Source: Neophaeotheca triangularis
Lineage: Eukaryota
DNA: 64,000 bases
Assembly: GCA_054600435.1 (NCBI GenBank)
Contig: BAAIJX010000082.1
Span: 1-64,000, forward strand
Direction of reading: 5' to 3'
Shown: piece by piece, positions 1 to 64,000 of the stretch
Numbering within the stretch: the first letter of the stretch is position 1
Layout of the letters: each line of letters starts with the position of its first letter
The notes under the pieces: generated by a model
Told to the model about the DNA's origin: nothing
The model's input: the letters and a program-made list of their open reading frames with translations, nothing else
The model's database searches: none
Made by a program: the position numbers and the translations under genes

Positions 1-841
1 CCCCCCTTGCCCGATCTCGATCGTCAACCAGTCGAGATTGATTGATTGGGATACTTCTCCCAAGCGGTGAAGCAAGCCCCCTCGTGTTGCGCTGGCCTGT
101 GTGCGCTCTGCGACACGCGGCTCTTCATCCACGACCAAACTATCGCCGTTTCCATCAAACGGCGCGTTCCACCGCCGGCGGAAACAGGGAGGCCCGGGTT
201 TTGCGTTCCAGAACAAACGTCTCCTGCCTACTCTTCCCATTCGTCGGGCGTCGACGTTGGTGTCGGTCCGGGCACCGGGCACGGCGCGGGTTTGCTGACG
301 TTGCTTTGGTGCTTTTTTGTTCGCTAGCTACGTTACGTTACGACGGTGATCGAGTGACAACGCTACGGCGCGGAAAGTCTGCCTGTCTGGCTCTGTTGTG
401 TTTTACTGCGGTAGACGAAGCAAGGAGGTTTTGCTCAATACATATTGCCCGCTGCATCCCGTACTCTCTGCCATTTCTTCTTTTCCCTTTTCTTTGTTTC
501 CTAACTATACAATTTTCATACCTGCTCCTCCCCCCAAAACTTCACCAACCGAGCTATCACCGCCTAGCTGCTTGCCGAGTCAAGGTAGCTAGTACCTGCA
601 AGACAACACATCAACGTCTCACACAGTACCTCTCAACATCCCACTCTCGCTCCCACGACTGCCCGAGTCAGACCGCCTTCCAAAAAGCAAACCAACACCG
701 CAACCCACCGCAACCTTTTCTCCCCCAGCATTCCCCCCAACTCGAGCGATATTATTTTTCTATCCACGCCCATCGTCACCAGCCCCCCGCCACACTCCTC
801 TCAACCACCATCAACCTCCAACCGCGAGCCCGACCAAAACA

Positions 842-1072
842 ATGTTCGACACAATGCCGCAACCCCAACAACAAACCTACCTCCCCCGCAACGACTCCTT
901 CTCCAGCCAGGACATCAGCAAAGCCTTCCAAGCCTCGGCGCAAAAACCCCGCAACAATCTCTCCTTGCGGGTAGTCAAGCAAGACGAGACGACAGTGCCG
1001 CCTCCCTCGCCGCTGGAGTCGAGACCGTCGAGCATCTACAGCAGCAGGCCGTATCCCGAGTCGAGACGGTAG
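842..1072 (+). CDS. Candidate small protein (76 aa), Ser/Pro-rich, function unknown
   Basis: ATG in a strong fungal context (CAAAACAATG) after a C/A-rich leader. Codons mostly end in C/G, and a G/T-rich 3'-UTR-like tract follows, as in the confident genes of this window. No recognisable domain. Confidence 0.45.
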   Translation: MFDTMPQPQQQTYLPRNDSFSSQDISKAFQASAQKPRNNLSLRVVKQDETTVPPPSPLESRPSSIYSSRPYPESRR

Positions 1073-1801
1073 ACGTGCATGAGTAGTGAGCGAGGACAGT
1101 GGAAGAGGCTGATGGCTGCTTGAGACGCTTCTTGGAGGGGGGGGGGGGGTGGGTTTGTCTTTTGTACTTTTGATCACGAGCATTGATTTCTATCTGCGAG
1201 AGCGTTTCGGCGATGAGGGGGGTCTTTGCGGATTCTTTTTTGGGCATTGTACGGACTAGCGGGTCGTTGCTGGACGGTCATCATGCTGCTCTGCTGCCGG
1301 TCGGCTCCAATGGGGGTTTGTCATGCTTGTAGCGCTTTTGCAACGGATTGATCGTCGATTCATCGACGTGATAATGATTCTCGGTCTCAAATTTTTCATG
1401 CCTACGCTCAGAACATCCCAGAAAGGTTTAGCTGGTGACCGTTGTTGCGGCAGTGATCGCGAGTGCTGGGTTAGAATTATGATACAATATTCTACATCTG
1501 GTTTACAGTACCACGCTATCGAAGTACCAGAGTACATGGTTTCTGTACCCGGCGTCACGCGAATTGGACGTTCGCTCGCGACAGCGAGCCTGAGACGATT
1601 TCCGCACCTCTGGCGGGATCCAACAAGCCTCTCAGATTCGAATCGTGCCCGGAGCTGCCTCCGACGCCGTTTTGTGGCGTCCAGCTTCCAGGCAATCTTT
1701 TCTCATGGTCCAGGCATAGGTCCGACGATGTTCGCTCGGCCCGAAGATCGGGATAGAATCGTGCTGACAGTTCTACGCCAGTACCACCTGCGCTGCCTGC
1801 A

Positions 1802-4123
1802 TCATGCACCGCCGATCGTCCCTCTCAACCGAATGATCTCTTGCCTAGCGCTTTCAATATCACGCTTTGACATTTCCGGGTCTTGCTGGCCTCTGATCGC
1901 TACTGCATCGCTGAGGCCAAAGCTCTGCAGCGATTTCTGAGGCTGGGGGAAACCTAGTCTACGCTTTGGTGGGGCGCTATCGGAGGCAATGGCGCGATCT
2001 AGCGCCTGGTTGTACTTGGTGTCATGGTCGTCGGCTTGCTTCAGCAAGAAATTGATGTCTTTCCAGTTCTCGTACCGGAGAGATTCCACGGGTATGTTCG
2101 TAGTGGTGCGCGCCGATTCGGGCTTTGGGGTTGTTTGCGGTGGAACAGCTTGTTGAGCTGCGTCTCCTCTCGTCGCTGCAGAGGGCGTGGACGGCTGCTC
2201 CGTGGTGTATTCATCGTACAGCTTCTTCAACTCCGCTTCTGGCATCGATGGCGGCGGAGGTGCAAGCAAGGTCATGGGCAAAGGTTTGTCCTGGAAGTCT
2301 TGAACGAGCATCCCGGAGTCGGTGACCTCGTCGAAAGTCGCAAAGTCGGCGGCAATCTTGTCCAACTCCCCGAGGACAGCCTCCGCAGCTCCTACATCTT
2401 CGACAGCCTCAGCTCCGTGTCCCATGTCTGAATTTTCAAAGTCAGCGTGAGTTGCACCCTGGCTCTCAGCCAGGGTGTACTCGCGACCAAGGTGTGCTTC
2501 GATGCCCCCACGCTCAACGAGCGACATGCAGTGCTTCCACGCCTCATACTCCGACTCGGCGAAGCCTGTGAGGTCGCTCAGTCTGGCTGCCTTGATGATT
2601 ACGTGCATGTCAGTGACGTCTGGGTTTTCATCCGCGTCTATTCTGGCCCGCACCAATTCGCTCCAAGTACTTCGGACGAGCGCCTCGTCGCGTAGCAAGC
2701 CTGCTGCCGTCAAGCAGGAACGCAGCGTCACGAAGTTGGGCTTCAAGCCCAGGGCGGTAATGTCTGCTAGGACAGTCTTGATCACATTCCTGGACTGCCC
2801 GTAGCCGGCAACATTTGTCAGGATTGCATTGAAAGGAGACAAGCCAGGTTTTGTGCCAAATCTTGCAAATACTTCCAAGCATCTTCGCACGAGCTCGAGT
2901 ACGCCGTCAGCCACTTTTCGCACGTCTACCCGTTCCATTTGGCGAATGCTCGGCAGGCGCAAGATACAAGTGATGGCAATGATGATTTCGTTGAGAAAGT
3001 TGTTGGTTAGGCGGCCGTTTACGCCTTTGTAGAGGTAAGAAGCAGAGATGATAGCACGAATAGAGCATATGTGTTCTGTTAAGCTGTTGGGACTGGGCGA
3101 AGTCCTCAGGCGAGTAATGAAAGCTCGGAAGTCTTTGGTTTGTAGTCCTACGCCCCCTGCACGACAGTGCATGGCAAATGCGGTGTATGCTTCGGGCAAG
3201 GGCCGCTCCACGAGAACGTGTTTGATGGTGTTGCCGTCAGGCTCGTCCGGTACCAAGCGCAGGATGGTATCGAGACCCATATAGGCGGCCCTCGCGTCTC
3301 CTCTGAGTGATCGCGCATTGATGATGCCACGCAAGAGCGGCAATGGAAGTCTCAGCTGGTGAGGTGGGACAGTTTGGGTACGGTCAGGGAGGACGGCGTT
3401 CGGCGAGAAGTGATATGCCGTAAAATTGCCAGGATATCGACTCAGAGCTGTCTGATAAGTTTCTTCTATCTCCGGCAAAGACGTACCCTGCATCGCAAGC
3501 AATTCCAGAGCACTACCATAAACTGTTGGACTTATCCACGACTCATCTTGAGCCTCGAGCCATTTCCAAAACGACAGTGCTTTGGTCTGATCCAGTGTCC
3601 GTAGGCACACAAGGATATGGTTGCTCACTACAGGATTCGCCGGTAGCATACCCCGTTTCATGTCTTGTACCAACAATTCCACAAATTCTTCCAGTCTGGT
3701 TCGCGACTCAGAATCCAGCCCTTTCGGGTCAGTGGCAGTCTTGGAAAGTAAGGCTCCCAAGCCCGTTGCTAGACCACTACCGATTATCCGTTTGCTCTGT
3801 ACACTTCTGTAGGCCTGAAAAGCCCCTTCAAGATCCCCTTTACGTACGAGGACGCTAAGTTTCTGGTCTTCCTCCCCGCGGCTAACATGTTCGTTTCTGA
3901 TGCGCTTATAGGAACCTTTAGAGGGAGCATTGGTGGCATACATCCGCTCTGGGCGAATCAAAGTCAATGATTGACGGCGTTCTGCGGTTCGATCGAGTGC
4001 ATGGTCCAGATTCGGCCTGGATGCAAATCGGTGGCCCCGACGACTGTTGACAATGAAGCTTGTAAGCCATTGTCGATGAGTCGAGAGGTCGTGTCGCGCC
4101 CGGCGAACGGAACGGGACAGCAT
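1802..4123 (-). CDS. Pentatricopeptide-repeat (PPR)-like mitochondrial protein, 773 aa, single exon
   Basis: Arg/Ser/Leu-rich N-terminus resembling a mitochondrial presequence (MLSRSVRRARH). Helical repeats with PPR-like junctions: GTKPGLSPFNAIL, GLKPNFVTLRSCLTAAG, ENPDVTDMHVIIKAA, ISPTVYGSALE. Confidence 0.7.
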   Translation of the reverse strand: MLSRSVRRARHDLSTHRQWLTSFIVNSRRGHRFASRPNLDHALDRTAERRQSLTLIRPERMYATNAPSKGSYKRIRNEHVSRGEEDQKLSVLVRKGDLEGAFQAYRSVQSKRIIGSGLATGLGALLSKTATDPKGLDSESRTRLEEFVELLVQDMKRGMLPANPVVSNHILVCLRTLDQTKALSFWKWLEAQDESWISPTVYGSALELLAMQGTSLPEIEETYQTALSRYPGNFTAYHFSPNAVLPDRTQTVPPHQLRLPLPLLRGIINARSLRGDARAAYMGLDTILRLVPDEPDGNTIKHVLVERPLPEAYTAFAMHCRAGGVGLQTKDFRAFITRLRTSPSPNSLTEHICSIRAIISASYLYKGVNGRLTNNFLNEIIIAITCILRLPSIRQMERVDVRKVADGVLELVRRCLEVFARFGTKPGLSPFNAILTNVAGYGQSRNVIKTVLADITALGLKPNFVTLRSCLTAAGLLRDEALVRSTWSELVRARIDADENPDVTDMHVIIKAARLSDLTGFAESEYEAWKHCMSLVERGGIEAHLGREYTLAESQGATHADFENSDMGHGAEAVEDVGAAEAVLGELDKIAADFATFDEVTDSGMLVQDFQDKPLPMTLLAPPPPSMPEAELKKLYDEYTTEQPSTPSAATRGDAAQQAVPPQTTPKPESARTTTNIPVESLRYENWKDINFLLKQADDHDTKYNQALDRAIASDSAPPKRRLGFPQPQKSLQSFGLSDAVAIRGQQDPEMSKRDIESARQEIIRLRGTIGGA

Positions 4124-4378
4124 CGAGATTGAGAGTGATCAGGCGAAGACGGTGACTTGCCTTTGCGGAAGTTGGTGGCACATAAGAACGGCTTTTTGAT
4201 ATTGGGGCTCTGCGGCCGACCTTCGGCTTCATCCGACGCTAGTGATGGGGACACCTTCGAGACACTTGACCTACCTCGATATATTATCTGCATACCTTCA
4301 CTTGTAGAACGTCTTGAGTGCAAAGCATTGATTCGATACGCAACAACCGGTTCAGCACACGGCTTCCCTCTGCCCATC

Positions 4379-5033
4379 ATGGCTCCCAATATGTCGCTCT
4401 TCTCGGTCAATGCCATCCTGATCCTCAGCACCGACGACTCCTCCCGCATTCTCGCCAAATACTACTCACCACCCCATATCCCGCCAAATGCGCAGGGCAA
4501 CAACTATCCTGGCGCACAACCCTATCAATCCCTTAAAGATCAAAAGGCGTTCGAAAAGGGTCTCCTGGAGAAAACTGGCAAGCAAACGAGCGATGTCATA
4601 CTATACGACAACCGGGTGGTGGTTTTCAAGATGGAGAGCGATGTCATGCTCTATGTTGTCGGTGACGCCGGGGAGAATGAGATTATGCTCTACAATGTCG
4701 TTCTTGCGCTGAGGGACTCGCTTAACATTCTGCTCAAGTATGTATACATTCTACTTTCCATTCACACAGCTACTCACACTTAGATGAAGGAACTCCGTGG
4801 ACAAACGCACATTGATCGAGAACTACGACCTGGCATCTTTGGCCATTGACGAGATTGTCGACGATGGGATCATTCTTGAGACGGACCCCGTGGTAGTAGC
4901 GAGCAGAGTCAGCAAGCCACCGGCGCAAGACATGCCTAACATGCAAGGCATCGATCTGAGCGAGGAGGGATTGCTCAAGCTGTACTCGTTCGGAAAGCAG
5001 AAACTCGGCGAAAGGTTGAGGCAGGGTCTGTAA
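4379..5033 (+). CDS. RET3: Coatomer (COPI) subunit zeta; exons 4379-4737, 4790-5033
   Basis: MSLFSVNAILIL...RILAKYY...QKAFEKGLLEKT...ENEIMLY...VDKRTLIENYDL..IDEIVDDGIILETD. Intron 4738-4789 (GTATGT..TACTCAC..AAG) restores the frame. Confidence 0.95.
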
Positions 5034-5238
5034 GGGGTTCATAGAAAAGCGCGTTTGGCGAGACAACGATAGGCGCGACTGAAGGCCGGCGGTACGACCT
5101 TCAATGTTATGGGCATAGCGATGGCGTTTAAGGCGAAAGAGACGAAGGGGTTTGACGGTTGTGAGGGAATACAAATGATGCCCACGGGTATCTAGAGCAG
5201 CAAAACGCCAAAGTACGCAAGGCCAATTGTGACTCCTG

Positions 5239-6266
5239 CTAGTCTTCCATTTCTTCGTCTTCATCTTCGCTTTCGCTGTCCATGTCTTCTTCTTCCACGA
5301 AGGCCTCTACATCGACCAGAGGTTCCTGACCAACATTGTGCAGCCGCGCCCACTCTTCAACCTTACTTCTATTGACCACTACACTTCCCGAAGATGTTTT
5401 CCTGTGTTCGGCCACGCCCATCTCTTTAAGCGCAGCCGCAATATCTTCTTGTAAGATCCAAGTCTTGTCGCTGATCTCCTTGATTGTCACAGTCTTCTTC
5501 AAGCCAAATTGGAGTAAGAACCTCGCAACTTCTCCACACCAGAAGCCGATATATCCTTTCCGCCCGAGTGTACTCAGCGGTCTCTCTGGCCCACCGAATC
5601 TTCCTTCCCTTTTACCCAGCTCATACGAGGCCGCCATAAGGATCTGACCGAGCCCACGTCGTTGCCAAGGAGGAAAGACGAGAATGCATGCGACATTGTT
5701 ATTGTCCCAGCTCATTTTCTCTTTGCTGAAGAAGCCAACGACTTGACCATATGGATTATCGCTCGCCGATTCGCTCTGATCGGATGGCAACTGGACGAGG
5801 AGATAGTAAAGAAAGGTGCTGACATCGAAGAAGACCGACTTGGTGTCGAGAAAGAGTTTAGAGAAGAGGCATAGGTTCTGGGCATAGAGCTTATGGTCCT
5901 CGCCATCGAGCTTGTAGATGGCGTAACCGTTCTTCTCGTATATCACACTACCGGGCGGCGGTTCGTCTTGCTCGGGGCACACTTTCTTACCTGATCAGCA
6001 GTCGCCGTGCTACTGAACATGTGGCTGGTACTTACTCCATGCGCTTGGCCTTCATATACAGAGGTGGTATATCGAAAGCACCAATGGCATATGTAAAGCC
6101 ACTCGGCCTTCCTACCGCCCATAAGATCCTCTGGATAGAAGCTCGGATACCATGGCTTGATGTGTAGATTACCTAGAACCACGTTTTCGACGTTGGGCTT
6201 GGTCTGCGATTGGGATGAGCGATGCGGCGTCCCCGCCGAAGAGGTGATGGCTGGCGTAACCACCAT
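5239..6266 (-). CDS. MYST-family histone acetyltransferase (short, Sas2-like); exons 6266-6036, 5985-5239
   Basis: PWYPSFYP, C2HC finger (YICHWCFRY...HGKVC), PPG..IY, LYAQNLCLFSKLFLDTKSVFFD, VGFFSKEK, NNVACILVFPPWQRRGLG, GGPERPLSTLG. Intron 6035-5986 (GTAAGT..GCTGAT..AAG). Confidence 0.9.
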
Positions 6267-6640
6267 AGTGAGACGCTGGCTGTGATGGGTTGGAGGCAGA
6301 CGTAGCGAGTTTCCTACATTGTCAGACCATGGTAACGCCGTAGAAAATGGCCCAAGAAGAGACGACCTGCGTTTACTGGACGCGAACGGGCAAGCGAAGT
6401 GAAACTCAAACGCGACATCCCAATCTGGCTGCCAAGCATCTGGAGGCCTCAGCCAGCTGCAAGAGAGAACTTCACCTCGCCTCATACTTGCCTTGCCGTG
6501 TTTAGCATAGAAGTGAAGCGCCGTAGGCATCGAGACGTTGGTCAGGTCGTTGAGACGCGGACAATTGCGGCACACTGTCTATTCACCCTTCAATCGAATC
6601 AACGCTGTTGTTTGCGAAAAATGCTGTGAACAGTACCGCA

Positions 6641-9600
6641 ATGGCCGCCAATGGCACCTCACCTACGCACTCACGCGCGCCTGCGCGCAATGGACGACAT
6701 TCAAGCCGCAAGGTATTTACCTGGTGTTGCCGTCTCGTTGGGTAGGTTGCTGCAATGCTGACAGTGTCTAGCTTGGTTCAGCTACGTACATTCAACCGCG
6801 TACTGGAGAGAGGCTTCGCCGTGTCTTCTCCTTGCGAGGCGAAAGCCTGTCAAACGAAGATGAAGCAACGCCACTGCTCGCCCGCACTCGTGCATCGCCT
6901 CAGCGAGACTCCAACAGTGCCACGCGACGCCTGTCAACAAGCGCATTCAATCAGCTATCTAGAGCCTGGAATTTCGCGTCGTCCAAGACGGGCCAGTCCA
7001 TCTTCAAATGCAGCCTCGCATACCTCGTAGGCAGTTTGGTGACTTTCGTTCCGGCTATCGCAGCAATGATCGGCAAACAGGACTCAAAGCATCTTGCTGC
7101 GACAGTGACAGTTTATTTCCACCCAGCCAGATCTATCGGTGGTATGGAGCAGGCCGTGATACTAGCATCCGTCGCTTTCTGCTACGCCGCGTTCATTTCA
7201 TTCACAAGCATGGGACTCTCCATGTTCTTTGGGCAGCGAGATCTGCTTGTGGTGGGTCATGCTATCGTGTTGGTCGTGTTCTGTGGTGGCGGGCTTGGAC
7301 TTATTGGCTGGACTAAACAGATAATGGGCGACCCCTTAGTGAACGTCGCCTGCTCTCTGGCCTCCCTCGCGTGTATCACCATCCTCGTGAAAGAGGGTTC
7401 GATTCAAGCGGCCGCTTTCAACGACGACAAAGTGGTCCAGGTTCTCGTTCTCGTCTGCATGGGTGTCGTTGGGACCTCGCTCGTCAATCTGCTGATTTTG
7501 CCAACGAGCGCGAGAACTGCCTTCTCGGATGAGGTCAAGAAGAGCACCGACGTTCTGAGCGAAGTCCTTGTCGCGATTACAAGGGCATTCTTGTCTGGTG
7601 ATGAGGAAGACTTGGAGCGGCCTGAGTTTAAGAAGCTCAGCACGGAGTACCAAAAATCGTTGACCTCCATGGCGAAGCACCTGAGCGATGCGAAGAGAGA
7701 GCATTACTTGTTAGGTACTGAGAAGAGGTATTGGACCGAGTCAAGACTCGTCGATTGTCTCACCACGATGTACCAAAACCTTGGTGGTCTCAAATCGGCG
7801 GCTCTCACTCAATTCACGCTATTAGGGCAGTCGTCGTATGGCATTGGAAAAGGCGTACACGCACACGAACAAATACAACATTCTGCGGCTGGCTCTCTGG
7901 AAGTGATTCCGGAGGCTCAGGAGCGAGATGAAGAGAACGATTACTTCAACTCACAGCACCGGAACGACAGCCCTATCAGCGCTAGGCCTACGGCTCAACG
8001 AGGGAATGAAGATTCCTCGATGGATCCAGCAGAGATCTTCACTACCTTCATAGTCGCTTTGGGGCCACCAGCGAAAGGCCTTGTTTACACAATAAAGCAG
8101 ATTCTGGATGAACTACCGTTCGGCTGTGACGAGGAATCACCAGCCAAGTCGCCTTTGAACATCATCGCTCAGTTCTTACCGTATCCCCCTGCCCCACGCA
8201 AAGTGGTCGTCGATGCAAACTTCCGCTCCAGCTTGGAACAGGCTATTGCACTATACAGAACCTCGCGGAAGGAAGCATTGAACAAACTCTACCAAAGCAA
8301 AGCCTACGTTACTTCCAAGTCTGTAGAGCGCATTGCAGACGTCGAAGAAGTGGCAGCAAGTTGCGGCCATTATTCCTTCAGCTTATTGGATTGCGCGGAA
8401 AGTGTTTTGTCTTACCTTGACATACTTGAAGAGTTGAAGGGTCTCGCAGAAGAACCTAAGAGATCGTGGCAATGGCTGAAATTCTGGACTTACAGCCCTT
8501 CAAGCAAAGACGACGACTTTCGTCAGGCTCCAACTTATTACGGCGACGACGAAGAAACCGGCACTCTGCGCGACATCCCGATTGCTATCAAACGTGCGGA
8601 TGACCTAGTTGATTCCGGGAAGGATAACCCTTCAAGACCGTGGTCGATTCGCCTCTACAAATCGCTCCGTGTGTTTCGTAGAGACGACGTACGCTTTGCC
8701 ATTAAAGTCGGTGCAGGTGCCGCGATTTACGCTCTTCCGGCCTTCTTACCCTCCACTCGACCATTCTTCTCCCGGTGGCGCGGAGAATGGGGGCTTGTTT
8801 CGTACATGGTGGTGATATCCATGACGGTGGGGGCCTCTAATACCACCGGGATGAATCGATTTTTAGGAACAGGACTAGGCGCCCTCCTCGCCGTGCTTGC
8901 CTGGGTGCTTGCCAGCGACCACCATGGCAACGCAAACCCCTGGCTCCTAGGTTTTTTCGGCTGGCTAGTCTCGCTCGGCTGCTTCTATATCATCATAGCT
9001 CAGTCCAACGGACCTATGGGCCGCTTCATTCTCCTTACCTATAACCTAGGCGCACTCTACGCCTACAGTTTGAGCGTGAGGGACGAAGACAACGACGACG
9101 ACGAAGGCGGCATCGACCCAGCAATTTGGGAAATCGTCTTCCACCGCGTCGCCTCTGTCATCGTCGGCTGCATCTGGGGCATAATCATCACCCGCCTCGT
9201 GTGGCCAATCTCGGCGCGCTCCAAATTCAACAACGGCCTCTGCATCCTCTGGCTCCGTATGAGTCTGGTATGGAAACGTGACCCGCTCGCCATGTTCCTG
9301 CTCGGCGAGCCGCAGAGCTCCTACATGGATATCCGCGAGGAAGCCACCCTCAACGCCTTCCTCACCTACCTCGACACCCTCCGCAAGTCCGCGTGCGCAG
9401 AGTACAAGCTCTCCGGCCCCTTCCCGGATGCCACCATGGGCCGCATCACCGACCGCACGAGCCGCATGCTCGACGCTTTCCACGCTATGAACGTCGTCAT
9501 TACCAAGAACCTCCAGGCCACGGCCGGCGAAGCGGCTATCTTGCGCTATACTCGGGACGACCGCTTCGCCCTCTCTGCTCGTATTAGTCACTTGTTCTCG

Positions 9601-9927
9601 GTGCTGGCGAGTAGCATGAAGCTCGAGTACCCTCTCAACGACGTGCTGCCGAGTATCGAGAATAGCCGCGATAGGTTGTTGGCGAGGGTATCGGAGTTCA
9701 AGCGCTCCGACGCTGGGAAAGATGTGCCAGAGCAAGATTATGAGATGTTGTATCTTTACGGTGAGTACAGTCTTTTGCTGAAAGAAGTCATTCCGATGTT
9801 GATGCTGAGACTGTAAACCTGCATAGCTCTTGTGACTGGACAGCTCGCTTCCGATATCAAAGCCATTAGCGCCGAACTCGAGACGCTCTACGGCACGCTG
9901 AACGAAGACAATCTGAAGTTGGAATAG
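6641..9927 (+). CDS. FUSC/aromatic-acid-exporter (ArAE/DUF2421)-like polytopic membrane protein; exons 6641-6712, 6772-9760, 9827-9927
   Basis: N-terminal TM bundle (FKCSLAYLVGSL, VTVYFHPARSIGGM) and a second FUSC-type bundle (VRFAIKVGAG, WRGEWGLVSY, MTVGASNTTG..RFLGT, R..SVIVGCIWGIII.RLVWP). Two GT-AG introns give an in-frame start and end. Confidence 0.8.
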
Positions 9928-10574
9928 TTGATGGAGCTTTGTACTATATTCGCGCGGCGAAGCGCATGATTGCTCCAATTCAGAATCCTTCACCTGTCTC
10001 GCCGCTTTCAACCACCTCACCGTCAATGTCGTTCTAAAACAGAACTTTCTCTCGCGTCGTCTTATGCATGCACTTCTTCTCTATTGGAGATCCGACTCCA
10101 GCTTTTGTTCCTCACCAAATGGTCGCGACGCTCTAGCTCCAGTGCTCTCACCGGAGGAGTGAATTGTAACAAGCAGCGTGCCTACGAGAGGTCATCACCT
10201 GTGCATACTATAGAAGGCCAATCAGCCATACGAGCGCCGAAAAAGCTACAACCCAGGAAGGTACCAAAAACCTCGCAAATCACGATCCTCTCACGCGAGA
10301 AGCAGAGCCGAGAAATTCACATCCCAACACGCTCAAAACCGCCGTTTCAAGCAGCAAGCAGAAGAATATAGGGTAATTAGGCACAAAATACTAGTACTCG
10401 CCAAAGTTCAAAGAACCGCTCATGTCCAACAGAAACTTTCTTTTGATCAATGCACCACACAATTGGTGCTCCAAGATAGCCCAGAGAGCCATGAACAGCC
10501 CATTTCCCTATAGTTCCTGCTTTTCTACTCTTCTGACACACCTCCTTGTTGAAATAGGGGGGTAGACAGCACGG

Positions 10575-12314
10575 TTAAGCACTGCCCTCAGGCGCCTTGT
10601 CGTCTTCGATCTTGGCGTTCTTCATGTCCTCACTCACGTCCTTACTGGCGTCTTGCTCCTGCTGCTTCTCGGCGCCGCCGTTAGCCTGACCGTTGATCTT
10701 CTGTTTCTCGGCGGCAGGCTTGCTGGAGTTTTCTTGCGACGCCTCGGCTTCGAGCTTGTCGATCTCGGCTTGGGCTTTGGCGATGTTCTGGGGAAAAAAG
10801 GGAGTTAGCTTGCTGGAATACGTAGGGTCCTGGCTAAGGGATCTGCACTCACCTCCTCGGTCTTGCGCTTCTGGTCGTTCTTCCAGAATTCGAGCTTCTC
10901 CTTCAGCTTCTCGACAACAACGGGGATGTCGTTTTGTTGCATTGGAGGGTCTACGCCAATAGCGCCGAGAGTCTCGATGGTGCCCCTGTCGAGGCTGAAC
11001 TTGCCCTCCTTGGCAGGTGCAGCGGGCGGCGCCCCCTCGCCGTTGGCTTGCTTGCGGCCCTTCTTGTTCTTCTTGCCACCGCCGCCGACGAAGTATGAGT
11101 CCTCTTCCTCGGTCTTCTTCGACATCAACTTGGTACCCTTCATGCCGGAGTCGTCGACGGTACGGGTAGGAGCAGCAGCGAACTTGCCAGCAGAAGAGGC
11201 TTCCTGCTTAGGTGCGAACGAAGGGTCAAAGTGAGCAAGAACGGTTTGGGTGGAGCGGATCTCATCCTGGTAAGCGGGTGCGCTGGCTTCCTCGAGGCGA
11301 GACCTGGCTGCCTCCTGCCTCCTGCCTCTGTGGTAAGCGTCGTTCTCCTCCTTGCGCTTCTGGTCGCGTATCCTCTTTGCCTCGCGCTCGTAGTCCATGG
11401 CGGCACGTCGAGCCTGGAAGTACTTGTCCTTGATCTCCTTGACATTCGAGTACTTCTTTTGCTGGTCTTCGTGAGCCTTGGTACGCTCGTCGCGGAGGGC
11501 GTTGAGGTTCTTGAAAGCGCCGTCTTGCTCGGCCCTGATTTCATCGAGCTCCTTGGTGATGGCAGTGTAGCGTTCGGAGAGAGCCTTTGTTTCGGGATCG
11601 TCCATGGACTTGCGCATCTCGGCGATTTGTGCCTTTACGTCGTCGATACCCTTTTGCGCCTGATCGAAGCCGGCGAACCCCTTCTTTTGCTTGTTGAGCA
11701 TGGTAATGTCCGAAAGAGCCTTCTTCTCATCGACGAGCTTCATCATGCCGGAGTCAACTTGCTTTTGCAGGCGGTCAATTTCGGATTGGACTTCATCGGC
11801 AGACTTGAATTGAGTCTTGCTGCGGGCGGTCTTCTGTTCGGCAATGCGTGACTTGAGGTTCTCGTCCAAGCGCTTTATCTTGTCGAGGACTTGTCCCCTC
11901 GACGACTTGCTCGATTGTTGCTGGGTACGAATTTGCTGAAGTTCGGCGCGGAGTTCCTGCTGGCGCTTGCCTGAAGGGGAGTCCTTGTTGTTAGGGCGAG
12001 AGTTGTCGAGCTTGGCCTTGATCGCAGACTAGGAACAAGACGGTTAGTGACCAGTCTCGACAGTCCATGGATATTGTACTGATCGGCATTTTCCTGTTTG
12101 TAGTGCTGCAAGTGACCGTTGGACAAGTACCTACCATGCGTTCTTGGGAAGCCTTCAGTTCCTTTTCGGCCTGAGCAAGATCCTTCTTGTACTGGTCCTC
12201 GTCTGGACGCTCCGGTTTGCTCACTGGCGCAGACTTGCCCGTGTCCTTGGGAGCTTGTGCGCCAGCTTTCGAGGTGCTCATTTCCATGGCGGATGGGGTT
12301 CCGACTTCAGCCAT
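10575..12314 (-). CDS. BFR1: Nuclear segregation / mRNP protein Bfr1; exons 12314-12135, 12028-10853, 10787-10575
   Basis: KPERPDEDQYKKDL, FKSADEVQSEIDRLQKQVDSGMMKLVDEKKAL, YFVGGGGKKNKKG, KLKEKLEFWK. Canonical introns keep the frame. Confidence 0.88.
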
Positions 12315-12787
12315 GGCGGAGTCGCTTTCCTCGTGATATATCCTACGAGAATGTAGTGGAGAATCGTATATCAATCTATGGTGGTGGTCTTGTTATTGTG
12401 GGGGTGATGGTGGTTGTGATTTGCAAGTTGAAAGTTGAAAGTTGCAAGGTAGGTTTAGGTAGGCAGGCAAGGTAGAGGCCAATGGAGAATAAGGTAATGT
12501 GGTCAGAAGGTCGGCTAGGTAAGGTAGGTAGGTGGACCGAAGAATTTATGAGAGTACCTACTAGCCCCAAGCCAATGGAAGCAACCGCTGTCGGCCGAGC
12601 CGTCTGCAGGGACCAGCCGAGAATGATGGAAGCACATGGCTACATAAAGGCAAGGTGTGTAGACTCGACTGTCACGTGCTACCGTTCAACTTCACTCAGA
12701 CTACATTCGTACCAACAGCTAGGTATCTCTGTCCTTCCCCTCCTCTTCACTTTCTTTGTCACGAAAGCGTAGACAAGCAGCTCCTCC

Positions 12788-13745
12788 ATGGATGTACCAG
12801 TCGCCGCCAATGTCTTGGGGACGCTTGGAGCTGTCTGCTGGTGTGTGCAGGTAGGTTCCCCCTAACTCTTCGAAAGACCCTAGATGCATACCTTACTGAT
12901 ACTATGTACTCTCTTCTCCAGCTGATTCCTCAAATCGTCGTCAACTACCGCAGACACAATGCAATCGGTCTCCAGCCGACCATGATGATGCTTTGGGCCT
13001 GGGCAGGAGTGCCTCTAGGCGTCTACAATATCGTCTCCAATTTCAACATAGCACTTCAGGTCCAGCCGCAGATTTTGACTGTCTTGAGTTTGGTAACATG
13101 GATCCAATGTTACTATTACGAGCAAGTATTGCTTCGACTCAGCCCACTTCCGCATATTAACTTGCCTTCTGACACATTCTCCAGAAATGGTCAATCACTT
13201 GTTCGCTCGCTGTCGTGATACCCATAGCTTGTGCCATGGCTGGTATAGAAGTCGGGCTAGTCTTTGCCCTACGCATTGGCTCTGATCGAGGTGTGGACTG
13301 GCCTACGACTGTCATGGCAGTCCTTGCGGCCGTCCTCTTATGCTTAGGAGTCGCCTCGCACTTCATAGACATCTACCGACATCGCAGCGTCAGAGGCATC
13401 AGTTTCATCTTCGTCGCCATCGATGCCTTGGGTGATCTTACTTCTCTGATATCAGTGATATTTGAGCCGGAGCTGGACGTCCTAGGAATCGTCATTTACG
13501 CCTCGGAGCTGTTCTTGTGGATGATTGTGTTCGCTTGTGGAGGCTACTACAACCTTCTGCCTTACTTGAAGGGAAAGCTGGCCGAGGAATCATCGAGGGG
13601 CCCTTCCTCAGCCGAGCCCCATGGCGAAGGCAACGGCATTGTGTTGCATGACATGCCCTCCTCGACCTCGGTGTTTCGAACCCCTTCCATGGCCTTACAG
13701 ATGCGCCGGCCGCATGCGGAGGGTATATCTGGGCGGGCTGAATGA
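12788..13745 (+). CDS. PQ-loop repeat membrane protein (YDR090C/Ilt1-like); exons 12788-12850, 12922-13125, 13185-13745
   Basis: MDVPVAANVLGTLGAVCWCVQLIPQI..NYRRH...GL...MMLWA; second repeat DIYRHRSVRGISFIFVAIDALGDLTSL. Two GT-AG introns. Confidence 0.88.
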
Positions 13746-14910
13746 GTCGCCACAAGACCAAGGCTCGGCGCTGTATACGCAATCGAGGAACGATATCACG
13801 GCTGCTCAAACAGAAAAGGAAACGATTGACAAAGAATCAAACGCAGTATGCAAGGCATTCATCCATTATGCCCAGAAGCTGAGTCTCCTCATTAGCTCTT
13901 CCATCGGCGGCTGCAGAGTAAGTGTTAGACGCTGCTACCCTGGTAACGTGACGGCTCGCAAAAACTCTGCCAGGCACAGCCAGTGTTGCTTCGTTGATTG
14001 GCTTCACAGTTCTTCCCAGCAACCGTCGTTAAGCAAGTTTCGCATGCTTTTTCCTCCCAGCCTGGCTACTATGTATGCGATTGGGGCCTGCCGTGGGTAC
14101 TTCTCCAGCTCCGAAGACGCGAGAACTCTCGCCGAGAACGAGCGGTCTTCTTCTCAGCGTATTTCCAGTCGTCGTTCCTGGCAAGTATCTGCAACAAACC
14201 TGCTTTGTTCTTCCTTCCTCCTCCGGGGGCGAAGTATGTAGTAAGTGCTAGGCCGCCAGTGTACATGTCTGGTCTCCAGAAGGAGGACAATGCCAGAGAG
14301 GGTGGAGTTCTCAAAATGTCACCCATTTTCAAGAATACTCTCGTTTCTTTCTCAAAATACGTGCACTTGACACCGACATCTACAAATTAGCGGAACTGTC
14401 CACGAGCCCTTATGGTAGGTCTGCATTTTGGCTTTTAGGGCTATAAAAACACATTGGGAGGGTCATCGCTCCGCTATACTCCACTCTCGCAGTTCCCCCT
14501 TAATACTTCCGTTCTGCACACTCGACCTGCTCACCTTCTCTTCATCGCTGACAGACGCACCCATTATACCAACCCGAAATACGTCGTGGTGGCTTTCTTG
14601 TCCCTAGTGTTGACCAAAAGCCGAAGTGAAGCTCAACGCTGCTGCTCTCTATGCCCCTGAACAACACTTGAGCACGGCCCCATTTCAACCTCACTACTTC
14701 CTCACCTGGCTGAAAGGTTCTCACTTCTGCCAACGTCATCGGCGTGAATTCGACTGCAAAAGCTCTCAACTTCCAACTCTCCCTTCTCCTTCCAACACCG
14801 CCACCACAACCTCCTCAGCATTAACAACACCACCAACCAAGTAAGACATTCTCAACTATCGTCTTCTACCGCATGTCACTGACAGCATGAAAAGCACACA
14901 ACACAACACT

Positions 14911-15651
14911 ATGCAGTCCGAGAACCAGCCAGGGTCTACGGACACCTCCCGCAGCAGTACTCCCAGACCTCACTCGGGCAAAACGAGCAGCACTAATCCC
15001 CCGGGAGACTCCCCAGAGGCTAGTACCTCATCGCACGCGCGCCGTGCCAGCGATGCCAGTGACACCACTGTCACCGCCCGCTCCGAGGCCGGGGATTCCA
15101 CCGCCTCAATCACCTACCCCGGCGCTCCGGCCAACACCCCCTTCGACGCCAGCAGCGTCGTAGGTTCCGGGTCCTCGGGCCCGGATACCTCGTCGCTCGA
15201 CGCTCGCCTCGCCATCATGGCAATCTCCTCGTCCGCCTCGGACAACTCCTCGGTCGCTGCCGACGGTACGTTCTCTCTCACCTAATCCTGCCCAGGACCC
15301 ACCTTTCCCACTTCACCTCACCCCTTCCCTGCTTTCCCACCCGCAAAACTACCCCAAACAATCGCGTACCACACACTCAGCGAAGAACCCACGCTAACAA
15401 ACCCAACCGCAGACCACCCTCCCAGCAACATCCGCGACGACATCGCAGCCGCCAACGGTGTCAAAGAACACTCGGCATGGGGCGAGGTCGCCATCGAGGA
15501 CCTGGGGCGCAGCCTGGCGCGGCTGACCAGGCTGGCCCAGGACGAGCACTCCCAGGACGGCAGCAAGAGCGTCGAGGAGTACTTCAGCATCCACTTGGCA
15601 GCGATGGTCAAGGCCAATGGGGTACGCTTCGACCCTAAGTATCTGCACTAA
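14911..15651 (+). CDS. Hypothetical orphan-like protein with a Ser/Thr-rich N-terminus; exons 14911-15265, 15413-15651
   Basis: Intron 15266-15412 (GTACGT..GCTAAC..CAG) joins two coding-biased segments in frame, ending ...RFDPKYLH*. A possible 5'-UTR intron starts at 14841 (GTAAGA). TATAAAA near 14442. Confidence 0.6.
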
Positions 15652-16097
15652 GAGCATCATATTCTTTGGTGAGTTTTTGCCTGAGTTGTGAGCAGTGGTG
15701 TAGGTGGCGGTGTGCTGACTCCTGGGTCCAGTGAAGCACATCTACGAGCACTACGGAGATAAGTGAAGACCATGGCGACCTACCGGGACCTGGCGGGTCC
15801 TCAACGGAGTCTACATAGCCGAGGAATGCCGGTTGTGGGTGAAAACCCACAACCGTGACTGCACTGAGGAGCTCTCCCTTTTTTGAGGACAGAGAAATCA
15901 CGAAGCACGAGACAAGGAGTTATTTGAATAGGTCAAGCGAACTTTAGCTGCGATCAGACTGCCGGCGAGCAAATTTCCCCCTTAGCTATATGCACAGAAA
16001 CAGCGAAAGCACGATTAACGAAGCAAACATCACCCACTCCAAACTCCATCGCTAGCCATGATCATGCACATCCCGCAGACAAAAGCCAGTTTCCCCT

Positions 16098-18881
16098 TCA
16101 CAAAGCCTTGACAGTCTGAAAAAAAGGATTCGCAAGCAAGTCCTGATTGCCCGCCACCAATTCCTTCATCCGCTTAACCTGCTCCTCCTCCCCCAACCCC
16201 TCGCTCTCAACTTGCTGCTTCCACTCAACCAGCATAGCCTTCAACATCCGACTCCCCTCCTCGACCTCCTCCTTACTAGCAATCACCGGCGCACCATCGC
16301 CATGCTTACCAGAGAAGTCCTCAAGCTCGTCCGCCTTCCTTTTAGCCATATTCACAACCTTCCGCGGAAACCTCACTAGCTCCGCCACGTGTATGCCGAA
16401 CGATTGGTCGCTAATCCCGGGCACGACTTTGTACAGCAGCGTCACCTCCCTGCGACGGCCGTTCGCCGCGTCCCCACTGCCACCCATGGCAGTGTCCTCG
16501 GCGTCCCCAATGTGGGCCACGACATGTAAGTTCTGCACCTGCTTGTGCGTCTCCACCAGCGCGGTCAATTCGTGGAAATGCGTGGCAAACATTGCGGAAG
16601 CGCCGATTTTGATAATCTCCTCGCTGATGGCCCACGCCAGCCCAAAACCGTCGTAGGTACTCGTGCCGCGACCGAGTTCGTCGATGATGACGAGCGACTC
16701 CCGCGTGGCGGTTTTGAGGATATTGGCTGTCTCCAGCATCTCGGCCATGAAAGTACTGACGCCTTTGAGCTGGCTGTCGCTCGCGCCGACACGGGCTAGG
16801 ATGCAGTCGAAGAGTGTGAGTTCGGCGTCGGTGCACGGCACGAAACACCCGATCTGCGCCATGAGAGCGATGACGCCGATTTGCCGGATGTACGTGGACT
16901 TGCCGCCCATGTTTGGACCGGTGATGATGAGGAATTCGGATTCGTCGCGCACGAGGGACACGTCGTTGGTGATGAAGGAGACGTCGTCTTGCATTTCCAT
17001 ACACGGGTGGCGGGCTTCTTTAAGGACGGTGTTGCCGGTGCCTCGAGGGTGCATCTTGGGGCGGACGTAGGAGCTTGGCGCGTGAACGGAGACGTGGGCG
17101 AAACTGACGATTACGTCGAGGTGTGCGAGAATGCCGGCTAGTCGCTCGATGACGGGGCAGTAGGAAGCAGCCACGCCAACGACTTCGCTCACGAGGCCTG
17201 ACTGTGTGCGGTTGTAGTTGTCTGACATTTGGTCAAACTCTTGACGCAGTTGCTTCATGTGCCTGGTGGTGAAATAGACGCCATTCTTCTGCGTGGAACA
17301 CTCCTCATAATCTCGCTTGTTGCGAATGGCGCCCGCCTCGTTCCTGGTCAGACGGAAGCAGTAGCCATGTTGCTTGGTATTCTCGAGAAACAGTTTTTTC
17401 TCGGTGTCTTGGTTCAAATCATCACCAACCCGCTGATGCTCCTTATTCATATCGTAGCGCAGCTTGTCAAGCTTCTTCCTGATGATCCTCAAACCGTCGT
17501 CAAACTCAGACTTGATGATGAACTCATGATTGTCCAGAGCTTCCAAATCGACGGTGGTCTCGACCATCTCCTGTAGCCTCTCAAGATCTCCAGAGCACTT
17601 GCGCAGCTTGTTTGTATACTCCACGTCGAGAGGGTCCTTGTAGGCTTCATCCATCACCCCTTCGAAAGTACCAATGAAATCAGGCAGACGGATAGCGACC
17701 TGGTATGCTCGGACCACGTCCTCAAGGTTGGCCTTCTTGCGCTGGAATTTCTTTGCCAAGCGGTAAAGATCCGGAATGGAGCGCAAATGCTCTTCCTGTA
17801 GGGTCTGTCGCAGTTCGGTGTCACTGACGAAAGCTTCGACCAGCTGCTGTCTTCGCTCGATATCTTCCAGAGTCATCAACGGCTGCTTCAGCCATTGTGC
17901 AAGCAAGCGGCTGCCGACTGGAGTTTTGCAGTGATTGAGCAAACCGTAAAGATTCATCGTCTTCGAGCCGTCCTTGGGACCAGGCATGAGGTTCAGAGCC
18001 TTTAGAGCAGAAGAGTCGAGCTTCATGTATTGGCTGAGATCGTGCTGGTAAAGTTGGAACTCGCCGAAATTGCTCGGATCCGACATGACACCAAGATACT
18101 TTATAAGCGCGGCCGCAGAGCTCATGGCCAGCTTCAAATCAGTCTGAGGCAGCGTTCCGGCAGACTTGTCGTCCCTCAGTAGCCTAGTAAGATCCTGTTC
18201 AATGTCCTTGTTGCCAAAATCGCCACCAGGTCGCTCAGAAACAGCGCAACCGCAGTTGTCGGCTATGGCACGCAATTTCTGGAGTTCAGGATCCTTCTTT
18301 GTGCCGTCATGCTGCAACAAGCACTCCTTGACGCCAAGCTGAATGAGCAAAGACTCAAAATTGGAGTAGATATCATTGTCGACAAACTCGCTCACACCAA
18401 GCTCACGCACGCTGGCATCGGCAAAGCAAACGCCCACATTGCGAGCTTCGGTTGCCTTCGCAGAGACTTTGACCGCAAGTATGATGGGTGCAGACTCAAC
18501 GTGTCCACCAAGATCGTCTTCGATGTCTTGGAGGTTTCCCGGTGATGCCTGCTTTGCGACTTTCCAGGTATTGCGGCCGGAAGTGCTCAAAATCTCGACC
18601 CGCTTGCCGAGCTTGAAGATGGCTTCTCTCAAGAAGCTGCGAAACGCCGTCACGGTCATGGTCACGGAGGGTAAGCCTGGGTTCCTGCCGAGGGTCTTGA
18701 GGACGGATGTCGTCTTGTACTGTATCCGGGCAATGTATTCGGCGTCTGGCCCGTGGGCTGTGAGATAAGAGTCTCGGTCGAATATGCGGACCGTGTCCGC
18801 ATTCTTGCCGCGCTCGAGTTGCTGGAAGGCTTTGATGAAGCCAGGTTCATCGTCCATCTTGAGCTCTGGGCGGCTGCCCAT
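16098..18881 (-). CDS. MSH2: DNA mismatch repair protein Msh2, single exon
   Basis: MGSRPELK start, ASPGNLQDIE, YMKLDSSALKALNL, Walker A ITGPNMGGKSTYIRQ, STFMAEMLET, IIDELGRGTSTYDGFGLA, FATHFHELT, SFGIHVAE. Confidence 0.98.
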   Translation of the reverse strand: MGSRPELKMDDEPGFIKAFQQLERGKNADTVRIFDRDSYLTAHGPDAEYIARIQYKTTSVLKTLGRNPGLPSVTMTVTAFRSFLREAIFKLGKRVEILSTSGRNTWKVAKQASPGNLQDIEDDLGGHVESAPIILAVKVSAKATEARNVGVCFADASVRELGVSEFVDNDIYSNFESLLIQLGVKECLLQHDGTKKDPELQKLRAIADNCGCAVSERPGGDFGNKDIEQDLTRLLRDDKSAGTLPQTDLKLAMSSAAALIKYLGVMSDPSNFGEFQLYQHDLSQYMKLDSSALKALNLMPGPKDGSKTMNLYGLLNHCKTPVGSRLLAQWLKQPLMTLEDIERRQQLVEAFVSDTELRQTLQEEHLRSIPDLYRLAKKFQRKKANLEDVVRAYQVAIRLPDFIGTFEGVMDEAYKDPLDVEYTNKLRKCSGDLERLQEMVETTVDLEALDNHEFIIKSEFDDGLRIIRKKLDKLRYDMNKEHQRVGDDLNQDTEKKLFLENTKQHGYCFRLTRNEAGAIRNKRDYEECSTQKNGVYFTTRHMKQLRQEFDQMSDNYNRTQSGLVSEVVGVAASYCPVIERLAGILAHLDVIVSFAHVSVHAPSSYVRPKMHPRGTGNTVLKEARHPCMEMQDDVSFITNDVSLVRDESEFLIITGPNMGGKSTYIRQIGVIALMAQIGCFVPCTDAELTLFDCILARVGASDSQLKGVSTFMAEMLETANILKTATRESLVIIDELGRGTSTYDGFGLAWAISEEIIKIGASAMFATHFHELTALVETHKQVQNLHVVAHIGDAEDTAMGGSGDAANGRRREVTLLYKVVPGISDQSFGIHVAELVRFPRKVVNMAKRKADELEDFSGKHGDGAPVIASKEEVEEGSRMLKAMLVEWKQQVESEGLGEEEQVKRMKELVAGNQDLLANPFFQTVKAL

Positions 18882-19057
18882 GGTTGCGTTGCGGTTGATG
18901 ACTTCGGGGCAGGCTTGTGTTGAGGTATTCGAATTTGACGTCGACTGCGTAGAATCGCGGACAGTGGTCAGCGCGAGGCAAAGTAGTATATGTAATTGGG
19001 CAAGTGTCGAGTAAATCACAAATCTCTGAATTGCTGCAGGCAGATGTCGTGAGGAAG

Positions 19058-19080
19058 ACGCGCCTCAGAGTTCGACGCGT
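19058..19080. promoter_or_regulatory. MCB elements upstream of MSH2
   Basis: ACGCGT at 19075-19080 and ACGCG at 19058-19062 (another ACGCG at 19315-19319). Confidence 0.6.
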
Positions 19081-19436
19081 AAAGTGCAGACGTCCCGAGT
19101 ATCGCCACGTCATTGGCTCAAATCTGCCGGCGCTAACGATCGTACACTTCAAAGATGGGTTTCGTGCATCACGCCCGTCCATCGGATTCAGCGTTTTTCC
19201 ATCACCAAGACACTCAAAAATAGTCGCCCCTACGATGTGCGCTGGGCTGATGCTTCTATGCGGCAAGCTGAGGAAAACAGCTGCATGCTGGCACTTCACA
19301 GATCATGTAGTTTGACGCGGTTGAAAAGAACAATTTATGTCAATTGCAGAACAGCAACACCACATTATACCAAGACCCTCATTGGACGCCGAAGGGTATC
19401 ATGCCCGTTTCTCGTTCTCATTCATAACCAGGCACT

Positions 19437-22165
19437 TCACGCAACCACACCAAGCGGTCCGCCTCTCCGCTGACTTGTAGCGCCAGTACCCCTGTTGCTC
19501 CCTCTCGCCGCGCCAGGGCGGTTGAGCGTGTATTTGGCGAAAGCCCTCGCCAACGCCTTTTTGCAACTGACCTTCTGGCTGCCCACAAAGCTGTCTACTG
19601 CAACGGCAATGGCTCTGTCAATGTCGTTGCTGTTGCAGAATTCGGAGAGGCGCATTTTGGCGAAGGATTCGGCGATACGAAGAATTGATTCGAGATGACG
19701 GACCTAGAAGCAGGGTATAAGTCGGGAGCTAATGAGTGCGGGTGATGGGTGGTGGCTTACAGTGATAGGATAGGCTCCAGTGGCCAGCGATTCCCTGCGC
19801 ATGTCTGCAAATAGCCGGGCAATCTTGTCTTGGTCGATCTGATAGAGCTTAGGGCGGCATCGCTCACGAGCGTAGAGAATGTACTTCCTCAGCAGCTCTT
19901 GCGAGATCTCGCCTTGAGGCACACCATGCTGCACCTGCTGTCGCTCAGGGTCGTCGTCCATGCTGTTCTCCGCCGTGGCGTTTGTTTGCTGGGTTTGTGA
20001 GCCGAGAGCACTGCTCATGACAGGATGGGCACGGCCATGGCTATTGACCACGAAAGAGGCGAGACGCTCGTCTTCTTCAGGGTCCACCGTGTCTCGCACA
20101 ACGCAAAGGATGTCAAAACGCGAGAGAATGGGCTCCGTGAGCTCGACGTTCTGGCTGAAGGGTACGGTGCCGTTGTAACGGCCTCCGATGGGATTTGCCG
20201 CAGCCACAACTGCGCAGCGGGCTTGGAGCGTGGTAACAATACCCGCTTTTGAGATGGAGATAGTCTGCTGCTCCATTGCTTCGTGGATGGATGTGCGGTC
20301 CTGATCATTCATCTTGTCGAATTCGTCGATGAGACAGGTGCCCTTGTCTGCTAGTACAAGCGCGCCTCCCTCAAGCGTCCATTCTGCTGTGAGTGGGTCA
20401 CGGCGTACACTGGCCGTGAGACCAACTGCGGAAGCTCCTTGACCTGTTGCGAATACGGCTCGATGTGCAGTTGACTCAATATACTTCAGTACCTGGGACT
20501 TCGCCGTACCAGGATCACCGAGGAGAAGAATGTTGATGTCGCCTCGGATGTTGAGTTTGCCTTGAGCTTCCTTGGAAACGCCGCCAAAGAGAGAAAGCGC
20601 AACGGCGGTTTTGATGTCTTCGTGGCCGTAAATCGAGGGGGCGATAGAATGGACAAGCTTGTGAATTATATCGGGGTCACGGCTCAGAGCGCGGATTTCC
20701 CTCTCATCTTGTTCAGAAAGTTTGAAGCCTGCAAGTTGATCATGGGACTTGACAACATGGTTGGCTTCTAGAATTGTCGCAAACACGGGAAAGCCGTTCT
20801 TGTTGTTGAGTTGAGCGTCATAATTGTTGCGGTAGACACCTGTGATTTCGACCTCTTCGCCAGGCTTGGCCGAGTCGATCAAATCCCATAGTAGGATGAC
20901 TTCTCGATGGCGAGGGAGACGACCAGCTGGAACCGTACCTGGCGATTCCTGAAGTGTAAGCTTCTGGTAGTTCCGGTAGACTGTCTTCTCGCTGTTCACG
21001 GTGAACGGGCCTTTAGACTGGCAATTCTGGCAGAATGACAGCTTGATCTCGGCGTTACTGTCTTGAGGAAAGGGTCCAAGAGTGATTCCACATTTGTTGC
21101 AGTCAAACTTGACATACTTGAGCTGTGGGAAGACGCCGGACCGCCGCGTCACAACACCAGAGACGCGGAGCAGACAGTTGAGGTGCGATTGACGGAGTTG
21201 ACGCAGCGTATACGACACTGGCAGGTCGGTAATACGGACGTGCAGTTCGTTATGGATGCGCTCGTAGTCTGGGTAATGGTAGAGTGCGACGTCAAGAGCT
21301 ACCGTATCGAATATTGGGAGCACGGCTGATGGCACGTTGACCAAGAAGTACGCAAGTGTTGGTTTGGACTCCGAGAGATGATCCCAGCATACCTCCAAGC
21401 TTTCCGCGTTGATTTCTCCGAGTGTCCTGATGCGGACACCATAGACTGAAGTACCAGTGTTGTCGGTGTACTCTGTGAGGAAAGACTTGAACTCTCGTGC
21501 GATAGTCTTGTGGACTTGCGGCTGCGAGACCCAGTCGTCGAGATTGGCCGCCTTCACATCTGCAAGGGCTTCGAGTGAGAGTTCTTCATTCATGATGTCG
21601 TCGTCCATGTCCACATCGTCCATCTCCTCATCGTATCTATGCCTCCGGCGTCTGGGTTGGCGGGTCAGGTCTGCTACGTCCTCTTCGGTGTCCGGAAGGA
21701 AGGCGGCTGGCATGCGTCTTTCCTGCGCCAGATCTCTATCTCTCCTATTGAGTCGTGCTTCGAGCGCTCGCCTTTGCGCGAGGTCCATGCCCTCAAAGTC
21801 GCCCTCATCGTCAATGTCGGCGCCAGCGTATGCGCGGTCCTCTCGGCGGTTGTAGTCGTTTTCGAAGTTGTCGGCAAATAGATCGATGCCAGCATCGTCT
21901 TCTGCCATCTCATCTGCATCGTCAATGTCCTGGACCAGCTCGTCTTCGGGATCTATGTTGTCGTCCTCATCTCCGTCGTCGTTTTGCGGAAAGACGGGCG
22001 GGGATGATGCAGGGGCTAAGAAGAGTCAGTATCTGCCAGCTTCGGCTGGAGACGACAGTACGTACGACTAGATGGTGGTGCTGCAGAGGAAGATGGCGCA
22101 TTGTCTTCGGCGTCCCTGCCTCTCTTCCTTCCCTGCGTGAGACGGCCACGGTTTCCAGACGCCAT
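19437..22165 (-). CDS. MCM2: DNA replication licensing factor Mcm2; exons 22165-22066, 22015-19761, 19703-19437
   Basis: Acidic N-terminal histone-binding region, C4 zinc finger (CNKC..CQNC), LQESPGTVPAGRLPR, GDPGTAKSQ, IDEFDKM, SRFD arginine finger, PIT|VRHLES across intron 2. Confidence 0.98.
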
Positions 22166-22361
22166 GTTGGATTGAAGCGGTGGGGAACTGGAGCGGTTAG
22201 TGTATGCAAGATGCGAAGTCATGCGACCACACTCACCTCATTGTCTCGAATACTCGTGGGTATGTTGTGTTGTGTTGCAATGGAGTCGTTGAATCGTGGA
22301 GTCTTGATAAGTTGGAGTGTTGCGATAACAACGAGGGGAAGAAACGAGCGAAGCCAGGACG

Positions 22362-22431
22362 ACGCGACTAAAGAAACGCGCTAGTTGGAGTGCTTGCAGC
22401 TGGCCAACCAATCAAAGTGCGAGTTGCGCGT
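22362..22431. promoter_or_regulatory. MCB-like cores in the MCM2/UBR7 bidirectional promoter
   Basis: ACGCGA at 22362-22367, ACGCG at 22376-22380, CGCGT at 22427-22431. Confidence 0.55.
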
Positions 22432-22540
22432 CTTCTCGTCGCGACCTCATGTCCTCCCTCCGTCAACGACATCAACCTGGACCTTTACCTTCCACCTTAA
22501 ACACTTGCGCCGACACAATCGATTGATCGCGTCTACCACC

Positions 22541-24115
22541 ATGGAGTCGACCACTATCAACGATACCGATCCCGCCCGCACCACGAGCCTCACCCAGTCC
22601 CAGGCATCCCAAGAGTCTCAAACCGCCGGGGACTACATCTCAAGCCAACTGCGCCTCGAAGCCGATGCTCGAGAAGCGCTGCCTTACCAGTTCGACACAT
22701 GCACTAAACCTCTAGGCCCTCTCAAGCAATCCGTATTCGCATGTTTGACCTGCACACCTCCACCCGCATCGCCACTCCAACATTTCACTCCCGCCGGCGT
22801 CTGCTACAGTTGTAGCATCTCTTGCCATGGTGAGCACAATCTCGTCGAGCTCTTCACAAAGCGCGACTTTGTCTGCGACTGTGGGACGACGCGTATGGAA
22901 AATGGTGGTACTCCATGCTCGTTGAGGGTGAACCAGGATACTGGCTTGAAGGGTGGCGTCTTGGGGGAAAAGGCGAGGGAGGGCAACAAATACAACCAAA
23001 ACTTCCAGGGCAAGTTTTGTGGTTGTGGCGAGGAGTATGATCCGGAGAAGGAGAAGGGGACTATGTTCCAGTGTCTAGAGCTGGGTCACGTGGGGGAGGG
23101 AAGTTGTGGGGAGGATTGGTGGCATCCTGAGTGCTTGATGGGAGTGCCGAGGGTGGTGCTGGAGGCGAAAAGTAAGGTCGAAACCAACGGGGCGATGGCA
23201 ACTGTCAAAGAGGAGGTTGATGAGGCTCAGCCGAATGGTACCCACGAAGAAGGCAGCGGGGAGTTAGAGGAGCTGCCACTGCCTGAAGGGTTTCCTGGCG
23301 AAGACGATTTCGACCACCTTCTGTGCTACAAATGCGTTGAGGCTTTCCCATTCATGAAGCGATATGCGGGTACGCGAGGATTTCTGCCCGCTGTTCCACT
23401 ACAGCACACGAGCCTAGCTGAGGATGCAAACGCCGGAGCATCCAGCGGCGCCGAAGCAGTCGAGGCTCCTCTGCCAGTTTTGGAGAAGACGGATAGCAAA
23501 AAACGAAAAGCCGATGACACCGCGGACGATGCTCAAGACAGTAAGAAAGTCAAGACCGACGAAGAGATCACCGACTCGGCAGCTACAATAGCTTCTACGA
23601 ACGGCACAAGCGAGACATCTGCACCCAAGCACGCGATCCTCCCTACAAACCCACCAACTGCCCACATCTCCCTCTTCCTCAAAGAAGACTTTCGCGACCA
23701 CCTATGCCGCTGCCCAGAATGCTACCCACTCCTGCGCCCCCACCCTCAGCTCCTCGAAGAAGAAGACCCGTACGAGCCCCCTCTATCCACTTCCAGCGCT
23801 TCTGAAGGCGGCCAAAACAGAATCGCAAATGGCTCCGCAAGCGTGCACTCTGGCTCTTTACTCGAACGCGGCGAAGCTGCTCTCAACAACATGGACCGTG
23901 TTCGGGCTATCGAGGGCGTGATGGCGTATAATCATGTTCGGGATAAGGTGAGGGAGTTTCTGAAGCCTTTTGCTGAAAGTGGGGATGTTGTTAGTGCGGA
24001 GGAGGTTAAAGCGTACTTTGCCCGGTTGAGAGGAGACGAGGGGGTCGGGGACAGGAGTGCGGATGGTGGAGGTGGTGGAGAGGGTGACGGGCGGAGGGAG
24101 CAGGAGGGGTATTGA
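22541..24115 (+). CDS. UBR-box/PHD protein (UBR7 / Mlo2 orthologue)
   Basis: LEADAREALPYQFDTCT, FACLTC, GVCYSCSISCHGEHNLVELFTKRDFVCDCG, NKYNQNFQGKFCGC, EDWWHPECL, LCRCPEC, MDRVRAIEGVMAYN. Confidence 0.92.
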   Translation: MESTTINDTDPARTTSLTQSQASQESQTAGDYISSQLRLEADAREALPYQFDTCTKPLGPLKQSVFACLTCTPPPASPLQHFTPAGVCYSCSISCHGEHNLVELFTKRDFVCDCGTTRMENGGTPCSLRVNQDTGLKGGVLGEKAREGNKYNQNFQGKFCGCGEEYDPEKEKGTMFQCLELGHVGEGSCGEDWWHPECLMGVPRVVLEAKSKVETNGAMATVKEEVDEAQPNGTHEEGSGELEELPLPEGFPGEDDFDHLLCYKCVEAFPFMKRYAGTRGFLPAVPLQHTSLAEDANAGASSGAEAVEAPLPVLEKTDSKKRKADDTADDAQDSKKVKTDEEITDSAATIASTNGTSETSAPKHAILPTNPPTAHISLFLKEDFRDHLCRCPECYPLLRPHPQLLEEEDPYEPPLSTSSASEGGQNRIANGSASVHSGSLLERGEAALNNMDRVRAIEGVMAYNHVRDKVREFLKPFAESGDVVSAEEVKAYFARLRGDEGVGDRSADGGGGGEGDGRREQEGY

Positions 24116-25265
24116 GTTTTCATGCTTATGAAGTCAAGAGTTGCACGATAGGAAGTGCGGAGTGGGCAAGGATTGACAAGGATGGAATCACACCGAAGCA
24201 TATTTACCTTTGAGCCCCCTGCCGCTTCATCAAGCCTCTTTCAACGTTGACCTGCGAAGTATCTCGGCATAGGAATCCACCCTTTCTCCGACGAAGCGAA
24301 GCTTTACCGGTATCTACTCAAGTGCCCCTGGTATGCACGGATCGTGCCTTCCCTCTGAATGATTTTAAAGTCCACACCTTTCTCACTGCTTCCCACGAAG
24401 GGGTCCTCACTCCTGATCAATTACCACTGCACGTGACCAAGCTCCGCTGAGTCAAAGCATACCCGAAGTGAACAATACTTGCCTTTCCAAGTCCAACGAT
24501 ATTGAGCACGTCCTCAGGCATGTGCGCCATGAGGGAATTCCACTCAACCGTAGATGCGCCGCACACTGTGAAGCGTACAAACTGAAGATCAGGGGCGTTG
24601 GGGAGTTGGACGTGCTCTATGAGAACGCCCTACTCGAGGATTTGGCATCCGGCGCTGCCCGAGGGGGAGAGAGGGAGAAGGGCCTGATTAGTCCTCTTTA
24701 AATGGGAAAGATTTGGGCGGTACAAAATAGTGTAACCATGAAACATGACTATAAGACAGCCCTACCTGGTTCGGTCGAGACTGCTTTGCTTCACGTCCAG
24801 AGCAACTTTGTTGACAAGAACCAGCCGATGTATGGACGGAAACGTCGAAAGTACCAGAATAAACACTGCTTGGATTGAAGCAGTGGGTCCCCTGAACAGA
24901 AGAGGTTGTTACCTTGCTCTCGACAATTGAGCGGATTGCGGTCAGATCACCGTGAGGTGGCATAAAGGGGCCCTATGACGCCGGGCAGAGGGAACCTAGG
25001 TATGTTTGTTGATCTGTCGATACTGCAAGGTGGTCTGAGCGTTGCTTCCATAGATATATTACCCTGTACCTCCAATCTTTTACCTTCCACCTTCTAACCT
25101 CCAACTCACACACCGCTTTCAACAAAACGGCAACCTCCTACTGTCTCGTGGCTAGGTACAATATCTGAGTGAGCGAATGAGCTCTACACTGTCACACCAT
25201 GCTTCATGCCTGACCCTTTTGTAGCACAATTCAAAACACGACGCACTCACCGCCAACAACACGCC

Positions 25266-26219
25266 ATGAGTGCCACCAGTGAAGAAGCACACGCTCCCAG
25301 CAAGCAATTCAAGATGACCTCAGTCTTTGACTCGGCAGCGTACGGCGCTATCGTTGCTTCCTTGTTACCAACATCGGATAAATCTATATGCTAAACCCCT
25401 CTCCGCAGTGAGGAAAAGCAAGACCCAGCGTGCAAGCGTACTTTGGAAACTTACGAGCTGCTGGAGATGATCCTCCACAAGCTAACACAGAAGGAGTTAC
25501 TCTCGGTTCTCCAAGTCTGTCGTTCCTGGAAGAGCCTAATCGACACTTCCCACCCCCTGCAACGCGCACTCTTCCTCAAAGCCGTCGATGCCCCCAAGCT
25601 ACATGAACTCGAAGACGACATGAAATACATCCGCGAGACCAAGGAGTACAAGGACCTGCAAAAAGAACAAGGCACGCTGGGCTTCAGCAAAGATCACTTG
25701 TTCGCGGACCACCAACAGTGGCACGAAGCCAAACACCCGCTCTTTGTAAACCCCATTCTCAGATTGGAGCCCTTTTCTTGGAGCAAGGACAACCACTGTG
25801 GAGTCGTTAAATTCGGCGTCGACGGCACGCACTTCCCACTCGACGGACGTTTCGAGGCCACGCCCCTGTTACCGGCAAGCGCATACAACATGTTTGTCAG
25901 CCAGCCGCCGGTGACGACTTTGACGCTGGACTGGGGACAGGACGGAGTGCACTGGTTCGCGAAGAGAAAGTTGTCCGGGGGCCCAGAGCTGCTCAGGAAC
26001 GCTCATGGCATCACGTTGCGCGATGTCGTCAGGGCAACAGAAGAAATGATTGGACGCTATGGCCCTGTTCATGAAGACGAGATTCCTCCGCAATGGCTTG
26101 TGCGCCGTTCGCACGTCTCTGGGATTCACGGACTTTTCGCGATCGTGTTCCATGAGCAGGGGTCATACAGGCGCAATCTTCTAAGTGCCAACGATGAGCT
26201 CGAGGAGTGCTTCATGTAG
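25266..26219 (+). CDS. F-box domain protein (lineage-specific type); exons 25266-25339, 25409-26219
   Basis: F-box motif TYELLEMILHKLTQKELLSVLQVCRSWKSLI..S..LQRALF, plus C-terminal MFVSQPP and GITLRDV motifs. Intron GTACGG..GCTAAA..CAG is in frame. Confidence 0.8.
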
Positions 26220-26414
26220 ACTGCTGGGGCTTCGGACGAGGTGAAGGAACAAAGGGTGTATCCAGAGGCTCTTGACGACCACTACAGCAAGGTTCACGGG
26301 TTTACGAGGCTTACCATGTATTCACAATGGCCTTTGGAGAAGTATGAGAACTCACAAAGACCGAGTTTCCTCCTAGTACACGTAAACAAGCAGCCAGGGG
26401 TATCACAACAAAAC

Positions 26415-29400
26415 CTAGCCAAACTCCACCCTTCCCATGCCCCTCTGCCTAGCTCCCTCCCTAACAGCCCCCTTAACTCGCTCGACAGCCTGCTCCCACG
26501 CCTCTCTAATCTCCCCGCCAACGCCCTCACCCTCCTCCACCACCCAGCCCATCCAATCGACAACTCCCACCGCCTTTCCTAAATCCCTCTCCACCGTGAC
26601 CACATCCCTCACATACTGCCCCAACGCCTCAACATCCTCGCCATAAGGCGCCTCGTCGCTAAATTCCCGAAACCAAGCGGTAATCGCTTTTCGCAGCTCC
26701 AGGACCTCGGTAAGCTTCGCGGTCGTGAACGCGGGTTTCGCCGTGCGTGGCGGGAGAGCGAAAAATCGGTCCAGCGACGCCGCATCCTCTTCGGCTTTCT
26801 TTTTGCTATTCGGCAATCGGGAGCCTCGTGGCCGCTGGTGCAGCGAAGTGTCTATACCGCCTGTGCGCTGCAGACGGGCTTGTTTTTGCTGTGCGAGGAC
26901 TTCGGAGCGGATATCTTCGGGCAGGGCGGCGAGGAATTCTGGGTCTAGGGCTTCATCTGTTAGAGTAGAGTCGTTGGTGTCTGCGTCTGTGCCTGCCCCG
27001 CTGTCGTCGTTAGGTTGTTGTGCAGGCTGCGGCCGGGCTATGAAATTTGATTGCGTAAGAGTCGGATTATCCGCGTTGCGGAGGCGACTGGCGAAGGTGA
27101 TGGCGCCGCCACCTCGTCTGCGGCGGAGAGGTTGCTTGGTTGGGGGCAGAGTGCGATTCTTGCGAGGCGACTGCGGGAGGACGGCTTGCTCGCCGCGCTT
27201 TTTGCTAGGCGACCTGTAGAAGCCCAGAATCTCTGCCCGTACGTCTTCGGGCAAAGCTTCAAGAATACTTGGGTCGAGCTGGGAGTGATTGGGGAGTTGA
27301 AAAGCCGGTGCCGGTGACTGAGCACGAGACGAGGGTCTGCTTGGTAGCTTGCTCTCTACAGGCTCGAGGCGCAGTTTCTTGGGCTCGGGTTTGGGAGGCG
27401 GTGCTGCTGCCAGTCCTGGCTTTATATGCTTCGCGAGCTTAGCGCGAATGTCCTCCGGCAGCTCCTCCAGCACTCTCGGGTCGACCTGCGTTGGCATCAA
27501 GAATTGCGTGCCCATGGTGTTCAGTGGCTTCTTGCTCGGTGTACTTGGGCCATACAATTCTGTAGATAGGTTTGGATGGTCCGCATCGCGAAACCGCTGC
27601 TTCTCGGGCGTCGCTAAATCGTCCCTGATTTCATCGATAGCCGCTGTATCCGCATTTGTATCTTCAGTGGTCGTAGAAGCTTGACCAATTTTGAAGTGCA
27701 GTCTGCGCTGACTACTTTCTGCGGCACCTTCAGCCTTTAGGGGCTCAAGCTTTTGCATCTGCACTCCAATACCACGTAGCTCTCCAGGCGAAACGTTGAA
27801 GGACTTCATCATTGCTATTGCTTCCTTAGTGATCAGAGCAGCATCGTTCGTGGAAACGCCTAGTTGCAAGCTCTTGTTGTAGGTATCGCATTTGCCATGT
27901 CCGAGGTGTTTAGGGGGGTCGAGCGGTGCATTCGCTGCTCGCCGCATGACTTTCATCGTGAGCTGTTTGCCCTTGACACGCTCTTTGACTAGTCGCTTGT
28001 GTAATTCGCCGCAGAGGCCTTGCATGAACTCATCAACTTGCTCTTGGTTCTCGAAACGCACGCCCCAATTGACCTCTGCGGAAACAGACTTGCGAATCGC
28101 TTGATCGCCGACTTCGGTCTTATCGATTCCGCGCGCATACTCCCATATTTTCTCTCCGGTCTTGGGACCCAGCGTGTTAATGAGTTTCTCGCGAGAGAAC
28201 TCACGGATGTCCTTGACCAGCTTAATACCGATGTCTTCAAGCTTGCCACCAGTACTCCACGCAACACCCGGTAATGCTTGAACCTCAAGTTTGCCAATGA
28301 AATCCAGCACCTCGTCCGGTTTCAAATGATATTGTCCAGCTGGTTTGGCTTTGCGCAATGCAACCTTTGCAAGCAGGATGTTACCGCCAATACCAATGGA
28401 CACGTTACATCCCGTCTTCTCAAACACCTCATCCCGCATCTTCTGAGCAATTGTATCAGCTTGTCGTTCTTCCCGATACGTACTACCCTCGCTGCGCTTG
28501 ACACCGTCTGTGCCTCCTTCGGCAATGCATGTAGTACTGATATCGACCAACGCTTCATCAATGCTGACACTCTGCACAACGCCGCCTGTTGCTAAAATCG
28601 AGTCATAGAACTTTCGACTGCAGCTCTCGTACTCTGCAAACTCATATGGTAGAACTTTGAGCTCCGGACAGAGATCGAGCGCTCGCCGCATCCACATCCC
28701 GTTTTTGACGCCGTATTTGCGCGCTGGATAGTTGCAGCTCGCAATCTCGGAGCCAGTGCCACCGCCATGAGCGACGACAGCGGGCTTGTCCATGTATTCG
28801 GGATGCTTCTTCAGCGAGACCGCTGCGAAAAAGCTGTCGAAGTCGACGTGCATGATGTATCTCCGTTGCCCCGTTACTTGCTTTGCTCTAGCTTTTTGTG
28901 ATGAAGATTTCTCCGCCGTCAGTGCTTGCAGCTGCGACTTCAGGTGTGCCTTCCACGTGGAGAGATGATGCAACCGAGATTCTCGGTAGTACTGTTCAAG
29001 GAAGTCAGGATTGACGACTGTGGATTTACGTATACGAGGATCGGAGAGGAGTAGAGCATTGTGCTCTTCTGCAGTCATTTGAGCAAGCCTAGAAGGAGAC
29101 ACGGCGCGTAACTTTTCGGAATCGCGTACTATCGCCATTGAGTAATCAGGCTCTTGTGAACCTTTCCGTGGGCGCAGCTGTGGACGAGGCTCATCAGGCT
29201 CATCTTCGGCCGCTTTTGCTTTCCCTGAGTCATCCGGCTCGAGAGGGCCCAACGGTGGGCTGGATGGCGGAGGCGTCTGAATTGATGTCTTCACCTCCAG
29301 AAAGTCTCCAGGGGTTTGTTTTGCTTCGGATTGGGCTGCAGAAAGGGTGGGAAAATCGGCAAGCGCCTGCTCCATGGAGCTTGTGATATCAGGGAGCGGA

Positions 29401-30098
29401 AAATCGTCATCTTCAATGTCTTCTATAGGCGTGACTGTCTGCGTCAATCTAGGCGGTGCTCTCGAACTGGTGCCATTGCTCGCACTGGGCCTCCCGAGGC
29501 TCCCTGTGGTATTAGAGCCTCCAGTCTTGAGTTGACTGGTATACCAGCTGGTATCAGTCTGTTCTTTGTAGCCTTGTCTCTGCCTGTTGACCTGACTGGT
29601 GATTTGACCATTCTCGAAGCCAAGCACCTTTTGCCCGACGCCTTCGTCTACGACACGGTATTTGTCCCAGGGCAACAACTTTCCAGCGTTGACACTGTCG
29701 ACGATCCACGCCGGCTTGACGATGCGGTACCGCCTGAATTCCTCCTTCTTCTTTGGAGTCAAATTCGATGCAATGACATGCGTGACTGTAGTCTTGCCAT
29801 CCAGATACTGCATGAAACCACCTCCGTGCTGGACGACCAACGCGTGCAGATCGTTCAGGCTTGGCTGGGTATATCCGTTGACATGGCACACAACTCCCTT
29901 AAAGATCTGCGGTTTGTCATTCGAATGCGCGCGCAGTTCAGCGTCCAGGTTCTGTAGCTTAATTTTCTTGCGCCTGAAATACTCTGGAAACCCTCCGAAC
30001 TTGGAGCCTTCGTACTCGTCGCCCTGCTCGTCGTCAAAGGTATGGCCTTCTATGCGTTTGCGGACGAGGTTGGAGTTCTTCTCCAGTCTGGAACCCAT
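26415..30098 (-). CDS. REV1: Translesion deoxycytidyl transferase Rev1, single exon
   Basis: BRCT (IFKGVVCHVNGYTQPS..WIVDS), SRLHHLSTW, HVDFDSFFAAV, SEIASCNYPAR, SIDEALVD, three UBM-like DP..L..LPEDIR repeats, and a C-terminal domain. Confidence 0.98.
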   Translation of the reverse strand: MGSRLEKNSNLVRKRIEGHTFDDEQGDEYEGSKFGGFPEYFRRKKIKLQNLDAELRAHSNDKPQIFKGVVCHVNGYTQPSLNDLHALVVQHGGGFMQYLDGKTTVTHVIASNLTPKKKEEFRRYRIVKPAWIVDSVNAGKLLPWDKYRVVDEGVGQKVLGFENGQITSQVNRQRQGYKEQTDTSWYTSQLKTGGSNTTGSLGRPSASNGTSSRAPPRLTQTVTPIEDIEDDDFPLPDITSSMEQALADFPTLSAAQSEAKQTPGDFLEVKTSIQTPPPSSPPLGPLEPDDSGKAKAAEDEPDEPRPQLRPRKGSQEPDYSMAIVRDSEKLRAVSPSRLAQMTAEEHNALLLSDPRIRKSTVVNPDFLEQYYRESRLHHLSTWKAHLKSQLQALTAEKSSSQKARAKQVTGQRRYIMHVDFDSFFAAVSLKKHPEYMDKPAVVAHGGGTGSEIASCNYPARKYGVKNGMWMRRALDLCPELKVLPYEFAEYESCSRKFYDSILATGGVVQSVSIDEALVDISTTCIAEGGTDGVKRSEGSTYREERQADTIAQKMRDEVFEKTGCNVSIGIGGNILLAKVALRKAKPAGQYHLKPDEVLDFIGKLEVQALPGVAWSTGGKLEDIGIKLVKDIREFSREKLINTLGPKTGEKIWEYARGIDKTEVGDQAIRKSVSAEVNWGVRFENQEQVDEFMQGLCGELHKRLVKERVKGKQLTMKVMRRAANAPLDPPKHLGHGKCDTYNKSLQLGVSTNDAALITKEAIAMMKSFNVSPGELRGIGVQMQKLEPLKAEGAAESSQRRLHFKIGQASTTTEDTNADTAAIDEIRDDLATPEKQRFRDADHPNLSTELYGPSTPSKKPLNTMGTQFLMPTQVDPRVLEELPEDIRAKLAKHIKPGLAAAPPPKPEPKKLRLEPVESKLPSRPSSRAQSPAPAFQLPNHSQLDPSILEALPEDVRAEILGFYRSPSKKRGEQAVLPQSPRKNRTLPPTKQPLRRRRGGGAITFASRLRNADNPTLTQSNFIARPQPAQQPNDDSGAGTDADTNDSTLTDEALDPEFLAALPEDIRSEVLAQQKQARLQRTGGIDTSLHQRPRGSRLPNSKKKAEEDAASLDRFFALPPRTAKPAFTTAKLTEVLELRKAITAWFREFSDEAPYGEDVEALGQYVRDVVTVERDLGKAVGVVDWMGWVVEEGEGVGGEIREAWEQAVERVKGAVREGARQRGMGRVEFG

Positions 30099-30509
30099 GG
30101 TGGCGACGATGTCGAACCGATCATGTTGCTATCGAAACAGCATCCAGGAAGGATAACACTGGCGCCTACGGTATGGTTTGTATATGTGTATTTGGACTTG
30201 GACAAGACAAAGACGTGAGGCTGGTCTTGACGACTGACGTCGGAAGATGACGCGCTAAAGAAACTAGCTAGCTGCCTTCGGCCTAGCTAGGCCTGTCGCG
30301 AACTCGAAATCTTGGCGCTTTCTTCAGGGCCCAAGCTCTCTCGGTCTACAATTTTCCTCTTCAAAGTTATTATTTGACCGGCATAGCAACGCTGACTTCT
30401 TTCCTTCTACATCAACTCCTCACTTTTCCTTCCGCATATTTTTTCTACTACCTTGTTAAGTAGTAGTTTACCGCGCTCTTCACACATACTTCTACACACT
30501 CCCCGCGCA

Positions 30510-32050
30510 ATGGCCTTCCAACCCATGGCCGTTTACGGCCTCGAGGTCCCATGCGGCGATGTCGCGATTCCAGCTAAGGGCGATATCCCTGCGGCATTCC
30601 GCATCACTATGGCTGCTGTCGACCCTTCCGCCGAGTCTGAGGGTGCCGAAGGATCAGCTCCCCGCGCCACTCTCAAAATCATCCGCCAGCACCTTTCCAG
30701 CTACGATGACGAGGACGACGAAGACGACGACGAGGAGGATTTCGATCCCGATCAGATGGACGCCATGCTTGCTGGCGATGAGAGCAGCGACGACGATGAG
30801 GACGAGCAGATGAACGGTGGTCCCAGCGACCCGGCCAAGACCAAGAAGGCTCGTAAGGAAGCCGCTCAGGCTGAGATCAAGAAGCTGTTGGCTGGTCACG
30901 ACGTGGAGATGAGCGACAAGGCCATCGAGGGAGCCAACGGAAAATCTGCCAAGGCCAAGGGCAAGATGCCCGCCAGCGAGGACGAGGACGAGGATGAGGA
31001 CAGCGACGACGAGTCTATGGACGAGGACGACATTGAGGAGTTTGTGATTTGCACCCTTGACCCCAACCAGGTAGGTTTTAGCGATTCCCTGAATTATGGA
31101 GCCCTACTAACTCCCACCCGAAGCACTACCAGCAAACTCTCGACCTCACCGTTGGCGAGGAAGAGGCTGTCTACTTCAAGGTTTCCGGCACCCACAGCAT
31201 CTTCCTGACTGGCAACTACATCGAGCCACTTGACAACCACAACCATGGCGACATGTACGACTCCGACGATGAGGAGGACGACTACGGCATGGAGGGAGAC
31301 TCCGAGGACATGGACGAGGACATGGAGTCTGACGAATTGGACGACATGGATGACCCCCGCTTCACTGAGGTTGACGATGAGGACGAGGCGGAAGCCCCCA
31401 AGCTCATCAAGACCGAGGAGAAGAAGGGAAAGAACAAGCGCTCTGCTCCCGAGTCCGAGGACGATGCCACCCTGGACAACATCATCTCCAAGTCTACCAA
31501 GACCGAAGAGCCCAACGGCGACGTCAAGCTCAGCAAGAAGCAACTGAAGAAGCAGAAGAAGAACGACGGCGCCGCTGCCGCTGTCAAGGAGGAGAAGGAA
31601 GAAACCCCCAAGTCCGACAAGAAGGTCGCCTTCGCTGAGAAGCTCGAGCAAGGCCCGACCGGCAAGGACGCCAAAGCCGGCGCCGACAAGCCCAAGACCA
31701 CCCTCGGCGTCAAGACAGTCCAAGGCGTTACCATCGACGACAAGAAGCTCGGCACCGGCCCAGCAGCCAAGAACGGCGACCGCGTCGGCATGCGCTACAT
31801 CGGCAAGCTTCAAAAGGACAACAAAGTCTTCGACTCGAACAAGAAGGGCAAACCCTTCACTTTCAAGCTCGGTGGCGGCGAGGTTATCAAGGGTTGGGAC
31901 ATTGGTATTGCCGGCATGAGCGTCGGTGCCGAGCGCCGCATCACCGTCCCCGCCAACCTGGCCTACGGCAAGCAGGGCGCCGGCCCCGACATCCCGCCCA
32001 ACGCCACCCTCATCTTCGACGTCAAGGTCGTTGAGCTCAAGGGCAAATAA
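30510..32050 (+). CDS. FPR4: Nucleoplasmin-like FKBP histone chaperone / PPIase (Fpr3/Fpr4); exons 30510-31070, 31124-32050
   Basis: NPL domain (VYGLEVP, FRITMAAVDP, EFVICTLDP|HYQQTLDL, IFLTGNY), acidic tracts, and a C-terminal FKBP domain (MRYIGKL, FDSN, VIKGWDIG, AYG, IPPNATLIFDV). Confidence 0.95.
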
Positions 32051-32662
32051 GATGTTCGCGCACAGCTAGCTAGGTACGCCTGCTCGCAGAAGACGTAGAC
32101 CGATCCGCAAACACCATACTACCCGCCCAACTCCACCAATCCGTCGGAGGCTCAATGACAGGAGAAAGAGGCCCTACCTTCCAGTTCCAAGTGCTGGAGG
32201 GAAGGACGGGCAAAACACCCATTGCTGCCGCTCGACGTTTTGCCTTCTCTTTTGTGTATTACAACAGCTTTCCGCTGTCATCCAACCAATGATACCCGAC
32301 CTGCATCGCGAGGATGTGATTTGCATGCAGGGATGATGGGTTTCATACTGCTCGTGCTTTAAGATGCTGGTGTGTTGTGCTGTATTGCTTGCGAAAAGTT
32401 TTCTTAGCGGTGTTTTTGCTAAAGGCAGGCGAGGTGGTGGGTGTACTTATGTACTTGTGTATGCTAGAGGGTGTATCCGCTGTCTTGTTACTTGCACTTC
32501 TTACTTGAGCGTTGCCTCGTGTAGGCGCTAGTGACAATGAATCTATCTTCTGTTGTGCATAATATTACAGCATAGTGGTGTTGAATCCGTAGTGTTTCAA
32601 TTCATGGGTATAGTACATCACACACTACCACAACGCCTCCACGCAATAGAAACGAGGCACGC

Positions 32663-34099
32663 TCAAGCCTCCTCAACCCTCGCCTTCTTCCCTTTATCCC
32701 CTTCAGCTCTATCATCCTCCGCCTTCCTCTTTCCCTTGCCTTCCTCCTCAGATCCCTTCTTCTTCCTATGCTTAACAAGCCCAGTCAAATCATTCGCCCC
32801 CTCCGTTGCCTCCTTAACCCTCTTCGCCCTACCCTCCTTGCTCTCCCCCAACATAGCGCCCAACACGCCCTCGAGCGCATCACCGCCCTCCTGTTCCCCC
32901 GCCGACAGCGAAACAGCCGGGTTCTGCAAGTCCACCAGCCGCTGCTGCATGTCCGCCACCATTTCCTTGACGTCTTGGATGCTCTTCTTGCGCTCCGTGC
33001 TTTGCTGGGCATTGCCGGCGAGGTCGCTGAGGGAGGCCGTTTCCTTAGCGATGCGCGCTTCGCAGGAGGCAATGGCCTTTTCCATTTCAGTGGCTGCTTC
33101 CGCGCGGAGGCTTTCGTCGACTTGCTGGGTCGAGGGTTCTTCTTTGGTGCTGGGTTCGGCTGCTGCTGCTTCGTCGTCGCCTGGGGCCTCGGCGCCGTTG
33201 GAGGTCACGGAAGCGAATTCCAGCGCCAGCGAGAGCTTGTAGTGTGCTTCGGCCACGAGGCTGCTTTCGAGCGGGTAGAGGTGGAGTTTGAGCTCTAGAG
33301 CGGCTTTGGTGTCGGTGATGGCGTCGTGGAAGCGTTCGTTTTCGAGCGAGATCTCGGCTTGCAGGTCGTGAGTATCTGCCAGTCTCTCACGCAGATGGCG
33401 CGACTCGGGGGATTCTTTGGTGGATTTGCCGGAGGCGGCTTGCGAGGCTTCCAGCTTGCGGGTCAAGAGAACGCGCGCGACATCGAGGATTTCGTACGCG
33501 ATGGCAAAGTCATCTTCTTCCTCTTCTGCTTCGGCTTCGGCCTCGTCGCCTGAATCTTCTGAGTCTGTCCAGTTCTCGTCGCCGGTGATTTGGAAGAAGG
33601 GTTTCGCGATGGGTTGCTCCTCTATCTTTACGCCGTCTTTCTCTTCAACCGCAGCTTCTACGACGTCTTCGGCAAGCTTCTCTTGCCCTGACTTGAGCGC
33701 GTCCTCGATCGAGCTTCCTGGGCCTGCTGCTGCTGCTGCTGCGGCATCTTTACTAGACTCTGCTTTGGTATTTGGCTTGCGTTTCTTGCGTTGCGGTTCT
33801 TCACCAGCTACTTTCCCGCCAAGCACGTCGCTCTTGCTGACGGCGACGTGGTACAAGCAACGGCCGTATTGGTAGAGCAAGTCGGCGTTTTCCGGAGACA
33901 TCTCGCCGTTCAGTTCATCCTGCACTTCGGCAGCCTCGCTGTAGAATTCGGCAGCGGCATTGTAGTTTTTGAGAGAGTACTGTTGCGTCGCTGAGGCTCT
34001 GAGCTGGTCGAGCTTCGCTGTGAGCTCTTCTGTCCTCTCTGCCTTCTCCTTGCCCGATTCGGCGATGTCGACGGCTAGGAATTGTTGAATGTCCGACAT
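32663..34099 (-). CDS. NASP-family (SHNi-TPR) histone chaperone, Hif1/Sim3-like
   Basis: ENADLLYQYGRCLYHVAVSKSDVLG, DDFAIAYEILDVAR, LADTHDLQAEISLENERF, AEAHYKLSLALEF, ANDLTGLVKHRKK, basic C-terminal NLS. Confidence 0.92.
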   Translation of the reverse strand: MSDIQQFLAVDIAESGKEKAERTEELTAKLDQLRASATQQYSLKNYNAAAEFYSEAAEVQDELNGEMSPENADLLYQYGRCLYHVAVSKSDVLGGKVAGEEPQRKKRKPNTKAESSKDAAAAAAAGPGSSIEDALKSGQEKLAEDVVEAAVEEKDGVKIEEQPIAKPFFQITGDENWTDSEDSGDEAEAEAEEEEDDFAIAYEILDVARVLLTRKLEASQAASGKSTKESPESRHLRERLADTHDLQAEISLENERFHDAITDTKAALELKLHLYPLESSLVAEAHYKLSLALEFASVTSNGAEAPGDDEAAAAEPSTKEEPSTQQVDESLRAEAATEMEKAIASCEARIAKETASLSDLAGNAQQSTERKKSIQDVKEMVADMQQRLVDLQNPAVSLSAGEQEGGDALEGVLGAMLGESKEGRAKRVKEATEGANDLTGLVKHRKKKGSEEEGKGKRKAEDDRAEGDKGKKARVEEA

Positions 34100-34238
34100 G
34101 ATCAAGATGGGTGTAGGAGTGTTTGAGGTGGAGTAGAAGTGTTTTTTTTTTTGTAGGGAAGAGGACAAAGGTTGGAAGATTGCCCAGGTGAGTGAGAGCT
34201 CGGCTGGACAGACAGACCGTCGGACTCTGCGTCACATC

Positions 34239-34287
34239 ACGCGTCGTGGAAATAAATTGGAACGCGTCTCCCACTTTAACTTCGCGA
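34239..34287. promoter_or_regulatory. MCB (ACGCGT) elements in the NASP/DPB2 bidirectional promoter
   Basis: Two perfect ACGCGT (34239-34244, 34262-34267) plus CGCGA (34283-34287) in a 282-bp divergent intergenic region. Confidence 0.7.
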
Positions 34288-34381
34288 CTGACTTTGGCGG
34301 CATCGAGGAAGTACCTCCTACCTACCTACAGAGAGTACGTTGACACTTTCAAGAAGGAAACCCGCACTCAAGCACAGCCAT

Positions 34382-36751
34382 ATGGCGACCCTCAAGAGAC
34401 CGCTCGACGACAACTATGTCCCCTCATCGACCCCCGCCTTTGGCACTCCAGCCCATCCCATTCCACCACCACGTCCAGCGCGAGGAAACAGTCCGCCTCC
34501 AGCATTCAAGCCTGCCATTTCCACCATATTGCCCATCCTGATCCCACCGCCAACCTTGAGACCCCTTGCGTTTCGGACTTTCACCAAAAAGCATAATCTT
34601 ACCCTCAACGGCTCAGCTTTGCAAGCACTTGCGACATTCATCGGCCGACATTGTGGATCAGCGTGGCGAGAAGAGGGCACTGGCGAGAAGGTGTTGGACG
34701 AGGTTGCGAAACTATGGAAGGCCGAGTCGGGCCCAGTCATTGTCGAGGACGGTGCCCAACTCAAAGGCATTCTCAAAACCTTGGAGGGATGCATGAGCGG
34801 CGGCAGAATAGGGCAGGTCAAGAGGCAAGGTAGCAATATCAGCAGGCAGAGTGGCTTTGCTTTTGGGAACGAATCAGGTGGTGAATCATCCGGAGTCGGC
34901 GTACGAAGACCTAGCCTGGACAGCAATCGCAATAGCAGCTTTGGCATGAGCGCCCTACAAGTCGAAGAGCAGGACGAGATTGAAGAAGCAAGCAAACAAC
35001 CGAGATCGTGGATCAAGGTCATATCATCCTTCGATCAGCCGCGATTCACCTACAATCTGGACAAGAAGCATTTTGTTCAGATGAACAACAAGCCGTCTTT
35101 TTTCCCGCCACCCTCACACAAGACCGCCATCTTCCGAGAAAGATACAATGTCATACATCAGCGCCTACTACGCAACGAAGCCTTTCAGACGCCTTCCTTT
35201 AGCGCAAGATCGTCGAAACTGACGAGAACAAACAGCACAACCGCTCAGCAGTTCTACAAACTGACTCCGATCGCTAATCTCCTAGGCCGAGGAGGCTCTT
35301 CCCATCTCCTGCTGGGTATGCTAGTCATAGCGCCTACGGGTACACTAGCTTTTGCAGACACTTCTGGCAGCATATCGTTGGATCTTCAACATGCTGCTCC
35401 ATTACAAGGCGAGGATTCCGCCTACTTTTGCCCCGGCATGATAGTCCTCGTGGATGGCGTCTACGAGGAAGACTACGCCGGTGTTGGATCCAGCGGCTTG
35501 GGCAACACCGGCGGGATCGGTGGCACTATTGGAGGCCTCTTTGTTGGTTTCAGCATCGGTGGCCCGCCAGTAGAGAAACGAAACGTCTCACTTGGCGTAA
35601 ATCTCGGTACGACAGACGTAGGTGGTGGTTTCGGGTGGACAGACTTCTTAGGCTTGGGCAGTGAACGAGCAGTAGGACCACGGATGCAAAAACTAGAGAA
35701 GCGGCTACTCGTAGCAGACAGTGCGAGCTCTGAAGACCCCTCCAATAAGATGGTGATTTTCTCGGAAGTCTGCCTAGACGACCCGACAACCCTTTCTGCC
35801 CTCCGCAAAGTACTCGAAATCTACGCAGCATCACCCACACCACCCATGGCGTTCCTCGTCATGGGCAACTTCACAAGCCGCGCCTCCATGGCAGGCGCAG
35901 GCGTCGGCTCAATCGAATACAAAGAACTTTTCAACGAGCTCGCCGTCGTGCTCTCAGACTTTCCCTCCCTCCTCCGCAACAGCACCTGGATCTTCGTCCC
36001 TGGCGACAACGACCCGTGGTCTTCAGCCTTCTCCGCTGGCGCCAGTAGTCCCATCCCCAAACAAGGCGTCCCCGAGCTCTTCACGAACCGCGTCAAACGC
36101 GCTTTCGCAACCGCAAACTCCGAAGCCGGCGTCAGAGACAAGGACACGATCGAAGGTCAAGCCATCTGGACGACTAACCCGGCTCGTCTCAGCCTCTTCG
36201 GCCCGCAACACGAAATCGCCATTTTCCGCGACGACCTCGCAGGTCGATTCAGGAGAAGCGCGGTGCGCGTTGGTAAAGCCAGCAACAGCACCACCACCAC
36301 CACCACCAGCAACACCCCCGAAGAACCCCCCCAAGACAGCGCCCACAACCCCCAACCCCCGGACACAGAAATGCTCGACCCAGACGCCCTACCGACAACC
36401 GAAGAAATCCAACCCCCCGGCCCCACCCCGGAAACCCACGCTCTCGCGCAAGCGAAAAAACTCATCCTCTCCCTCCTGCCGCAAAGCACTCTCTCCCCCT
36501 TTCCCCTCTCCCTACGGCCCATGCACTGGGACTACGCAACCTCACTATCCCTGTATCCGCTACCGCATACGCTTGTTCTCGCGGATGCGGGGAGCGCGGC
36601 TTTCGCTCTGACGTTTGAAGGGTGTCACGTTGTGAATCCCGGACGATTGGTAGCAGGGGCCGGCAGTAGGGGGAGGAGGCGGAGGGTGCAGTGGGCGGAG
36701 TATGATCTTGTCGGCAAGAGGGGGCGGGGGAGGGGGGAGTGGATTGGTTAG
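34382..36751 (+). CDS. DPB2: DNA polymerase epsilon subunit B, single exon
   Basis: LRPLAFRTFTKKHNL, FRERYNVIHQRLLRNEAF, FCPGMIVLVDG, IFVPGDNDPW, WTTNPARLS, WDY..SLSLYPLP, VVNPG. Confidence 0.96.
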   Translation: MATLKRPLDDNYVPSSTPAFGTPAHPIPPPRPARGNSPPPAFKPAISTILPILIPPPTLRPLAFRTFTKKHNLTLNGSALQALATFIGRHCGSAWREEGTGEKVLDEVAKLWKAESGPVIVEDGAQLKGILKTLEGCMSGGRIGQVKRQGSNISRQSGFAFGNESGGESSGVGVRRPSLDSNRNSSFGMSALQVEEQDEIEEASKQPRSWIKVISSFDQPRFTYNLDKKHFVQMNNKPSFFPPPSHKTAIFRERYNVIHQRLLRNEAFQTPSFSARSSKLTRTNSTTAQQFYKLTPIANLLGRGGSSHLLLGMLVIAPTGTLAFADTSGSISLDLQHAAPLQGEDSAYFCPGMIVLVDGVYEEDYAGVGSSGLGNTGGIGGTIGGLFVGFSIGGPPVEKRNVSLGVNLGTTDVGGGFGWTDFLGLGSERAVGPRMQKLEKRLLVADSASSEDPSNKMVIFSEVCLDDPTTLSALRKVLEIYAASPTPPMAFLVMGNFTSRASMAGAGVGSIEYKELFNELAVVLSDFPSLLRNSTWIFVPGDNDPWSSAFSAGASSPIPKQGVPELFTNRVKRAFATANSEAGVRDKDTIEGQAIWTTNPARLSLFGPQHEIAIFRDDLAGRFRRSAVRVGKASNSTTTTTTSNTPEEPPQDSAHNPQPPDTEMLDPDALPTTEEIQPPGPTPETHALAQAKKLILSLLPQSTLSPFPLSLRPMHWDYATSLSLYPLPHTLVLADAGSAAFALTFEGCHVVNPGRLVAGAGSRGRRRRVQWAEYDLVGKRGRGRGEWIG

Positions 36752-37327
36752 TAAGTGGGCGGGGCGGGAGGGTTCGTTTGGGTTTCCGAGGGAGCGGAGG
36801 TTGGGATGGAGTTCAAGGACGCGTGCATGGTCCGTCGGCGCCAGCCCTGTATGTCTCGGTGGGAAAACATTACGGCGAGCTATGTACTCTCGAACCGATC
36901 TGAAAACGTCTGAGGTCTTTGCCCTGTCATGAAAAAGGCCGATGGGATGCTGGTTGATGCGGATGTCTTCGTGCAAGAAGAATCCGCGCCAGAGAAGATA
37001 GCACCTGATACTACTCCCTGATGTTCGACATTTGATTGTTTTGCTGTGAACGTGTGCATGATACTATGTACGCGGTTCCCCCTCGCTGAGAAATGACCCA
37101 AAGGCTGTTGAATGTAGCCACGCTTTTCGAGCATTGACGGTAATGGGCCCCGGAACAGGTCAAGCCGCAGGAGGATAATCAGTTCTGCTCTTCGTGTTGT
37201 TCAGACACTGGCAGTGCGAATTCGACAGGAAAACATCCCGTGGCCAACGACGAAGAAGTCTTGTAGAGTGCACCGGTAGCGAGAGATACCATGGAACACA
37301 AGGTGACAACATAAAAACAAGACGAAT

Positions 37328-38006
37328 GCACCGTGAGAGAAAAGTAGAGATCAAAATATAAATCCGGCGCTCCCAAAAGAACGGGAGAGCGCGCAAAATC
37401 TCTCATATTTGCGCGGTGCTACAAAAACACAAGCGGAATTGCAGCAGCGCGACTACTAATGTTTTTGTAGACGCAGCAGAAAGCAAAAAACAAAAAAAGC
37501 CCAGCAAAAGCCTTCCATTCCCTTCCCTCAGCCCGCAAGCACGAACACTCACACCCCAACAATGTCTTAAATCGATTGATTGTCTAGCGGTAGGTATCGC
37601 GCCGGCAATGCGAGATGGAATGTTGAAGCCATCTCTCCAACGCCTTCGCTAAATTCGTCAGATCTTGGAACCTTTCTTTTTCTTTGGGTATAAAAAAGAC
37701 TCCCTCCCAAAATGTTGTAGTTTTTGTTTCGCCAATTTCGCGGGCATTCGGGGGAAGGAGCCCGCCTGAAAGTGTGACGGACTCGTACTCCCGATGCCTC
37801 ACGAGACCACTCAGGGTCTATGTTGAATAACGCTTCACTCCTTTTCTAGCCCTGAGTTGTTCCTTTGGGGGGGGGTATCATCTGTCCGCGCGCAGAATCA
37901 TGCTTCATAGAGGGTTTATGCTTTTAAATTCGCCGTGTAACGCCGTGGAAATGAGGATGCGCTCGTTGCTCCTGGGAGCAGGCGCTAGACTACCTGAGGA
38001 TAGTCT
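37328..38006 (-). promoter_or_regulatory. Candidate structured 3'-UTR element of the SAM synthetase mRNA (hairpin array)
   Basis: About nine inverted repeats of 6-11 bp within ~680 nt directly after the stop codon. Several use G-U pairs on the mRNA strand. See findings. Confidence 0.55.
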
Positions 38007-39309
38007 TAAAACTTGAGGGTCTTGGGCTTCTCCCAGTTGAAGTCCTGGTTGGTGAAGTGGCCGTTCTTCGCGGTTTGGCAGTAGATGGGCTTGATGAGGT
38101 CAAGCTCCTTGACAATGACACCGGGGCGGAGATCGAAGTTGTTACGGATGATCTGGACAAGCTCCTCGGAGGACTTGTTCGAGGTGCCGTAGGACTCGAC
38201 GAAGATGGACAGGGGCTCGGCGACACCAATGGCGTAGGAAAACTGGACCAACGCACGGCGGCAGAGTCCGGCCTTGACGAGCGACTTGGCGACCCAGCGG
38301 GCGAGGTAGGCAGCAGAGCGGTCGACCTTGCTGTAGTCCTTGCCGGAGAAAGCACCACCACCGTGGGCACCCCAGCCACCGTAGGTGTCGACGATGATCT
38401 TACGGCCAGTCAGACCGGCGTCACCCTGGGGTCCGCCAATGATGAAGAGGCCAGAGGGTTGGATCTAGCGGGAAACGATTAGCGGAAATGCGATCAAAGT
38501 ATCACTACATTCTATACAACTTACGTGGTAGACGGTCTTGTCGTCGAGGTACTTGGCAGGGATGACCTTCTTGACGATCTTCTCCAAAATCTCCTTGCGG
38601 AGGAACTCGGTGGTTATGTCCTCGGCGTGCTGAGCACTGACGACAACGGTGTCCACTCTCTTGGGGACAACGGCACCACCATCGTGCTCGTACTCGACGG
38701 TGACTTGGGTCTTGGTGTCAGGCCTGAGCCAAGGGATGCTGCCGTCGTTGCGAGCGTCGGTCATGGCGCTGTTGAGCTTGTGGGCGAGCTGGATGGTGAG
38801 CGGCAGCAACTCGGGGGTCTCATCAGAGGCATATCCGAACATGATACCCTGGTCACCGGCTCCGAGCTTCTCGAGGGCCTCCTCGTAGTGAAGACCTTGG
38901 GCGATATCGGGGCTCTGCTCCTCAATGGCAACAAGGACGTTGCAGGTCTTGTAGTCGAAACCCTTGTCGGAGCTGTCGTAGCCAATGTCCTTGATGGTGT
39001 TACGGATGATCTTCTGGTAGTCGAGCTTGGCCTTGGTGGTGATTTCGCCAAAGATCATGATCATGCCGGTCTTGGTGGCCGTCTCACAAGCAACCTTGGA
39101 GAGGGGGTCTTCCTTGAGGCAGGCATCGAGGACGGCGTCGGAGACTTGGTCGGCAATCTTGTCGGGGTGACCTTGTCCAACAGACTCGGAGGTGAAGCTG
39201 GAGGGGGGGATGTCAGTGAGAGAGGCTTTGGTTGGGAGTAGTAGTAGCATGGTGGGACGCACAGGAAAGTGTTGCCCTTGGGCGTGCCGTTGACTGCTCC
39301 GGAGACCAT
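38006..39309 (-). CDS. SAM2: S-adenosylmethionine synthetase; exons 39309-39263, 39197-38525, 38464-38006
   Basis: [75 protein letters not shown]. Strong codon bias. Confidence 0.98.
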
Positions 39310-40755
39310 TGTTGTGATTAGTGAGCGAAGGTGGTGGTGGTGGTGGTGGTGTTGGTGAGGAGGAGGGTGATGAGGGTGTTGGTGGTGGAAGGAATTGAGT
39401 TGGGAGGGGTGGATAGAGTGTAGAAAGAGAGAGGTTGGTTGGGGAAGGGAAGGTCAGGTCAGGTATGAACAATGCTAAAACAAAAGCAGAGACACACCCC
39501 ACCACGACATTTGCCGAGAGATTGAAAGCTGGCGAGTCGCCTGTCGCACTGTCGGCCCATCAAAAAAACCTCCTGCTCCTGCTCCCACGCTCTCAGTCGC
39601 TCACCTTCCGCCCCGAGCCCCACTTGACAGGAACAAACGGAGCACGTCATCCGATCCCCCGACCTCAGCCGGCTTCCACCTCAATAATACTGCAAAGATA
39701 CTACTATCCATGGATATTACTATAGGCATGTGCTCTTTCACCCTCGATAGCTCCTCCGCCGCAAGGTGAACTGAGGCAGTTGTACTAGAAGAGACGTTCA
39801 ATGGGAACGACAGCAGCAACAACTTCAAGTCTCAAGTGTTAACGTCTCGGGATCACCATCAGAATAATAACACCAGTAGACTTCGGCCTCAACTAGCCAG
39901 CTTGGCCATGCCCTAGCACCGGTATCAATGCCTACCTACCTACCTAGGTAGATAGCTACCTGCACCAGCCGCGCTCACAGCTCTTATTACCAGCGATCGT
40001 CTTCGCCTTTGACTACGTCTAGGCCAGGCGAGATGAAAACACTTGCTCATATTCTAGCTATCCCAGTTTCATCTACGACACTCAACGTTGAAAGCAGCGA
40101 CGCCAAACCAGGTCGGACTGAATATTTCGGACTACTTTAGGCCACTCGATATGCGAATCTCGAAGGAGAATGCTCGCAACAGTCATTGACGAAGCGAACC
40201 AGTAGGAAGGCATTTATGATGGAGCCATCATCCTCTTTCTCTGTCTCTCTCCCTCTCTCTCTCTGTCTCTCTCTCTCTTCGTCTAGTAAATCGGTCAGCT
40301 AGTAGTCGAGACGGCGCGTATCTGCTTCCTTTCCCGCATCTTAGGGTTCGGGTTTGAGAATTACACATAATTGCCCACCGGTCATCAATGTGCACGTGGC
40401 GATCCTCGCGACGGGTCCCGATAGCTACCTACCTAGATAGGATGTTTAGAACGTTCTCCCTAGCTATACTACTACTACGTCTTGAGAATGCGAGAACTTG
40501 CCTCGACCGGAGACCTCTTTTCAATCGCTAGGTTTAACGCGTCCGCAATGATCCTAGCGAAAGAAATAATGCATTGAATCTACTACTAAGGGGTTCGTCT
40601 TTAACATAAACTTCCTAATACTTGGAATAATGTACTACTGTTTACGAATTAACGATGAATCAGCGGCATATGCACGGCCAAGAATGAACCCGTTACTAGA
40701 AGTGTCAGGGTCCAATATTTGTACAAGCTTAAGACATGTCGTGGCTGAAGTCAAA

Positions 40756-40815
40756 AAGAAGAAGAAGAAGAAGAAGAAGAAGAAGAAGAAGAAGAAGAAG
40801 AAGAATAATAATAAT
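40756..40815. repeat. (AAG)16(AAT)4 microsatellite
   Basis: Read directly. Confidence 0.95.
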
Positions 40816-41255
40816 GCAAATGCAGGTCTGCAGTACTACTTCTTCCAAGGTACTAGAAGTATTTCTAAAGAACCTTTAGTTAAGCGGACACGCCCGGAGG
40901 CATCATCTTCACAATTTACAAATAGCTCTCAAGGTTTCAAGGTTTGCTTCACAATCTCAAGGTTCGTACCTCCCGAGCTCTCCCGTCCGCTAGTCTGTCC
41001 TCACCCTTGCCGTTTTGGGCCAAATCTCGACCGACTTCAACGTGAAGCCAACGCTCGCCGACTTCCCAAGACTCTCAAGGTTTGAGCCAGTGTTCGCAAT
41101 GCCACTATTTCCACTAAACAAACCCTCATACAGTCAGTTGCGTAAGTCAGCACATGCATGTCTTCGCCTCTCTTCAGTCGTAGGTAGTAGTAGGAAGGTA
41201 GGTAGCTGGTAACTAAGTTAGCTATCTAGTCGACCTAGACCCCCTTCCCTCCCTC

Positions 41256-41256
<1 letters not shown>

Positions 41257-41286
<30 letters not shown>
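41257..41286. repeat. (TC)15 microsatellite in the GH128 promoter/leader (an imperfect CT tract also lies at ~40232-40277)
   Basis: Read directly. Confidence 0.9.
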
Positions 41287-41293
<7 letters not shown>

Positions 41294-41607
41294 TCTCTAC
41301 TCCTTACTCCCTACTACACTTCCTACATACCACTGCTTCCCGATATCAGCACTACTAATCTCAAACCACTCGCTTCTTCACGCTCTTTTACTGTAATACC
41401 ATCTAGCCGCGGGAGGATCAATACATCTCACTCCGCCACAATCTCCGGCTTCGCTAGCTACTCGAGAATCCAGCAGACCTCTACTCGAGACTGATATCCC
41501 TCATTATATCCCTACCACGGCAAGACAATCGAGACGAATCGACCACGAACCGCACTACCCCAATAACCCAAAACAACGCCCCTCACAGAACCAACTAAAC
41601 CAACAAG

Positions 41608-42658
41608 ATGCGCTCCTCAACCTCCCTCGCTCTCTTCGCAACGACCCTCCTCTCCACCCCCGTCACTCTCGCCCAATCCACCGACTCAGCGCACCCGAAA
41701 CGTGGCCTCGTCTACGTTCCCTCGGACCAAGGCTACACTGAGGACGACCAGATCTGGATCGGCACAGATCTAACCTGGTACTACAACTACGAAGCCTCCC
41801 CGACCACGAAATTCGACGACTCGCAAATGCAATTCGTGCCCATGATGTGGGGAACACCCCAATCTGGCGACGAAATGCTCTTCCACGACACCGTCAGCGA
41901 CCTGATCGACAACGGCCGCAACATCAGCTACGTGCTCGGCTTCAACGAGCCGGATGGCTGCGGGCAGCAGGTCTACGGCGGCAGCTGCATGGACGCCGAC
42001 ACGGCCGCGCGCCTGTGGATCCAGGAGTTCGAGCCGCTGAAAGAGAAGTATAATGTCAGTCTCGGCGCGCCGGCGGTCACGGGCTCGCCGAATGGGTTTG
42101 TCTGGTTGCAAAGTTGGTTCACCGCGTGCGATGGCGAGTGCAACCCGGACTTCATCCCGGTGCATTGGTACGGCAATTTCGAGGGTCTGGCCAGCCATGT
42201 CGGCCAGGTCAATAGCACCTACCCGAACATGACCATGTGGGTGACCGAGTACGCCATGGCCAACGAAGACCTAGAAGAGTCGCAAGAATTTTACAACATG
42301 AGCGCCAACTGGTTCGACAACGAGCTGAGGTTTGTCTCTCCCCAACACCCCTTTCTAAAAAATCCAATCCCTCCAAAATCCACCGCCCGAAATCCTACTA
42401 ACCCCGTTCTTTCCCCCCTTTAGCTACCTAACCCACTACTCCTACTTCGGCTCCTTCCGCAGCGACGTCTCCAACGTCGGCCCCAACGCCGCCATGCTGA
42501 CCGAAGACGGCGAACTCACCGACATCGGCGCCTGGTACATCAACGAGCCCGCCGAAGCTCAGGACCGCAAACCCAGCGCCGCGCCCAAACACGTCGCCAC
42601 CAGCACCGGACTGTGGGGCCTGGTGGCTTTGGCCCTCGTCGTCGCCGGGTCGGCGTGA
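41608..42658 (+). CDS. Secreted, probably GPI-anchored GH128 (Asl1-like) beta-1,3-glucanase; exons 41608-42329, 42424-42658
   Basis: Signal peptide, KRGLVY, LTWYYNY, QFVPMMWG, VLGFNEPD (catalytic E), DFIPVHWY, MWVTEY (catalytic E), hydrophobic C-terminal tail. Confidence 0.92.
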
Positions 42659-43383
42659 CTCTTATGGAGGTTTAGGCGCGAGGTGCGGGAGTCGCTCGGC
42701 GCTGTGCCCGGCGCCGTGCATGGCTGGTTGGGGAGGGTGGGGTATAGACGTGTTTGATAGGAGGGGGAAGGGATGGAATGAGGCTGTTGTGGTGTGGAAT
42801 GGGATGGGAAGGGATGGGATGGGATGGGATGGCGAGTGGCGTATGTTTTCTGTTGTTGGTTTGGTTCTTTGGACTTTCTCGCGCCTCGACTGACAGGGGG
42901 GTTTTGCGGTCGCAATATCGACGGGATGGGATATATCGCTGCTTCTTTTCGAACTTGCTTGGGTGGCCGCTGTTGTCTTGGGCTGTGATGCGGGAACACG
43001 AGCTACACTGGATCAGACTGGGGGGGGTTATTTTTTTGCATGGGTTCACGGGACCATTTCTACCGGCAAAGGCGTATTTTGAGGGAAGGAATTGTATTTG
43101 GCTCGAAAGCGGGTTTGAGCGTGAACTCTGTACGATGCTCGGGGATATTATACTTTATGCACCACTTACATTATCTGGTGAAAGCAAAGAACAGTGAAAT
43201 GTCACAACTGCTCTATAACTGATCCATAGTCTCTTTTGTTTGTTTGGTCTTGCTCGCTGATAAGAAAATAATAATGATATTCTATGAATCCCCATCAACT
43301 CACTCACTACTGGAAAGCAGCCACCCCACCCTCTCTCTCCACACGTCCCCTGCCCAAGGAAAAGTAGTAAGTAATAGCTTTTT

Positions 43384-45479
43384 TCAAACCCCCATCTTCT
43401 CAGCCGTAGCCATCAAACTCCCAATAAAAGTAACAATCAACCGACTCCTGAGGGTAGTAATATCCTCGGGAACCAACCAAATCGTCGCGCCCATCTTCCT
43501 CGCAATCGAAATCGCCAACTTGGCATTCGCGTACTTTTCCTCGTCGGATTTGCCCGTGGCCACAAGGTCATAGTCGACATAACTGCTCTTCATACCGCTC
43601 AAGACGTCCAAGAAGAAAATGCCATTGGCCAGACTGCCATCCTTGAAACTGCGGATCTGTGTCTTCTGGCCCGAACCCTTGGCGCTCATGCCGTTGGCCC
43701 AGCTCACCATGTCGGCGTCGCTGATTTCGCGCTTGCCCATGCGGTTGGCGAGGTCGCCGAGGGTGCGGACAATGTCGCGGCGCATGAGCTGCCAGACCAT
43801 GCCGAGAGTGAGGGTACGCTGGCCGTCGGTGATGTCGGCGCCTTGGATGCCGACGAGCGAGAAGCGGTTTTGCTTGCCCAGTTCGACGGCGTAGTTTGTG
43901 TTTTCCACAGCTTTGAAGCGCATGAGTTCGTTGCCGTTGGCGGGAGCTTTGTTGGCGTGGCGCCAGTTGACTGAGCCTGGGATGACTTTGTCGTAGGCTT
44001 GCAGGAGGACGGTGCCATCGCGGAGATCGTCGAAGAAGGACACAACGGCTGGCTGGACGTCGAGACTGTTGAGCCAGAGGGTGAAGACGCGGGCTTCGCG
44101 CTCGCCTTCTGCATCGAAGTCTTCAATATCGGCCTTTTCTTCTTCCGTGATTGGGTCGAGGCCGGGATGGTTGTTGAAGAGGTTGGCGACGAAGGCGAGG
44201 TTGAGTTTCGGGTTGCCGGCGACGAGCGAGGTTGGTGTCAAGAATTTACGGCATTCGAGCTTGTCGGCGTTTTGGAGGACTTGCTCGGCGCGTTGGTGCA
44301 GGTCTGAGGTTTGCAATGGCGAGCGCGAGCAAATGTCCGGTTTCAATTGGTTGAGGAGGACCGTGTAGTTCTCGCCGTCCTTGACGTCCGAAGAGAAGTT
44401 GGAGACGCTGGGAAGAGTTAGTTAGCATAGAGATCAATTGTACAGAATGGCGGACCGCAGCTTACGTTCGGTGCCACTTGGCGTTCTTCAGGTGGTAGTT
44501 GAACCATCTCAGAAGAATCTGCTCCGGCGGCAAGCGCAGGAATTGTTCAAGCGTCTCGTCATCCTCCAACAGCCGGTAAAGCTCAGGATGTAGCTTGATA
44601 TCAATCTTGCCCAACAGACCTCTCCGAATAATCTGCCAGATCAGCCCCAAGATCAAATGCTCCCTGACCTCGATAATGTCCCCTGCGCCAATGTTGACCA
44701 CAGAGCACCCGATACCCTTTGCCGACTCAATGACAATGTTGTTGTTCTCTGTCATGTGGAAAGCATTCAGGCTCTTGAGCTTCTTCCCCACGCGGTTTAG
44801 CACACGCTCGTCAATAGTATCCGGCACGCTGTCGTTGATGAGCTTCGCAAGCGTCAGGCCGTCCTTGCAATAATCGAACATCTCAAAGGTATCCAGGGGG
44901 AAGGGAAGTAAGTGTCCGATATCCGGGTCGCCGGCCAAGACGGCGTTGATGTGTCTGGTGAACTCCGTCCTCTCGTCCTCGTTGATGGTGTGCGTGGAGC
45001 TGGTCGTGCTGCCTCCCACTGTGATTCTCCCACCACCACCCTGGCTGCTTTTACTAGCATGTTGCGGTGCGCTGGGAGTGCCAGGTTGCTGGACATTGCT
45101 GACAGCACGACTGCGCTGGGGCCCGGTAGAAGCCCGCTGCTGTTCAGGACTTGAGAGGCGGAGCTTGGCGACGAGGTCGACGTAGTCGTCTAGTTCGACG
45201 CGGCGTGAGCTGTCCAACTCGACCTCTTTGAGCGCCTGGCGGACGACGTCATAGGGCTGTCTCTCCGAAGTCTGGGTGGCTTTGATGGTGGTTGCCTCGT
45301 CGATGTAGCCCTTGTCGTCGACGTCGAGCTTGCGGAAGGCGTCGGTCAGACCGAAGATTTCGCTCTGCTCGAATTGAGGGTACTTTCTGCGAGGAAAGTG
45401 TTAGCTGGCTGTGGATAGGGGGCATTTGATAGGGCATCGCGCTGTCGCCTGCGTACTTTTGAAGCTTGAGAACGTTCAT
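43384..45479 (-). CDS. SAC6: Fimbrin (actin-bundling protein); exons 45479-45457, 45386-44466, 44407-43384
   Basis: EF-hand-like N-terminus (FRKLDVDDKGYID) and tandem CH domains (KLINDSVPDTIDERVLN, LILGLIWQII, PEQILLRWFNYHL, LNLAFVANLFN, LAISIARKMGA). Confidence 0.97.
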
Positions 45480-46142
45480 GCTGGCGGTTGCGCACCTGTT
45501 GCGCTTTCAAACGGTGGAAGGGTGTAGGAAGAGTGATGTAGTGATTGGACTTCCAATTCGCATTCGGCAGCCTGGAGAGGATCGAAGAATGCTTGTGCGC
45601 GTGCGAGTGCGAGGTGATTGGCGTTGATAGTAGCGAGGTCAAGGTTGCCTGCCTGGCATGCTGTTCCGGACAAGACAAGACTAGAAGACTCCACTGACAC
45701 TACTGGCACGTCGTCCTGGTCCGCTCATCACCTGCAGGTGGTGGGGGCGGGCGAAACGTCACTTCCTCCAAACACCGCCCGGCTTCTGTGGCTGATTTCC
45801 AAGTAAATCCGTCTTGGCTTGTGGCGGTGCGAAGACGTATCTACCTTACTACAGTGCCAGCCGGAGCTCCATTGGAGACGTACAGGATATGGTGTGCGCC
45901 CACTTCACAGGAAAGAATTATCAAAGATGAATGAGAGGAACTCGGAGGTATGTCCGACACTCCACAGGAGAAAACATGCATTGCCTTTCTATAATCTGTA
46001 CTTCTCATCCATGCAAAAAGTATACGCTCATATCGACGACTGCAGGAAAAAGTACAACATGCCGCGTTCGCATCAATGTCCATCGTAACGCCCAGATAAT
46101 GCCGTAGCACTATCAGAATTCTATGTACTAACTCCCCCTTCT

Positions 46143-48001
<1,859 letters not shown>

Positions 48002-49706
48002 TGTAGGACTTAGAGGGGCGTAAGGCGGTGCGTTCCTGATAAGGGTCGTCTGGGTGCAGGCGAAAGTGTGGATGTGTAGGGGGGAAAGTGGTGGATGGAG
48101 GAACTTAGGAAGTCGTTGCTTAAAGTTTACCGCTCCTTTGATAGCCAGTAAGTAGTAGCTTAGACTCCACGCCGCCACTGCAGGGCAGGTTCGAAGCGAT
48201 ACCTACCTAATCTCAGGGTTCAGCGATTAGAGCCGCATTCGCTCGGTGACACTACTGACAGCCCGCCCGCTCCAGCGACCCGCCCTGTTTTTGTGAACCT
48301 TCTACGCTGAGGCACAGAGATACAACGACAATTATATCAGAGTGTGACACACGCACAACAATAGGCGGGTGAAACGCTTCAGATGAGTGTACAAGTACCG
48401 ACCTTACTTACGTATGCAGCCCCGCCTCCTGTCTGTGTGTCGGGTCTGTCTGCGCTGAAAGGCGATCTTCGCACCTGGATGTCTATTACCGCTTGACTAT
48501 CACCCTCTTATAGAGGGTACGATGAAGAAAAATCTCCCGGGCCACGCGGACTTTCAGGGCGGTTAGAGGGGCATCTGGATACCTAGGATCCGCAACGAGG
48601 ATACTAGTACGGCATCAACAACAACACCGACGACGACAGCGCTCAAGCGACGCCGCTGTCATGCATTTGTCCCTCTCAAGCCAAAGGAAACGCTCATCTT
48701 CAACGAGTCTTCTTCTGCAGCGCAACCATTAGTATCCACGGGTGTTTCTCGAGGAAGCTTCACAAGAAACGGCTGTCGTGTTTCAGGGACCGCTTCACCT
48801 CCATTCCAGGTGGTAAGGTAACCTTCGAAGCTACCTTACCTACAATAAGCCCTCAAAATCTACCTTTAGGACATGCAATTTTGGCAAACAACGGACGGGT
48901 GTAAATAATAAAAAAAAAGGCTCGGAACCATCTGGCTGGAGATGCTCAGCCTCAGCAATAAGGGTATGATGACTGTTGATAATTACTTTGCACCGTGTTC
49001 GTCAACTGAACACGGAACGACGAGTCTGATTGTTCTGTGCTCGTCTCACCATTATTATTCGAACAATAATTTGTGCACACGTGTCGCAGGCCATTGGTGA
49101 AGGTTTATTACTTCCCGGCTGTACCGTATGTTAGGTAGGTAGTGGTTGTAGAGAGTCGTGGTAATAATAATTACTATGGTACGGTACGCGTACTTGTGCA
49201 TCTAGTTAGCTCTCTCTCAACGTTCTTCTCCACTCTTTCCCCTGTCAAACTCAAGCAAGGGGCCGCACGAGGCGCAGTCAGGTAATCGGATTTTGCTGGA
49301 CGGGCAGCCGAGCGGGAAAGTCTATCTTGTAAGCTTGCTTGATTCTTGCACAACTACAGTAGTAACATCGTCGCAGTGCCTCGAACTTAGTACTCGCTCC
49401 TTCGACAAACCTCTCCTGCTTTCTTCGTTCCCGCATCCCTCCCTGTCCCTTTTCTCCAAAGAGAGTCGCGACAGTTAGGATACTACTAGTACCTACCTAG
49501 CTACTCATCCTCCTTCGACTTTGGCGTCTTGGCACCTCTGCTTCGCTCCATAGCGCCCTTCGCTTCGTCTCTCCTGCATCCCACCCTCCTTTCCTTGTTG
49601 AACTTCCACAGTCTTCAACCTCAGCTACCTAGCGTTCGACTCCCACGACCAGCCCCGGAGCCGCCTGGATACCATCACATAATACATCATCGACGCCGCC
49701 ACCGCA

Positions 49707-51189
49707 ATGAACGAAAAGGAAAGGCAATCAGGAGACCTCGAGAGGCAAGCAGGCCCAGAGGTTCCCGTCCTGCAGACACAGAACACCGAAACAGAGAAGC
49801 CACAACCACCGAAGGCATCTTCGTTGCATCCGGCCGTCTACATTGCGTGAGTTGCCGCAAGAGTTATGAAATCATCAGAGGTGGACAAGCAATTAATGGT
49901 AGAGGAACAGGACATGGATTGCGCTCAGCTCCAGCGTTATCTTGTTCAACAAATGGATCCTCTCTACACGGGAATTTTCCTTCCGTACGCTGCCAACCCC
50001 CTTGCTGGGCGATGAACCACTGGGTGCTAACCTGTCAATTAGCCATCTCTCTCACGACATGGCACTTGGGCTTTGCGACCATCATGACCCAGATCATGGC
50101 CCGATTCACTACGACCCTCGATTCCCGTAAATCCGTCCCCATGACAGGTCGCATCTACCTACGGGCTATCCTACCCATCGGTCTCATGTTCTCGCTTTCT
50201 TTGATTTGCGGAAACCTCACATACCTTTACCTTTCCGTCTCCTTTATCCAAATGCTCAAGGTAGGCGCACACCCGCTTGGCCTTGCACCCTCGCAGGCCG
50301 ATGTACTGACCGATTTTAGGCCACCACTCCGGTAGCAGTGCTTCTCGCGACCTGGGCAATGGGTGTTGCACCCCCCTCTATGAAGACTCTCGGCAACGTT
50401 GCTTTCATCGTTATAGGCGTTATGATCGCCTCCTTCGGCGAGATCAAGTTCGTGCTCACAGGCTTCCTTCTCCAGCTCGGAGGCATCGTCTTCGAAGCTA
50501 TCCGCCTCGTCATGGTGCAGCGACTTCTCAGCTCCTCTGAGTTCAAGATGGACCCGCTGGTTTCGCTATACTACTTCGCACCTGCATGCGCTATCATGAA
50601 CGGCTTGACGGCGCTCGTGTTTGAAGTGCCAAAGATGACCTTGGCCCACATCGCGAACGTCGGCTACTTTGTGCTGCTCTCCAACGCCGTTGTGGCCTTC
50701 CTGCTCAACGTCTCGGTTGTGTTCTTAGTAAGCTTTTATCATGTACTCACATCGATTTGACGCGCCGCTAACAGCATGTCACAGATCGGCAAGACCTCCT
50801 CCCTCGTCATGACCCTTTCTGGTGTTCTCAAGGACATCCTACTTGTCCTCGCTAGCATGCTCATCTTCCTCGACCCGGTCTCACCTCTCCAATTCTTCGG
50901 ATACAGCATTGCCCTCGGTGGTCTCATCTACTACAAGCTCGGCGGCGAGAAGATAAAGGAATACGCCGGACAAGGTCAGCGCGCATGGGCTGATTACGGT
51001 GCCCGTCGCCCAGCTGCAAGGAAAATGATCGTCTTCGGCTTGGTACTGTTTGTGCTCTTCTTGTTGATCGGTGGACTGGGTAGTACCGGCGCCCTGCCAA
51101 GTCAATACGACCCAAGCCAGTATGCTATGGGCAAGTTCCAGGAAATCACTGGCAAGCACTCAATCGGTGCCGAGGTGGGCAGTGCATGA
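49707..51189 (+). CDS. glfB: Nucleotide-sugar (TPT-family) transporter, probable UDP-galactofuranose transporter; exons 49707-49846, 49911-49984, 50043-50260, 50320-50727, 50785-51189
   Basis: LHPAVYIATWIALSSSVILFNKWIL, LTTWHL, YLYLSVSFIQMLKA, EAIRLVMVQ, MDPLVSLYYFAP, KTSSLVMTLSGVLKDIL. Divergent from glfA, matching the glfA/glfB linkage in Aspergillus. Confidence 0.9.
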
Positions 51190-51664
51190 AGGGAGAGAAC
51201 TATGAAATGGGCATTCATGATGGAGGGAAGGCCGAGTGTTGACGGGCTTTTGTGAAGCTACGTGGCACAGAAAGAGGAAAAGCTGTGTCGCAATACTAAC
51301 GGTCAAGCGACTGTTGCTTTTACCATCTCCTTGTGTGCGCGCGTGTGTTGTGTGCTGTTTCTTTAGCATCAGGATCGGGGGCGATATACCAAAGGCGGCG
51401 CTGATTGCGAAGGGTTCTTGTTAGGGGTTTCCTCAGGTCTAGGATCAGTCTATGTAACAACGAAGACATTGAAAATTTACTTGACCTCACCTCTAATTGC
51501 CAGTACAGCTGAATGTAGCATCTTGAGATTTGTCCAGCACGTGACATCGCGTCCACTTCGCGAAAGCTCGATGTGCAGCTCACATCAAAAAGCTTCAATG
51601 CTCTCTCTTCTGCCAGCGCTACTACACATCTCCTCTTCACCATCCCTCCGCCCTGGCAGCAACC

Positions 51665-53836
51665 ATGTCACGTCTTCAACCGGCCTACGACATCATCACC
51701 GGCGCCGAGCTGCCTCCAGCCTCGCACGCCGCAACCTCCGTCCGGGAACCATTGCGCGAAAGCCAATGGAAACGAACGACCACCAACGGCGCCAGCAGCA
51801 GCGGACACTCCTTTGCGGAAGAAGAACTTCGCGGCCAGCTCAACACACTGCAATACGAACTCGACGCGCTGAAACAAGAGCGCGACCTCCAAACCCACTC
51901 GCAGCAGCGCGAACTCCAGAACGCGCAAGCTCGCGCCGAAGCGGAAACAAAGCGCGCCTCTGCGGCTGTGCAGGAACGTGAGGCCGAGAAGGAGAAGGTC
52001 GAGAAGATTCGGCGGCAGTGGACGGAGAGCTCGGATCGGTTGGAGAACGAGAAGGGGGTTCTGGAGAAGAGATGTAGGGGTTTGGTGAACGATGCGAGGG
52101 GGTTGCGGGAGGAGTATGAGGAGGCGAGGGAGGAAGTGGAGAGTTTGCGCAGGAAGAGTGAGAGGGAGTATGGGGAGTTGGAGCGCAGGAATCGGGGGTT
52201 GGAAGCTGCAGTGGAGGAGGTTACAAGGGATGTGGAGGGCAAGGTCAACGCGTTGAGGTTGGCGCAGGAGAGGTTGAAGGTTGCCGAGGAGAGGGTTGAG
52301 GTGCTTGAGGGGGAGGTTGTGGGGTTGAGGGGAAGAGCAGGGGATGGGGATGCGTTGGAGGTTGTGAGGCGGGAGTTGGAGGGCGAGAAGGGGGAGGTGA
52401 GTAGATTGTATGAGGAGAGGAGGGGGCTGAAGAGGGATGTGGAAGTTCTTAGGGAGAGAGCGCAGGGAGCGGAGATGTTGAGGCAGGAGTGCGCGGAGTT
52501 GCGAGCGAGGGTTGAGGGGTTGGGTGAGGTGGAAATGGAGTTGAGTAATGTGGTTAGGCGGAAGCAGGCACTTGAGGATGAGCGGGCTGCTTGGGCTTCG
52601 TACATGGAAGAGGAGGGTGAAGGGCAGGCTATGAACTACGAGACTCCTGAGGAAATGGCGCGTGCTTTTGCGAAGGAGCGGATTGATAGGATCAATTTTG
52701 CTGCCAAGCTGGGTGCTGTGCAGCCGGAGCTGGAAAGCAGAGAGCAAGCCTTGCAAGAGCTGAGGCGTGAACAGGAGAGACTGATCTCTGAGCTTGAGGT
52801 GGCTAAGACTGCTGGAGTTGAGAGCACTACGGCCATTCCTGCACCCACAGTCGCCTTCGACGCCAAGGCAAAGACCCGGCTGGAAAAGCAGAAGAGGCTT
52901 GCTTTGAAAGAAGTCGAGCACCTCCGCCAGCAGATCAAGGAATTTGACATGGACGAAGAAGAGAAAGATGCCGCCCAACCCGAAGACGCAAAAGCGAAGC
53001 GTATCGCCGAGCTTGATGACCTTCTCGGCGAATACCGCGAGGAGCTGCAAAAGCTCCACAGCGACCTCTCACAGCTCGAGACACAACAGCCAGCTAACAT
53101 CAAAAAGCGTAGTCACGAGGAGGTCGAAGACCCAGAAGCAGACGAACAACGCGGCGAGCTGATCCGCCGAGCCCGCGCCCTGCAAACCGAGCTGGAAGCC
53201 GCGCAGCAACAAACTCAAACCCTCCAAACCGCCCTGGAAGCTAGCAATACCCAACTAGCCCAACTTCGCGAGAGCTCCAAAACCCGCATCCTCTCCCTCA
53301 AAGACAACCCCACCTCTCGCGCCGAAAGCGTGAAACTCGCAACCCTCACGACCCTGCGCGAAGAAAACGCCGCTTTGCTGGCCCAACTCGAAGGCAACCT
53401 GACCACCAAAGTCGTCCCCATCTCCACTCTCCAAGACTCTCAACACCAAACCGAAGCCGTACGTGGCGACCTCGCCACAGCAGAAAAGAAACTCCTCCGC
53501 CTCAAGCAAATCTACACTTCCAAATCCCTCGAGTTCCGCGAAGCCGTCGCTTCCGTCCTCGGTTGGAAACTGGATTTCCAACCCAATGGCCGCGTCAAAG
53601 CGACGAGTATTCTGTATCCTTCGCGCATTAATGCTGACGGTGAGGAGGAAGAGAACAGTATTGTTTTTGATGGCGAGAACGGGACTATGAAAGTTAGTGG
53701 GGGCGCCAGGAGTGAGTTTGCGCAGGAGATTCGGAGTAGTGTGGAGTTTTGGGTCGACGGGAGAGGGGAGGTGCCGTGCTTTCTTGCGGCTTTGACGTTG
53801 GAGTTTTATGAAAGGACTACTAGGGCTGTCGGGTAG
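51665..53836 (+). CDS. MAD1: Spindle assembly checkpoint protein Mad1
   Basis: Long coiled coil, Mad2-binding region TRILSLKDNP, RLK motif (KLLRLKQIY), EFREAVASVLGWKLDF, C-terminal PCFLAALTLE. Confidence 0.93.
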   Translation: MSRLQPAYDIITGAELPPASHAATSVREPLRESQWKRTTTNGASSSGHSFAEEELRGQLNTLQYELDALKQERDLQTHSQQRELQNAQARAEAETKRASAAVQEREAEKEKVEKIRRQWTESSDRLENEKGVLEKRCRGLVNDARGLREEYEEAREEVESLRRKSEREYGELERRNRGLEAAVEEVTRDVEGKVNALRLAQERLKVAEERVEVLEGEVVGLRGRAGDGDALEVVRRELEGEKGEVSRLYEERRGLKRDVEVLRERAQGAEMLRQECAELRARVEGLGEVEMELSNVVRRKQALEDERAAWASYMEEEGEGQAMNYETPEEMARAFAKERIDRINFAAKLGAVQPELESREQALQELRREQERLISELEVAKTAGVESTTAIPAPTVAFDAKAKTRLEKQKRLALKEVEHLRQQIKEFDMDEEEKDAAQPEDAKAKRIAELDDLLGEYREELQKLHSDLSQLETQQPANIKKRSHEEVEDPEADEQRGELIRRARALQTELEAAQQQTQTLQTALEASNTQLAQLRESSKTRILSLKDNPTSRAESVKLATLTTLREENAALLAQLEGNLTTKVVPISTLQDSQHQTEAVRGDLATAEKKLLRLKQIYTSKSLEFREAVASVLGWKLDFQPNGRVKATSILYPSRINADGEEEENSIVFDGENGTMKVSGGARSEFAQEIRSSVEFWVDGRGEVPCFLAALTLEFYERTTRAVG

Positions 53837-54035
53837 GTAAAGGGATGTTGAGGGTTGCTTTCAGGCTTTGACGGGACAACGGTGTGTTGGTATGGCGTTT
53901 AGGCTGTAAGAGGTGGTTTATAGGACGACACATGCATGGTCCCCGGCGCTGGCTGCGAAGCTGAAACAGCCAAGACCGTGTTCATCTTGGACTCCTGACC
54001 GGCTGTAGTAGCGACGCGACGATACTGCTCGCGAA

Positions 54036-54352
54036 CTAGATTACTTCACAAGGCTCGTCCTCCAACTTCACTTGCTCATCCTCAAGCTGACCCTCAGGCA
54101 AAGCAAGCGATTCCTTGCTATACATGTTAAAGTAAAATCCCACGAAGAGCCACAAGTAAGGAGTCAAAATCACGGCACCCGTCCACGCCGCCGCGTCAGT
54201 GCCTTCGCACGCTGGCACTTTCAATGCGTGCGGGAAATTGCTGTCGATGACGAAGCTGGCCACAGGTCAGCAAGTTGGCTCTCTATTTTCCACCGAGGCT
54301 CCTGCGGCGCGTACCAACATCCCATTGCGTAGATGAAGACGAGGTCTAGGAC
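54036..54352 (-). pseudogene. 3' remnant of a GNS1/SUR4 fatty-acid elongase (54352-54315, intron, 54255-54036)
   Basis: The spliced translation VLDLVFIYAMGCCFVIDSNFPHALKVPACEGTDAAAWTGAVILTPYLWLFVGFYFNMYSK matches the last two TM helices of ELO proteins. There is an in-frame stop just upstream and no HxxHH region. Confidence 0.65.
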
Positions 54353-55120
54353 GTTTGTGGGTCTTTGCTAGGACAGTACGGACACTGATCTTCCCTCTCT
54401 TGCCTAATGCAACGAACGCTAGGGGTGGTATCCCGACACCGCGTTGTCGCCAGCTCTCAAAGTCCCCCTATCACAAAAAAGAAGTGCCCAAGGCTGTGTT
54501 AGGCGAGTGGCTCACAGACGTCGTCTAGAGTTCGTCAGCTGCAGCGACGCCCTGGATCCCTTCTGTCATGGGGCAGTGGCAGACTCCCAGCGATCTGCAG
54601 CAACAGTGGCAATTTGCGGGTAATGTTTCGGTTTATTTAGCTTCTACGGAGGTCCACGCCAATACCATGGCGCCCGATGCCGCCATGCCACAATTTATGG
54701 GGGCTTCTTGGGAGAGGGTGAGGGTTGGGGTTGTTGAGTTGGCCTTGAGGCTTTTGGTGGAGAGGTTGCTTGTCGGGGCGGTGGTTGTTGTCGTTGGCTG
54801 GGTTTGGGCGGTTCCCTGGAGTGGAGCGTATGGGCCGGTGGCGGAGCGGTGAGGGGTGGGTGTGCTGCTTTGATTTGGTGGGAATTGTGTTCTGTCTATC
54901 TTCTTAGACTCTATGTATTTGTTTCTTTGAATAACAATGATACTGCTCGATCCGAGTACATTGGAGCTGCTTACTTCCTTCTTTACAGTGTTTGCAATTG
55001 TCTCGTCGAGTCAGGATCGCCGACAAAAGTACAAAGTCGGACGCGACCCATCGAGCACCGCAGAACAGCCCGGTCCGTGGCGAGCACGAAGGTGACAACA
55101 CGAGCATGACCGTGACCGAT

Positions 55121-56605
55121 TCACACTTCAGGCAACTCCAACAACTTCCCCGCCACAGGCATCCACTCTCCCTCCCACCTTCGCTCACATTCCCTCCCCG
55201 CCCCCTCCCTCAACCGCTTCAACTCCGCTCCATCTCCTTCGAAAAGCCTCTCCAATATCTCCGCCAACCTCTCCGCGCTCTCAAAACCAACCCCATTAAC
55301 CCCTTCCGTCACCAACTCAGGCCAAGCCTCAAAACCACTCCATCCCGCGACTGGCAAGCCCGTGCCAAACATATCTACGACCTTCATCGGCAAATCCACG
55401 CCTGATGAGGAAGTGTGGAGACTGATGCCCAAGTCGGCAGAACCTAGGAGCGAGGCGTAATCGGCTGCAGAGAGCCAGGCTGTGAGGATGGTGACGTTTT
55501 GGAGTTTCTGGCGCTTCTGTAGGCGCGCTATTATGGCTAGGTAGTGCGCTTGTTGGGGGCCCTTGCCTGTTATGATTGCGAGGATGGAGGGGAGGCGGGA
55601 GTTGGGGGTAGTGCTGGCTGCGGAGTATGTCACTAGCGCTTCCAGGAGGAGGGTGAAGTCTTCATCCGGGGTCCAGGAGGTTGAGGAGACGAGGAGGCGG
55701 GTTTGGTTTGCTAAGATGGAGGAGGCGAAGGGTGCGGTTGTCGGATTTGAGGTTAGGAAGGTTTGGCGTTGGGATGGGGTTATGGGTTGGAAGTGTAGAG
55801 GTGGCCGGTCATGGAGGGGAAGAGCTTGAACCTTCCATTTGGCTTCGAGAACGCGGCACATGGCGCGGGTGACGGCGAAGTGGGCTGTGGCATTTGAGAC
55901 GATGAAACCTTCGTACCATTTTGCTATGCGGGTTAAGGGGTGGGTTGGTCCTAGACGTAGGGCGAGGATGCTGTAGCCGAAATTGTGCCAGTCGATGATT
56001 AGGCGGGTACGGCGGAGGAAGCAGATCGCGCGGGCCACGGCGAGCGTGGGGATGCTGGGAGGGTTTTGGACAAGCATCCATTTGCTCGGGTGGGTTGCAT
56101 ATCCCAAAGCGTAGTAGAGGCTTGCGGTTTGCCAGAGGACTTTGAGGGGTGCAGTGAGGAGGAAAAGGAGTTTATTGGAGGTTTGGAGCTGGCTGGGGAA
56201 GGGTTTAATCGGGATGACAGTGATGAGGCGGCTGGCATTGATCGATGGGTGAATGTCTGATTCGACGTAGCCGATGAGTTGGACTATTCCACCATGTCTC
56301 GCGACGCTTAAAGCGTGGTACTGCATCCGGGGACTTCGTCCAATGTCGCCCAAGACTAGGATCTGGATGCTTGTTCCGGGCTTAAGGCTTCCATTCCCAT
56401 CCTTGTGTTGCTGGTACCACGCATATCCGGACTCATCTTGGTTGGCCTTGTCATGTTTCGTGAAGTCCTCTTCTTGGATGGTTGTGTCTTGGAAACTGCT
56501 ATAAGGTTTCGGCAGAGTAACGAGGAAGATGGTGAAGACAGTCGATATGAGAACGGCAATGGGTAAAAGAAACTCCAGAATAGCCTCATACCACGGGACA
56601 GGCAT
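55121..56605 (-). CDS. ALG1: Chitobiosyldiphosphodolichol beta-mannosyltransferase
   Basis: N-terminal TM, VLGDIGRSPRMQYHALS, LVQNPPSIP, IIDWHNFGY, LLVSSTSWTPDEDF, ITGKGP, LHTSSSGVDLPMKVVDMFG. Confidence 0.97.
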   Translation of the reverse strand: MPVPWYEAILEFLLPIAVLISTVFTIFLVTLPKPYSSFQDTTIQEEDFTKHDKANQDESGYAWYQQHKDGNGSLKPGTSIQILVLGDIGRSPRMQYHALSVARHGGIVQLIGYVESDIHPSINASRLITVIPIKPFPSQLQTSNKLLFLLTAPLKVLWQTASLYYALGYATHPSKWMLVQNPPSIPTLAVARAICFLRRTRLIIDWHNFGYSILALRLGPTHPLTRIAKWYEGFIVSNATAHFAVTRAMCRVLEAKWKVQALPLHDRPPLHFQPITPSQRQTFLTSNPTTAPFASSILANQTRLLVSSTSWTPDEDFTLLLEALVTYSAASTTPNSRLPSILAIITGKGPQQAHYLAIIARLQKRQKLQNVTILTAWLSAADYASLLGSADLGISLHTSSSGVDLPMKVVDMFGTGLPVAGWSGFEAWPELVTEGVNGVGFESAERLAEILERLFEGDGAELKRLREGAGRECERRWEGEWMPVAGKLLELPEV

Positions 56606-57121
56606 CTTTAGGCCGATGTGAGCTTGATGACGGCCGACGTTTGAGACAGTTACAAGTCACTTTGAACAGGAACACGTGACCTTATCATTCAGATGAAGTC
56701 GCTTTGTTGGGTATAAATTTAGAGATCTCAGCAGCACGTGAAGAAGACGGGATTCCGAGTGGGGGCCAAAGAAAGTTTGGAGTCTAACCGTGTCTACCGT
56801 ATGGACCCGCGTTTCATCAACCTTGCCGCGCCCCCTGACGAGATGAGACAAAGAACGGGATAATCCCGAATTAATCAACCACCACCAGAGTCTTTGACCG
56901 CACCAATGTCCATGCGGTTTCTTCATCTCTCCACCTACAACACCAACCACACACGTCAAATGAACCTGGAGAACCCAGCAACGTATCTCGCTTGAAGATC
57001 GTTCGTCCATCATACCGCTAGAAACGTTAAGCGTTTCCCTAAGACCCGATTCGGAATTCCCTCATGGACTAGTGACGACCACGTCGAAACCGGGGACAAA
57101 CAAACGGTAGCAACTGCGTCC

Positions 57122-59978
57122 ATGGCAACATACTCGGGCTACGCGCTTCCCACCTCCGGCGCTCCTCCAATCCGCAGTCATGGCCACAGTCGTTCATACC
57201 ATGGCGGCCACCTCTCGCCAGCCAAAGGAGGCTCGAACGGCAGCAACGGCAACGGCACCCTTCATACCGTCCTCGAGACCAGTCCGGTTCACTCGCCAGA
57301 CACCGAAGCGAACAGGCAGATTGGCGAGAACAACTTCGCGTTCAACGAGAACAAGAGGCTACACACACACTCGCACAGCCATCCGCCGCCAATGAAGAGT
57401 AGAGGTAGAGGGGAGTCGGATTTAGGAAGGCCGCCTGATCCTCGCGGCAATGCGTATGCGCCGCACTTGACTGCTGTACACAATGATCACGACCATGGAC
57501 ACGAGCATTCTCACGAATCGCGACGTATGTTCCCAGAACTCTTGACTGGGCTACTCATACCGCTTCCCTATATGCTTGCCTCGGCCGCCTTTCCAAGGAC
57601 GGATGTGTCGAAGACGGACGATTTGCAGGAAGACATACCTTTGGAAGAGGTGGAGCCGTCAGCCGTAGGTCAAGACAGAATATCTGCACTGGCTAGAGCA
57701 TGCACGTTGACCGCAGGAACTTTGCTGCTAGTCGGTGTCGCAGCCAAGATCAAACAATCTCAGAAAGTGCTGGATCGACGGAAGGATATAAGCTCGTTGC
57801 CACAGCAGGCGAGCGCGATGTTGACAGGGCCCACGTTGCAGGCCATGGCGATGAGAGTAGCTTCTGTAGGCCTGCCATTTTACTCCGCATTGGAGCTTGG
57901 AGGGTTGAGAGTGGGCCTCGCTCTGGTGACCGCAGTGACGTCGAACATTCTCTGCAGCGATAAGAGCCACGGGTCAGCTCTTCGCCAGTGGAAACAATTC
58001 CTGTCGTCTCGGAGAGGCACCCTGGCTGTACTAGTCAGTGGAATGCTCGCCGACTTCTCAGGCTTGACCACAGACGCGTCGTTGTCAACCCTCCTCGCCG
58101 GATACTTTGCTTTGAGTGGCACCATCTTTGTCCTGCAATACCCCCTGCCCAAACCTGCGGGATCGCGCTCTCATGAAAGAAGCTCGTCATCAGCTCCTTT
58201 AGCTGTCTCGTCCTTGGTGGCTACTAAAGGCGACACCAATATTACGCTGACTGCGGGTGCTGTCCTGAGCGTGCTCACTCTCATCGCCTCATTCGCACTT
58301 ACTGGAGATGCCATTTCCACTTCCAATATGGTATTCGCCATGATCTCCATCTCCCTAATGGCGACAACACTCTTCGTTTCCCGACCTACCACCTTACGCA
58401 GCCAAGGAAAAGCTGGCCTTGGTCTTGGCTGCCTCCTTTCCGCGAGCTGCGCATTTCTCTTCTCCCCTAATATTTGGCCGAGCACCATCATCAACGGTGG
58501 CCTTTCAGCATTGGTGTTTCTGGGTGTACTCTACGATACCACTTCTACGGGCAGACATACACATCACAGCCACGAGCACAACCACGACCATACACACCAT
58601 GTACATTCTCACGATCACGACCACAGCCATAAGCTTGACTTCAACAATACGATTGCCCACCTTCACGGTCCTAGACCTGTTCAGCCTGAGCATTCCATGT
58701 TTACACACTTGCTCATGATGAGATGTGAACCGGGTTCTTTGGTATCCGGTATCCTGAGCGATAAGGATTCGCGAAGAATCGCCTACTTTACCTGGTGAGT
58801 CTTGATCATGATTGTCGAAAAAGAAAGCTCCCTTGCTAACAATCGTCCAAAGCCTCAACTTCGGATTCATGCTTGTCCAAGGTGTTTACGGGTACCTTTC
58901 CGGCTCGCTCGGTCTACTGAGCGACACTGTACATATGTTCTTCGACTGCCTCGGCCTGGTCATTGGTTTAGGAGCGGCAGTGGCGAGTAAGTGGCCCACG
59001 AGCCCGGAGAAACCTTATGGATGGGGTAAGTTGAACACTCTTGCTGGTTTTGGCAATGGCATCTTCCTTATGCTCGTGAGCGTGGAGTTTGTCTGGGAGG
59101 CAATGGAGGGTATCATGGAGGGCAAGGAGTTGCGACGAGTGCAAGAGCTGCTTGTGGTTAGCACTCTTGGTTTACTCGTTAACATGGTTGGACTGTTCGC
59201 TTTTGGCCACGCACACCATGGACATGATCATGGCCATGGTCACGGGCATGACCACGGACATGGCCACGGACACGACCACGGGCAGGGCCATTGCGATGAT
59301 CACAGCCACTCGCATGGCCACGACCACAACCATTCCCATTCCAACGGACACGCCCACGGCGATCACTGCAATCACTCCCACGACCACAAAGCCACAACAT
59401 CTCACTCGCACGACGCCCACGCCCACGCCCACAACGAGAACATGCACGGCATCTACCTACACGTCGCAGCCGACGCCGGCGGCTCTCTCGCTGTCATCAT
59501 CAGCACGGCCCTAACCCTCTGGAAACCATGGTACCTCTGGGACCCATTAGCGACGATCCTAATCGCAGCCCTGATCTTCGTGGCGGCCGTGCCATTGGTC
59601 ACATCGTCTGGTCAGAAACTCCTGCTCGTGATCCCCGACAAATACGAGTACGGGATGAAGAACGCCCTCCAAGAAATCGCCGAAATCCGCGGGATAGTGG
59701 GCTACGCGGTTCCACGGTTTTGGATCGATGATAAAGATGCCGGGGGCGGTGGTGGACACCATCATCACCACCATGGGCACGATCACGGCGAGGAGGCGGG
59801 TGCTGTGCAGGTTATCTTGGGGGTCATTCACATTATTGCCGGGCAGGCGGCGGATTTGGAGGATGTGAGGCGCAGGGTTGAAGACTTTGTGCGGGAAAGG
59901 GGGATGGATGTTGTGGTGCATGTTGAGCATGAGGGCGAAGGGTGCTGGTGTGATGGGGGCAAGGGGAGGTCTTTTTAG
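57122..59978 (+). CDS. Cation diffusion facilitator zinc transporter (Msc2/Cis4/ZnT5-like), His-rich; exons 57122-58794, 58853-59978
   Basis: Extended N-terminal TM region, then DSRRIAYF|LNFGFM.VQ.VYG..SGSLGLLSDTVHMFFDC, YGWGKL.TLAGF.NG, a His-rich loop and NMHGIYLHVAADAGGS. Confidence 0.92.
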
Positions 59979-60259
59979 CATCTTCTTCTTTCCGCAACTT
60001 GAACCTTCGCGATCCGGCATTTAATTGTTTGGTATAGCGAGCGTGCTATTTGGTTTTGTATGACGCTTTTTCCAGGGGTTGGTGGTGTAGCTATTTTGAT
60101 GGGGTGTATCTTGTGCATATGGTATATCTTACAGTAGTGGGCGGGCCTTTTTGTATAATGACTTATAGCTCCGGCTGTCTTTTTTAGACTTTGATTGCCC
60201 GTGGGCCGGATCTACAGGTACGGTGCAGGTTGTGGATTTTATGTCATTTGGGCTTTGGG

Positions 60260-60589
60260 CCGAGGGCCAGCAATACAGTTAGCATGTGAAAGGAAAGGAG
60301 AGGCGATGGCGACAAGCTGTATTCGGTGCAGCAATAATGAAAGTATTATATGCATGTATTACCACTATAATAATAACTTACCCACCTCCACGACCAAAAC
60401 ATGCCAAGCCCTCTCGACCGTCGCCTTTGGCCCGAAAGTCGCGAGAGAGAAGAGAGGGAGAGAGAAGTGGGTGAGGTCATTAAAGGTACCTACAGTAGGT
60501 AAGGTAGTGGAGGTGCAGGTGCAGGTGTGCCGGGGCGGCATTGACTGGTACTGGCACACATGACGTCGCGGCCAACCTTTGGACCGAGG
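60260..60589 (+). promoter_or_regulatory. Two CCGAGG (FarA/FarB-type fatty-acid response) cores at 60260-60265 and 60584-60589, upstream of the carnitine carrier
   Basis: Exact hexamers in the promoter of a fatty-acid/acetate utilisation gene. CCGAGG is the described core for Aspergillus FarA/FarB. Confidence 0.5.
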
Positions 60590-60868
60590 CACCAATCGGC
60601 AAACTCCCAAGCTAAGGTACTGGACGATACGTACAGCAGGGCAGACGCAAGAGCAGAGCTCCTCTGGGCCAATTAACTTATTATTACCCGACTCCCTTTC
60701 TACTCATCTGCGTGCGAGGGAAACAGAAATCCGTCTCTTTCGTCTACCTACCTACACGTACACATCTACCCTCATCCCACTCCCGCCCACCACCCTGTCC
60801 CCCTCCCCCATCCACGCCCACGCCCGCTCCCACGCCCAACGCCCACAGCCCACAGCCCACAGCCCAAA

Positions 60869-62140
60869 ATGTCCAACGCCTCCTCGACCTCGACGACAAT
60901 AACCGAGTCCCTCCCCTCCAAAGACGCCCTCCCCAGCACCGAAGATGTAGCCCAAGCGGCGAAAAAGAGCTTCTCCAGCTTGCGGGACTTTGCGGCCGGC
61001 GGCGCGGGCGGCGTGTGTGCTGTCGTCGTCGGACATCCTTTTGATCTGGTCAAAGTGAGGTTGCAGACGGCGGAAAAGGGGGTTTATTCGGGCGCTATGG
61101 ATGTGGTTAGGAAGACTGTGGCTAGGGAGGGGTTGGCTAGGGTGAGTTGTCTTTTTTTTCTGGAGAGTTGTGTTGGGGCGGGAGGGAGTAGTGGGTTGGG
61201 TTGGGTTGGAGATGGTTTGTGAGGTTTGTTGACGAGCTGTGGCTGACTGTTTCTTCCGTCTCATCTAGGGAATGTACGCAGGTGTTTCTGCGCCGTTGGT
61301 GGGAGTGACGCCGATGTGTGAGTAACCCTCTCTCTCTCTCTCTCTCCTCGCTCTTGGACTCGAGAGGATGCGTGAGAGGGAAGAAAGAAGAAGCTAACAA
61401 TCAAAAACAGTCGCCGTGAGCTTCTGGGTACGTGCTACTGCATTCCAGTCTTCAACCCGACCTCCCTATCCTAACCCGAACTCCCAATCCAGGGCTACGG
61501 CGTAGGCAAACAACTCGTCGAATCCGTCAGCGAAGTCAAAGACGGCCAATACAGCGTCGGCCAAGTCTCGGCGGCAGGCTTCTTCTCCGCCATTCCCATG
61601 ACGCTAATAACGGCACCCTTTGAGCGCGTCAAAGTGCTGCTACAAATACAAGGCCAGAAAGAGCTCAAACCCGGCGAGAAGCCGAAATACTCGGGCGGCT
61701 TCGACGTCGTCAAGCAACTCTACAAAGAAGGCGGCATGAAGTCCGTCTTCCGCGGTTCCGCCATGACGCTCGCCCGCGACGGCCCCGGCAGCGCCGCCTA
61801 CTTCGCCACCTACGAGACCATCAAGCGCAAACTCACGCCCAAGGACGACAACGGCAAGCCCGGCGAGCTGAGCCTGACGGCCGTCATGGCCGCCGGCGGT
61901 TCCGCCGGCGTCGCGATGTGGATCCCCGTCTTCCCCGTCGATACCATCAAGAGCCGGCTGCAGTCTGCCGAGGGCAATCCGAGCATCATGGGCACGATAC
62001 GCTCCTTGTACGGCGCCGGCGGCTTCAAGGCTTTCTTCCCTGGTATCGGCCCTGCCATGGCGAGAGCGGTACCGGCCAATGCGGCGACTTTCTTGGGAGT
62101 CGAGCTGGCGCACAAGGCTTTGACCAAGGCTTTGGATTGA
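60869..62140 (+). CDS. CRC1: Mitochondrial carnitine/acylcarnitine carrier (AcuH/Crc1); exons 60869-61141, 61269-61317, 61411-61427, 61493-62140
   Basis: Three carrier signatures (GHPFDLVKVRLQ, APFERVKVLLQ, FPVDTIKSRLQ), GVTPMFAVSFWGY, RDGPGSAAYF, RAVPANAATF. Confidence 0.96.
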
Positions 62141-62289
62141 TTGGATGAGTTTGTGTAGGTAGGCTGGTAAAAATTGGGGGATAATAAAGCGGGTTCTCAG
62201 TCTTATAAGCGGGGATAGATCGATCAATGCCACGGCCTGCGTTGGAGCGACGGCCTCCCATGTACAAACGTCTTGAAGCACTTTTTTCT

Positions 62290-62292
<3 letters not shown>

Positions 62293-62322
<30 letters not shown>
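62293..62322. repeat. (CA)15 microsatellite
   Basis: Read directly. Confidence 0.95.
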
Positions 62323-62323
<1 letters not shown>

Positions 62324-62499
62324 CTCGAACATCTGCCAATCTACGAGAGAGAAAAGCTCTCAGCCCCTATCGTCCAGCCACGATCTCTGTAACCTCGCGT
62401 GTCAGAAACAAGAAAAAAAAAAGAAAAGGGGGGCCAAGTGAGAAGAAAAGATTTCCGTGATTTAACTCTCGAGGTATAATAGAGAAGAAAAGTCCCTCG

Positions 62500-63926
62500 T
62501 CATACCGCATTGTTTACATCGTGGCGGCGGCCGGGATCGCCCTCGTCCCTGCGCAACGACTCGGCCCGGTCGCTGAAACCATCTCTATCGTCGTAGCTGC
62601 CGTCCCTCGAACTCCGCTGCTCCATCATCGCCCACGGCCCTCCGTGTGCTTTGCGCGCGCTCTCCCAGCCGTAAACGCTGCTGTGCAACTCGACAGCGGA
62701 ATGGGCGGGCGAGGCATTGCCGCCGGTGAGAGCGCGCTCGTCGAGGCCGCTGGAGCGTTTTGCCTTAGCGCCGCCGCCGCCGCCGCCCTGGCTCGTCTGC
62801 GCTTTCCGCCCGTCCCACTGTCCCGACCCCGCTGTCGTGCTGCCCAGTGTTGCCGTGGCCCGCTTGCTCCGGTTGCGACTCGACCGCAGCGCGTCGACGA
62901 GGTATTTGCGCAAAAAGGCCCGCAGCGACGGCGCGCACGCGCAGATGATGCCTAATTGGCATTCGACAATGGACCAGATGAAGAGGTCGAAGCCGATCCA
63001 GGAGGTATCCGGGTTGGTGCCCATTTCGGTGAGGTAGTAAGTGCGGGCGATACCGGCGCCGGCGACGAGGGCGCCGGTGGCGAAGATGGCGTTGAGGGCG
63101 AGTTTCTGCCGGAAGTTGATTTGCAGGTCGTAGCGGCTGAGCATGATGCAAGGGAGGAGGACGGCGTAGAGGTCGCTGATGACGCTGAAGGAGCCGATGG
63201 CGGGGTTGAAGTGCGTGCCGGCGTCGGCGCAGTGGTGAGGGGTCGAGGCCGCCCATTCGTAGTCGTAGGATCTCCAGTACGCTTCGAGCGGTTGGCAGAT
63301 GAGGCAGTAGGCGAGGAAGAAACCGAGGCAGTAGAGGGCTGTAAAGGCCATGGCGCCCCAGATGGCGAATTGCCATTTGCGCTCCACGTCGACGGCCATG
63401 CGGCGGTAGAAGAGGAGGATGGAGATTTTGGTTGCGCAGCTGGACGTGAGGAAGAAAACTTGGGCTAGCCAGGCCGTCTGAGAATGGGGAGGCGTTTAGT
63501 TGGGTTGAACAAAGGGGTGAGAGGGCAGGTGGGGTGACTACTCACAAGGGCGGCAGGGGGAAAGAGATCAGGTCTCACATCCCAGGTATGTCTATCGACG
63601 CCGTGGTGTATGGTGTTGACCCATGCCGTGGTGGTCAAGCCCACTGACAATAACTATTTTCACGTCAGCCTGTGGTCGATGAAAATCTGCCAACAAGCTC
63701 GACCGACACTCACCCAAGCGACGAAGATGAAGAGATCATCCAACCCAAAGGGTCCCGCTAGTTTTCGAGCTCTAAGGAAGAATCGACCAAAGACCAACAA
63801 GGTCGAGACAATCTGCCAGACGAGGGAAAAAGCGGGCATCCATGTTCTTCGCTCTGGGTCGGCGTAGTTTGGCTCCGGCCAACTTGCCCACACAGACAGT
63901 GGGACATCTGCAAAGTTTCCGCCCAT
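62500..63926 (-). CDS. PTH11-like (fungal rhodopsin-domain) integral membrane protein without CFEM; exons 63926-63714, 63653-63546, 63477-62500
   Basis: WPEPNYADP, R...FGLDDLFI, G..RHTWDV, TKISILLFYRR, CQPLEAYW, SDL...LLP, WSIVECQLGIICACAPSLR. Confidence 0.9.
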
Positions 63927-64000
63927 GTCGAGGATGCTGGAAAAATAGCAAAACCAACCGAGCTCGTGCAACGGGCGGACAGCAGTGTACTTTTACCTTT

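Follow-up and report, generated by a model that had tools for sequence, protein, structure and literature searches.

The 3′ untranslated region (UTR) of the SAM synthetase mRNA of Neophaeotheca triangularis contains a deeply conserved, covarying RNA element that is specific to SAM-synthetase 3′ regions. Its most constant part is the heptamer UUCAACA, the loop word of two hairpins (H3 and H6) of this UTR, which is absent from the preliminary description of the window, that is, the 64,000-nt stretch of contig BAAIJX010000082.1 analyzed here. To our knowledge, no RNA-level feedback of SAM has been recorded in fungi, and no description of the UUCAACA motif was found in the literature searched.

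Identification of the host gene as a SAM synthetase is borne out by the translation of its last exon (38006–38464, minus strand), which matches Pfam S-AdoMet_synt_C with an E value of 1.9e-66. The exon ends with the stop codon TAA (38006–38008, minus strand), and the intron at 38465–38524 (minus strand) is confirmed by an RNA contig joint at 38464/38525. The 3′ region is transcribed together with the mRNA, as previously supposed, because RNA contigs cross the stop codon (X3, 37863–38119; X6 from a polyA library, 37944–38207) and continue downward (X2, 37351–37928; X1, 37396–37645 plus 37720–37929) to at least 37351. The transcribed 3′ UTR thus has a minimum extent of about 655 nt (37351–38005, minus strand), since the contigs carry no strand information and do not fix where the transcript really ends; the lack of contig cover at 36752–37350 counts as no evidence for a poly(A) site. 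The neighboring gene is convergent, and no RNA contig lies on the 600 nt beyond its stop codon.

For comparison, fungal SAM-synthetase loci from metagenomes were used (the best 80 of 490 relatives), which yielded 52 non-redundant 3′ regions. TTCAACA occurs on the sense strand in all 52 of these regions and on the antisense strand in three. The 3′ regions hold 181 sense copies in 48.3 kb (3.75 per kb) and five antisense copies, whereas all other DNA of the same loci holds 32 copies in 605 kb (0.053 per kb), a density about 70-fold lower; this flanking DNA shows no enrichment of the heptamer outside the SAM-synthetase 3′ regions. All seven positions are strict: within the 52 UTRs (31.9 kb, sense strand), 128 exact copies of UUCAACA stand against at most 11 of any single-base variant, the most frequent being CUCAACA with 11 copies, the other variants at position 1 having four each, and position 7 being A in 128 copies and another base in 22 in total. 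Three of the UTRs have one copy, 31 have two, 14 have three and four have four to six, so that at least two copies are found in 49 of 52. Two further words accompany the heptamer, a GGCGTT box (sense strand in 40 of the 52 regions, antisense in 3) and a GATACC box (33 and 2, respectively), and GGCGU lies at most 28 nt upstream of the heptamer in 41 of 68 cases, while the order of the boxes, the spacing of the heptamers and the stems vary among the relatives. Fungal 5.8S rRNA may also contain the heptamer close to its 5′ terminus. A reading of AACAUAG as a splice signal was rejected, the heptamer misfitting the fungal branch-site word and motif 2 (the GGCGUU box with H6) having no AG.

That the heptamer is displayed by hairpins is indicated by several measures. 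Stems beside 147 distinct copies have a mean length of 4.60 bp, as compared with 3.05 ± 0.12 bp after each copy is given the arm of another (z 12.7; none of 2000 permutations as high), and the 60 hairpins with at least 5 bp have 37 different innermost 5-bp stems. In a covariance-model alignment, double changes are seen in all seven base pairs, with 49 double-change cells, where shuffles gave 18.5 ± 4.9 (0 of 500), and a covariation score of 0.472 against 0.256 in shuffles and 0.145–0.259 in slid controls. This alignment and the arm-swap test took the place of a MAFFT alignment of motif 2 by sequence alone, in which the stems did not line up and RNAalifold therefore predicted no structure. The predicted unpaired probability of the heptamer is 0.70 over a background of 0.40, its loops are mostly 8–12 nt long, and of the 43 model matches in 420 kb, 40 are sense-strand matches within the 3′ region.

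All of the nine hairpins (H1–H9) of the preliminary description fold where they had been placed on the minus strand, but as a conserved unit the nine-hairpin array did not survive the comparison, only H3 and H6 being kept together with the GGCGUU and GAUACC boxes. Proceeding from the stop codon, H1 (37987–38006, overlapping the stop codon) and H2 (37959–37985) fold but do not align with the closest relatives. They are followed by the first GGCGUU box (37939–37944), invariant in a five-sequence alignment with the closest relatives, and the first GAUACC box (37874–37879), a word recurrent in the relatives' 3′ regions. The conserved H3 (37809–37857) carries the first heptamer copy at 37821–37827, inside AUUCAACAUAGAC; its block GUGAAGCGUUAUUCAACAUAGA is nearly invariant among the closest relatives in the alignment, and its outer stem is retained in 4 of 4 sequences with three compensatory pairs. 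At 37853–37860, ACAACUCA is a remnant of a third hairpin type found in other fungi. H4 (37743–37798), the most stable of the nine, is lineage-specific, lying in an insertion that is gapped in all four closest relatives. Next, UACAACA (37713–37719), a possible heptamer copy with one mismatch that is rare among relatives (four sense, no antisense), adjoins H5 (37683–37711), which does not align with the closest relatives, and UUUAGCG (37647–37653) lies directly upstream of the motif-2 element (37605–37645). The latter comprises the second GGCGUU box (37639–37644) and H6 (37612–37635), with the stem GAGAUGG/CCAUCUC, which covaries across relatives, and the loop CUUCAACAUU, whose heptamer (37621–37627) has a predicted unpaired probability of 0.5–0.9 per base. 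It is the sole match of covariance model R1 in the 64-kb window (39.8 bits, E 2e-8), the sequence itself being one of the seeds. A P1 stem around H6, in which GGC of the GGCGUU box is paired, is predicted in most relatives by single-sequence folds. A second GAUACC box (37593–37598) precedes GGCUUUUGC (37504–37512), the start of a U-rich stretch and the last block alignable with the closest relatives; 3′ of it the alignment fails. H7, H8 and H9, with the closing stem proposed for them (37328–37470), fold as drawn, with partial RNA contig cover and no alignment. H1, H2, H4, H5 and H7–H9 are lineage-specific, and these seven hairpins may only add stability or have no function.

As a whole, the region 37328–38006 (679 nt) shows excess stability on the mRNA strand only. 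Its minus strand folds with −233.1 kcal/mol, compared with −207.4 ± 6.9 kcal/mol in dinucleotide shuffles (100 per strand; z −3.71, 0 of 100 as good), whereas the plus strand gives z −0.61, with 26 of 100 shuffles equally good. The earlier remark that imperfect pairs are G–U in the mRNA and A–C on the other strand fits the higher stability on the minus strand of H1 (−7.9 versus −5.9 kcal/mol on the plus strand), H3 (−18.8 versus −13.4), H4 (−29.1 versus −26.2) and H7 (−16.7 versus −15.0). The segment 37301–37500, the H7–H9 part, has no such strand specificity (z −2.70 minus, −4.16 plus). In a window-wide scan (200-nt windows on both strands, 25 shuffles each, 1278 windows), 37701–37900 and 37601–37800 on the minus strand rank 6th (z −3.70) and 7th (z −3.59), and among 1268 spans of 700 nt, 37201–37900 on the minus strand ranks second and 37301–38000 on the plus strand ranks 214th. 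One other locus, the minus strand at 58.7–59.8 kb, which resembles a CATG-rich repeat, folds more strongly than the SAM synthetase 3′ region. A repeat or transposon origin of the hairpins was rejected, the UTR having no second copy in the window.

The absence of the METTL16 nonamer UACAGAGAA, observed previously in this UTR, extends to either strand of all 52 non-redundant 3′ regions (that of the window included), and the reader of the fungal element must therefore differ. A candidate is Nep1/Emg1, an enzyme that works as a dimer and uses SAM to methylate N1 of pseudouridine in the CUCAACA loop (m1acp3-Psi1191) of 18S rRNA (PMC2853112, PMC3064781). A yeast three-hybrid screen gave the Nep1 consensus 5′-C/UUCAAC-3′, which is bound when placed in hairpin loops or internal bulges, the oligonucleotide for the 18S site is GACUCAACACG, and only pseudouridine-containing RNA is methylated (PMC2853112). 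Stem-loops with the loop UUCAAC are bound by dimeric ScNep1, one or two per dimer, through contacts to every loop base, with C tolerated at position 1 (PMC3064781). Two genetic studies describe rescue of nep1-1ts by SAM2 overexpression or added SAM (PMC2275143), and the rescue by SAM persists even when Psi1191 is unmethylatable (PMC3045603).

The consensus C/UUCAAC is found on the sense strand of the 52 UTRs in the 128 copies of UUCAACA and the 11 copies of CUCAACA, and the arm-swap z of 12.7, the covariation of 7 of 7 pairs and the unpaired probability (0.70 versus 0.40) all speak for its presentation in loops. The UTR sites and the 18S rRNA site both have the consensus in a hairpin loop, with A as the next base as in GACUCAACACG, and at position 1 both allow C instead of U. 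UTRs most often have two copies, which may be set beside a Nep1 dimer with two RNA sites. After the heptamer, 18S rRNA has C, whereas the UTRs have U or A, with C in no more than 10 of the 147 copies; the crystal RNA of Nep1 has a 6-nt loop, shorter than most UTR loops; and the natural target is pre-rRNA, whereas here it would be an mRNA, on which binding and pseudouridine are hypothetical. The GGCGUU and GAUACC boxes are unexplained by Nep1.

Since the heptamer is the published recognition loop of Nep1/Emg1, the hairpins can be read as mimics of the 18S rRNA site. We tentatively propose, at somewhat less than even confidence, that the 3′-UTR hairpin array consists of substrate mimics that couple the fate of the SAM-synthetase mRNA to SAM supply through Nep1/Emg1. 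The nature of the host gene and the motif match suggest a response to SAM, with Nep1 as the putative reader, and the direction of any such effect is conjectural; the match is to a 6-nt consensus, was found by literature search after the motif had been seen, and could be a coincidence. What the preliminary description called a candidate SAM-homeostasis element thus stands as a structured, conserved RNA element, while its part in SAM sensing or control is something that we still infer.

Against Nep1 as the reader, the protein is described as nucleolar and works on pre-rRNA. In the predicted mechanism, the 3′ UTR of fungal SAM synthetase would act as a cis-regulatory array of usually two or three small hairpins (H3 and H6 here), whose loops display (U/C)UCAACA with the GGCGUU and GAUACC boxes alongside. 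Nep1/Emg1 would bind these hairpins, one per subunit, possibly joined on the UTR by other factors of the 18S rRNA loop. Its dwell time or tightness of binding may depend on bound SAM, or on the amount of Nep1 free from pre-ribosomes, and its occupancy would then determine how the SAM-synthetase mRNA is processed, how stable it is or how well it is translated. The logic would be that of the vertebrate MAT2A hairpins, which mimic the U6 site of METTL16. In a wider form, which we regard as possible but doubtful, filamentous fungi would have equipped the SAM-synthetase mRNA, independently of vertebrates, with decoys of the 18S Psi1191 loop through which Nep1/Emg1 reads SAM supply or the demand of ribosome synthesis; the guide RNA for pseudouridylation of that site may join, as may its acp transferase, and m1-pseudouridine might be present on a natural mRNA.

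It is a real possibility, though one that we would stop short of calling probable, that the hairpins form a post-transcriptional element read by another sequence-specific RNA-binding protein, for example of the KH or RRM type, that controls stability, localization, translation or 3′-end formation of this abundant mRNA with or without a link to SAM. Conservation, strand specificity and covariation fit such a protein equally well, and three separate conserved words suggest several factors or one reader with several domains. One of the words, the GAUACC box, is similar to AAUACCY, the motif given for YLL032C in PMC3561878. However, literature motif searches gave no factor specific for UUCAACA besides Nep1, the restriction of the element to this gene in 605 kb of flanking DNA points to a gene-specific task, and such a reader would not explain why the word is identical to that of the 18S rRNA site. 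Much less probable are loops mimicking the tRNA T-loop (T54-Psi55-C56-R57-A58) as substrates of Trm6/Trm61 (m1A58), Trm2 (m5U54) or Pus4 (Psi55), in which case the SAM-dependent T-arm enzymes could be the sensor. UUCAA does fit the UUCRA part of GUUCRA, the word of TRMT6/61A-dependent m1A sites in mRNA, which lie in hairpins with mostly 7-nt loops (10.1101/202747), and 75 of the 147 copies have bases at −1 and +1 that are able to pair with each other, compared with 56.3 expected. Yet only 5 of the 147 copies have G at −1 and none has a G–C closing pair, loops of 7 nt on stems of at least 4 bp number 3 of 96, C at position 6 and A at position 7 are invariant here and variable in T-loops, and ARAGORN detected nothing tRNA-like in either the window or 55 loci.

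A protein-free SAM/SAH riboswitch, which would be the second eukaryotic riboswitch class, appears the least probable of the explanations considered, even though the host gene is the one that bacteria most often place under SAM riboswitches and several conserved single-stranded words could build a pocket. Rfam offers no match to it, even at E values up to 10, and a loop word repeated one to six times with variable spacing, stems and box order is typical of protein sites rather than of a single ligand pocket. The whole window gave no Rfam match at the gathering score, the best scores in 36500–39700 being 26 bits for 6A RNA (gathering 41.2) and 17 bits for ZFAT-AS1_2 (gathering 70). That the region has no RNA-level function at all, the stems arising by chance or as DNA palindromes and the words being DNA terminator or promoter signals of neighboring genes, is highly improbable as a general account, although it would be compatible with the lack of conservation of 7 of the 9 hairpins, the equal folding of H7–H9 on both strands and contigs that carry no strand information. 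The sense-to-antisense ratio of 181:5 for the heptamer and the covariation of stems around an invariant loop make it unlikely for H3 and H6, and the RNA contigs are continuous with the coding region next to a convergent neighbor.

How fungi maintain the set point of SAM, the universal methyl donor, at the post-transcriptional level is a question that this strictly conserved, gene-specific element opens to direct testing. Experiments can be aimed at a word of seven letters, at two hairpins and at one named candidate reader, which already has crystal structures, mutants and a genetic interaction related to SAM. If Nep1 is the reader, two kingdoms would have converged on an SAM-synthetase mRNA that mimics a methyltransferase substrate, SAM production would be tied to ribosome biogenesis, and regulation of an mRNA would be a second task for an essential enzyme of rRNA. 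Even with another reader, the element is a new and widespread fungal RNA motif with strong statistics, usable as an entry in an RNA family library and as a handle in pathogenic and industrial fungi.

The element is worth comparing with other RNA structures attached to SAM-related genes. The SAM riboswitches of bacterial metK likewise are cis-acting RNA on a SAM-synthetase gene, but they lie in the 5′ leader, bind the ligand directly and have a single defined fold. Small covarying UTR structures of fungal metabolic genes have been described for MET13, GLY1 and thioredoxin (3′ UTR; PMC8216456, Table 1) and as the SDC motif of SAM decarboxylase (PMC5640933), and both lists lack an element of SAM synthetase. 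The MET13 hairpin also belongs to the methionine cycle and is limited to Debaryomycetaceae/Metschnikowiaceae (PMC8216456). In S. pombe, sam1 is reported to have no METTL16-type hairpins and to be unchanged in mtl16-delta (PMC8163875). The sam1 result is neutral with respect to Nep1. In C. elegans, METT-10 controls sams-3/4/5 at a 3′ splice site inside the gene that contains a METTL16-type word. That system shares with the one proposed here RNA-level feedback on SAM synthetase by a SAM-dependent RNA methyltransferase, and differs in acting at an intragenic 3′ splice site rather than through 3′-UTR hairpins with another word. A close parallel is the vertebrate MAT2A hp1–hp6/METTL16 system (PMC10578476, PMC8163875); the literature surveyed places no hairpins of this type outside vertebrates. 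The extra GGCGUU and GAUACC boxes, no known detained intron and a reader that is only putative distinguish the fungal element from MAT2A, as do the word itself (UACAGAGAA there, UUCAACA here) and the number of hairpins (six there, mostly two or three copies here). In both, several hairpins of a SAM-synthetase 3′ UTR share one invariant loop word (in one to six copies per UTR here), which in MAT2A copies the methyltransferase site of U6 snRNA and in the fungal UTRs, if Nep1 is the reader, would copy that of 18S rRNA.

The SAM synthetase gene lies on the minus strand (38006-39309, stop codon TAA at 38006-38008), with a last exon (38006-38464) that matches Pfam S-AdoMet_synt_C at E 1.9e-66, and about 1250 nt separate its stop codon from that of the neighbour, a homologue of DNA polymerase epsilon/alpha subunit B on the plus strand, because the latter is convergent and ends at 36751. 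Introns and relatives alike mark the source organism as a fungus. Contigs of four marine/aquatic metatranscriptome runs (four studies), mapped to 35500-39800, reveal that the 3' region occurs in RNA libraries, joined to the coding region, to at least 37351, a minimum extent, the contigs carrying neither strand nor true ends. One of them (X3, 37863-38119) spans the stop codon, another (X2), which departs from the window sequence by 2 differences plus a deletion of 4 nt, covers 37351-37928, the X1 contigs cover 37396-37645 and 37720-37929, an X6 contig from a polyA library covers 37944-38207, and in one RNA contig the intron 38465-38524 is removed by splicing. A further X6 contig (polyA run, depth 3.9) fuses 37681 to 37873, skipping 191 nt (37682-37872) that include hairpins H3 and H4 and most of H5; the skipped stretch has ends other than GT..AG on the mRNA strand and a direct repeat, AUACCC, at both sides, itself part of GAUACC-type boxes. 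The skip may reflect a deletion in some strain, a jump of reverse transcriptase over a structured stretch, or unusual processing.

A single heptamer, UUCAACA (TTCAACA in DNA), found in the loops of H3 (copy 1, 37821-37827, within the skipped stretch) and H6 (copy 2, 37621-37627), connects this UTR with those of other fungi. The last exon (152 aa) was the query for a search of metagenome contigs, the best 80 of 490 relatives (84-92% identity) were taken, and the 1300 nt 3' of each stop codon were used on the assumption that they are transcribed; the 71 regions of at least 400 nt were reduced to 52 non-redundant ones, window included, by removal of near-duplicates. BLAST of the window UTR against the relatives' 3' regions gave only two short common blocks (about 37795-37838 and 37612-37655), both including TCAACAT, and TTCAACA is the widest-spread 7-mer, present in sense in 52/52 and in antisense in 3/52 of the non-redundant regions. 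Over the 3' regions of all loci it occurs in 181 sense copies in 48.3 kb (3.75 per kb) and 5 antisense copies, compared with 32 in 605 kb, both strands, of all other DNA of the loci (0.053 per kb, approximately the random rate). The word is strict at each position: it occurs 128 times exactly, and no one-base variant exceeds 11 copies (CTCAACA being the commonest). Its 5' neighbour is U, A or C and rarely G (5/147), and its 3' neighbour is U or A in 132/147. Three UTRs carry one copy, 31 carry two, 14 carry three and four carry 4-6, the first and last copies lying at medians of 140 and 315 nt from the stop codon. Companion words share the strand preference: GGCGTT (sense 40/52, antisense 3), GATACC (33/52 and 2) and CATAGA (33/52 and 4), with GGCGT at most 28 nt upstream of the heptamer in 41 of 68 cases. 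Assessed over about 3 kb each side of each locus and the 64-kb window, the motif shows no other cluster in the window, where 15 heptamers are found on both strands together. One of these, an exact UUCAACA at 37106-37112(-) in the context CAUUCAACAGCC, lies about 900 nt past the stop codon and beyond the last RNA contig, and could be due to chance or hint at some longer transcripts. In some lineages (L012, L013 and L019, three relatives' loci) the array has grown through repeats to five or six heptamer hairpins, about 60-370 nt past the stop codon, such as AGAU-UCAACA-AUCU.

The preliminary description had treated nine hairpins (H1-H9, 37328-38006, minus strand) as one element. All nine fold as it described, and the mRNA versions of H1, H3, H4 and H7 are more stable than their plus-strand counterparts, in line with its argument from G-U versus A-C pairs; in alignment with the four closest relatives, however, only the H3 and H6 blocks are retained. 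The aligned parts are GGCGUU at 37939-37944 (minus), the H3 block including GUGAAGCGUUAUUCAACAUAGA, the H6 block (UUUAGCG, GGCGU and hairpin) and a U-rich stretch from 37512. All four sequences preserve the outer stem of H3, three of its pairs by compensatory change, H4 lies inside an insertion that the relatives do not have, and H1, H2, H5 and H7-H9 gave no alignment with these four. The parts usually follow one another as GGCGUU, GAUACC, hairpin 0, hairpin 1 (AUUCAACAUAGA), GGCGUU with hairpin 2, and often a second GAUACC. A third type of hairpin, with the loop UUUUCAACAACU, occurs in other fungi; the window holds only a remnant of it, ACAACUCA at 37853-37860, absorbed into the 5' arm of H3. 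As for strain differences in the RNA contigs, 37465 T>C converts an A-U pair of H7 to G-U, keeping pairing on the mRNA strand only, 37449 G>A (H7 loop) and 37967 T>C (H2 bulge) are unpaired, and contigs of one run have a 4-nt deletion at 37679; none is reported inside either heptamer, at thin cover and with few variants overall.

The mRNA strand of 37328-38006 (679 nt) reaches a folding energy of -233.1 kcal/mol, where 100 dinucleotide shuffles average -207.4 ± 6.9 (z -3.71, 0/100 as good); the plus strand has z -0.61 with 26/100 as good. The excess over the whole span is thus confined to the mRNA strand, but the H7-H9 part (37301-37500) fails strand specificity (z -2.70 minus, -4.16 plus) and, z being low on both strands, acts like a DNA palindrome cluster. 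In a scan of the full window (200-nt windows every 100 nt on both strands, with 25 shuffles per window; n=1278, mean z -0.08, sd 1.16), 37701-37900(-) and 37601-37800(-) rank 6th and 7th, and among the 1268 spans of 700 nt, 37201-37900(-) comes 2nd and 37301-38000(+) 214th. The one stronger span belongs to a CATG-rich repeat near 59 kb. This strongest fold of the window (58700-59800(-); z -5.9 for 59101-59300 against 200 shuffles) is due to a repeat rich in CATG/GGCCATG and looks like a repetitive coding stretch, not an RNA element; the remaining 700-nt spans with mean z < -1.7 are 51900-52800 (minus) and 14700-15700 (plus). No segment of the UTR recurs elsewhere in the window.

The heptamer is presented in hairpin loops whose stems vary between fungi: GAGAUGG/CCAUCUC in the window, and GAGAA/UUCUC, CUCUG/CAGAG, GUCU/AGAC, GCGCUUUG/CAAGGCGC and AUGGAGGG/CCCUCCAU in relatives. 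In an arm-swap test, the best contiguous stem adjoining the loop averages 4.60 bp over 147 distinct copies, compared with 3.05 ± 0.12 after swapping (z 12.7, 0/2000 permutations); 41% of stems reach at least 5 bp against 15% with arms swapped, and the 60 hairpins of that length contain 37 distinct innermost 5-bp stems. Partition-function folds of the 52 UTRs give an unpaired probability of 0.70 for the heptamer (background 0.40) with paired flanks, the first three bases of copy 1 in the window being predicted to pair. The motif-2 element (second GGCGUU box plus H6) was turned into a covariance model from 19 sequences, its 7-bp stem set by hand, which yielded 43 matches at E ≤1 in 419,638 nt, 40 of them on the sense strand in SAM-synthetase 3' regions; the single match in the window, 37605-37645(-) at 39.8 bits, is one of the model's seeds. 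The other three (L016:1584-1614, L030:2092-2122 and L031:1097-1142) score weakly (13.8-14.4 bits, E 0.4-0.6) and may be chance; all are sense-strand matches 5' of the last exon, perhaps in the gene's 5' part. In the alignment fitted by the model, a procedure that favours the structure, paired cells amount to 78%, 7/7 pairs have double changes, double-change cells number 49 against 18.5 ± 4.9 in shuffles (0/500), and the covariation score of 0.472 exceeds those of shuffles (0.256, 0/500) and of slid controls (0.145-0.259). The view that H3 and H6 have no RNA-level function is hard to hold, opposed by this covariation and by the strand ratio of the heptamer.

Rfam 15 gave no match at E ≤10 at the locus or at gathering scores over the window; a sub-threshold 6A RNA match at 37457-37509 on the plus strand, opposite the mRNA (26 bits against a gathering score of 41.2, E 0.066), is taken as chance. 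No SAM-synthetase element appears in the two comparative fungal structured-RNA screens, as covered by Table 1 of PMC8216456 and passages of PMC5640933, the SAM-related motif of the latter being in the 5' UTR of SAM decarboxylase. S. pombe sam1 is described as having no nonamer hairpins and no change in mtl16-delta (PMC8163875). The full-text literature held nothing relevant on the heptamer or on SAM-synthetase UTR elements, although absence is not proven, subscription journals being mostly outside the search.

A literature search with six-letter sub-words of the motif led to Nep1/Emg1, a SPOUT-class pseudouridine-N1 methyltransferase that depends on SAM. The Nep1 consensus from yeast three-hybrid screening is 5'-C/UUCAAC-3', which binds ScNep1 in vivo when shown in hairpin loops or internal bulges; 18S rRNA contains it at three places, one of which takes in the hypermodified Psi1191. 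The oligo standing for the 18S site in work with the human and yeast enzymes is GACUCAACACG, and U- and Psi-containing RNAs are bound about equally, only the latter being methylated (PMC2853112). Crystals of the ScNep1 dimer with one or two stem-loops show that every base of the UUCAAC loop is recognised and that C can replace U at position 1 (PMC3064781). At the level of sequence the UTR element agrees with the published consensus, with C or U at position 1 and with display in a loop, and an A nearly always follows CAAC, the 18S word CUCAACA being the C form of the heptamer, seventh-position A included, and two heptamers per UTR fit a dimer with two sites. The nep1-1ts mutant is rescued by added SAM or by overexpression of SAM2, a SAM synthetase (PMC2275143), and added SAM does so even when Psi1191 cannot be made (PMC3045603). 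Against the link, UTR loops are mostly 8-12 nt, the eighth base of the word differs from 18S rRNA, Nep1 is described as nucleolar, no mRNA target of Nep1 is on record in the literature, and the match emerged from a deliberate search for one.

We tentatively propose, at somewhat short of an even chance, that the UTR hairpins imitate the 18S Psi1191 loop as decoys, are bound by Nep1/Emg1 and control SAM-synthetase mRNA. The SAM state of the enzyme, or its supply outside pre-ribosomes, would tune binding or its consequence, and binding would act on nuclear processing, stability or translation of the mRNA, a stabilising and a destabilising effect being both possible. The main rival, that another sequence-specific protein reads the hairpins, is a serious possibility yet clearly short of an even chance; the GGCGUU and GAUACC boxes call for another reader in any case, and GAUACC(C/A), at 37593-37598 and 37874-37879 in the window, resembles in sequence the motif AAUACCY of yeast YLL032C (figure legend in PMC3561878). 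A riboswitch is unlikely, the word being repeated at variable spacing, and a T-loop mimic does not fit the hairpins in closing pair or loop size, its defining features. The proposed role of Nep1/Emg1 would follow the decoy logic of MAT2A, METTL16 and U6, which is established in that system and is proposed here, by analogy, for a fungal UTR.
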